DNA of 64,000 bases, taken from assembly GCA_964057225.1 (NCBI GenBank), contig OZ059894.1, positions 19,096,001 through 19,160,000 of the forward strand. Reading direction: 5' to 3'. A model generated the notes under the pieces. That model was not told the origin of the DNA and searched no databases. It saw only the letters and a program-made list of their open reading frames with translations. Of the stretch, positions 1 through 64,000 are shown piece after piece (positions within the stretch are counted from its first letter, which is position 1; each line of letters begins with the position of its first letter). Made by a program: the position numbers and the translations under genes. The DNA comes from Auanema rhodensis. Its lineage: Eukaryota; Animalia; Nematoda.

Positions 1-164
1 CGAGGATATAAGTGTGAACTTATATCAGTTGATATCTGGGTGCATTTTTAAGCTAGCGCAAATATGATAACACAGATCGACGCAGCTTAAAAATCCGCAT
101 CGAATGCACTATACTACATTGAGAAACGCTTAATACAAAAATTAGTTATGATCGTTTGAAAAAT
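1..164 (+). repeat. Partial 351-bp satellite monomer, left flank of the retrotransposon
   Basis: Matches monomer positions 1-164 of the downstream array (e.g. 5481-5644). The monomer resumes at 4592 (GATCCATTAG). Confidence 0.99.
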
Positions 165-199
165 TATTCTATTTTACTAGTCTACGACGTTAAATAAGA
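165..199 (-). repeat. 3'-terminal extension (rE-like) outside the ITR
   Basis: 35 nt present only at this end. Its reverse complement is found in the ICR. Confidence 0.9.
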
Positions 200-346
200 A
201 TTATATTTATTCGAAATGCTTTATTTCGTAATAGGTCCTCACATAAAACAAACAAAAAAAAATTCAAATTATCTCTCAGGTTCCCTTTCCCACGTTTCTT
301 TGGGCGGGAAATAGTGAGAGTAAGCGATCGTCCTTATTCATTTCAG
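200..346 (-). repeat. 3' inverted terminal repeat (147 bp)
   Basis: Reverse complement of 4445-4591 with a single mismatch (T312 opposite G4479). Confidence 0.97.
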
Positions 347-592
347 GTGTCCAAAAAAGGAAGAATAGAAAGGCAGCATAACAATAACAAAATAAAAGAA
401 CAATAGTAACAGAAGGAAAGGAAAGGCTGCGGATAGCAGGCAGCATGCTAACCTATCTCTTGCGGTCGTAGTTGGTGCGTTGTGCAGGCTTGAATCTGGA
501 AAGTTATGATAAAGACATCGAAAGTGGGCGAGCTCGAGTGGAAGTCCTCAGGTTGGTTAGCGGGAGCGCAGTAGGGGTGGAGGTGGGAGATA

Positions 593-665
593 TTCGAATA
601 AATATAATTCTTATTTAACGTCGTAGACTAGTAAAATAGAATAATTATATTTATTCGAAATGCTT
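593..665 (-). repeat. Internal complementary region (ICR)
   Basis: 593-646 is the exact reverse complement of 162-215, and 644-665 is the exact reverse complement of 4570-4591. The two halves overlap on a single ATT (644-646). The ICR lies 2 bp past the YR stop codon. Confidence 0.96.
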
Positions 666-667
666 CT

Positions 668-1924
668 TCAAAAAAGAATCTTGGACTGGAACGAGGTTCT
701 TCGCTCATAGTGGGTGAAGAAGGTTTTTTCTGAAGCCCAGTTAGCCGCCTTGAGGATGTCGCCTATAGGTAGACCTTGCGCTAGTGCCTTCGAGGTCACA
801 GCCGAGCGTGTTGAGTGAGCTTTGAAGGTAGTGGGTATGCCCGCGCTGTGCAGGGTCTTTCTAATCCAACCAGAAATGGTGGTGGGTTCCACTGCTGCTC
901 CATTCTTTCTGTTAAGAAAGAGGCATCTTGTTCGGCGGAGTTCCATGGTTCGAGATAGGTATTCATTTATGCAGTTAATAGGGCACAGGTTATTGCGTGT
1001 GGGGAAGTTCTCGAACTTCGCTTCATGCGGGGGTCCCTTAGATCTGTTTTTATTGCGTTTATTTATGAAGAAAGTTAACCCTTCTGCGTCGATACGCATG
1101 TGATCTAGGGAGAAAACGGCCAATTCGCTCACCCTCTTTGGAGAGCATAGGGCCAATAGAGTGGCTAGCTTGTGAGTGAGAGACTCTAGGCTGAGTTGGA
1201 CGTTGGGGCCCAGCCTATCAAGGAAGTCCAAGACTTCGGAGGGGTCCCAGGTGTCTACGTACCTAGCCCCTGAAGGCTTCTCTCTGAACAAACCCCTCAT
1301 GAGGCGGAGGAGCAGCACGTTCTCCTTTAGGGAGGGGGAGACCCCTAGGTGATCGGCCAATGCGGATATCGCTACCTTGTGTATGCGTACTGTGGAGAAG
1401 GCCTTAGTTTGAGCGAGAAATGATAGATAGTTAGCAACCGTTACTGGGTTGGGAGTAAAAGGTATCTTCTGCTTATTGCAGTAAGCTTTCCAGTTCTTGA
1501 GAGCACAGCCGTACTGTTTGCGTGTTCCTGGGGCCCAGGATTCGTTTAGGAGTCTCTTAGTCTCTGCTGTTACTCCCTCAAAGGAGTTTGTTAAATCTTC
1601 CACGCTGCTAATTGGAAATTCGGCGACTGCAGGAGAGGATGTGGGTTTCCTTCCCGGTCGGACAGCAGGTTCGGGTGTTGGAGCAGCAAGGGAGGCTCCT
1701 TGGATCTCTCTTGGAGTAGGGGAAACCACATTTGGCTCTTCCAGAATGGTGCTATCACTATAGCCGACCTCTGGGAGCTGGCGAGCTTTCCTAAGGTCTT
1801 GTGCAGGAGGTGGAAAGGTGGAAATACGTAAAGTAATCCGTCTGGCAGCTGCTGCCAATTGAACAAGAGTGCGTTCACTCCTAATGCGGCGCAATCTGGA
1901 AAGAAGGAGTAGAAAAGGGCGCAT
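668..1924 (-). CDS. DIRS-type tyrosine recombinase (YR) with N-terminal DNA-binding region
   Basis: The ORF track starts at TTG 1936; the first ATG is at 1924 and the TGA stop is at 668-670. Motifs include SWAPGTRKQY..W..YC, catalytic R in SPKRVSEL, HSTR (HxxR), ANW and the nucleophile Tyr in FFTHY. It overlaps the 3' end of pol in another frame. The true start is uncertain. Confidence 0.93.
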   Translation of the reverse strand: MRPFLLLLSRLRRIRSERTLVQLAAAARRITLRISTFPPPAQDLRKARQLPEVGYSDSTILEEPNVVSPTPREIQGASLAAPTPEPAVRPGRKPTSSPAVAEFPISSVEDLTNSFEGVTAETKRLLNESWAPGTRKQYGCALKNWKAYCNKQKIPFTPNPVTVANYLSFLAQTKAFSTVRIHKVAISALADHLGVSPSLKENVLLLRLMRGLFREKPSGARYVDTWDPSEVLDFLDRLGPNVQLSLESLTHKLATLLALCSPKRVSELAVFSLDHMRIDAEGLTFFINKRNKNRSKGPPHEAKFENFPTRNNLCPINCINEYLSRTMELRRTRCLFLNRKNGAAVEPTTISGWIRKTLHSAGIPTTFKAHSTRSAVTSKALAQGLPIGDILKAANWASEKTFFTHYERRTSFQSKILF

Positions 1925-4413
1925 TTGGCGTTCCAAGTGGACGCGAACAGGTCTATTTTGGGTTCACCCCATTTGGAAAATATTGATCTAGTGATCTCCG
2001 GATGGAGCGACCAGTCTTCCTTCAAAATTCTGCCGCGGGACAGGCAGTCGGCAGCCGTATTGATTTTTCCCGCTATATGCGATGCTCTGATTCTGAGCTT
2101 ACGGGTATCGGCAAATTGCCATAACTCCAGTGCTAATCTAGTGCCCTTCTGGGATTGACTCCCGCCCCTACGGTTGATGTAGGCAATGGCAGAAGTATTA
2201 TCTAAGAGTAAGAGAACGTCGAGATTGAGCCAGGTCTTGCCGAACTCTGTTAGACCCTTCGTTGCTGCAATCAGCTCCAGCCAGTTTATATGGTAGTTAA
2301 AGCGTTCTGCCTCGGACCAAGATCCTGACAAGGTATTACCTTCCCACGAAGCGCCAAAACCCTCCAGGGAGGCATCTGAGGTAATGGAGTATCGGGGAGA
2401 AAAGGGCGTGAGCGAGGATACTTCTGATAGACGGGGAACGTCCTTGGTTCGAAGATCCTCCAGGATCTTTCTTAACGATCGATCTATTCTTAGAATTTGA
2501 GGGAAGGCATTGGGATCATTTACGTTCGTAATTCCTTTAAGCCGTAGGTGGAAGTGCAGTTCACGGTTTCTGAAGGAGAGGTTAGGTGCTACCAGAGACG
2601 CAAAGTTCAATTTTCCCATTAGCGAGGCTAATGCTCTTATACTCAGCTCTGATTGAGCTGTTAAACGAGTGAGAGACTCGAGCAAACCCTTTTTCTTGGC
2701 CTTTGGGAGAGACCAGCTCATCGATCTTGAATTCAGCTGAATACCAAGAAATTCTATTTCTTGTGTGGGTATCATAATTGATTTATCCCAGTTTATCGTA
2801 AAACCCGCGCGATCAAAAGTAATTAGAATCTCTGTTAGTTGGGACCTGAGACAATCAGGATCCTCCGAGATGAACAGCCAGTCATCTAAGTAGTTGATGA
2901 GATTGATCCCTTTACCCCGAAAATGGGATACCAGAACACGCATTAGCTTATGGAATATGTAGGGGGCTGAGCTCAGCCCAAAAGGGAGTGCTCTAAATAG
3001 GAAAGTGCGCCCCTCTGCTGTGAAAGCTAGGAAGGGTTGATCCTTCGGATCGATACTAATCGCGTGGTAGGCTGAATGAAAATCGATTTTGATCATGAAA
3101 TTATCCTGTCGTAGGAGCGACGGGATGTCCCGAAGGGATTCTAGCTTGAACTTGGGTACTCGGAGAAAAGTGTTCAGGCGCTTTAAATTGAGGATGAAAC
3201 GGGCCGTGCCGTCCGCCTTGGGAACGTGGAAGGTCGGGGATATGAAAACCTTCTCCCTCGGGGCGGCCTCTCGAATGGCGCCAGTGTACAGCAGTTCCTG
3301 GATATCCGACCTGGGTTGCTCCGGCAAGGTAGAGCAGATGGGTGGCAGCGATAAAGGTGGAGGTGTGCGGGCAAAGGGGAGACTATAGCCCTGAACCGCG
3401 TTAAGGATCTCCTTGTCCCTGGAGATGGACGCCCAAAAGGTTGTGGTGGAGGATACCCGGCATGCGAAAGGAAAAGTGACTAACCTCTTTCTCTGGTTAG
3501 TAGCGAACGTTGAGAAGGTAGCTTGTCTCTTGGGGGCTGAGCGTGGCCGTTGGGCATCATTCCTGCGAGGAGTTGTTCTGGAGCTTCTGGACAGTTCGGA
3601 GTACGACGATAGTTCTGCTCTGAGCTTCTTGCCAAACAGTTCGGGTGCCGAATCCTCTGGAGCGTTGTCTACCGGGATCACGGTTCCATAGATGGGGGAC
3701 TTCTTGAAGCTAGGCATGGCTCGGTAGGGTTGAGAGATCTTCATCTTGGTTAGAGCACACTCTCGCAAGTTGGTGCAGTGGGTCTTGATGTTAGCGCTGA
3801 GGAAGCGCTCCACTATGGCAAAGTATGCCTCCTGTTTTGTTGACAGACGAGAGTCCCTATCTATCCTGCCCAGCTTGCGAATTATCTTGATGTTAGAAAG
3901 AACGATTAGATCATTCTCGTATGCCGTGCGTATCTCAGCTTCGGACAGACGGATAGTGGGCTTGATGTTATTGTCCACGTGAGTAGTGTAGCGGTCGTCC
4001 AAGACCGGTAGTCGAGCGAACGGTGAGTCGATATTTGGGAGTTCCGAGATGAGCTCAGCTCTCTCGGTCGAGGACATGAGCAGTCCCGAGGCGAGTCTCT
4101 CGAAATCAGCAGTCTCGGAGGAAGATAGGCGAACGAGTGGCCTAGATCTGGGTCCGTGTGCCTCCGGTGGCATGGGGACCGTTTCGTCTTCGTCGTCCTC
4201 TGAATAGAGGTCCTCTTTCTCGGGCTGGTCCGAGTTCGGAGGTGGTGGGGAAGGAGCTTCTACCCTTCTCCTCTCGACGTGTTGACGGTCGGTGGAGATA
4301 GACGTTGGAGATGTTGAGCGTGACGATCTCGAAGAAGAAGAGCTGAAGGCTCGTACTCTTCTCGGAGAAGTTTCAGTCGGGGCTTGTCCCTGACGAGTGT
4401 GGCTTGGAGCCAT
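1591..4413 (-). CDS. Gag-like + reverse transcriptase + RNase H + Dam-like methyltransferase polyprotein (940 aa)
   Basis: ATG at 4413, TAA at 1591. RT motifs: KIDFHSAY, LPFGLSSAP, YLDD (2881-2892), EFLG. DIRS RNase H motifs: TSDAS..GFGA, HINWLEL, DNTSA, NTAADCLSR. C-terminal MT motifs: IDLFAS, YVFPPF (1813-1830), IAPFW..Q.WFP.L. The N-terminal ~290 aa (Ser/Arg/Pro-rich, then helical) are assigned as Gag by position only. Confidence 0.95.
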   Translation of the reverse strand: MAPSHTRQGQAPTETSPRRVRAFSSSSSRSSRSTSPTSISTDRQHVERRRVEAPSPPPPNSDQPEKEDLYSEDDEDETVPMPPEAHGPRSRPLVRLSSSETADFERLASGLLMSSTERAELISELPNIDSPFARLPVLDDRYTTHVDNNIKPTIRLSEAEIRTAYENDLIVLSNIKIIRKLGRIDRDSRLSTKQEAYFAIVERFLSANIKTHCTNLRECALTKMKISQPYRAMPSFKKSPIYGTVIPVDNAPEDSAPELFGKKLRAELSSYSELSRSSRTTPRRNDAQRPRSAPKRQATFSTFATNQRKRLVTFPFACRVSSTTTFWASISRDKEILNAVQGYSLPFARTPPPLSLPPICSTLPEQPRSDIQELLYTGAIREAAPREKVFISPTFHVPKADGTARFILNLKRLNTFLRVPKFKLESLRDIPSLLRQDNFMIKIDFHSAYHAISIDPKDQPFLAFTAEGRTFLFRALPFGLSSAPYIFHKLMRVLVSHFRGKGINLINYLDDWLFISEDPDCLRSQLTEILITFDRAGFTINWDKSIMIPTQEIEFLGIQLNSRSMSWSLPKAKKKGLLESLTRLTAQSELSIRALASLMGKLNFASLVAPNLSFRNRELHFHLRLKGITNVNDPNAFPQILRIDRSLRKILEDLRTKDVPRLSEVSSLTPFSPRYSITSDASLEGFGASWEGNTLSGSWSEAERFNYHINWLELIAATKGLTEFGKTWLNLDVLLLLDNTSAIAYINRRGGSQSQKGTRLALELWQFADTRKLRIRASHIAGKINTAADCLSRGRILKEDWSLHPEITRSIFSKWGEPKIDLFASTWNAKCALFYSFFPDCAALGVNALLFNWQQLPDGLLYVFPPFHLLHKTLGKLASSQRSAIVIAPFWKSQMWFPLLQERSKEPPLLLQHPNLLSDREGNPHPLLQSPNFQLAAWKI

Positions 4414-4444
4414 GGACGATCGTATGTGAGGCTCAACGAAAAAA

Positions 4445-4591
4445 CTGAAATGAATAAGGACGATCGCTTACTCTCACTGTTTCCCGCCCAAAGAAACGTG
4501 GGAAAGGGAACCTGAGAGATAATTTGAATTTTTTTTTGTTTGTTTTATGTGAGGACCTATTACGAAATAAAGCATTTCGAATAAATATAAT
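4445..4591 (-). repeat. 5' inverted terminal repeat (147 bp), probable promoter region
   Basis: Reverse complement of 200-346. It is separated from the ATG at 4413 by a 31-nt leader. The promoter role is inferred from DIRS biology. Confidence 0.96.
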
Positions 4592-4596
4592 GATCC

Positions 4597-7500
4597 ATTA
4601 GTGTATGTTGAGTTTCCATGTACACTCAACATTGCTTCCAAAAACATTTTGACAAAAATTTTTTCGAAAAATTTCAAAATAATTTAGCAAAAAGTAGATG
4701 TTTTTAGATTCCATTTTTCAAGGCAAAGACGATGGACAATGTTATTCAACGAAAAAATTAATTCTTCAGGGTGAAAATCGAGGATATAAGTGTGAACATA
4801 TATCAGTTGATATCTCGGTGCATTTTTAAGCTAGCGCAAATCTGATAACACAGATCGACGCAGCTTAAAAATCCGCATCGAATGCACTATACTACATTGA
4901 GAAACGCTTAATACAAAAATTAGTTATGATCGTTTGAAAAATGATCCATTAGTGTATGTTGAGTTTCCATGTACACTCAACATTGCTTCCAAAAACATTT
5001 TGACAAAAATTTTTTCGAAAACTTTCAAAATAATTTAGCAAAAAGTAGATGTTTTTAGATTTCTTTTTTCAAGGCAAAGACGATGGACAATGTTATTCAA
5101 CGAAAAAATTAATTCTTCAGGGTGAAAATCGAGGATATAAGTGTGAACTTATATCAGTTGATATCTCGGTGCATTTTTAAGCTAGCGCAAATCTGATAAC
5201 ACAGATCGACGCAGCTTAAAAATCCGCATCGAATGCACTATACTACATTGAGAAACGCTCAATACAAAAATTAGTTATGATCGTTTGAAAAATGATGCAT
5301 TAGTGTATGTTGAGTTTCCATGTACACTCAACATTGCTTCCAAAAACATTTTGACAAAAATTTTTTCGAAAAATTTCAAAATAATTTAGCAAAAAGTAGA
5401 TGTTTTTAGATTCCTTTTTTCAAGGCAAAGACGATGGACAATGTTATTCAACGAAAAAATTAATTCTTCAGGGTGAAAATCGAGGATATAAGTGTGAACT
5501 TATATCAGTTGATATCTGGGTGCATTTTTAAGCTAGCGCAAATCTGATAACACAGATCGACGCAGCTTAAAAATCCGCATCGAATGCACTATACTACATT
5601 GAGAAACGCTTAATACAAAAATTAGTTATGATCGTTTGAAAAATGATGCATTAGTGTATGTTGAGTTTCCATGTACACTCAACATTGCTTCCAAAAACAT
5701 TTTGACAAACATTTTTTCAAAAAATTTCAAAATAAATTAGCAAAAAGTAGATGTTTTTAGATTCCTTTTTTCAAGGCAAAGACGATGGACAATGTTATTC
5801 AACGAAAAAATTAATTCTTCAGGGTGAAAATCGAGGATATAAGTGTGAACTTATATCAGTTGCTATCTCGGTGCATTTTTAAGCTAGCGCAAATATGATA
5901 ACACAGATCGACGCAGCTTAAAAATCCGCATCGAATGCACTATACTACATTGAGAAACGCTTAATACAAAAATTAGTTATGATCGTTTGAAAAATGATGC
6001 ATTAGTGTATGTTGAGTTTCCATGTACACTCAACATTGCTTCCAAAAACATTTTGACAAAAATTTTTTCGAAAAATTTCAAAATAATTTAGCAAAAAGTA
6101 GATGTTTTTAGATTCCATTTTTCAAGGCAAAGACGATGGACAATGTTATTCAACGAAAAAATTAATTCTTCAGGGTGAAAATCGAGGATATAAGTGTGAA
6201 CATATATCAGTTGATATCTCGGTGCATTTTTAAGCTAGCGCAAATCTGATAACACAGATCGACGCAGCTTAAAAATCCGCATCGAATGCACTATACTACA
6301 TTGAGAAACGCTTAATACAAAAATTAGTTATGATCGTTTGAAAAATGATCCATTAGTGTATGTTGAGTTTCCATGTACACTCAACATTGCTTCCAAAAAC
6401 ATTTTGACAAAAATTTTTTCGAAAAATTTCAAAATAATTTAGCAAAAAGTAAATGTTTTTAGATTCCTTTTTTCAAGGCAAAGACGATGGACAATGTTAT
6501 TCAACGAAAAAATTGATTCTTCAGGGTGAAAATCGAGGATATAAGTGTGAACTTATATCAGTTGATATCTGGGTGCATTTTTAAGCTAGCGCAAATCTGA
6601 TAACACAGATCGACGCAGCTTAAAATTCCGCATCGAATGCACTATACTACATTGAGAAACGCTTAATACAAAAATTAGTTATGATCGTTTGAAAAATGAT
6701 GCATTAGTGTATGTTGAGTTTCCATGTACACTCAACATTGCTTCCAAAAACATTTTGACAAAAATTTTTTCGAAAAATTTCAAAATAATTTAGCAAAAAG
6801 TAAATGTTTTTAGATTCCTTTTTTCAAGGCAAAGACGATGGACAATGTTATTCAACGAAAAAATTGATTCTTCAGGGTGAAAATCGAGGATATAAGTGTG
6901 AACTTATATCAGTTGATATCTGGGTGCATTTTTAAGCTAGCGCAAATCTGATAACACAGATCGACGCAGCTTAAAAATCCGCATCGAATGCACTATACTA
7001 CATTGAGAAACGCTTAATACAAAAATTAGTTATGATCGTTTGAAAAATGATGCATTAGTGTATGTTGAGTTTCCATGTACACTCAACATTGCTTCCAAAA
7101 ACATTTTGACAAAAATTTTTTCGAAAAATTTCAAAATAATTTAGCAAAAAGTAGATGTTTTTAGATTCCTTTTTTCAAGGCAAAGACGATGGACAATGTT
7201 ATTCAACGAAAAAATTAATTCTTCAGGGTGAAAATCGAGGATATAAGTGTGAACTTATATCAGTTGATATCTGGGTGCATTTTTAAGCTAGCGCAAATAT
7301 GATAACACAGATCGACGCAGCTTAAAAATCCGCATCGAATGCACTATACTACATTGAGAAACGCTTAATACAAAAATTAGTTATGATCGTTTGAAAAATG
7401 ATCCATTAGTGTATGTTGAGTTTCCATGTACACTCAACATTGCTTCCAAAAACATTTTGACAAAAATTTTTTCGAAAAATTTCAAAATAATTTAGCAAAA

Positions 7501-10500
7501 AGTAAATGTTTTTAGATTCCTTTTTTCAAGGCAAAGACGATGGACAATGTTATTCAACGAAAAAATTGATTCTTCAGGGTGAAAATCGAGGATATAAGTG
7601 TGAACTTATATCAGTTGATATCTGGGTGCATTTTTAAGCTAGCGCAAATCTGATAACACAGATCGACGCAGCTTAAAAATCCGCATCGAATGCACTATAC
7701 TACATTGAGAAACGCTTAATACAAAAATTAGTTATGATCGTTTGAAAAATGATGCATTAGTGTATGTTGAGTTTCCATGTACACTCAACATTGCTTCCAA
7801 AAACATTTTGACAAAAATTTTTTCGAAAAATTTCAAAATAATTTAGCAAAAAGTAGATGTTTTTAGATTCCTTTTTTCAAGGCAAAGACGATGGACAATG
7901 TTATTCAACGAAAAAATTAATTCTTCAGGGTGAAAATCGAGGATATAAGTGTGAACTTATATCAGTTGATATCTGGGTGCATTTTTAAGCTAGCGCAAAT
8001 CTGATAACACAGATCGACGCAGCTTAAAAATCCGCATCGAATGCACTACACTACATTGAGAAACGCTTAATACAAAAATTAGTTATGATCGTTTGAAAAA
8101 TGATGCATTAGTGTATGTTGAGTTTCCATGTACACTCAACATTGCTTCCAAAAACATTTTGACAAAAATTTTTTCGAAAAATTTCAAAATAATTTAGCAA
8201 AAAGTAGATGTTTTTAGATTCCATTTTTCAAGGCAAAGACGATGGACAATGTTATTCAACGAAAAAATTAATTCTTCAGGGTGAAAATCGAGGATATAAG
8301 TGTGAACATATATCAGTTGATATCTCGGTGCATTTTTAAGCTAGCGCAAATCTGATAACACAGATCGACGCAGCTTAAAAATCCGCATCGAATGCACTAT
8401 ACTACATTGAGAAACGCTTAATACAAAAATTAGTTATGATCGTTTGAAAAATGATCCATTAGTGTATGTTGAGTTTCCATGTACACTCAACATTGCTTCC
8501 AAAAACATTTTGACAAAAATTTTTTCGAAAACTTTCAAAATAATTTAGCAAAAAGTAGATGTTTTTAGATTTCTTTTTTCAAGGCAAAGACGATGGACAA
8601 TGTTATTCAACGAAAAAATTAATTCTTCAGGGTGAAAATCGAGGATATAAGTGTGAACTTATATCAGTTGATATCTCGGTGCATTTTTAAGCTAGCGCAA
8701 ATCTGATAACACAGATCGACGCAGCTTAAAAATCCGCATCGAATGCACTATACTACATTGAGAAACGCTCAATACAAAAATTAGTTATGATCGTTTGAAA
8801 AATGATGCATTAGTGTATGTTGAGTTTCCATGTACACTCAACATTGCTTCCAAAAACATTTTGACAAAAATTTTTTCGAAAAATTTCAAAATAATTTAGC
8901 AAAAAGTAGATGTTTTTAGATTCCTTTTTTCAAGGCAAAGACGATGGACAATGTTATTCAACGAAAAAATTAATTCTTCAGGGTGAAAATCGAGGATATA
9001 AGTGTGAACTTATATCAGTTGATATCTGGGTGCATTTTTAAGCTAGCGCAAATCTGATAACACAGATCGACGCAGCTTAAAAATCCGCATCGAATGCACT
9101 ATACTACATTGAGAAACGCTTAATACAAAAATTAGTTATGATCGTTTGAAAAATGATGCATTAGTGTATGTTGAGTTTCCATGTACACTCAACATTGCTT
9201 CCAAAAACATTTTGACAAACATTTTTTCAAAAAATTTCAAAATAAATTAGCAAAAAGTAGATGTTTTTAGATTCCTTTTTTCAAGGCAAAGACGATGGAC
9301 AATGTTATTCAACGAAAAAATTAATTCTTCAGGGTGAAAATCGAGGATATAAGTGTGAACTTATATCAGTTGCTATCTCGGTGCATTTTTAAGCTAGCGC
9401 AAATATGATAACACAGATCGACGCAGCTTAAAAATCCGCATCGAATGCACTATACTACATTGAGAAACGCTTAATACAAAAATTAGTTATGATCGTTTGA
9501 AAAATGATGCATTAGTGTATGTTGAGTTTCCATGTACACTCAACATTGCTTCCAAAAACATTTTGACAAAAATTTTTTCGAAAAATTTCAAAATAATTTA
9601 GCAAAAAGTAGATGTTTTTAGATTCCATTTTTCAAGGCAAAGACGATGGACAATGTTATTCAACGAAAAAATTAATTCTTCAGGGTGAAAATCGAGGATA
9701 TAAGTGTGAACATATATCAGTTGATATCTCGGTGCATTTTTAAGCTAGCGCAAATCTGATAACACAGATCGACGCAGCTTAAAAATCCGCATCGAATGCA
9801 CTATACTACATTGAGAAACGCTTAATACAAAAATTAGTTATGATCGTTTGAAAAATGATCCATTAGTGTATGTTGAGTTTCCATGTACACTCAACATTGC
9901 TTCCAAAAACATTTTGACAAAAATTTTTTCGAAAAATTTCAAAATAATTTAGCAAAAAGTAAATGTTTTTAGATTCCTTTTTTCAAGGCAAAGACGATGG
10001 ACAATGTTATTCAACGAAAAAATTGATTCTTCAGGGTGAAAATCGAGGATATAAGTGTGAACTTATATCAGTTGATATCTGGGTGCATTTTTAAGCTAGC
10101 GCAAATCTGATAACACAGATCGACGCAGCTTAAAATTCCGCATCGAATGCACTATACTACATTGAGAAACGCTTAATACAAAAATTAGTTATGATCGTTT
10201 GAAAAATGATGCATTAGTGTATGTTGAGTTTCCATGTACACTCAACATTGCTTCCAAAAACATTTTGACAAAAATTTTTTCGAAAAATTTCAAAATAATT
10301 TAGCAAAAAGTAAATGTTTTTAGATTCCTTTTTTCAAGGCAAAGACGATGGACAATGTTATTCAACGAAAAAATTGATTCTTCAGGGTGAAAATCGAGGA
10401 TATAAGTGTGAACTTATATCAGTTGATATCTGGGTGCATTTTTAAGCTAGCGCAAATCTGATAACACAGATCGACGCAGCTTAAAAATCCGCATCGAATG

Positions 10501-11466
10501 CACTATACTACATTGAGAAACGCTTAATACAAAAATTAGTTATGATCGTTTGAAAAATGATGCATTAGTGTATGTTGAGTTTCCATGTACACTCAACATT
10601 GCTTCCAAAAACATTTTGACAAAAATTTTTTCGAAAAATTTCAAAATAATTTAGCAAAAAGTAGATGTTTTTAGATTCCTTTTTTCAAGGCAAAGACGAT
10701 GGACAATGTTATTCAACGAAAAAATTAATTCTTCAGGGTGAAAATCGAGGATATAAGTGTGAACTTATATCAGTTGATATCTGGGTGCATTTTTAAGCTA
10801 GCGCAAATATGATAACACAGATCGACGCAGCTTAAAAATCCGCATCGAATGCACTATACTACATTGAGAAACGCTTAATACAAAAATTAGTTATGATCGT
10901 TTGAAAAATGATCCATTAGTGTATGTTGAGTTTCCATGTACACTCAACATTGCTTCCAAAAACATTTTGACAAAAATTTTTTCGAAAAATTTCAAAATAA
11001 TTTAGCAAAAAGTAAATGTTTTTAGATTCCTTTTTTCAAGGCAAAGACGATGGACAATGTTATTCAACGAAAAAATTGATTCTTCAGGGTGAAAATCGAG
11101 GATATAAGTGTGAACTTATATCAGTTGATATCTGGGTGCATTTTTAAGCTAGCGCAAATCTGATAACACAGATCGACGCAGCTTAAAAATCCGCATCGAA
11201 TGCACTATACTACATTGAGAAACGCTTAATACAAAAATTAGTTATGATCGTTTGAAAAATGATGCATTAGTGTATGTTGAGTTTCCATGTACACTCAACA
11301 TTGCTTCCAAAAACATTTTGACAAAAATTTTTTCGAAAAATTTCAAAATAATTTAGCAAAAAGTAGATGTTTTTAGATTCCTTTTTTCAAGGCAAAGACG
11401 ATGGACAATGTTATTCAACGAAAAAATTAATTCTTCAGGGTGAAAATCGAGGATATAAGTGTGAAC
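4597..11466 (+). repeat. 10-monomer (3,510-bp) higher-order duplication
   Basis: Rare variants recur at +3510: AAAACTTTC (5022/8532), CGCTCAAT (5260/8770), GACAAACATT (5710/9220). Boundaries are approximate. Confidence 0.9.
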
Positions 11467-14400
11467 ATATATCAGTTGATATCTCGGTGCATTTTTAAGC
11501 TAGCGCAAATCTGATAACACAGATCGACGCAGCTTAAAAATCCGCATCGAATGCACTATACTACATTGAGAAACGCTTAATACAAAAATTAGTTATGATC
11601 GTTTGAAAAATGATCCATTAGTGTATGTTGAGTTTCCATGTACACTCAACATTGCTTCCAAAAACATTTTGACAAAAATTTTTTCGAAAAATTTCAAAAT
11701 AATTTAGCAAAAAGTAAATGTTTTTAGATTCCTTTTTTCAAGGCAAAGACGATGGACAATGTTATTCAACGAAAAAATTGATTCTTCAGGGTGAAAATCG
11801 AGGATATAAGTGTGAACTTATATCAGTTGATATCTGGGTGCATTTTTAAGCTAGCGCAAATCTGATAACACAGATCGACGCAGCTTAAAATTCCGCATCG
11901 AATGCACTATACTACATTGAGAAACGCTTAATACAAAAATTAGTTATGATCGTTTGAAAAATGATGCATTAGTGTATGTTGAGTTTCCATGTACACTCAA
12001 CATTGCTTCCAAAAACATTTTGACAAAAATTTTTTCGAAAAATTTCAAAATAATTTAGCAAAAAGTAAATGTTTTTAGATTCCTTTTTTCAAGGCAAAGA
12101 CGATGGACAATGTTATTCAACGAAAAAATTGATTCTTCAGGGTGAAAATCGAGGATATAAGTGTGAACTTATATCAGTTGATATCTGGGTGCATTTTTAA
12201 GCTAGCGCAAATCTGATAACACAGATCGACGCAGCTTAAAATTCCGCATCGAATGCACTATACTACAATGAGAAACGCTTAATACAAAAATTAGTTATGA
12301 TCGTTTGAAAAATGATGCATTAGTGTATGTTGAGTTTCCATGTACACTCAACATTGCTTCCAAAAACATTTTGACAAAAATTTTTTCGAAAAATTTCAAA
12401 ATAATTTAGCAAAAAGTAGATGTTTTTAGATTCCTTTTTTCAAGGCAAAGACGATGGACAATGTTATTCAACGAAAAAATTAATTCTTCAGGGTGAAAAT
12501 CGAGGATATAAGTGTGAACTTATATCAGTTGATATCTGGGTGCATTTTTAAGCTAGCGCAAATCTGATAACACAGATCGACGCAGCTTAAAAATCCGCAT
12601 CGAATGCACTGTACTACATTGAGAAACGCTTAATACAAAAATTAGTTATGATCGTTTGAAAAATGATGCATTAGTGTATGTTGAGTTTCCATGTACACTC
12701 AACATTGCTTCCAAAAACATTTTGACAAAAATTTTTTCGAAAAATTTCAAAATAATTTAGCAAAAAGTAGATGTTTTTAGATTCCTTTTTTCAAGGCAAA
12801 GACGATGGACAATGTTATTCAACGAAAAAATTAATTCTTCAGGGTGAAAATCGAGGATATAAGTGTGAACTTATATCAGTTGATATCTCGGTGCATTTTT
12901 AAGCTAGCGCAAATCTGATAACACAGATCGACGCAGCTTAAAAATCCGCATCGAATGCACTATACTACATTGAGAAACGCTTAATACAAAAATTAGTTAT
13001 GATCGTTTGAAAAATGATGCATTAGTGTATGTTGAGTTTCCATGTACACTCAACATTGCTTCCAAAAACATTTTGACAAAAATTTTTTCGAAAAATTTCA
13101 AAATAATTTAGCAAAAAGTAGATGTTTTTAGATTCCTTTTTCCAAGGCAAAGACGATGGACAATGTTATTCAACGAAAAAATTAATTCTTCAGGGTGAAA
13201 ATCGAGGATATAAGTGTGAACTTATATCAGTTGCTATCTCGGTGCATTTTTAAGCTAGCGCAAATCTGATAACACAGATCGACGCAGCTTAAAAATCCGC
13301 ATCGAATGCACTATACTACATTGAGAAACGCTTAATACAAAAATTAGTTATAATCGTTTGAAAATAGATGCATTAGTGTATGTTGAGTTTCCATGTACAC
13401 TCAACATTGCTTCCAAAAACATTTTGACAAAAATTTTTTCGAAAAATTTCAAATTAAATTAGCAAAAAGTAGATGTTTTTAGATTCCATTTTTTAAGGCA
13501 AAGACGATGGACAATGTTATTCAACGAAAAAATTAATTCTTCAGGGTTAAAATCGAGGATATAAGTGTGAACTTATATCAGTTGATATCTCGGTGCATTT
13601 TTAAGCTAGCGCAAATCTGATAACACAGATCGACGCAGCTTAAAAATCCGCATCGAATGCACTATACTACATTGAGAAATGCTTGATACAGAAATTAGTT
13701 ATGATCGTTTGAAAAATGATGCATTAGTGTATGTTGAGTTTCCATGTACACTCAACATTGCTTCCAAAAACATTTTGACAAAAATTTTTTCGAAACATTT
13801 CAAAATAAATTAGGAAAAAACAGATGTTTTTAGATTCCTGTTTTCAAGGCCAAGACGATGGACAATGTTATTCAACGAAAAAATTAATTCTTCAGGGTGA
13901 AAATCGAGGATATAAGTGTGAACTTATATCAGTTGCTATCTCGGTGCATTTTTAAGCTAGCGCTAATCTGATAACACAGATCGACGCAGCTTAAAAATCC
14001 GCATCGAATGCACTATACTACATTGAGAAACGCTTAATACAAAAATTAGTTATGATCGTTTGAAAAATGATGCATTAGTGTATGTTGAGTTTCCATGTAC
14101 ACTCAACATTGATTCCAAAAACATTTTGACAAAAGTTTTTTCGAAAAATTTCAGAATAATTTAGCGAAAAATAGATGTTTTTAGATTCCTTTTTTCAAGG
14201 CAAAGACGATGGACAATGTTATTCAACGAAAAAATTAATTCTTCAGGGTGAAAATCGAGGATATAAGTGTGAACTTATATCAGTTGATATCTCGGTGCAT
14301 TTTTAAGCTAGCGCAAATCTGATAACACAGATCGACGCAGCTTAAAAATCCGCATCGAATGCACTATACTACATTGAGAAACGCTTAATACAAAAATTAG

Positions 14401-17400
14401 TTATGATCGTTTGAAAAATGATGCATTAGTGTATGTTGAGTTTCCATGTACACTCAACATTGCTTCCAAAAACATTTTGACAAAAATTTTTTCGAAAAAT
14501 TTCAAAATAATTTAGCAAAAAGTAAATGTTTTTAGATTCCTTTTTTCAAGGCAAAGACGATGGACAATGTTATTCAACGAAAAAATTGATTCTTCAGGGT
14601 GAAAATCGAGGATATAAGTGTGAACTTATATCAGTTGATATCTGGGTGCATTTTTAAGCTAGCGCAAATCTGATAACACAGATCGACGCAGCTTAAAAAT
14701 CCGCATCGAATGCACTATACTACATTGAGAAACGCTTAATACAAAAATTAGTTATGATCGTTTGAAAAATGATGCATTAGTGTATGTTGAGTTTCCATGT
14801 ACACTCAACATTGCTTCCAAAAACATTTTGACAAAAATTTTTTCGAAAAATTTCAAAATAATTTAGCAAAAAGTAGATGTTTTTAGATTCCTTTTTTCAA
14901 GGCAAAGACGATGGACAATGTTATTCAACGAAAAAATTAATTCTTCAGGGTGAAAATCGAGGATATAAGTGTGAACTTATATCAGTTGATATCTGGGTGC
15001 ATTTTTAAGCTAGCGCAAATCTGATAACACAGATCGACGCAGCTTAAAAATCCGCATCGAATGCACTATATTACATTGAGAAACGCTTAATACAAAAATT
15101 AGTTATGATCGTTTGAAAAATGATGCATTAGTGTATGTTGAGTTTCCATGTACACTCAACATTGCTTCCAAAAACATTTTGACAAAAATTTTTTCGAAAA
15201 ATTTCAAAATAATTTAGCAAAAAGTAGATGTTTTTAGATTCCTTTTTTCAAGGCAAAGACGATGGACAATGTTATTCAACGAAAAAATTAATTCTTCAGG
15301 GTGAAAATCGAGGATATAAGTGTGAACTTATATCAGTTGATATCTCGGTGCATTTTTAAGCTAGCGCAAATATGATAACACAGATCGACGCAGCTTAAAA
15401 ATCCGCATCGACTGCACTATACTACATTGAGAAACGCTTAATACAAAAATTAGTTATGATCGTTTGAAAAATGATGCATTAGTGTATGTTGAGTTTCCAT
15501 GTACACTCAACATTGCTTCCAAAAACATTTTGACAAAAGTTTTTTCGAAAAATTTCAGAATAATTTAGCAAAAAGTAGATGTTTTTAGATTCCTTTTTTC
15601 AAGGCAAAGTCGATGGACAATGTTATTCAACGAAAAAATTAATTCTTCAGGGTGAAAATCGAGGATATAAGTGTGAACATATATCAGTTGATATCTCGGT
15701 GCATTTTTAAGCTAGCGCAAATCTGATAACACAGATCGACGCAGCTTAAAAATCCGCATCGAATGCACTATACTACATTGAGAAACGCTTAATACAAAAA
15801 TTAGTTATGATCGTTTGAAAAATGATGCATTAGTGTATGTTGAGTTTCCATGTACACTCAACATTGCTTCCAAAAACATTTTGACAAAAATTTTTTCGAA
15901 AAATTTCAAAATAATTTAACAAAAAGTAGATGTTTTTAGATTCCTTTTTCCAAGGCAAAGACGATGGACAATGTTATTCAACGAAAAAATTAATTCTTCA
16001 GGGTGAAAATCGAGGATATAAGTGTGAACTTATATCAGTTGCTATCTCGGTGCATTTTTAAGCTAGCGCAAATCTGATAACACAGATCGACGCAGCTTAA
16101 AAATCCGCATCGAATGCACTATACTACATTAAGAAACGCTTAATACAAAAATTAGTTATAATCGTTTGAAAATAGATGCATTAGTGTATGTTGAGTTTCC
16201 ATGTACACTCAACATTGCTTCCAAAAACATTTTGACAAAAATTTTTTCGAAAAATTTCAAATTAAATTAGCAAAAAGTAGATGTTTTTAGATTCCATTTT
16301 TTAAGGCAAAGACGATGGACAATGTTATTCAACGAAAAAATTAATTCTTCAGGGTGAAAATCGAGGATATAAGTGTGAACTTATATCAGTTGCTATCTCG
16401 GTGCATTTTTAAGCTAGCGCAAATCTGATAACACAGATCGACGCAGCTTAAAAATCCGCATCGAATGCACTATACTACATTGAGAAACGCTTAATACAAA
16501 AATTAGTTATGATCGTTTGAAAAATGATGCATTAGTGTATGTTGAGTTTCCATGTACACTCAACATTGCTTCCAAAAACATTTTGACAAAAATTTTTTCG
16601 AAAAATTTCAAAATAATTTAACAAAAAGTAGATGTTTTTAGATTCCTTTTTCCAAGGCAAAGACGATGGACAATGTTATTCAACGAAAAAATTAATTCTT
16701 CAGGGTGAAAATCGAGGATATAAGTGTGAACTTATATCAGTTGCTATCTCGGTGCATTTTTAAGCTAGCGCAAATCTGATAACACAGATCGACGCAGCTT
16801 AAAAATCCGCATCGAATGCACTATACTACATTGAGAAACGCTTAATACAAAAATTAGTTATAATCGTTTGAAAATAGATGCATTAGTGTATGTTGAGTTT
16901 CCATGTACACTCAACATTGCTTCCAAAAACATTTTGACAAAAATTTTTTCGAAAAATTTCAAATTAAATTAGCAAAAAGTAGATGTTTTTAGATTCCATT
17001 TTTTAAGGCAAAGACGATGGACAATGTTATTCAACGAAAAAATTAATTCTTCAGGGTTAAAATCGAGGATATAAGTGTGAATTTATATCAGTTGATATCT
17101 CGGTGCATTTTTAAGCTAGCGCAAATCTGATAACACAGATCGACGCAGCTTAAAAATCCGCATCGAATGCACTATACTACATTGAGAAACGCTTGATACA
17201 GAAATTAGTTATGATCGTTTGAAAAATGATGCATTAGTGTATGTTGAGTTTCCATGTACACTCAACATTGCTTCCAAAAACATTTTGACAAAAATTTTTT
17301 CGAAACATTTCAAAATAAATTAGGAAAAAACAGATGTTTTTAGATTCCTGTTTTCAAGGCCAAGACGATGGACAATGTTATTCAACGAAAAAATTAATTC

Positions 17401-19799
17401 TTCAGGGTGAAAATCGAGGATATAAGTGTGAACTTATATCAGTTGCTATCTCGGTGCATTTTTAAGCTAGCGCTAATCTGATAACACAGATCGACGCAGC
17501 TTAAAAATCCGCATCGAATGCACTATACTACATTGAGAAACGCTTAATACAAAAATTAGTTATGATCGTTTGAAAAATGATGCATTAGTGTATGTTGAGT
17601 TTCCATGTACACTCAACATTGCTTCCAAAAACATTTTGACAAAAGTTTTTTCGAAAAATTTCAGAATAATTTAGCGAAAAATAGATGTTTTTAGATTCCT
17701 TTTTTCAAGGCAAAGACGATGGACAATGTTATTCAACGAAAAAATTAATTCTTCAGGGTGAAAATCGAGGATATAAGTGTGAACTTATATCAGTTGATAT
17801 CTCGGTGCATTTTTAAGCTAGCGCAAATCTGATAACACAGATCGACGCAGCTTAAAAATCCGCATCGAATGCACTATACTACATTGAGAAACGCTTAATA
17901 CAAAAATTAGTTATGATCGTTTGAAAAATGATGCATTAGTGTATGTTGAGTTTCCATGTACACTCAACATTGCTTCCAAAAACATTTTGACAAAAATTTT
18001 TTCGAAAAATTTCAAAATAATTTAGCAAAAAGTAGATGTTTTTAGATTCCTTTTTTCAAGGCAAAGACGATGGACAATGTTATTCAACGAAAAAATTAAT
18101 TCTTCAGGGTGAAAATCGAGGATATAAGTGTGAACTTATATCAGTTGATATCTGGGTGCATTTTTAAGCTAGCGCAAATCTGATAACACAGATCGACGCA
18201 GCTTAAAAATCCGCATCGAATGCACTATACTACATTGAGAAACGCTTAATACAAAAATTAGTTATGATCGTTTGAAAAATGATGCATTAGTGTATGTTGA
18301 GTTTCCATGTACACTCAACATTGCTTCCAAAAACATTTTGACAAAAGTTTTTTCGAAAAATTTCAGAATAATTTAGCAAAAAGTAGATGTTTTTAGATTC
18401 CTTTTTTCAAGGCAAAGTCGATGGACAATGTTATTCAACGAAAAAATTAATTCTTCAGGGTGAAAATCGAGGATATAAGTGTGAACATATATCAGTTGAT
18501 ATCTCGGTGCATTTTTAAGCTAGCGCAAATCTGATAACACAGATCGACGCAGCTTAAAAATCCGCATCGAATGCACTATACTACATTGAGAAACGCTTAA
18601 TACAAAAATTAGTTATGATCGTTTGAAAAATGATGCATTAGTGTATGTTGAGTTTCCATGTACACTCAACATTGCTTCCAAAAACATTTTGACAAAAATT
18701 TTTTCGAAAAATTTCAAAATAATTTAGCAAAAAGTAGATGTTTTTAGATTCCTTTTTTCAAGGCAAAGACGATGGACAATGTTATTCAACGAAAAAATTA
18801 ATTCTTCAGGGTGAAAATCGAGGATATAAGTGTGAACTTATATCAGTTGATATCTGGGTGCATTTTTAAGCTAGCGCAAATCTGATAACACAGATCGACG
18901 CAGCTTAAAAATCCGCATCGAATGCACTATATTACATTGAGAAACGCTTAATACAAAAATTAGTTATGATCGTTTGAAAAATGATGCATTAGTGTATGTT
19001 GAGTTTCCATGTACACTCAACATTGCTTCCAAAAACATTTTGACAAAAATTTTTTCGAAAAATTTCAAAATAATTTAGCAAAAAGTAGATGTTTTTAGAT
19101 TCCTTTTTTCAAGGCAAAGACGATGGACAATGTTATTCAACGAAAAAATTAATTCTTCAGGGTGAAAATCGAGGATATAAGTGTGAACATATATCAGTTG
19201 ATATCTCGGTGCATTTTTAAGCTAGCGCAAATCTGATAACACAGATCGACGCAGCTTAAAAATCCGCATCGAATGCACTATATTACATTGAGAAACGCTT
19301 AATACAAAAATTAGTTATGATCGTTTGAAAAATGATGCATTAGTGTATGTTGAGTTTCCATGTACACTCAACATTGCTTCCAAAAACATTTTGACAAAAA
19401 TTTTTTCGAAAAATTTCAAAATAATTTAGCAAAAAGTAGATGTTTTTAGATTCCTTTTTTCAAGGCAAAGACGATGGACAATGTTATTCAACGAAAAAAT
19501 TAATTCTTCAGGGTGAAAATCGAGGATATAAGTGTGAACATATATCAGTTGATATCTCGGTGCATTTTTAAGCTAGCGCAAATCTGATAACACAGATCGA
19601 CGCAGCTTAAAAATCCGCATCGAATGCACTATACTACATTGAGAAACGCTTAATACAAAAATTAGTTATGATCGTTTGAAAAATGATGCATTAGTGTATG
19701 TTGAGTTTCCATGTACACTCAACATTGCTTCCAAAAACATTTTGACAAAAATTTTTTCGAAAAATTTCAAAATAATTTAGCAAAAAGTAAATGTTTTTA

Positions 19800-22700
19800 G
19801 ATTCCTTTTTTCAAGGCAAAGACGATGGACAATGTTATTCAACGAAAAAATTAATTCTTCAGGGTGAAAATCGAGGATATAAGTGTGAACTTATATCAGT
19901 TGATATCTCGGTGCATTTTTAAGCTAGCGCAAATCTGATAACACAGATCGACGCAGCTTAAAAATCCGCATCGAATGCACTATACTACATTGAGAAACGC
20001 TTAATACAAAAATTAGTTATGATCGTTTGAAAAATGATGCATTAGTGTATGTTGAGTTTCCATGTACACTCAACATTGCTTCCAAAAACATTTTGACAAA
20101 AATTTTTTCGAAAAATTTCAAAATAATTTAGCAAAAAGTAAATGTTTTTAGATTCCTTTTTTCAAGGCAAAGACGATGGACAATGTTATTCAACGAAAAA
20201 ATTGATTCTTCAGGGTGAAAATCGAGGATATAAGTGTGAACTTATATCAGTTGATATCTGGGTGCATTTTTAAGCTAGCGCAAATCTGATAACACAGATC
20301 GACGCAGCTTAAAATTCCGCATCGAATGCACTATACTACATTGAGAAACGCTTAATACAAAAATTAGTTATGATCGTTTGAAAAATGATGCATTAGTGTA
20401 TGTTGAGTTTCCATGTACACTCAACATTGCTTCCAAAAACATTTTGACAAAAATTTTTTCGAAAAATTTCAAAATAATTTAGCAAAAAGTAGATGTTTTT
20501 AGATTCCTTTTTTCAAGGCAAAGACGATGGACAATGTTATTCAACGAAAAAATTAATTCTTCAGGGTGAAAATCGAGGATATAAGTGTGAACATATATCA
20601 GTTGATATCTCGGTGCATTTTTAAGCTAGCGCAAATCTGATAACACAGATCGACGCAGCTTAAAAATCCGCATCGAATGCACTATACTACATTGAGAAAC
20701 GCTTAATACAAAAATTAGTTATGATCGTTTGAAAAATGATGCATTAGTGTATGTTGAGTTTCCATGTACACTCAACATTGCTTCCAAAAACATTTTGACA
20801 AAAATTTTTTCGAAAAATTTCAAAATAATTTAGCAAAAAGTAAATGTTTTTAGATTCCTTTTTTCAAGGCAAAGACGATGGACAATGTTATTCAACGAAA
20901 AAATTAATTCTTCAGGGTGAAAATCGAGGATATAAGTGTGAACTTATATCAGTTGATATCTCGGTGCATTTTTAAGCTAGCGCAAATCTGATAACACAGA
21001 TCGACGCAGCTTAAAAATCCGCATCGAATGCACTATACTACATTGAGAAACGCTTAATACAAAAATTAGTTATGATCGTTTGAAAAATGATGCATTAGTG
21101 TATGTTGAGTTTCCATGTACACTCAACATTGCTTCCAAAAACATTTTGACAAAAATTTTTTCGAAAAATTTCAAAATAATTTAGCAAAAAGTAAATGTTT
21201 TTAGATTCCTTTTTTCAAGGCAAAGACGATGGACAATGTTATTCAACGAAAAAATTGATTCTTCAGGGTGAAAATCGAGGATATAAGTGTGAACTTATAT
21301 CAGTTGATATCTGGGTGCATTTTTAAGCTAGCGCAAATCTGATAACACAGATCGACGCAGCTTAAAATTCCGCATCGAATGCACTATACTACATTGAGAA
21401 ACGCTTAATACAAAAATTAGTTATGATCGTTTGAAAAATGATGCATTAGTGTATGTTGAGTTTCCATGTACACTCAACATTGCTTCCAAAAACATTTTGA
21501 CAAAAATTTTTTCGAAAAATTTCAAAATAATTTAGCGAAAAGTAGATGTTTTTAGATTCCTTTTTTCAAGGCAAAGACGATGGACAATGTTATTCAACGA
21601 AAAAATTAATTCTTCAGGGTGAAAATCGAGGATATAAGTGTGAACTTATATCAGTTGATATCTGGGTGCATTTTTAAGCTAGCGCAAATCTGATAACACA
21701 GATCGACGCAGCTTAAAAATCCGCATCGAATGCACTATACTACATTGAGAAACGCTTAATACAAAAATTAGTTATGATCGTTTGAAAAATGATGCATTAG
21801 TGTATGTTGAGTTTCCATGTACACTCAACATTGCTTCCAAAAACATTTTGACAAAAGTTTTTTCGAAAAATTTCAGAATAATTTAGCAAAAAGTAGATGT
21901 TTTTAGATTCCTTTTTTCAAGGCAAAGTCGATGGACAATGTTATTCAACGAAAAAATTAATTCTTCAGGGTGAAAATCGAGGATATAAGTGTGAACATAT
22001 ATCAGTTGATATCTCGGTGCATTTTTAAGCTAGCGCAAATCTGATAACACAGATCGACGCAGCTTAAAAATCCGCATCGAATGCACTATACTACATTGAG
22101 AAACGCTTAATACAAAAATTAGTTATGATCGTTTGAAAAATGATGCATTAGTGTATGTTGAGTTTCCATGTACACTCAACATTGCTTCCAAAAACATTTT
22201 GACAAAAATTTTTTCGAAAAATTTCAAAATAATTTAGCAAAAAGTAGATGTTTTTAGATTCCTTTTTTCAAGGCAAAGACGATGGACAATGTTATTCAAC
22301 GAAAAAATTAATTCTTCAGGGTGAAAATCGAGGATATAAGTGTGAACTTATATCAGTTGATATCTGGGTGCATTTTTAAGCTAGCGCAAATCTGATAACA
22401 CAGATCGACGCAGCTTAAAAATCCGCATCGAATGCACTATATTACATTGAGAAACGCTTAATACAAAAATTAGTTATGATCGTTTGAAAAATGATGCATT
22501 AGTGTATGTTGAGTTTCCATGTACACTCAACATTGCTTCCAAAAACATTTTGACAAAAATTTTTTCGAAAAATTTCAAAATAATTTAGCAAAAAGTAGAT
22601 GTTTTTAGATTCCTTTTTTCAAGGCAAAGACGATGGACAATGTTATTCAACGAAAAAATTAATTCTTCAGGGTGAAAATCGAGGATATAAGTGTGAACTT

Positions 22701-25700
22701 ATATCAGTTGATATCTCGGTGCATTTTTAAGCTAGCGCAAATATGATAACACAGATCGACGCAGCTTAAAAATCCGCATCGACTGCACTATACTACATTG
22801 AGAAACGCTTAATACAAAAATTAGTTATGATCGTTTGAAAAATGATGCATTAGTGTATGTTGAGTTTCCATGTACACTCAACATTGCTTCCAAAAACATT
22901 TTGACAAAAGTTTTTTCGAAAAATTTCAGAATAATTTAGCAAAAAGTAGATGTTTTTAGATTCCTTTTTTCAAGGCAAAGTCGATGGACAATGTTATTCA
23001 ACGAAAAAATTAATTCTTCAGGGTGAAAATCGAGGATATAAGTGTGAACATATATCAGTTGATATCTCGGTGCATTTTTAAGCTAGCGCAAATCTGATAA
23101 CACAGATCGACGCAGCTTAAAAATCCGCATCGAATGCACTATACTACATTGAGAAACGCTTAATACAAAAATTAGTTATGATCGTTTGAAAAATGATGCA
23201 TTAGTGTATGTTGAGTTTCCATGTACACTCAACATTGCTTCCAAAAACATTTTGACAAAAATTTTTTCGAAAAATTTCAAAATAATTTAGCAAAAAGTAG
23301 ATGTTTTTAGATTCCTTTTTCCAAGGCAAAGACGATGGACAATGTTATTCAACGAAAAAATTAATTCTTCAGGGTGAAAATCGAGGATATAAGTGTGAAC
23401 TTATATCAGTTGCTATCTCGGTGCATTTTTAAGCTAGCGCAAATCTGATAACACAGATCGACGCAGCTTAAAAATCCGCATCGAATGCACTATACTACAT
23501 TGAGAAACGCTTAATACAAAAATTAGTTATAATCGTTTGAAAATAGATGCATTAGTGTATGTTGAGTTTCCATGTACACTCAACATTGCTTCCAAAAACA
23601 TTTTGACAAAAATTTTTTCGAAAAATTTCAAATTAAATTAGCAAAAAGTAGATGTTTTTAGATTCCATTTTTTAAGGCAAAGACGATGGACAATGTTATT
23701 CAACGAAAAAATTAATTCTTCAGGGTTAAAATCGAGGATATAAGTGTGAACTTATATCAGTTGATATCTCGGTGCATTTTTAAGCTAGCGCAAATCTGAT
23801 AACACAGATCGACGCAGCTTAAAAATCCGCATCGAATGCACTATACTACATTGAGAAACGCTTGATACAGAAATTAGTTATGATCGTTTGAAAAATGATG
23901 CATTAGTGTATGTTGAGTTTCCATGTACACTCAACATTGCTTCCAAAAACATTTTGACAAAAATTTTTTCGAAACATTTCAAAATAAATTAGGAAAAAAC
24001 AGATGTTTTTAGATTCCTGTTTTCAAGGCCAAGACGATGGACAATGTTATTCAACGAAAAAATTAATTCTTCAGGGTGAAAATCGAGGATATAAGTGTGA
24101 ACTTATATCAGTTGCTATCTCGGTGCATTTTTAAGCTAGCGCTAATCTGATAACACAGATCGACGCAGCTTAAAAATCCGCATCGAATGCACTATACTAC
24201 ATTGAGAAACGCTTAATACAAAAATTAGTTATGATCGTTTGAAAAATGATGCATTAGTGTATGTTGAGTTTCCATGTACACTCAACATTGCTTCCAAAAA
24301 CATTTTGACAAAAGTTTTTTCGAAAAATTTCAGAATAATTTAGCGAAAAATAGATGTTTTTAGATTCCTTTTTTCAAGGCAAAGACGATGGACAATGTTA
24401 TTCAACGAAAAAATTAATTCTTCAGGGTGAAAATCGAGGATATAAGTGTGAACTTATATCAGTTGATATCTCGGTGCATTTTTAAGCTAGCGCAAATCTG
24501 ATAACACAGATCGACGCAGCTTAAAAATCCGCATCGAATGCACTATACTACATTGAGAAACGCTTAATACAAAAATTAGTTATGATCGTTTGAAAAATGA
24601 TGCATTAGTGTATGTTGAGTTTCCATGTACACTCAACATTGCTTCCAAAAACATTTTGACAAAAATTTTTTCGAAAAATTTCAAAATAATTTAGCAAAAA
24701 GTAAATGTTTTTAGATTCCTTTTTTCAAGGCAAAGACGATGGACAATGTTATTCAACGAAAAAATTGATTCTTCAGGGTGAAAATCGAGGATATAAGTGT
24801 GAACTTATATCAGTTGATATCTGGGTGCATTTTTAAGCTAGCGCAAATCTGATAACACAGATCGACGCAGCTTAAAATTCCGCATCGAATGCACTATACT
24901 ACATTGAGAAACGCTTAATACAAAAATTAGTTATGATCGTTTGAAAAATGATGCATTAGTGTATGTTGAGTTTCCATGTACACTCAACATTGCTTCCAAA
25001 AACATTTTGACAAAAATTTTTTCGAAAAATTTCAAAATAATTTAGCAAAAAGTAGATGTTTTTAGATTCCTTTTTTCAAGGCAAAGACGATGGACAATGT
25101 TATTCAACGAAAAAATTAATTCTTCAGGGTGAAAATCGAGGATATAAGTGTGAACATATATCAGTTGATATCTCGGTGCATTTTTAAGCTAGCGCAAATC
25201 TGATAACACAGATCGACGCAGCTTAAAAATCCGCATCGAATGCACTATACTACATTGAGAAACGCTTAATACAAAAATTAGTTATGATCGTTTGAAAAAT
25301 GATGCATTAGTGTATGTTGAGTTTCCATGTACACTCAACATTGCTTCCAAAAACATTTTGACAAAAATTTTTTCGAAAAATTTCAAAATAATTTAGCAAA
25401 AAGTAAATGTTTTTAGATTCCTTTTTTCAAGGCAAAGACGATGGACAATGTTATTCAACGAAAAAATTAATTCTTCAGGGTGAAAATCGAGGATATAAGT
25501 GTGAACTTATATCAGTTGATATCTCGGTGCATTTTTAAGCTAGCGCAAATCTGATAACACAGATCGACGCAGCTTAAAAATCCGCATCGAATGCACTATA
25601 CTACATTGAGAAACGCTTAATACAAAAATTAGTTATGATCGTTTGAAAAATGATGCATTAGTGTATGTTGAGTTTCCATGTACACTCAACATTGCTTCCA

Positions 25701-28700
25701 AAAACATTTTGACAAAAATTTTTTCGAAAAATTTCAAAATAATTTAGCAAAAAGTAAATGTTTTTAGATTCCTTTTTTCAAGGCAAAGACGATGGACAAT
25801 GTTATTCAACGAAAAAATTGATTCTTCAGGGTGAAAATCGAGGATATAAGTGTGAACTTATATCAGTTGATATCTGGGTGCATTTTTAAGCTAGCGCAAA
25901 TCTGATAACACAGATCGACGCAGCTTAAAATTCCGCATCGAATGCACTATACTACATTGAGAAACGCTTAATACAAAAATTAGTTATGATCGTTTGAAAA
26001 ATGATGCATTAGTGTATGTTGAGTTTCCATGTACACTCAACATTGCTTCCAAAAACATTTTGACAAAAATTTTTTCGAAAAATTTCAAAATAATTTAGCA
26101 AAAAGTAGATGTTTTTAGATTCCTTTTTTCAAGGCAAAGACGATGGACAATGTTATTCAACGAAAAAATTAATTCTTCAGGGTGAAAATCGAGGATATAA
26201 GTGTGAACTTATATCAGTTGATATCTGGGTGCATTTTTAAGCTAGCGCAAATCTGATAACACAGATCGACGCAGCTTAAAAATCCGCATCGAATGCACTA
26301 TACTACATTGAGAAACGCTTAATACAAAAATTAGTTATGATCGTTTGAAAAATGATGCATTAGTGTATGTTGAGTTTCCATGTACACTCAACATTGCTTC
26401 CAAAAACATTTTGACAAAAGTTTTTTCGAAAAATTTCAGAATAATTTAGCAAAAAGTAGATGTTTTTAGATTCCTTTTTTCAAGGCAAAGTCGATGGACA
26501 ATGTTATTCAACGAAAAAATTAATTCTTCAGGGTGAAAATCGAGGATATAAGTGTGAACATATATCAGTTGATATCTCGGTGCATTTTTAAGCTAGCGCA
26601 AATCTGATAACACAGATCGACGCAGCTTAAAAATCCGCATCGAATGCACTATACTACATTGAGAAACGCTTAATACAAAAATTAGTTATGATCGTTTGAA
26701 AAATGATGCATTAGTGTATGTTGAGTTTCCATGTACACTCAACATTGCTTCCAAAAACATTTTGACAAAAATTTTTTCGAAAAATTTCAAAATAATTTAG
26801 CAAAAAGTAGATGTTTTTAGATTCCTTTTTTCAAGGCAAAGACGATGGACAATGTTATTCAACGAAAAAATTAATTCTTCAGGGTGAAAATCGAGGATAT
26901 AAGTGTGAACTTATATCAGTTGATATCTGGGTGCATTTTTAAGCTAGCGCAAATCTGATAACACAGATCGACGCAGCTTAAAAATCCGCATCGAATGCAC
27001 TATATTACATTGAGAAACGCTTAATACAAAAATTAGTTATGATCGTTTGAAAAATGATGCATTAGTGTATGTTGAGTTTCCATGTACACTCAACATTGCT
27101 TCCAAAAACATTTTGACAAAAATTTTTTCGAAAAATTTCAAAATAATTTAGCAAAAAGTAGATGTTTTTAGATTCCTTTTTTCAAGGCAAAGACGATGGA
27201 CAATGTTATTCAACGAAAAAATTAATTCTTCAGGGTGAAAATCGAGGATATAAGTGTGAACTTATATCAGTTGATATCTCGGTGCATTTTTAAGCTAGCG
27301 CAAATATGATAACACAGATCGACGCAGCTTAAAAATCCGCATCGACTGCACTATACTACATTGAGAAACGCTTAATACAAAAATTAGTTATGATCGTTTG
27401 AAAAATGATGCATTAGTGTATGTTGAGTTTCCATGTACACTCAACATTGCTTCCAAAAACATTTTGACAAAAGTTTTTTCGAAAAATTTCAGAATAATTT
27501 AGCAAAAAGTAGATGTTTTTAGATTCCTTTTTTCAAGGCAAAGTCGATGGACAATGTTATTCAACGAAAAAATTAATTCTTCAGGGTGAAAATCGAGGAT
27601 ATAAGTGTGAACATATATCAGTTGATATCTCGGTGCATTTTTAAGCTAGCGCAAATCTGATAACACAGATCGACGCAGCTTAAAAATCCGCATCGAATGC
27701 ACTATACTACATTGAGAAACGCTTAATACAAAAATTAGTTATGATCGTTTGAAAAATGATGCATTAGTGTATGTTGAGTTTCCATGTACACTCAACATTG
27801 CTTCCAAAAACATTTTGACAAAAATTTTTTCGAAAAATTTCAAAATAATTTAGCAAAAAGTAGATGTTTTTAGATTCCTTTTTCCAAGGCAAAGACGATG
27901 GACAATGTTATTCAACGAAAAAATTAATTCTTCAGGGTGAAAATCGAGGATATAAGTGTGAACTTATATCAGTTGCTATCTCGGTGCATTTTTAAGCTAG
28001 CGCAAATCTGATAACACAGATCGACGCAGCTTAAAAATCCGCATCGAATGCACTATACTACATTGAGAAACGCTTAATACAAAAATTAGTTATAATCGTT
28101 TGAAAATAGATGCATTAGTGTATGTTGAGTTTCCATGTACACTCAACATTGCTTCCAAAAACATTTTGACAAAAATTTTTTCGAAAAATTTCAAATTAAA
28201 TTAGCAAAAAGTAGATGTTTTTAGATTCCATTTTTTAAGGCAAAGACGATGGACAATGTTATTCAACGAAAAAATTAATTCTTCAGGGTTAAAATCGAGG
28301 ATATAAGTGTGAACTTATATCAGTTGATATCTCGGTGCATTTTTAAGCTAGCGCAAATCTGATAACACAGATCGACGCAGCTTAAAAATCCGCATCGAAT
28401 GCACTATACTACATTGAGAAACGCTTGATACAGAAATTAGTTATGATCGTTTGAAAAATGATGCATTAGTGTATGTTGAGTTTCCATGTACACTCAACAT
28501 TGCTTCCAAAAACATTTTGACAAAAATTTTTTCGAAACATTTCAAAATAAATTAGGAAAAAACAGATGTTTTTAGATTCCTGTTTTCAAGGCCAAGACGA
28601 TGGACAATGTTATTCAACGAAAAAATTAATTCTTCAGGGTGAAAATCGAGGATATAAGTGTGAACTTATATCAGTTGCTATCTCGGTGCATTTTTAAGCT

Positions 28701-29715
28701 AGCGCTAATCTGATAACACAGATCGACGCAGCTTAAAAATCCGCATCGAATGCACTATACTACATTGAGAAACGCTTAATACAAAAATTAGTTATGATCG
28801 TTTGAAAAATGATGCATTAGTGTATGTTGAGTTTCCATGTACACTCAACATTGCTTCCAAAAACATTTTGACAAAAGTTTTTTCGAAAAATTTCAGAATA
28901 ATTTAGCGAAAAATAGATGTTTTTAGATTCCTTTTTTCAAGGCAAAGACGATGGACAATGTTATTCAACGAAAAAATTAATTCTTCAGGGTGAAAATCGA
29001 GGATATAAGTGTGAACTTATATCAGTTGATATCTCGGTGCATTTTTAAGCTAGCGCAAATCTGATAACACAGATCGACGCAGCTTAAAAATCCGCATCGA
29101 ATGCACTATACTACATTGAGAAACGCTTAATACAAAAATTAGTTATGATCGTTTGAAAAATGATGCATTAGTGTATGTTGAGTTTCCATGTACACTCAAC
29201 ATTGCTTCCAAAAACATTTTGACAAAAATTTTTTCGAAAAATTTCAAAATAATTTAGCAAAAAGTAAATGTTTTTAGATTCCTTTTTTCAAGGCAAAGAC
29301 GATGGACAATGTTATTCAACGAAAAAATTGATTCTTCAGGGTGAAAATCGAGGATATAAGTGTGAACTTATATCAGTTGATATCTGGGTGCATTTTTAAG
29401 CTAGCGCAAATCTGATAACACAGATCGACGCAGCTTAAAATTCCGCATCGAATGCACTATACTACATTGAGAAACGCTTAATACAAAAATTAGTTATGAT
29501 CGTTTGAAAAATGATGCATTAGTGTATGTTGAGTTTCCATGTACACTCAACATTGCTTCCAAAAACATTTTGACAAAAATTTTTTCGAAAAATTTCAAAA
29601 TAATTTAGCAAAAAGTAGATGTTTTTAGATTCCTTTTTTCAAGGCAAAGACGATGGACAATGTTATTCAACGAAAAAATTAATTCTTCAGGGTGAAAATC
29701 GAGGATATAAGTGTG
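19800..29715 (+). repeat. 13-monomer (4,563-bp) higher-order duplication
   Basis: Variants recur at +4563: TATATTAC (22442/27005), CGACTGCAC (22783/27346), GGCCAAG (24030/28593), GTAAATG (20141/24704/29267). Boundaries are approximate. Confidence 0.85.
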
Positions 29716-32700
29716 AACTTATATCAGTTGATATCTGGGTGCATTTTTAAGCTAGCGCAAATCTGATAACACAGATCGACGCAGCTTAAAAATCCGCATC
29801 GAATGCACTATACTACATTGAGAAACGCTTAATACAAAAATTAGTTATGATCGTTTGAAAAATGATGCATTAGTGTATGTTGAGTTTCCATGTACACTCA
29901 ACATTGCTTCCAAAAACATTTTGACAAAAGTTTTTTCGAAAAATTTCAGAATAATTTAGCAAAAAGTAGATGTTTTTAGATTCCTTTTTTCAAGGCAAAG
30001 TCGATGGACAATGTTATTCAACGAAAAAATTAATTCTTCAGGGTGAAAATCGAGGATATAAGTGTGAACATATATCAGTTGATATCTCGGTGCATTTTTA
30101 AGCTAGCGCAAATCTGATAACACAGATCGACGCAGCTTAAAAATCCGCATCGAATGCACTATACTACATTGAGAAACGCTTAATACAAAAATTAGTTATG
30201 ATCGTTTGAAAAATGATGCATTAGTGTATGTTGAGTTTCCATGTACACTCAACATTGCTTCCAAAAACATTTTGACAAAAATTTTTTCGAAAAATTTCAA
30301 AATAATTTAGCAAAAAGTAGATGTTTTTAGATTCCTTTTTCCAAGGCAAAGACGATGGACAATGTTATTCAACGAAAAAATTAATTCTTCAGGGTGAAAA
30401 TCGAGGATATAAGTGTGAACTTATATCAGTTGCTATCTCGGTGCATTTTTAAGCTAGCGCAAATCTGATAACACAGATCGACGCAGCTTAAAAATCCGCA
30501 TCGAATGCACTATACTACATTGAGAAACGCTTAATACAAAAATTAGTTATAATCGTTTGAAAATAGATGCATTAGTGTATGTTGAGTTTCCATGTACACT
30601 CAACATTGCTTCCAAAAACATTTTGACAAAAATTTTTTCGAAAAATTTCAAATTAAATTAGCAAAAAGTAGATGTTTTTAGATTCCATTTTTTAAGGCAA
30701 AGACGATGGACAATGTTATTCAACGGAAAAATTAATTCTTCAGGGTTAAAATCGAGGATATAAGTGTGAACTTATATCAGTTGATATCTCGGTGCATTTT
30801 TAAGCTAGCGCAAATCTGATAACACAGATCGACGCAGCTTAAAAATCCGCATCGAATGCACTATACTACATTGAGAAACGCTTGATACAGAAATTAGTTA
30901 TGATCGTTTGAAAAATGATGCATTAGTGTATGTTGAGTTTCCATGTACACTCAACATTGCTTCCAAAAACATTTTGACAAAAATTTTTTCGAAACATTTC
31001 AAAATAAATTAGGAAAAAACAGATGTTTTTAGATTCCTGTTTTCAAGGCCAAGACGATGGACAATGTTATTCAACGAAAAAATTAATTCTTCAGGGTGAA
31101 AATCGAGGATATAAGTGTGAACTTATATCAGTTGCTATCTCGGTGCATTTTTAAGCTAGCGCTAATCTGATAACACAGATCGACGCAGCTTAAAAATCCG
31201 CATCGAATGCACTATACTACATTGAGAAACGCTTAATACAAAAATTAGTTATGATCGTTTGAAAAATGATGCATTAGTGTATGTTGAGTTTCCATGTACA
31301 CTCAACATTGCTTCCAAAAACATTTTGACAAAAGTTTTTTCGAAAAATTTCAGAATAATTTAGCGAAAAATAGATGTTTTTAGATTCCTTTTTTCAAGGC
31401 AAAGACGATGGACAATGTTATTCAACGAAAAAATTAATTCTTCAGGGTGAAAATCGAGGATATAAGTGTGAACTTATATCAGTTGATATCTCGGTGCATT
31501 TTTAAGCTAGCGCAAATCTGATAACACAGATCGACGCAGCTTAAAAATCCGCATCGAATGCACTATACTACATTGAGAAACGCTTAATACAAAAATTAGT
31601 TATGATCGTTTGAAAAATGATGCATTAGTGTATGTTGAGTTTCCATGTACACTCAACATTGCTTCCAAAAACATTTTGACAAAAATTTTTTCGAAAAATT
31701 TCAAAATAATTTAGCAAAAAGTAAATGTTTTTAGATTCCTTTTTTCAAGGCAAAGACGATGGACAATGTTATTCAACGAAAAAATTGATTCTTCAGGGTG
31801 AAAATCGAGGATATAAGTGTGAACTTATATCAGTTGATATCTGGGTGCATTTTTAAGCTAGCGCAAATCTGATAACACAGATCGACGCAGCTTAAAATTC
31901 CGCATCGAATGCACTATACTACATTGAGAAACGCTTAATACAAAAATTAGTTATGATCGTTTGAAAAATGATGCATTAGTGTATGTTGAGTTTCCATGTA
32001 CACTCAACATTGCTTCCAAAAACATTTTGACAAAAATTTTTTCGAAAAATTTCAAAATAATTTAGCAAAAAGTAGATGTTTTTAGATTCCTTTTTTCAAG
32101 GCAAAGACGATGGACAATGTTATTCAACGAAAAAATTAATTCTTCAGGGTGAAAATCGAGGATATAAGTGTGAACTTATATCAGTTGATATCTGGGTGCA
32201 TTTTTAAGCTAGCGCAAATCTGATAACACAGATCGACGCAGCTTAAAAATCCGCATCGAATGCACTATACTACATTGAGAAACGCTTAATACAAAAATTA
32301 GTTATGATCGTTTGAAAAATGATGCATTAGTGTATGTTGAGTTTCCATGTACACTCAACATTGCTTCCAAAAACATTTTGACAAAAGTTTTTTCGAAAAA
32401 TTTCAGAATAATTTAGCAAAAAGTAGATGTTTTTAGATTCCTTTTTTCAAGGCAAAGTCGATGGACAATGTTATTCAACGAAAAAATTAATTCTTCAGGG
32501 TGAAAATCGAGGATATAAGTGTGAACATATATCAGTTGATATCTCGGTGCATTTTTAAGCTAGCGCAAATCTGATAACACAGATCGACGCAGCTTAAAAA
32601 TCCGCATCGAATGCACTATACTACATTGAGAAACGCTTAATACAAAAATTAGTTATGATCGTTTGAAAAATGATGCATTAGTGTATGTTGAGTTTCCATG

Positions 32701-35700
32701 TACACTCAACATTGCTTCCAAAAACATTTTGACAAAAATTTTTTCGAAAAATTTCAAAATAATTTAGCAAAAAGTAGATGTTTTTAGATTCCTTTTTCCA
32801 AGGCAAAGACGATGGACAATGTTATTCAACGAAAAAATTAATTCTTCAGGGTGAAAATCGAGGATATAAGTGTGAACTTATATCAGTTGCTATCTCGGTG
32901 CATTTTTAAGCTAGCGCAAATCTGATAACACAGATCGACGCAGCTTAAAAATCCGCATCGAATGCACTATACTACATTGAGAAACGCTTAATACAAAAAT
33001 TAGTTATAATCGTTTGAAAAATGATGCATTAGTGTATGTTGAGTTTCCATGTACACTCAACATTGCTTCCAAAAACATTTTGACAAAAGTTTTTTCGAAA
33101 AATTTCAGAATAATTTAGCAAAAAGTAGATGTTTTTAGATTCCTTTTTTCAAGGCAAAGACGATGGACAATGTTATTCAACGAAAAAATTAATTCTTCAG
33201 GGTGAAAATCGAGGATATAAGTGTGAACTTATATCAGTTGATATCTCGGTGCATTTTTAAGCTAGCGCAAATCTGATAACACAGATCGACGCAGCTTAAA
33301 AATCCGCATCGAATGCACTATACTACATTGAGAAACGCTTAATACAAAAATTAGTTATGATCGTTTGAAAAATGATGCATTAGTGTATGTTGAGTTTCCA
33401 TGTACACTCAACATTGCTTCCAAAAACATTTTGACAAAAATTTTTTCGAAAAATTTCAAAATAATTTAGCAAAAAGTAAATGTTTTTAGATTCCTTTTTT
33501 CAAGGCAAAGACGATGGACAATGTTATTCAACGAAAAAATTGATTCTTCAGGGTGAAAATCGAGGATATAAGTGTGAACTTATATCAGTTGATATCTGGG
33601 TGCATTTTTAAGCTAGCGCAAATCTGATAACACAGATCGACGCAGCTTAAAATTCCGCATCGAATGCACTATACTACATTGAGAAACGCTTAATACAAAA
33701 ATTAGTTATGATCGTTTGAAAAATGATGCATTAGTGTATGTTGAGTTTCCATGTACACTCAACATTGCTTCCAAAAACATTTTGACAAAAATTTTTTCGA
33801 AAAATTTCAAAATAATTTAGCAAAAAGTAGATGTTTTTAGATTCCTTTTTTCAAGGCAAAGACGATGGACAATGTTATTCAACGAAAAAATTAATTCTTC
33901 AGGGTGAAAATCGAGGATATAAGTGTGAACTTATATCAGTTGATATCTGGGTGCATTTTTAAGCTAGCGCAAATCTGATAACACAGATCGACGCAGCTTA
34001 AAAATCCGCATCGAATGCACTATACTACATTGAGAAACGCTTAATACAAAAATTAGTTATGATCGTTTGAAAAATGATGCATTAGTGTATGTTGAGTTTC
34101 CATGTACACTCAACATTGCTTCCAAAAACATTTTGACAAAAGTTTTTTCGAAAAATTTCAGAATAATTTAGCAAAAAGTAGATGTTTTTAGATTCCTTTT
34201 TTCAAGGCAAAGTCGATGGACAATGTTATTCAACGAAAAAATTAATTCTTCAGGGTGAAAATCGAGGATATAAGTGTGAACATATATCAGTTGATATCTC
34301 GGTGCATTTTTAAGCTAGCGCAAATCTGATAACACAGATCGACGCAGCTTAAAAATCCGCATCGAATGCACTATACTACATTGAGAAACGCTTAATACAA
34401 AAATTAGTTATGATCGTTTGAAAAATGATGCATTAGTGTATGTTGAGTTTCCATGTACACTCAACATTGCTTCCAAAAACATTTTGACAAAAATTTTTTC
34501 GAAAAATTTCAAAATAATTTAGCAAAAAGTAGATGTTTTTAGATTCCTTTTTCCAAGGCAAAGACGATGGACAATGTTATTCAACGAAAAAATTAATTCT
34601 TCAGGGTGAAAATCGAGGATATAAGTGTGAACTTATATCAGTTGCTATCTCGGTGCATTTTTAAGCTAGCGCAAATCTGATAACACAGATCGACGCAGCT
34701 TAAAAATCCGCATCGAATGCACTATACTACATTGAGAAACGCTTAATACAAAAATTAGTTATAATCGTTTGAAAATAGATGCATTAGTGTATGTTGAGTT
34801 TCCATGTACACTCAACATTGCTTCCAAAAACATTTTGACAAAAATTTTTTCGAAAAATTTCAAATTAAATTAGCAAAAAGTAGATGTTTTTAGATTCCAT
34901 TTTTTAAGGCAAAGACGATGGACAATGTTATTCAACGGAAAAATTAATTCTTCAGGGTTAAAATCGAGGATATAAGTGTGAACTTATATCAGTTGATATC
35001 TCGGTGCATTTTTAAGCTAGCGCAAATCTGATAACACAGATCGACGCAGCTTAAAAATCCGCATCGAATGCACTATACTACATTGAGAAACGCTTGATAC
35101 AGAAATTAGTTATGATCGTTTGAAAAATGATGCATTAGTGTATGTTGAGTTTCCATGTACACTCAACATTGCTTCCAAAAACATTTTGACAAAAATTTTT
35201 TCGAAACATTTCAAAATAAATTAGGAAAAAACAGATGTTTTTAGATTCCTGTTTTCAAGGCCAAGACGATGGACAATGTTATTCAACGAAAAAATTAATT
35301 CTTCAGGGTGAAAATCGAGGATATAAGTGTGAACTTATATCAGTTGCTATCTCGGTGCATTTTTAAGCTAGCGCTAATCTGATAACACAGATCGACGCAG
35401 CTTAAAAATCCGCATCGAATGCACTATACTACATTGAGAAACGCTTAATACAAAAATTAGTTATGATCGTTTGAAAAATGATGCATTAGTGTATGTTGAG
35501 TTTCCATGTACACTCAACATTGCTTCCAAAAACATTTTGACAAAAGTTTTTTCGAAAAATTTCAGAATAATTTAGCGAAAAATAGATGTTTTTAGATTCC
35601 TTTTTTCAAGGCAAAGACGATGGACAATGTTATTCAACGAAAAAATTAATTCTTCAGGGTGAAAATCGAGGATATAAGTGTGAACTTATATCAGTTGATA

Positions 35701-38700
35701 TCTCGGTGCATTTTTAAGCTAGCGCAAATCTGATAACACAGATCGACGCAGCTTAAAAATCCGCATCGAATGCACTATACTACATTGAGAAACGCTTAAT
35801 ACAAAAATTAGTTATGATCGTTTGAAAAATGATGCATTAGTGTATGTTGAGTTTCCATGTACACTCAACATTGCTTCCAAAAACATTTTGACAAAAATTT
35901 TTTCGAAAAATTTCAAAATAATTTAGCAAAAAGTAGATGTTTTTAGATTCCTTTTTTCAAGGCAAAGACGATGGACAATGTTATTCAACGAAAAAATTGA
36001 TTCTTCAGGGTGAAAATCGAGGATATAAGTGTGAACTTATATCAGTTGATATCTCGGTGCATTTTTAAGCTAGCGCAAATATGATAACACAGATCGACGC
36101 AACTTAAAAATCCGCATCGACTGCACTATACTACATTGAGAAACGCTTAATACAAAAATTAGTTATGATCGTTTGAAAAATGATGCATTAGTGTATGTTG
36201 AGTTTCCATGTACACTCAACATTGCTTCCAAAAACATTTTGACAAAAGTTTTTTCGAAAAATTTCAGAATAATTTAGCAAAAAGTAGATGTTTTTAGATT
36301 CCTTTTTTCAAGGCAAAGACGATGGACAATGTTATTCAACGAAAAAATTAATTCTTCAGGGTGAAAATCGAGGATATAAGTGTGAACTTATATCAGTTGA
36401 TATCTCGGTGCATTTTTAAGCTAGCGCAAATCTGATAACACAGATCGACGCAGCTTAAAAATCCGCATCGAATGCACTATACTACATTGAGAAACGCTTA
36501 ATACAAAAATTAGTTATGATCGTTTGAAAAATGATGCATTAGTGTATGTTGAGTTTCCATGTACACTCAACATTGCTTCCAAAAACATTTTGACAAAAAT
36601 TTTTTCGAAAAATTTCAAAATAATTTAGCAAAAAGTAAATGTTTTTAGATTCCTTTTTTCAAGGCAAAGACGATGGACAATGTTATTCAACGAAAAAATT
36701 GATTCTTCAGGGTGAAAATCGAGGATATAAGTGTGAACTTATATCAGTTGATATCTGGGTGCATTTTTAAGCTAGCGCAAATCTGATAACACAGATCGAC
36801 GCAGCTTAAAATTCCGCATCGAATGCACTATACTACATTGAGAAACGCTTAATACAAAAATTAGTTATGATCGTTTGAAAAATGATGCATTAGTGTATGT
36901 TGAGTTTCCATGTACACTCAACATTGCTTCCAAAAACATTTTGACAAAAATTTTTTCGAAAAATTTCAAAATAATTTAGCAAAAAGTAGATGTTTTTAGA
37001 TTCCTTTTTTCAAGGCAAAGACGATGGACAATGTTATTCAACGAAAAAATTAATTCTTCAGGGTGAAAATCGAGGATATAAGTGTGAACTTATATCAGTT
37101 GATATCTGGGTGCATTTTTAAGCTAGCGCAAATCTGATAACACAGATCGACGCAGCTTAAAAATCCGCATCGAATGCACTATACTACATTGAGAAACGCT
37201 TAATACAAAAATTAGTTATGATCGTTTGAAAAATGATGCATTAGTGTATGTTGAGTTTCCATGTACACTCAACATTGCTTCCAAAAACATTTTGACAAAA
37301 ATTTTTTCGAAAAATTTCAAAATAATTTAGCAAAAAGTAGATGTTTTTAGATTCCTTTTTTCAAGGCAAAGACGATGGACAATGTTATTCAACGCAAAAA
37401 TTGATTCTTCAGGGTGAAAATCGAGGATATAAGTGTGAACTTATATCAGTTGATATCTCGGTGCATTTTTAAGCTAGCGCAAATATGATAACACAGATCG
37501 ACGCAACTTAAAAATCCGCATCGACTGCACTATACTACATTGAGAAACGCTTAATACAAAAATTAGTTATGATCGTTTGAAAAATGATGCATTAGTGTAT
37601 GTTGAGTTTCCATGTACACTCAACATTGCTTCCAAAAACATTTTGACAAAAGTTTTTTCGAAAAATTTCAGAATAATTTAGCAAAAAGTAGATGTTTTTA
37701 GATTCCTTTTTTCAAGGCAAAGACGATGGACAATGTTATTCAACGAAAAAATTAATTCTTCAGGGTGAAAATCGAGGATATAAGTGTGAACTTATATCAG
37801 TTGATATCTCGGTGCATTTTTAAGCTAGCGCAAATCTGATAACACAGATCGACGCAGCTTAAAAATCCGCATCGAATGCACTATACTACATTGAGAAACG
37901 CTTAATACAAAAATTAGTTATGATCGTTTGAAAAATGATGCATTAGTGTATGTTGAGTTTCCATGTACACTCAACATTGCTTCCAAAAACATTTTGACAA
38001 AAATTTTTTCGAAAAATTTCAAAATAATTTAGCAAAAAGTAAATGTTTTTAGATTCCTTTTTTCAAGGCAAAGACGATGGACAATGTTATTCAACGAAAA
38101 AATTGATTCTTCAGGGTGAAAATCGAGGATATAAGTGTGAACTTATATCAGTTGATATCTGGGTGCATTTTTAAGCTAGCGCAAATCTGATAACACAGAT
38201 CGACGCAGCTTAAAATTCCGCATCGAATGCACTATACTACATTGAGAAACGCTTAATACAAAAATTAGTTATGATCGTTTGAAAAATGATGCATTAGTGT
38301 ATGTTGAGTTTCCATGTACACTCAACATTGCTTCCAAAAACATTTTGACAAAAATTTTTTCGAAAAATTTCAAAATAATTTAGCAAAAAGTAGATGTTTT
38401 TAGATTCCTTTTTTTAAGGCAAAGACGATGGACAATGTTATTCAACGAAAAAATTAATTCTTCAGGGTGAAAATCGAGGATATAAGTGTGAACTTATATC
38501 AGTTGATATCTGGGTGCATTTTTAAGCTAGCGCAAATATGATAACACAGATCGACGCAACTTAAAAATCCGCATCGAATGCACTATACTACATTGAGAAA
38601 CGCTTAATACAAAAATTAGTTATGATCGTTTGAAAAATGATGCATTAGTGTATGTTGAGTTTCCATGTACACTCAACATTGCTTCCAAAAACATTTTGAC

Positions 38701-41700
38701 AAAAATTTTTTCGAAAAATTTCAAAATAATTTAGCAAAAAGTAGATGTTTTTAGATTCCTTTTTTCAAGGCAAAGACGATGGACAATGTTATTCAACGAA
38801 AAAATTGATTCTTCAGGGTGAAAATCGAGGATATAAGTGTGAACTTATATCAGTTGATATCTCGGTGCATTTTTAAGCTAGCGCAAATATGATAACACAG
38901 ATCGACGCAACTTAAAAATCCGCATCGACTGCACTATACTACATTGAGAAACGCTTAATACAAAAATTAGTTATGATCGTTTGAAAAATGATGCATTAGT
39001 GTATGTTGAGTTTCCATGTACACTCAACATTGCTTCCAAAAACATTTTGACAAAAGTTTTTTCGAAAAATTTCAGAATAATTTAGCAAAAAGTAGATGTT
39101 TTTAGATTCCTTTTTTCAAGGCAAAGACGATGGACAATGTTATTCAACGAAAAAATTAATTCTTCAGGGTGAAAATCGAGGATATAAGTGTGAACATATA
39201 TCAGTTGATATCTCGGTGCATTTTTAAGCTAGCGCAAATCTGATAACACAGATCGACGCAGCTTAAAAATCCGCATCGAATGCACTATACTACATTGAGA
39301 AACGCTTAATACAAAAATTAGTTATGATCGTTTGAAAAATGATGCATTAGTGTATGTTGAGTTTCCATGTACACTCAACATTGCTTCCAAAAACATTTTG
39401 ACAAAAATTTTTTCGAAAAATTTCAAAATAATTTAGCAAAAAGTAGATGTTTTTAGATTCCTTTTTCCAAGGCAAAGACGATGGACAATGTTATTCAACG
39501 AAAAAATTAATTCTTCAGGGTGAAAATCGAGGATATAAGTGTGAACTTATATCAGTTGCTATCTCGGTGCATTTTTAAGCTAGCGCAAATCTGATAACAC
39601 AGATCGACGCAGCTTAAAAATCCGCATCGAATGCACTATACTACATTGAGAAACGCTTAATACAAAAATTAGTTATAATCGTTTGAAAATAGATGCATTA
39701 GTGTATGTTGAGTTTCCATGTACACTCAACATTGCTTCCAAAAACATTTTGACAAACATTTTTTCGAAAAATTTCAAATTAAATTAGCAAAAAGTAGATG
39801 TTTTTAGATTCCATTTTTTAAGGCAAAGACGATGGACAATGTTATTCAACGAAAAAATTGATTCTTCAGGGTGAAAATCGAGGATATAAGTGTGAACTTA
39901 TATCAGTTGATATCTCGGTGCATTTTTAAGCTAGCGCAAATATGATAACACAGATCGACGCAACTTAAAAATCCGCATCGACTGCACTATACTACATTGA
40001 GAAACGCTTAATACAAAAATTAGTTATGATCGTTTGAAAAATGATGCATTAGTGTATGTTGAGTTTCCATGTACACTCAACATTGCTTCCAAAAACATTT
40101 TGACAAAAGTTTTTTCGAAAAATTTCAGAATAATTTAGCAAAAAGTAGATGTTTTTAGATTCCTTTTTTCAAGGCAAAGACGATGGACAATGTTATTCAA
40201 CGAAAAAATTAATTCTTCAGGGTGAAAATCGAGGATATAAGTGTGAACATATATCAGTTGATATCTCGGTGCATTTTTAAGCTAGCGCAAATCTGATAAC
40301 ACAGATCGACGCAGCTTAAAAATCCGCATCGAATGCACTATACTACATTGAGAAACGCTTAATACAAAAATTAGTTATGATCGTTTGAAAAATGATCCAT
40401 TAGTGTATGTTGAGTTTCCATGTACACTCAACATTGCTTCCAAAAACATTTTGACAAAAATTTTTTCAAAAAATTTCAGAATAAATTAGCAAAAAGTAGA
40501 TGTTTTTAGATTCCTTTTTTCAAGACAAAGACGATGGACAATGTTATTCAACGAAAAAATTAATTCTTCAGGGTGAAAATCGAGGATATAAGTGTGAACT
40601 TATATCAGTTGATATCTCGGTGCATTTTTAAGCTAGCGCAAATCTGATAACACAGATCGACGCAGCTTAAAAATCCGCATCGAATGCACTATACTACATT
40701 GAGAAACGCTTAATACAAAAATTAATTATGATCGTTTGAAAAATGATGCATTAGTGTATGTTGAGTTTCCATGTACACTCAACATTGCTTCCAAAAACAT
40801 TTTGACAAACATTTTTTCGAAAAATTTCAAAATAAATTAGCAAAAAGTAGATGTTTTTAGATTCCTTTTTTCAAGGCAAAGACGATGGACAATGTTATTC
40901 AACGAAAAAATTAATTCTTCAGGGTGAAAATCGAGGATATAAGTGTGAACTTATATCAGTTGATATCTGGGTGCATTTTTAAGCTAGCGCAAATCTGATA
41001 ACACAGATCGACGCAGCTTAAAAATCCGCATCGAATGCACTATACTACATTGAGAAACGCTTAATACAAAAATTAGTTATGATCGTTTGAAAAATGATGC
41101 ATTAGTGTATGTTGAGTTTCCATGTACACTCAACATTGCTTCCAAAAACATTTTGACAAAAGTTTTTTCGAAAAATTTCAGAATAATTTAGCAAAAAGTA
41201 GATGTTTTTAGATTCCTTTTTTCAAGGCAAAGTCGATGGACAATGTTATTCAACGAAAAAATTAATTCTTCAGGGTGAAAATCGAGGATATAAGTGTGAA
41301 CATATATCAGTTGATATCTCGGTGCATTTTTAAGCTAGCGCAAATCTGATAACACAGATCGACGCAGCTTAAAAATCCGCATCGAATGCACTATACTACA
41401 TTGAGAAACGCTTAATACAAAAATTAGTTATGATCGTTTGAAAAATGATGCATTAGTGTATGTTGAGTTTCCATGTACACTCAACATTGCTTCCAAAAAC
41501 ATTTTGACAAAAATTTTTTCGAAAAATTTCAAAATAATTTAGCAAAAAGTAGATGTTTTTAGATTCCTTTTTCCAAGGCAAAGACGATGGACAATGTTAT
41601 TCAACGAAAAAATTAATTCTTCAGGGTGAAAATCGAGGATATAAGTGTGAACTTATATCAGTTGCTATCTCGGTGCATTTTTAAGCTAGCGCAAATCTGA

Positions 41701-44700
41701 TAACACAGATCGACGCAGCTTAAAAATCCGCATCGAATGCACTATACTACATTGAGAAACGCTTAATACAAAAATTAGTTATAATCGTTTGAAAATAGAT
41801 GCATTAGTGTATGTTGAGTTTCCATGTACACTCAACATTGCTTCCAAAAACATTTTGACAAAAATTTTTTCGAAAAATTTCAAATTAAATTAGCAAAAAG
41901 TAGATGTTTTTAGATTCCATTTTTTAAGGCAAAGACGATGGACAATGTTATTCAACGGAAAAATTAATTCTTCAGGGTTAAAATCGAGGATATAAGTGTG
42001 AACTTATATCAGTTGATATCTCGGTGCATTTTTAAGCTAGCGCAAATCTGATAACACAGATCGACGCAGCTTAAAAATCCGCATCGAATGCACTATACTA
42101 CATTGAGAAACGCTTGATACAGAAATTAGTTATGATCGTTTGAAAAATGATGCATTAGTGTATGTTGAGTTTCCATGTACACTCAACATTGCTTCCAAAA
42201 ACATTTTGACAAAAATTTTTTCGAAACATTTCAAAATAAATTAGGAAAAAACAGATGTTTTTAGATTCCTGTTTTCAAGGCCAAGACGATGGACAATGTT
42301 ATTCAACGAAAAAATTAATTCTTCAGGGTGAAAATCGAGGATATAAGTGTGAACTTATATCAGTTGCTATCTCGGTGCATTTTTAAGCTAGCGCTAATCT
42401 GATAACACAGATCGACGCAGCTTAAAAATCCGCATCGAATGCACTATACTACATTGAGAAACGCTTAATACAAAAATTAGTTATGATCGTTTGAAAAATG
42501 ATGCATTAGTGTATGTTGAGTTTCCATGTACACTCAACATTGCTTCCAAAAACATTTTGACAAAAGTTTTTTCGAAAAATTTCAGAATAATTTAGCGAAA
42601 AATAGATGTTTTTAGATTCCTTTTTTCAAGGCAAAGACGATGGACAATGTTATTCAACGAAAAAATTAATTCTTCAGGGTGAAAATCGAGGATATAAGTG
42701 TGAACTTATATCAGTTGATATCTCGGTGCATTTTTAAGCTAGCGCAAATCTGATAACACAGATCGACGCAGCTTAAAAATCCGCATCGAATGCACTATAC
42801 TACATTGAGAAACGCTTAATACAAAAATTAGTTATGATCGTTTGAAAAATGATGCATTAGTGTATGTTGAGTTTCCATGTACACTCAACATTGCTTCCAA
42901 AAACATTTTGACAAAAATTTTTTCGAAAAATTTCAAAATAATTTAGCAAAAAGTAAATGTTTTTAGATTCCTTTTTTCAAGGCAAAGACGATGGACAATG
43001 TTATTCAACGAAAAAATTGATTCTTCAGGGTGAAAATCGAGGATATAAGTGTGAACTTATATCAGTTGATATCTGGGTGCATTTTTAAGCTAGCGCAAAT
43101 CTGATAACACAGATCGACGCAGCTTAAAATTCCGCATCGAATGCACTATACTACATTGAGAAACGCTTAATACAAAAATTAGTTATGATCGTTTGAAAAA
43201 TGATGCATTAGTGTATGTTGAGTTTCCATGTACACTCAACATTGCTTCCAAAAACATTTTGACAAAAATTTTTTCGAAAAATTTCAAAATAATTTAGCAA
43301 AAAGTAGATGTTTTTAGATTCCTTTTTTCAAGGCAAAGACGATGGACAATGTTATTCAACGAAAAAATTAATTCTTCAGGGTGAAAATCGAGGATATAAG
43401 TGTGAACTTATATCAGTTGATATCTGGGTGCATTTTTAAGCTAGCGCAAATCTGATAACACAGATCGACGCAGCTTAAAAATCCGCATCGAATGCACTAT
43501 ACTACATTGAGAAACGCTTAATACAAAAATTAGTTATGATCGTTTGAAAAATGATGCATTAGTGTATGTTGAGTTTCCATGTACACTCAACATTGCTTCC
43601 AAAAACATTTTGACAAAAATTTTTTCGAAAAATTTCAAAATAATTTAGCAAAAAGTAGATGTTTTTAGATTCCTTTTTTCAAGGCAAAGACGATGGACAA
43701 TGTTATTCAACGAAAAAATTGATTCTTCAGGGTGAAAATCGAGGATATAAGTGTGAACTTATATCAGTTGATATCTCGGTGCATTTTTAAGCTAGCGCAA
43801 ATATGATAACACAGATCGACGCAACTTAAAAATCCGCATCGACTGCACTATACTACATTGAGAAACGCTTAATACAAAAATTAGTTATGATCGTTTGAAA
43901 AATGATGCATTAGTGTATGTTGAGTTTCCATGTACACTCAACATTGCTTCCAAAAACATTTTGACAAAAGTTTTTTCGAAAAATTTCAGAATAATTTAGC
44001 AAAAAGTAGATGTTTTTAGATTCCTTTTTTCAAGGCAAAGACGATGGACAATGTTATTCAACGAAAAAATTAATTCTTCAGGGTGAAAATCGAGGATATA
44101 AGTGTGAACTTATATCAGTTGCTATCTCGGTGCATTTTTAAGCTAGCGCAAATCTGATAACACAGATCGACGCAGCTTAAAAATCCGCATCGAATGCACT
44201 ATACTACATTGAGAAACGCTTAATACAAAAATTAGTTATAATCGTTTGAAAATAGATGCATTAGTGTATGTTGAGTTTCCATGTACACTCAACATTGCTT
44301 CCAAAAACATTTTGACAAAAATTTTTTCGAAAAATTTCAAATTAAATTAGCAAAAAGTAGATGTTTTTAGATTCCATTTTTTAAGGCAAAGACGATGGAC
44401 AATGTTATTCAACGAAAAAATTGATTCTTCAGGGTTAAAATCGAGGATTTAAGTGTGAACTTATATCAGTTGATATTTCGGTGCATTTTTAAGCTAGCGC
44501 AAATCTGATAACACAGATCGACGCAGCTTAAAAATCCGCATCGAATGCACTATACTACATTGAGAAACGCTTGATACAGAAATTAGTTATGATCGTTTGA
44601 AAAATGATGCATTAGTGTATGTTGAGTTTCCATGTACACTCAACATTGCTTCCAAAAACATTTTGACAAAAATTTTTTCGAAACATTTCAAAATAAATTA

Positions 44701-47700
44701 GGAAAAAACAGATGTTTTTAGATTCCTGTTTTCAAAGCAAAGACGATGGACAATGTTATTCAACGAAAAAATTAATTCTTCAGGGTGAAAATCGAGGATA
44801 TAAGTGTGAACTTATATCAGTTGCTATCTCGGTGCATTTTTAAGCTAGCGCTAATCTGATAACACAGATCGACGCAGCTTAAAAATCCGCATCGAATGCA
44901 CTATACTACATTGAGAAACGCTTAATACAAAAATTAGTTATGATCGTTTGAAAAATGATGCATTAGTGTATGTTGAGTTTCCATGTACACTCAACATTGC
45001 TTCCAAAAACATTTTGACAAAAATTTTTTCGAAAAATTTCAAAATAATTTAGCAAAAAGTAGATGTTTTTAGATTCCATTTTTTAAGGCAAAGACGATGG
45101 ACAATGTTATTCAACGAAAAAATTGATTCTTCAGGGTTAAAATCGAGGATATAAGTGTGAACTTATATCAGTTGATATCTCGGTGCATTTTTAAGCTAGC
45201 GCAAATCTGATAACACAGATCGACGCAGCTTACAAATCCGCATCGAATGCACTATACTACATTGAGAAACGCTTAATACAAAAATTAGTTATGATCGTTT
45301 GAAAAATGATGCATTAGTGTATGTTGAGTTTCCATGTACACTCAACATTGCTTCCAAAAACATTTTGACAAAAATTTTTTCGAAAAATTTCAAATTAAAT
45401 TAGCAAAAAGTAGATGTTTTTAGATTCCATTTTTTAAGGCAAAGACGATGGACAATGTTATTCAACGAAAAAATTGATTCTTCAGGGTTAAAATCGAGGA
45501 TATAAGTGTGAACTTATATCAGTTGATATCTCGGTGCATTTTTAAGCTAGCGCAAATCTGATAACACAGATCGACGCAGCTTAAAAATCCGCATCGAATG
45601 CACTATACTACATTGAGAAACGCTTGATACAGAAATTAGTTATGATCGTTTGAAAAATGATGCATTAGTGTATGTTGAGTTTCCATGTACACTCAACATT
45701 GCTTCCAAAAACATTTTGACAAAAATTTTTTCGAAACATTTCAAAATAAATTAGGAAAAAACAGATGTTTTTAGATTCCTGTTTTCAAAGCAAAGACGAT
45801 GGACAATGTTATTCAACGAAAAAATTAATTCTTCAGGGTGAAAATCGAGGATATAAGTGTGAACTTATATCAGTTGCTATCTCGGTGCATTTTTAAGCTA
45901 GCGCTAATCTGATAACACAGATCGACGCAGCTTAAAAATCCGCATCGAATGCACTATACTACATTGAGAAACGCTTAATACAAAAATTAGTTATGATCGT
46001 TTGAAAAATGATGCATTAGTGTATGTTGAGTTTCCATGTACACTCAACATTGCTTCCAAAAACATTTTGACAAAAGTTTTTTCGAAAAATTTCAGAATAA
46101 TTTAGCAAAAAATAGATGTTTTTAGATTCCTTTTTTCAAGGCAAAGACGATGGACAATGTTATTCAACGAAAAAATTAATTCTTCAGGGTGAAAATCGAG
46201 GATATAAGTGTGAACTTATATCAGTTGATATCTCGGTGCATTTTTAAGCTAGCGCAAATCTGATAACACAGATCGACGCAGCTTAAAAATCCGCATCGAA
46301 TGCACTATACTACATTGAGAAACGCTTAATACAAAAATTAGTTATGATCGTTTGAAAAATGATGCATTAGTGTATGTTGAGTTTCCATGTACACTCAACA
46401 TTGCTTCCAAAAACATTTTGACAAAAATTTTTTCGAAAAATTTCAAAATAATTTAGCAAAAAGTAGATGTTTTTAAATTCCTTTTTTCAAGGCAAAGACG
46501 ATGGACAATGTTATTCAACGATAAAATTAATTCTTCAGGGTGAAAAGCGAGGATATAAGTGTGAACTTATATCAGTTGATATCTCGGTGCATTTTTAAGC
46601 TAGCGCAAATCTGATAACACAGATCGACGCAGCTTACAAATCCGCATCGAATGCACTATACTACATTGAGAAACGCTTAATACAAAAATTAGTTATGATC
46701 GTTTGAAAAATGATGCATTAGTGTATGTTGAGTTTCCATGTACACTCAACATTGCTTCCAAAAACATTTTGACAAAAATTTTTTCGAAACATTTCAAAAT
46801 AAATTAGGAAAAAACAGATGTTTTTAGATTCCTTTTTTCAAGGCAAAGACGATGGACAATGTTATTCAACGAAAAAATTAATTCTTCAGGGTGAAAATCG
46901 AGGATATAAGTGTGAACTTATATCAGTTGATATCTCGGTGCATTTTTAAGCTAGCGCAAATCTGATAACACAGATCGACGCAGCTTAAAAATCCGCATCG
47001 AATGCACTATACTACATTGAGAAACGCTTAATACAAAAATTAGTTATGATCGTTTGAAAAATGATGCATTAGTGTATGTTGAGTTTCCATGTACACTCAA
47101 CATTGCTTCCAAAAACATTTTGACAAAAATTTTTTCGAAAAATTTCAAAATAATTTAGCAAAAAGTAAATGTTTTTAGATTCCTTTTTTTAAGGCAAAGA
47201 CGATGGACAATGTTATTCAACGAAAAAATTGATTCTTCAGGGTGAAAATCGAGGATAAAAGTGTGAACTTATATCAGTTGATATCTGGGTGCATTTTTAA
47301 GCTAGCGCAAATCTGATAACACAGATCGACGCAGCTTAAAAATCCGCATCGAATGCACTATACTACATTGAGAAACGCTTAATACAAAAATTAGTTATGA
47401 TCGTTTGAAAAATGATGCATTAGTGTATGTTGAGTTTCCATGTACACTCAACATTGCTTCCAAAAACATTTTGACAAAAATTTTTTCGAAAAATTTCAAA
47501 ATAATTTAGCAAAAAGTAGATGTTTTTAGATTCCTTTTTTCAAGGCAAAGACGATGGACAATGTTATTCAACGAAAAAATTAATTCTTCAGGGTGAAAAT
47601 CGAGGATATAAGTGTGAACTTATATCAGTTGATATCTGGGTGCATTTTTAAGCTAGCGCAAATCTGATAACACAGATCGACGCAGCTTAAAAATCCGCAT

Positions 47701-50700
47701 CGAATGCACTATACTACATTGAGAAACGCTTAATACAAAAATTAGTTATGATCGTTTGAAAAATGATGCATTAGTGTATGTTGAGTTTCCATGTACACTC
47801 AACATTGCTTCCAAAAACATTTTGAAAAAAATTTTTTCGAAAAATTTCAAAATAAATTAGCAAAAAGTAGATGTTTTTAGATTCCATTTTTCAAGGCAAA
47901 GACGATGGACAATGTTATTCAACGAAAAAATTAATTCTTCAGGGTGAAAATCGAGGATATAAGTGTGAACTTATATCAGTTGATATCTCGGTGCATTTTT
48001 AAGCTAGCGCAAATATGATAACACAGATCGACGCAGCTTAAAAATCCGCATCGAATGCACTATACTACATTGAGAAACGCTTAATACAAAAATTAGTTAT
48101 GATCGTTTGAAAAATGATGCATTAGTGTATGTTGAGTTTCCATGTACACTCAACATTGCTTCCAAAAACATTTTGACAAAAATTTTTTCGAAAAATTTCA
48201 AAATAATTTAGCAAAAAGTAGATGTTTTTAGATTCCTTTTTTCAAGGCAAAGACGATGGACAATGTTATTCAACGAAAAAATTAATTCTTCAGGGTGAAA
48301 ATCGAGGATATAAGTGTGAACTTATATCAGTTGATATCTGGGTGCATTTTTAAGCTAGCGCAAATCTGATAACACAGATCGACGCAGCTTAAAAATCCGC
48401 ATCGAATGCACTATACTACATTGAGAAACGCTTAATACAAAAATTAGTTATGATCGTTTGAAAAATGATGCATTAGTGTATGTTGAGTTTCCATGTACAC
48501 TCAACATTGCTTCCAAAAACATTTTGACAAAAATTTTTTCGAAAAATTTCAAAATAAATTAGCAAAAAGTAGATGTTTTTAGATTCCATTTTTCAAGGCA
48601 AAGACGATGGACAATGTTATTCAACGAAAAAATTAATTCTTCAGGGTGAAAATCGAGGATATAAGTGTGAACTTATATCAGTTGATATCTCGGTGCATTT
48701 TTAAGCTAGCGCAAATATGATAACACAGATCGACGCAGCTTAAAAATCCGCATCGAATGCACTATACTACATTGAGAAACGCTTAATACAAAAATTAGTT
48801 ATGATCGTTTGAAAAATGATCCATTAGTGTATGTTGAGTTTCCATGTACACTCAACATTGCTTCCAAAAACATTTTGACAAAAATTTTTTCGAAAAATTT
48901 CAAAATAATTTAGCAAAAAGTAGATGTTTTTAGATTCCTTTTTTCAAGGCAAAGACGATGGACAATGTTATTCAACGAAAAAATTAATTCTTCAGGGTGA
49001 AAATCGAGGATATAAGTGTGAACTTATATCAGTTGATATCTCGGTGCATTTTTAAGCTAGCGCAAATCTGATAACACAGATCGACGCAGCTTAAAAATCC
49101 GCATCGAATGCACTATACTACATTGAGAAACGCTTAATACACAAATTAGTTATGATCGTTTGAAAAATGATGCATTAGTGTATGTTGAGTTTCCATGTAC
49201 ACTCAACATTGCTTCCAAAAACATTTTGACAAACATTTTTTCGAAAAATTTCAAAATAAATTAGCAAAAAGTAGATGTTTTTAGATTCCTTTTTTCAAGG
49301 CAAAGACGATGGACAATGTTATTCAACGAAAAAATTAATTCTTCAGGGTGAAAATCGAGGATATAAGTGTGAACTTATATCAGTTGATATCTCGGTGCAT
49401 TTTTAAGCTAGCGCAAATCTGATAACACAGATCGACGCAGCTTAAAATTCCGCATCGAATGCACTATACTACATTGAGAAACGCTTAATACACAAATTAG
49501 TTATGATCGTTTGAAAAATGATGCATTAGTGTATGTTGAGTTTCCATGTACACTCAACATTGCTTCCAAAAACATTTTGACAAACATTTTTTCGAAAAAT
49601 TTCAAAATAAATTAGCAAAAAGTAGATGTTTTTAGATTCCTTTTTTCAAGGCAAAGACGATGGACAATGTTATTCAACGAAAAAATTAATTCTTCAGGGT
49701 GAAAATCGAGGATATAAGTGTGAACTTATATCAGTTGATATCTCGGTGCATTTTTAAGCTAGCGCAAATCTGATAACACAGATCGACGCAGCTTAAAAAT
49801 CCGCATCGAATGCACTATACTACATTGAGAAACGCTTAATACAAAAATTAGTTATGATCGTTTGAAAAATGATCCATTAGTGTATGTTGAGTTTCCATGT
49901 ACACTCAACATTGCTTCCAAAAACATTTTGACAAAAATTTTTTCAAAAAATTTCAGAATAAATTAGCAAAAAGTAGATGTTTTTAGATTCCTTTTTTCAA
50001 GACAAAGACGATGGACAATGTTATTCAACGAAAAAATTAATTCTTCAGGGTGAAAATCGAGGATATAAGTGTGAACTTATATCAGTTGATATCTCGGTGC
50101 ATTTTTAAGCTAGCGCAAATCTGATAACACAGATCGACGCAGCTTAAAAATCCGCATCGAATGCACTATACTACATTGAGAAACGCTTAATACAAAAATT
50201 AATTATGATCGTTTGAAAAATGATGCATTAGTGTATGTTGAGTTTCCATGTACACTCAACATTGCTTCCAAAAACATTTTGACAAACATTTTTTCGAAAA
50301 ATTTCAAAATAAATTAGCAAAAAGTAGATGTTTTTAGATTCCTTTTTTCAAGGCAAAGACGATGGACAATGTTATTCAACGAAAAAATTAATTCTTCAGG
50401 GTGAAAATCGAGGATATAAGTGTGAACTTATATCAGTTGATATCTCGGTGCATTTTTAAGCTAGCGCAAATCTGATAACACAGATCGACGCAGCTCAAAA
50501 ATCCGCATCGAATACACTATACTACATTGAGAAACGCTTAATACAAAAATTAGTTATGATCGTTTGAAAAATGATCCATTAGTGTATGTTGAGTTTCCAT
50601 GTACACTCAACATTGCTTCCAAAAACATTTTGACAAAAATTTTTTCAAAAAATTTCAGAATAAATTAGCAAAAAGTAGATGTTTTTAGATTCCTTTTTTC

Positions 50701-53163
50701 AAGACAAAGACGATGGACAATGTTATTCAACGAAAAAATTAATTCTTCAGGGTGAAAATCGAGGATATAAGTGTGAACTTATATCAGTTGATATCTCGGT
50801 GCATTTTTAAGCTAGCGCAAATCTGATAACACAGATCGACGCAGCTTAAAAATCCGCATCGAATGCACTATACTACATTGAGAAACGCTTAATACAAAAA
50901 TTAGTTATGATCGTTTGAAAAATGATGCATTAGTGTATGTTGAGTTTCCATGTACACTCAACATTGCTTCCAAAAACATTTTGACAAAAATTTTTTCAAA
51001 AAATTTCAGAATAAATTAGCAAAAAGTAGATGTTTTTAGATTCCTTTTTTCAAGACAAAGACGATGGACAATGTTATTCAACGAAAAAATTAATTCTTCA
51101 GGGTGAAAATCGAGGATATAAGTGTGAACTTATATCAGTTGATATCTCGGTGCATTTTTAAGCTAGCGCAAATCTGATAACACAGATCGACGCAGCTTAA
51201 AAATCCGCATCGAATGCACCATACTACATTGAGAAACGCTCAATACAAAAATTAGTTATGATCGTTTGAAAAATGATGCATTAGTGTATGTTGAGTTTCC
51301 ATGTACACTCAACATTGCTTCCAAAAACATTTTGACAAAAATTTTTTCGAAAAATTTCAAAATAATTTAGCAAAAAGTAGATGTTTTTAGATTCCTTTTT
51401 TCAAGGCAAAGACGATGGACAATGTTATTCAACGAAAAAATTAATTCTTCAGGGTGAAAATCGAGGATATAAGTGTGAACTTATATCATTTGATATCTGG
51501 GTGCATTTTTAAGCTAGCGCAAATCTGATAACACAGATCGACGCAGCTTAAAAATCCGCATCGAATGCACTATACTACATTGAGAAACGCTTAATACAAA
51601 AATTAGTTATGATCGTTTGAAAAATGATGCATTAGTGTATGTTGAGTTTCCATGTACACTCAACATTGCTTCCAAAAACATTTTGACAAAAATTTTTTCG
51701 AAAAATTTCAAAATAAATTAGCAAAAAGTAGATGTTTTTAGATTCCTTTTTGTAAGGCAAAGACGATGGACAATGTTATTCAACGAAAAAATTAATTCTT
51801 CAGGGTGAAAATCGAGGATATAAGTGTGAACTTATATCAGTTGATATCTCGGTGCATTTTTAAGCTAGCGCAAATCTGATAACACAGATCGACGCAGCTT
51901 ACAAATCCGCATCGAATGCACTATACTACATTGAGAAACGCTTAATACAAAAATTAGTTATGATCGTTTGAAAAATGATGCATTAGTGTATGTTGAGTTT
52001 CCATGTACACTCAACATTGCTTCCAAAAACATTTTGACAAAAATTTTTTCGAAACATTTCAAAATAAATTAGGAAAAAACAGATGTTTTTAGATTCCTTT
52101 TTTCAAGGCAAAGACGATGGACAATGTTATTCAACGAAAAAATTAATTCTTCAGGGTGAAAATCGAGGATATAAGTGTGAACTTATATCAGTTGATATCT
52201 CGGTGCATTTTTAAGCTAGCGCAAATCTGATAACACAGATCGACGCAGCTTAAAAATCCGCATCGAATGCACTATACTACATTGAGAAACGCTTAATACA
52301 AAAATTAGTTATGATCGTTTGAAAAATGATGCATTAGTGTATGTTGAGTTTCCATGTACACTCAACATTGCTTCCAAAAACATTTTGACAAAAATTTTTT
52401 CGAAACATTTCGAAATAAATTAGCAAAAAACAGATGTTTTTAGATTCCTTTTTTCAAGGCAAAGACGATGGACAATGTTATTCAACGAAAAAATTAATTC
52501 TTCAGGGTGAAAATCGAGGATATAAGTGTGAACTTATATCAGTTGATATCTCGGTGCATTTTTAAGCTAGCGCAAATCTGATAACACAGATCGACGCAGC
52601 TTAAAAATCCGCATCGAATGCAGTATACTACATTGAGAAACGCTTAATACAAAAATTAGTTATGATCGTTTGAAAAATGATGCATTAGTGTATGTTGAGT
52701 TTCCATGTACACTCAACATTGCTTCCAAAAACATTTTGACAAAAATTTTTTCGAAACATTTCAAAATAAATTAGGAAAAAACAGATGTTTTTAGATTCCT
52801 TTTTTCAAGGCAAAGACGATGGACAATGTTATTCAACGAAAAAATTAATTCTTCAGGGTGAAAATCGAGGATATAAGTGTGAACTTATATCAGTTGATAT
52901 CTCGGTGCATTTTTAAGCTAGCGCAAATCTGATAACACAGATCGACGCAGCTTAAAAATCCGCATCGAATGCAGTATACTACATTGAGAAACGCTTAATA
53001 CAAAAATTAGTTATGATCGTTTGAAAAATGATGCATTAGTGTATGTTGAGTTTCCATGTACACTCAACATTGCTTCCAAAAACATTTTGACAAAAATTTT
53101 TTCGAAACATTTCAAAATAAATTAGCAAAAAACAGATGTTTTTAGATTCCTTTTTTCAAGGCT

Positions 53164-56100
53164 ACTGATATAAGTTCACACTTATATCCTCGATTTTCAC
53201 CCTGAAGAATTAATTTTTTCGTTGAATAACATTGTCCATCGTCTTTGCCTTGAAAAAAGGAATCTAAAAACATCTGTTTTTTCCTAATTTATTTTGAAAT
53301 GTTTCGAAAAAATTTTTGTCAAAATGTTTTTGGAAGCAATGTTGAGTGTACATGGAAACTCAACATACACTAATGCATCATTTTTCAAACGATCATAACT
53401 AATTTTTGTATTAAGCGTTTCTCAATGTAGTATAGTGCATTCGATGCGGATTTGTAAGCTGCGTCGATCTGTGTTATCAGATTTGCGCTAGCTTAAAAAT
53501 GCACCGAGATATCAACTGATATAAGTTCACACTTATATCCTCGATTTTCACCCTGAAGAATTAATTTTTTCGTTGAATAACATTGTCCATCGTCTTTGCC
53601 TTACAAAAAGGAATCTAAAAACATCTACTTTTTGCTAATTTATTTTGAAATTTTTCGAAAAAATTTTTGTCAAAATGTTTTTGGAAGCAATGTTGAGTGT
53701 ACATGGAAACTCAACATACACTAATGCATCATTTTTCAAACGATCATAACTAATTTTTGTATTGAGCGTTTCTCAATGTAGTATAGTGCATTCGATGCGG
53801 ATTTTTAAGCTGCGTCGATCTGTGTTATCAGATTTGCGCTAGCTTAAAAATGCACCGAGATAGCAACTGATATAAGTTCACACTTATATCCTCGATTTTC
53901 ACCCTGAAGAATTAATTTTTTCGTTGAATAACATTGTCCATCGTCTTTGCCTTGAAAAAAGGAATCTAAAAACATCTGTTTTTTGCTAATTTATTTCGAA
54001 ATGTTTCGAAAAAATTTTTGTCAAAATGTTTTTGGAAGCAATGTTGAGTGTACATGGAAACTCAACATACACTAATGCATCATTTTTCAAACGATCATAA
54101 CTAATTTTTGTATTAAGCGTTTCTCAATGTAGTATAGTGCATTCGATGCGGATTTTTAAGCTGCGTCGATCTGTGTTATCAGATTTGCGCTAGCTTAAAA
54201 ATGCACCGAGATATCAACTGATATAAGTTCACACTTATATCCTCGATTTTCACCCTGAAGAATTAATTTTTTCGTTGAATAACATTGTCCATCGTCTTTG
54301 CCTTGAAAAAAGGAATCTAAAAACATCTGTTTTTTCCTAATTTATTTTGAAATGTTTCGAAAAAATTTTTGTCAAAATGTTTTTGGAAGCAATGTTGAGT
54401 GTACATGGAAACTCAACATACACTAATGCATCATTTTTCAAACGATCATAACTAATTTTTGTATTAAGCGTTTCTCAATGTAGTATACTGCATTCGATGC
54501 GGATTTTTAAGCTGCGTCGATCTGTGTTATCAGATTTGCGCTAGCTTAAAAATGCACCGAGATATCAACTGATATAAGTTCACACTTATATCCTCGATTT
54601 TCACCCTGAAGAATTAATTTTTTCGTTGAATAACATTGTCCATCGTCTTTGCCTTGAAAAAAGGAATCTAAAAACATCTGTTTTTTGCTAATTTATTTCG
54701 AAATGTTTCGAAAAAATTTTTGTCAAAATGTTTTTGGAAGCAATGTTGAGTGTACATGGAAACTCAACATACACTAATGCATCATTTTTCAAACGATCAT
54801 AACTAATTTTTGTATTAAGCGTTTCTCAATGTAGTATAGTGCATTCGATGCGGATTTTTAAGCTGCGTCGATCTGTGTTATCAGATTTGCGCTAGCTTAA
54901 AAATGCACCGAGATATCAACTGATATAAGTTCACACTTATATCCTCGATTTTCACCCTGAAGAATTAATTTTTTCGTTGAATAACATTGTCCATCGTCTT
55001 TGCCTTGAAAAAAGGAATCTAAAAACATCTGTTTTTTGCTAATTTATTTCGAAATGTTTCGAAAAAATTTTTGTCAAAATGTTTTTGGAAGCAATGTTGA
55101 GTGTACATGGAAACTCAACATACACTAATGCATCATTTTTCAAACGATCATAACTAATTTTTGTATTAAGCGTTTCTCAATGTAGTATAGTGCATTCGAT
55201 GCGGATTTTTAAGCTGCGTCGATCTGTGTTATCAGATTTGCGCTAGCTTAAAAATGCACCGAGATATCAACTGATATAAGTTCACACTTATATCCTCGAT
55301 TTTCACCCTGAAGAATTAATTTTTTCGTTGAATAACATTGTCCATCGTCTTTGCCTTGAAAAAAGGAATCTAAAAACATCTGTTTTTTCCTAATTTATTT
55401 TGAAATGTTTCGAAAAAATTTTTGTCAAAATGTTTTTGGAAGCAATGTTGAGTGTACATGGAAACTCAACATACACTAATGCATCATTTTTCAAACGATC
55501 ATAACTAATTTTTGTATTAAGCGTTTCTCAATGTAGTATAGTGCATTCGATGCGGATTTGTAAGCTGCGTCGATCTGTGTTATCAGATTTGCGCTAGCTT
55601 AAAAATGCACCGAGATATCAACTGATATAAGTTCACACTTATATCCTCGATTTTCACCCTGAAGAATTAATTTTTTCGTTGAATAACATTGTCCATCGTC
55701 TTTGCCTTGAAAAAAGGAATCTAAAAACATCTGTTTTTTCCTAATTTATTTTGAAATGTTTCGAAAAAATTTTTGTCAAAATGTTTTTGGAAGCAATGTT
55801 GAGTGTACATGGAAACTCAACATACACTAATGCATCATTTTTCAAACGATCATAACTAATTTTTGTATTAAGCGTTTCTCAATGTAGTATAGTGCATTCG
55901 ATGCGGATTTTTAAGCTGCGTCGATCTGTGTTATCAGATTTGCGCTAGCTTAAAAATGCACCGAGATATCAACTGATATAAGTTCACACTTATATCCTCG
56001 ATTTTCACCCTGAAGAATTAATTTTTTCGTTGAATAACATTGTCCATCGTCTTTGCCTTGAAAAAAGGAATCTAAAAACATCTGTTTTTTGCTAATTTAT

Positions 56101-57715
56101 TTCGAAATGTTTCGAAAAAATTTTTGTCAAAATGTTTTTGGAAGCAATGTTGAGTGTACATGGAAACTCAACATACACTAATGCATCATTTTTCAAACGA
56201 TCATAACTAATTTTTGTATTAAGCGTTTCTCAATGTAGTATAGTGCATTCGATGCGGATTTTTAAGCTGCGTCGATCTGTGTTATCAGATTTGCGCTAGC
56301 TTAAAAATGCACCGAGATATCAACTGATATAAGTTCACACTTATATCCTCGATTTTCACCCTGAAGAATTAATTTTTTCGTTGAATAACATTGTCCATCG
56401 TCTTTGCCTTGAAAAAAGGAATCTAAAAACATCTGTTTTTTCCTAATTTATTTTGAAATGTTTCGAAAAAATTTTTGTCAAAATGTTTTTGGAAGCAATG
56501 TTGAGTGTACATGGAAACTCAACATACACTAATGCATCATTTTTCAAACGATCATAACTAATTTTTGTATTAAGCGTTTCTCAATGTAGTATAGTGCATT
56601 CGATGCGGATTTGTAAGCTGCGTCGATCTGTGTTATCAGATTTGCGCTAGCTTAAAAATGCACCGAGATATCAACTGATATAAGTTCACACTTATATCCT
56701 CGATTTTCACCCTGAAGAATTAATTTTTTCGTTGAATAACATTGTCCATCGTCTTTGCCTTACAAAAAGGAATCTAAAAACATCTACTTTTTGCTAATTT
56801 ATTTTGAAATTTTTCGAAAAAATTTTTGTCAAAATGTTTTTGGAAGCAATGTTGAGTGTACATGGAAACTCAACATACACTAATGCATCATTTTTCAAAC
56901 GATCATAACTAATTTTTGTATTGAGCGTTTCTCAATGTAGTATAGTGCATTCGATGCGGATTTTTAAGCTGCGTCGATCTGTGTTATCAGATTTGCGCTA
57001 GCTTAAAAATGCACCGAGATAGCAACTGATATAAGTTCACACTTATATCCTCGATTTTCACCCTGAAGAATTAATTTTTTCGTTGAATAACATTGTCCAT
57101 CGTCTTTGCCTTACAAAAAGGAATCTAAAAACATCTACTTTTTGCTAATTTATTTTGAAATTTTTCGAAAAAATTTTTGTCAAAATGTTTTTGGAAGCAA
57201 TGTTGAGTGTACATGGAAACTCAACATACACTAATGCATCATTTTTCAAACGATCATAACTAATTTTTGTATTAAGCGTTTCTCAATGTAGTATAGTGCA
57301 TTCGATGCGGATTTTTAAGCTGCGTCGATCTGTGTTATCAGATTTGCGCTAGCTTAAAAATGCACCGAGATAGCAACTGATATAAGTTCACACTTATATC
57401 CTCGATTTTCACCCTGAAGAATTAATTTTTTCGTTGAATAACATTGTCCATCGTCTTTGCCTTACAAAAAGGAATCTAAAAACATCTACTTTTTGCTAAT
57501 TTATTTTGAAATTTTTCGAAAAAATTTTTGTCAAAATGTTTTTGGAAGCAATGTTGAGTGTACATGGAAACTCAACATACACTAATGCATCATTTTTCAA
57601 ACGATCATAACTAATTTTTGTATTGAGCGTTTCTCAATGTAGTATAGTGCATTCGATGCGGAGTTTTAAGCTGCGTCGATCTGTGTTATCAGATTTGCGC
57701 TAGCTTAAAAATGCA
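53164..57715 (-). repeat. Inverted satellite block, 4,552 bp (13 monomers minus 11 bp)
   Basis: The sequence switches to the reverse complement at ...CAAGGC-T-ACTGATATAAG (53162/53164) and back at ...AAAAATGCA/CAAAAATTAG (57714-57715). Confidence 0.98.
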
Positions 57716-60700
57716 AAAATTAGTTATGATCGTTTGAAAAATGATGCATTAGTGTATGTTGAGTTTCCATGTACACTCAACATTGCTTCCAAAAACATTT
57801 TGACAAAAGTTTTTTCGAAAAATTTCAGAATAATTTAGCAAAAAGTAGATGTTTTTAGATTCCTTTTTTCAAGGCAAAGACGATGAACAATGTTATTCAA
57901 CGAAAAAATTAATTCTTCAGGGTGAAAATCGAGGATATAAGTGTGAACTTATATCAGTTGATATCTCGGTGCATTTTACAGCTAGCGCAAATCTGATAAC
58001 ACAGATCGACGCAGCTTAAAAATCCGCATCGAATGCACTATACTACATTGAGAAACGCTTAATACAAAAATTAGTTATGATCGTTTGAAAAATGATCCAT
58101 TAGTGTATGTTGAGTTTCCATGTACACTCAACATTGCTTCCAAAAACATTTTGACAAAAATTTTTTCGAAAAATTTCAAAATAAATTAGCAAAAAGTAGA
58201 TGTTTTTAGATTGCTTTTTTCAAGGCAATAACGATGGACAATGTTATTGAATGAAAAAATTAATTCTTCAGGGTGAAAATCGAGGATATAAGTGTGAACT
58301 TATATCAGTTGATATCTCGGTGCATTTTTAAGCTAGCGCAAATCTGATAACACAGATCGACGCAGCTTAAAAATCCGCATCGAATGCACTATACTACATT
58401 AAGAAACGCTTAATACAAAAATTAGTTATGATCGTTTGAAAAATGATGCATTAGTGTATGTTGAGTTTCCATGTACACTCAACATTGCTTCCAAAAACAT
58501 TTTGACAAAAGTTTTTTCGAAAAATTTCAGAATAATTTAGCAAAAAGTAGATGTTTTTAGATTCCTTTTTTCAAGGCAAAGACGATGGACAATGTTATTC
58601 AACGAAAAAATTAATTCTTCAGGGTGAAAATCGAGGATATAAGTGTGAACTTATATCAGTTGATATCTCGGTGCATTTTAAAGCTAGCGCAAATCTGATA
58701 ACACAGATCGACGCAGCTTACAAATCCGCATCGAATGCACTATACTACATTGAGAAACGCTTAATACAGAAATTAGTTATGATCGTTTGAAAAATGATGC
58801 ATTAGTGTATGTTGAGTTTCCATGTACACTCAACATTGCTTCCAAAAACATTTTGACAAAAATTTTTTCGAAAAATTTCAAAATAAATTAGCAAAAAGTA
58901 GATGTTTTTAGATTCCTTTTTTCAAGACAAAGACGATGGACAATGTCATTCAACGAAAAAATTAATTCTTCAGGGTGAAAATCGAGGATATAAGTGTGAA
59001 CTTATATCAGTTGATATCTCGGTGCATTTCTAAGCTAGCGCAAATCTGATAACACAGATCGACGCAGCTTAAAAATCCGCATCGAATGCACTATACTACG
59101 TTGAGAAACGCTTAATACAAAAATTAGTTATGATCGTTTGAAAAATGATGCATTAGTGTATGTTGAGTTTCCATGTACACTCAACATTGCTTCCAAAAGA
59201 TTTTGACAAAAATTTTTTCAAAAAATTTCAAAATAAATTAGCAAAAAGTAGATGTTTTTAGATTGCTTTTTTCAAGGCAAAGACGATGGACAATGTTATT
59301 CAACGAAAAAATTAATTCTTCAGGGTGAAAATCGAGGATATAAGTGTGAACATATATCAGTTGATATCTCGGTGCATTTTTAAGCTAGCGCAAATCTGAT
59401 AACACAGATCGACGCAGCTTACAAATCCGCATCGAATGCACTATACTACATTGAGAAACGCTTAATACAGAAATTAGTTATGATCGTTTGAAAAATGATG
59501 CATTAGTGTATGTTGAGTTTCCATGTACACTCAACATTGCTTCCAAAAACATTTTGACAAAAATTTTTTCGAAAAATTTCAAAATAAATTAGCAAAAAGT
59601 AGATGTTTTTAGATTCCTTTTTTCAAGACAAAGACGATGGACAATGTTATTCAACGAAAAAATTAATTCTTCAGGGTGAAAATCGAGGATATAAGTGTGA
59701 ACTTATATCAGTTGATATCTCGGTGCATTTCTAAGCTAGCGCAAATCTGATAACACAGATCGACGCAGCTTAAAAATCCGCATCGAATGCACTATACTAC
59801 ATTGAGAAACGCTTAATACAAAAATTAGTTATGATCGTTTGAAAAATGATGCATTAGTGTATGTTGAGTTTCCATGTACACTCAACATTGCTTCCAAAAG
59901 ATTTTGACAAAAATTTTTTCAAAAAATTTCAAAATAAATTAGCAAAAAGTAGATGTTTTTAGATTCCTTTTTTCAAGACAAAGACGATGGACAATGTTAT
60001 TCAACGAAAAAATTAATTCTTCAGGGTGAAAATCGAGGATATAAGTGTGAACTTATATCAGTTGATATCTCGGTGCATTTTTAAGCTAGCGCAAATCTGA
60101 TAACACAGATCGACGCAGCTTACAAATCCGCATCGAATGCACTATACTACATTGAGAAACGCTTAATACAGAAATTAGTTATGATCGTTTGAAAAATGAT
60201 GCATTAGTGTATGTTGAGTTTCCATGTACACTCAACATTGCTTCCAAAAACATTTTGACAAAAATTTTTTCGAAAAATTTCAAAATAAATTAGCAAAAAG
60301 TAGATGTTTTTAGATTCCTTTTTTCAAGACAAAGACGATGGACAATGTTATTCAACGAAAAAATTAATTCTTCAGGGTGAAAATCGAGGATATAAGTGTG
60401 AACTTATATCAGTTGATATCTCGGTGCATTTTTAAGCTAGCGCAAATCTGATAACACAGATCGACGCAGCTTAAAAATCCGCATCGAATGCACTATACTA
60501 CATTGAGAAACGCTTAATACAAAAATTAGTTATGATCGTTTGAAAAATGATCCATTAGTGTATGTTGAGTTTCCATGTACACTCAACATTGCTTCCAAAA
60601 ACATTTTGAAAAAATTTTTTTCGAAAAATTTCAAAATAATTTAGCAAAAAGTAGATGTTTTTAGATTCCTTTTTTCAAGGCAAAAACGATGGACAATGTT

Positions 60701-63700
60701 ATTCAACGAAAAAATTAATTCTTCAGGGTGAAAATCGAGGATATAAGTGTGAACTTATATCAGTTGATATCTCGGTGCATTTTTAAGCTAGCGCAAATCT
60801 GATAACACAGATCGCCGCAGCTTAAAAATCCGCATCGAATGCACTATACTACATTGAGAAACGCTTAATACAAAAATTAGTTATGATCGTTTGAAAAATG
60901 ATCCATTAGTGTATGTTGAGTTTCCATGTACACTCAACATTGCTTCCAAAAACATTTTGACAAAAATTTTTTCGAAAAATTTCAAAATAATTTAGCAAAA
61001 AGTAAATGTTTTTAGATTCCTTTTTTCAAGGCAAAGACGATGGACAAAGTTATTCAACGAAAAAATTGATTCTTCAGGGTGAAAATCGAGGATATAAGTG
61101 TGAACTTATATCAGTTGATATCTGGGTGCATTTTTAAGCTAGCGCAAATCTGATAACACAGATCGACGCAGCAATTCTTCAGGGTGAAAATCGAGGATAT
61201 AAGTGTGAACTTATATCAGTTGATATCTCGGTGCATTTTTAAGCTAGCGCAAATCTGATAACACAGATCGACGCAGCTTAAAAATCCGCATCAAATGCAC
61301 TATACTACATTGAGAAACGCTTAATACAAAAATTAGTTATGATCGTTTGAAAAATGATGCATTAGTGTATGTTGAGTTTCCATGTACACTCAACATTGCT
61401 TCCAAAAACATTTTGACAAAAATTTTTTCGAAAAATTTCAAAATAATTTAGCAAAAAGTAGATGTTTTTAGATTCCAATTTTAAGGTAAAGACGATGGAC
61501 AATGTTATTCAACGAAAAAATTAATTCTTCAGGGTGAAAATCGAGGATATAAGTGTGAACTTATATCAGTTGATATCTCGGTGCATTTTTAAGCTAGCGC
61601 AAATCTGATAACACAGATCGACGCAGCTTAAAAATCCGCATCGAATGCACTATACTACATTGAGAAACGCTTAATACAAAAATTAGTTATGATCGTTTGA
61701 AAAATGATCCATTAGTGTATGTTGAGTTTCCATGTACACTCAACATTGCTTCCAAAAACATTTTGACAAAAATTTTTTCGAAAAATTTCAAAATAAATTA
61801 GCAAAAAGTAGATGTTTTTAGATTGCTTTTTTCAAGGCAATAACGATGGACAATGTTATTGAATGAAAAAATTAATTCTTCAGGGTGAAAATCGAGGATA
61901 TAAGTGTGAACTTATATCAGTTGATATCTCGGTGCATTTTTAAGCTAGCGCAAATCTGATAACACAGATCGACGCAGCTTAAAAATCCGCATCGAATGCA
62001 CTATACTACATTAAGAAACGCTTAATACAAAAATTAGTTATGATCGTTTGAAAAATGATGCATTAGTGTATGTTGAGTTTCCATGTACACTCAACATTGC
62101 TTCCAAAAACATTTTGACAAAAGTTTTTTCGAAAAATTTCAGAATAATTTAGCAAAAAGTAGATGTTTTTAGATTCCTTTTTTCAAGGCAAAGACGATGG
62201 ACAATGTTATTCAACGAAAAAATTAATTCTTCAGGGTGAAAATCGAGGATATAAGTGTGAACTTATATCAGTTGATATCTCGGTGCATTTTTAAGCTAGC
62301 GCAAATCTGATAACACAGATCGACGCAGCTTAAAAATCCGCATCGAATGCACTATACTACATTGAGAAACGCTTAATACAAAAATTAGTTATGATCGTTT
62401 GAAAAATGATGCATTAGTGTATGTTGAGTTTCCATGTACACTCAACATTGCTTCCAAAAACATTTTGACAAAAATTTTTTCGAAAAATTTCAAAATAAAT
62501 TAGCAAAAAGTAGATGTTTTTAGATTCCTTTTTTCAAGACAAAGACGATGGACAATGTTATTCAACGAAAAAATTAATTCTTCAGGGTGAAAATCGAGGA
62601 TATAAGTGTGAACTTATATCAGTTGATATCTCGGTGCATTTTTAAGCTAGCGCAAATCTGATAACACAGATCGACGCAGCTTAAAAATCCGCATCGAATG
62701 CACTATACTACATTGAGAAACGCTTAATAAAAAATTAGTTATGATCGTTTGAAAAATGATCCATTAGTGTATGTTGAGTTTCCATGTACACTCAACATTG
62801 CTTCCAAAAACATTTTGAAAAAAATTTTTTCGAAAAATTTCAAAATAATTTAGCAAAAAGTAGATGTTTTTAGATTCCTTTTTTCAAGGCAAAAACGATG
62901 GACAATGTTATTCAACGAAAAAATTAATTCTTCAGGGTGAAAATCGAGGATATAAGTGTGAACTTATATCAGTTGATATCTCGGTGCATTTTTAAGCTAG
63001 CGCAAATCTGATAACACAGATCGACGCAGCTTACAAATCCGCATCGAATGCACTATACTACATTGAGAAACGCTTAATACAGAAATTAGTTATGATCGTT
63101 TGAAAAATGATGCATTAGTGTATGTTGAGTTTCCATGTACACTCAACATTGCTTCCAAAAACATTTTGACAAAAATTTTTTCGAAAAATTTCAAAATAAA
63201 TTAGCAAAAAGTAGATGTTTTTAGATTTCTTTTTTCAAGACAAAGACGATGGACAATGTTATTCAACGAAAAAATTAATTCTTCAGGGTGAAAATCGAGG
63301 ATATAAGTGTGAACTTATATCAGTTGATATCTCGGTGCATTTTTAAGCTAGCGCAAATCTGATAACACAGATCGACGCAGCTTAAAAATCCGCATCGAAT
63401 GCACTATACTACATTGAGAAACGCTTAATACAAAAATTAGTTATGATCGTTTGAAAAATGATCCATTAGTGTATGTTGAGTTTCCATGTACACTCAACAT
63501 TGCTTCCAAAAACATTTTGAAAAAAATTTTTTCGAAAAATTTCAAAATAATTTAGCAAAAAGTAGATGTTTTTAGATTCCTTTTTTCAAGGCAAAAATCG
63601 ATGGACAATGTTATTCAACGAAAAAATTAATTCTTCAGGGTGAAAATCGAGGATATAAGTGTGAACTTATATCAGTTGATATCTCGGTGCATTTTTAAGC

Positions 63701-64000
63701 TAGCGCAAATCTGATAACACAGATCGCCGCAGCTTAAAAATCCGCATCGAATGCACTATACTACATTGAGAAACGCTTAATACAAAAATTAGTTATGATC
63801 GTTTGAAAAATGATCCATTAGTGTATGTTGAGTTTCCATGTACACTCAACATTGCTTCCAAAAACATTTTGACAAAAATTTTTTCGAAAAATTTCAAAAT
63901 AATTTAGCAAAAAGTAAATGTTTTTAGATTCCTTTTTTCAAGGCAAAGACGATGGACAATGTTATTCAACGAAAAAATTAATTCTTCAGGGTGAAAATCG
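57714..64000 (+). repeat. 351-bp satellite array, forward orientation, more diverged (~18 monomers)
   Basis: Same monomer with more private substitutions and small indels (~59199, ~59900, ~61478, ~62730, ~63598). Confidence 0.98.
61087..61191 (+). repeat. Truncated 105-bp monomer (246-bp deletion)
   Basis: Junction GACGCAGC|AATTCTTCAG at 61172/61173. Consecutive monomer starts are at 61087 and 61192. Confidence 0.95.

Follow-up and report, generated by a model that had tools for sequence, protein, structure and literature searches.

The window, a stretch of 64,000 nucleotides of Auanema DNA, contains a complete DIRS1-like retrotransposon at positions 162-4591 on the minus strand, identified from its sequence, open reading frames (ORFs), repeats and domains. 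The element is set in a tandem array, and positions 4589-64000 of the window are a 351-bp satellite with matches of 97-98%. The features of the locus are as follows:

1-161, plus strand: left flank, a 351-bp satellite monomer broken at monomer position 1-3 (site A); 1-167 matches 4779-4945 at 98%
162-164: left AAT core trinucleotide, the element's 3'-terminal ATT in sense orientation
162-199, minus strand: terminal extension of 38 nt beyond the inverted repeat, duplicated in the internal complementary region (162-215 and 593-646 are 100% complementary)
200-346, minus strand: inverted terminal repeat (ITR) arm, the right ITR in sense; 147 nt, 99%
593-665, minus strand: internal complementary region (ICR), which, reverse-complemented, runs from the right end through AAT to the left end, the predicted circle junction
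668-1936, minus strand: ORF2, tyrosine recombinase (YR), 422 aa; Phage_integrase PF00589, E 4.5e-8, above cut-off
1591-4413, minus strand: ORF1, 940 aa, open; RVT_1 with E 1.1e-21 at aa 398-560
approximately 1594-2001, minus strand: methyltransferase-like domain in ORF1 (Pfam Dam and fold match)
1896-3484, minus strand: candidate intron of 1589 nt (GTTAGT...TTTCCAG), the sole in-frame pair at the thresholds used
approximately 2038-2391, minus strand: RNase H in ORF1 (invariant residues and structure match)
2734-3222, minus strand: reverse transcriptase (RT) domain in ORF1 (Pfam profile RVT_1)
4445-4591, minus strand: ITR arm, the left ITR in sense; 147 nt, 99%
4589-4591: right AAT core trinucleotide
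4592-64000, plus strand: 351-bp satellite array, containing an inverted segment and an internal duplication

AAT is found at both ends of the element and in the ICR junction, and there is no target-site duplication. The two ITR arms are complementary at 146 of 147 positions; the lone mismatch is a T at window position 312 that is private to this copy, and the arms of its sister copies are perfect. The ICR is also perfectly complementary to the other end of the element (644-665 against 4570-4591). When the flanks of the window copy, ...GTTTGAAA[AAT] and [AAT]GATCC..., are rejoined, they give one intact monomer with a single AAT kept, which matches the uninterrupted neighbour monomer at 4929-4950. 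The empty site retains one AAT for all 12 copies of the family described below. DIRS1-like elements are known to follow such a terminal trinucleotide rule, with a 3-bp circle junction (PMC3266345).

ORF2 overlaps ORF1 by 346 nt in a different frame, and its YR catalytic domain (approximately 701-1189) carries the motifs KRVSEL (R, aa 268), HSTRS (HxxR, aa 374-377) and THY (Y, aa 410). The DD pair at aa 510-511 of ORF1 is read as the YxDD box of the RT. For RNase H the Pfam scan gave no match; the residues D680, E713, D738 and D789 are invariant in an alignment of 31 sequences of relatives, and an AlphaFold model (pLDDT 92.7) resembles RNase H1/HI folds with TM scores of 0.55-0.74 normalised to the target. 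The methyltransferase-like domain matches Pfam Dam with an E value of 0.0022, which is under the curated cut-off, and its fold resembles the PCIF1/CAPAM adenosine methyltransferase (structure match, E 4e-6). Its DLFA and FPPF motifs are conserved, and PF05869 is present in several relatives. The N-terminal ~390 aa of ORF1, which are in frame with the RT and matched no family in the Pfam scan, are presumed, by position only, to be Gag. The candidate intron, a prediction only, would link aa 1-309 of Gag with the recombinase in one continuous frame; it was found neither in family 2, a sister family with 65-75% identity to the family of the window element (hereafter family 1), nor in family 3.

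With RT, RNase H, a methyltransferase-like domain, YR, ITRs and an ICR, the window element is DIRS1-like, of the order DIRS. The original prediction had described an intact and young element of this kind, with open frames, RT, RNase H and YR motifs, ITRs and an ICR that pair, and a monomer that rejoins, and our analysis agrees with it on each of these features. DIRS1-like elements, from Dictyostelium DIRS-1 to the metazoan ones (Piednoel et al. 2011, PMC3266345), likewise have ITRs with one end extended, an ICR equal to the circle junction, overlapping frames coding for the same four enzymatic domains, ATT at start and end (the most frequent trinucleotide of that survey) and no target-site duplication. 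Family 1 differs from them in having Gag in the frame of the RT, in one 940-aa ORF. Its closest protein relatives are just 39% identical, and they did not help with the placement of the family.

Family 1 consists of 12 copies, of which 11 are full-length and one is split, each at least 98.6% identical to the window copy. All 12 lie inside the 351-bp satellite and none outside it, among 36 candidates that were all scored. This census, together with the mapping of the flanks, bears out the suggestion made from the window alone that the family colonises the satellite. Such a distribution could also come from a few founding insertions spread by array duplication, unequal exchange or copying through flank homology, with gene conversion keeping the elements identical. 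Copying through flank homology would repeat the same site and orientation, and local duplications are real in this genome: in one tandem pair (L002/L004) the right flanks differ at 1 of 1400 positions and the elements at 4 of 4430, in another (L005/L006) the left flanks show 0 differences in 1500 and the elements 0, and a fragment of family 2 has been co-amplified with monomers at C3:4.97 Mb. A family-2 fragment is also found at C1:17.2 Mb.

The two tandem pairs serve as a control, since in them the flanks are as alike as the elements. The flanks of the non-duplicate copies, by contrast, show the normal divergence between monomers on both sides, being 1.3-2.3% apart, whereas the elements differ by 0-0.3%. 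Among L001, L002 and L003, the elements are 0-1 nt apart across 4430 nt, while their flanks carry 20-34 differences per 1500 nt, beginning 4-100 nt from the junction; the copy on C4 (L007) is 13-14 nt away from these three, with flanks as diverged. Flank divergence is therefore 20-100 times element divergence and persists to within 4 nt of the junction; as the flanks also carry variants of the local array, GATCC in the window being one, no co-converted tract is left. Moreover, a new integration would be needed for each of the four monomer positions, for both orientations and for each of the five chromosomes, and the family-2 insertions in unique DNA are true transposition under the same AAT rule. 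A spread of few founders at the DNA level thus seems rather unlikely, and descent of all satellite copies from a single insertion, which the original prediction had named as a counter-case, is not what the flanks show. Because near-identical elements sit between diverged flanks in the non-duplicate copies, family 1 is, as far as sequence comparison can tell, the product of 8-10 independent insertions, at four monomer positions only. The three copies on C6 may represent one event, since they have the AAG left core in common and their flanks are partly alike, a pattern that a spread at the DNA level would also give. Two independent copies are identical in sequence, and both long frames are kept in 9 of the 11 full-length copies; family 1 is evidently young and recently active.

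The satellite itself makes up a large part of the genome. A 26-mer of its monomer (the only repeat for which a majority sequence was made) occurs 121,588 times, which amounts to ~42.7 Mb or 23.6% of the 180.9-Mb assembly, arranged in several blocks of multi-megabase size at the two ends of autosomes. In Auanema rhodense, terminal tandem-repeat blocks with two autosome-specific repeats are reported to be lost from somatic cells by elimination, at the ~12-cell stage (bioRxiv 10.64898/2026.08.27.747507). The FISH probe for AT-1 in that preprint matches the genome 153,090 times with a 176-bp period. These matches and those of the nematode SL1 leader led us to abandon an early suspicion that the DNA came from the flour beetle Tribolium (TcDirs1, TCAST satellite); the genome agrees with the germline assembly of A. 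rhodense. From position and abundance, we infer that the 351-bp repeat is the AT-2 of the preprint and that the window belongs to the eliminated DNA; a literature search with satellite 20-mers and for a 351-bp satellite found nothing relevant.

The original prediction had also raised the possibility of centromere targeting. On that reading, CenH3-marked centromeric chromatin would steer integration, as argued for centromere-resident retrotransposons. Dictyostelium DIRS-1 does cluster at centromeres (PMC7192593), and YR elements are mentioned in chordate centromere arrays (10.64898/2026.09.17.752431). However, recurrence at single nucleotides argues for recognition of sequence rather than of chromatin. 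The chromosomes of rhabditid nematodes are holocentric, and the repeat occupies both chromosome ends, in multi-megabase blocks of a kind that somatic cells are reported to eliminate; hence, the centromere reading is unsupported and highly improbable. The idea of satellite targeting is well supported, and a specialist of germline-restricted satellite is a better frame for family 1 than a coloniser of centromeres.

Within the monomer, the events of family 1 are distributed as follows:

Site A: monomer position 1-3, plus orientation, 4 events
Site B: monomer position 70, minus orientation, 2-4 events
Site C: monomer position 43, minus orientation, 1 event
Site D: monomer position 282, plus orientation, 1 event

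The fixed monomer position proposed from the single insertion in the window has thus been found again: at least four independent family-1 events lie at the position interrupted at 162-164, and the flank test gives at least three independent events of family 2 at site A, in the same orientation as family 1. The monomer offers 27 AAT site-and-orientation options, of which 8 have the context AAAAAT. Families 1 and 2 between them use five satellite sites; all five have AAT and four of them AAAAAT, and four further AAAAAT sites in the monomer, at positions 69, 82, 168 and 234, are unused. No recognition motif beyond AAT and the upstream A-run emerged from the used sites. An att-like choice was considered by ranking the 27 AAT options by similarity to the circle-junction flanks, and the used sites were not at the top for either family.

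The clumping of eight events on so few sites has a p value of ~0.001. The presence of all eight in the satellite has a p value of 1e-5 against its share of the genome and of 5e-4 against its share of the eliminated DNA. AAAAAT is found at 21/kb in the 351-bp satellite and at ~5/kb both in AT-1 and in the sampled non-satellite DNA, and under a preference for AAAAAT only, with ~57% of such sites in the satellite, eight out of eight events would have p ~0.01. Copies dispersed over arbitrary sites in proportion to the satellite's share of the genome, the other counter-case of the original prediction, were not seen.

A recombinase preference for AAT alone could produce a satellite-bound family if insertions were random and survived only in the gene-free satellite that is eliminated from the soma. 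This would agree with the weak selective surveillance of eliminated regions, in which repeats and transposon-derived genes build up (bioRxiv 10.64898/2026.08.27.747507), and with the satellite's share of genomic AAT sites, which is about its share of the genome (24%). However, survival alone leaves unexplained why two families hit one of 27 AAT options repeatedly and in one orientation, and why the AT-1 satellite, with 27 Mb in the same eliminated blocks and an equal AAT density, has no copies. Family 2 has four insertions outside the satellite, so that non-satellite DNA is able to retain DIRS copies, and selection can have had little time to act on independent copies whose sequences are still identical. 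We therefore regard random insertion followed by selective survival as quite unlikely to account for the pattern, although part of it must come from biased retention in DNA that is free of genes and eliminated from the soma, alongside any insertion bias.

The explanation we favor, with a probability of about 70%, is that family 1 is a recently active DIRS1-like YR retrotransposon whose integration is selective for the 351-bp satellite. Following the standard DIRS model, the transcript would be reverse-transcribed and the ICR would pair both cDNA ends to form a circle with the junction ...AAATAT-AAT-TATTC.... The element's recombinase would then swap strands between the AAT of the circle and a chromosomal AAT, and the outcome would be an element between two AATs with no target duplication. 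A modest sequence preference of the recombinase could be enough to steer most integrations into the satellite, because there are ~121,600 monomers and AAAAAT is four times richer in them than in other sampled DNA. The circle junction was absent among the listed joints of contigs from sequencing runs, and these joints were uninterrupted monomers; the element was found in none of the RNA runs. Since somatic cells are reported to eliminate the terminal repeat blocks, family 1 is probably confined to germline-restricted DNA. More tentatively, at somewhat less than even odds, the recombinase may have evolved to recognise the satellite sequence, with the family propagating only in DNA that the soma discards and its fragments seeding composite satellite repeats. 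If true, this would be a retrotransposon whose whole niche is DNA subject to programmed elimination, unseen by the soma.

To our knowledge, the integration specificity of a DIRS recombinase has never been resolved experimentally, and the literature we know of holds the 3-bp rule and a remark on DIRS-1 entering DIRS-1. The searched text of the DIRS survey mentions neither satellites nor any target specificity past the trinucleotide (PMC3266345). Family 1 recurs at defined nucleotides of one satellite, whereas DIRS-1 is said to enter DIRS-1 copies at centromeres. R1 and R2 in 28S rDNA, Dictyostelium TRE and yeast Ty near tRNA genes are similar to family 1 in making independent insertions at a fixed position of a repeated target that tolerates damage, a "safe haven" logic that has been reviewed (PMC13269885). 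The differences are that here a YR would act on a circle instead of target-primed reverse transcription or a tethered DDE integrase, and that the target is a non-coding satellite used at several positions, not one. Mobile elements in DNA removed from somatic nuclei are also found among the internal eliminated sequences of ciliates and in Ascaris, where Tas retroelements are partly eliminated. Beyond such accumulation, there is evidence in family 1 for nucleotide-level insertion selectivity for a presumably eliminated repeat, and nothing ties it to the elimination machinery. It differs from the colonisers of centromere satellites in its element class, in its holocentric host and in its satellite, which is terminal and reported to be germline-restricted, but like them (ATHILA and CRM in plants, LINEs elsewhere; 10.64898/2026.09.17.752431) it is a young family confined to a homogeneous satellite of megabase scale.

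These insertions are a natural data set in which two related families have integrated again and again at individual nucleotides of the 351-bp monomer, and site A and the unused AAT sites are concrete substrates for a recombination assay. They connect the niche choice of a transposon with programmed DNA elimination, in a nematode amenable to laboratory culture, and make it testable in Auanema whether eliminated DNA is a passive dump of repeats or is actively aimed at by mobile elements.

Within the window array, the segment 53164-57715 is inverted. We considered its breakpoints (53163 and 57710-57715) as possible recombinase products and found no AAT-to-AAT joining. The array also contains a 105-bp internal duplication at 61069-61277. 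The 22-mer of the nematode SL1 leader occurs 1,267 times in the genome.

The element at window positions 162-4591 is complete, with its genes on the minus strand. Its features are as follows.

162-4591, genes on minus strand: complete DIRS1-like element
162-199: 38-nt extension outside the left arm
200-346 and 4445-4591: inverted repeat arms, matching at 146 of 147 positions
593-665: internal complementary region (ICR), exact reverse complement of the right end (4570-4591) and the left end (162-215) with a single AAT between them
668-1936, minus strand: ORF2, tyrosine recombinase (Phage_integrase, E = 4.5e-8; R, HxxR and Y motifs)
1591-4413, minus strand: ORF1, 940 amino acids

The only mismatch between the arms, a T at 312, is private to this copy, and the arms are perfect in its sister copies. 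Since the ICR is complementary to both ends joined together, it spells the circle junction. ORF1 starts with about 390 residues without assignment, followed by a reverse transcriptase (RVT_1, E = 1e-21), an RNase H domain (D680, E713, D738 and D789, identical in all 31 relatives aligned) and, last, a methyltransferase-like domain. Residues 560-940, modelled with AlphaFold (pLDDT 92.7), match folds of RNase H1 and of the methyltransferase PCIF1/CAPAM. ORF2 overlaps ORF1 by 346 nt in a different frame, and rejoining the satellite flanks yields one monomer with a single AAT kept. All of these features fit the published description of DIRS1-like elements, whose ends are NTT (mostly ATT) and which integrate by recombination between their 3-bp junction and the same trinucleotide in the genome, target duplication being absent (PMC3266345; PMC7192593). 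On the minus strand, 1896-3484 (GTTAGT...TTTCCAG) is a candidate 1589-nt intron, the one in-frame pair predicted from sequence at the thresholds used; its removal would link residues 1-309 of Gag with the recombinase frame. No equivalent was found at the same stringency in the two sister families described below.

A genome search with the whole element (36 of 36 candidates scored) recovered 12 copies with at least 98.6% identity (family 1), 11 of them full-length and one split, and every one lies inside the 351-bp satellite, bearing out the suspected satellite enrichment. One 26-mer taken from the monomer has 121,588 matches (0 for the control), equivalent to ~42.7 Mb of satellite (23.6%) in an assembly of 180.9 Mb; against this genome share, the probability of all events falling in the satellite is 1e-5. 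The copies all lie toward one or other scaffold end, at positions compatible with terminal blocks. Within the window, the array flips orientation for 4.55 kb (breakpoints 53163 and 57710-57715), joining monomer position 136 to 219 and 231 to 322; neither breakpoint joins AAT to AAT, and 61069-61277 contains an internal duplication of 105 bp.

A preprint on the Auanema rhodense germline assembly (180.9 Mb, seven chromosome scaffolds) describes the elimination of ~61% from somatic cells, starting at the 12-cell stage, and multi-megabase blocks of two autosome-specific repeats at both autosome ends; it does not mention DIRS (bioRxiv 10.64898/2026.08.27.747507). Its FISH probe for the first terminal repeat, AT-1, has 153,090 matches in the genome with a 176-bp period. 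The 351-bp repeat is most likely the second, AT-2, because of its positions on scaffold C1 (24.7 Mb), at 0.9-5.5 and 18.85-20.0 Mb. The exact 22-mer of the nematode SL1 leader has 1,267 matches, most of them within a tandem array of 252-bp units (C3:6741531-6768501 and beyond). The host nematode is holocentric, and the original idea of centromere targeting fits neither this nor a repeat found at both chromosome ends.

To count insertion events, elements were compared along with 1.5 kb of flank per side. In two control pairs the flanks were as similar as the elements: copies L002 and L004, 5.8 kb apart, differ at 1 of 1400 right-flank positions and 4 of 4430 element positions, and L005 and L006, 8.3 kb apart, at 0 of 1500 left-flank positions and none in the element. 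A real duplication therefore leaves flanks as alike as the element. By comparison, the elements of L001, L002 and L003 are 0-1 nt apart, and 20-34 differences per 1500 nt separate their flanks, as is usual between monomers; the first of these appear at 4, 38, 86 and 97 nt outside the junction. A GATCC variant in the flank of the window copy also occurs in the neighbouring monomer of the same array. The element of the chromosome 4 copy (L007) differs from these three by 13-14 nt, and its flanks are equally diverged. On this flank test, family 1 would represent eight insertion events conservatively, or ten when each of the three C6 copies is counted as its own event.

Monomer sites used by family 1
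Site A, monomer 1-3, plus, gtttgaaaAAT/gatgc: L001; L002/L004; L003; L007; 4 events
Site B, monomer 70, minus, ttcgaaaaAAT/ttttgtc: L005/L006; L009-L011; 2-4 events
Site C, monomer 43, minus, ggaagcAAT/gttgag: L008; 1 event
Site D, monomer 282, plus, cttaaaAAT/ccgcatcg: C3 copy; 1 event

Counting both orientations, there are 27 AAT options in the majority monomer, and the clumping of eight events on the observed sites has p ~0.001 by simulation. The proposed recurrence at the position interrupted at 162-164 (site A) was recovered in four family 1 events, in the same orientation and with diverged flanks. Descent of the satellite copies from one insertion disagrees with near-identical elements in diverged flanks at four sites.

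Family 2 (L031, L033-L041) has 65-75% nucleotide identity to family 1, its own ICR and the junction ...AAATAT-AAT-AGAATT..., and is found at C3:4.41-4.95 Mb, C1:3.14 Mb, C4:13.62-13.65 Mb and C6:4.71-4.73 and 15.89 Mb. On chromosome 3 it occupies site A in the same orientation, where the flank test separates three or more events (flank divergence 1.1-2.4% versus 0.1-0.5% for the elements), making site A a hotspot for two families; on chromosome 1 there is one insertion at monomer position 330 (acaaaAAT/tagtt). Four family 2 insertions on chromosomes 4 and 6 are non-satellite. Their trinucleotide at the AGAATT end is AAT in three and ATT in one, with AAC or AAA on the opposite side. This suggests that the element may supply one core trinucleotide and the target the other, with identity at the third base not required, which would explain the AAG on that side in all three C6 copies of family 1. 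Family 3, ~71% identical to family 2, has one copy in mid chromosome 1 (C1:13195578-13199988; L042:2664-7100), at 13.196 Mb, at an AAT of a different satellite (~173/345 bp). DIRS copies can therefore persist outside the 351-bp repeat. A 3' fragment of family 2 (query 3113-4411) lies at C1:17200385-17201622 (17.2 Mb), below the lowest right-arm satellite match seen (18.85 Mb). At C3:4967960-4996508, a 221-bp family 2 fragment recurs in at least 10 copies, most of them spaced by 1473 or 1824 bp, as if element fragment and satellite monomers had been co-amplified as a composite repeat.

This composite repeat and the local duplications indicate that DNA-level spread within arrays contributes copies, and retention bias contributes to the satellite pattern; however, both leave unexplained how elements that are nearly identical come to share an insertion nucleotide while their flanks are unrelated. 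Judging from the genomic copies, the most likely reading is that family 1 was active recently and has a recombinase that selects the 351-bp satellite for integration; consequently, the family would live only in DNA removed from the soma. This germline restriction would follow from the preprint and the position of the copies.

Selective integration may involve the sequence AAAAAT, which is found at four of the five monomer sites that families 1 and 2 occupy, versus 8 of the 27 options. Together with its complement, it reaches 21 per kb in the 351-bp satellite, compared with ~5 per kb for AT-1 and likewise for 47 kb sampled outside satellites, so that the 351-bp satellite's share of such sites would be ~57%. 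A modest context preference would thus go a long way toward accounting for the confinement of family 1. It does not account for the use of sites A and B over four unused AAAAAT sites, nor is this explained by similarity to the junction flanks.

Full-length copies of family 1 differ pairwise by 0-60 per 4430 nt, and nine of the 11 keep both long frames; ORF1 is frameshifted in L004, and the recombinase of L007 lacks its C-terminal part, lost before the HxxR and Y motifs. Among the public sequencing runs searched, the element was found in DNA runs under three organism labels, with a few shared variants, and in no RNA runs. The C3 copy is split by the insertion, in opposite orientations, of two copies of another element, 16.9 kb long (L043-L046; C3:4559842-4576738 and C3:4577624-4594597). 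Each has ~640-bp terminal inverted repeats and a 6-bp target duplication and encodes a protein-primed B-type DNA polymerase plus a chromodomain-bearing rve integrase, and they are therefore Maverick/Polinton-like.
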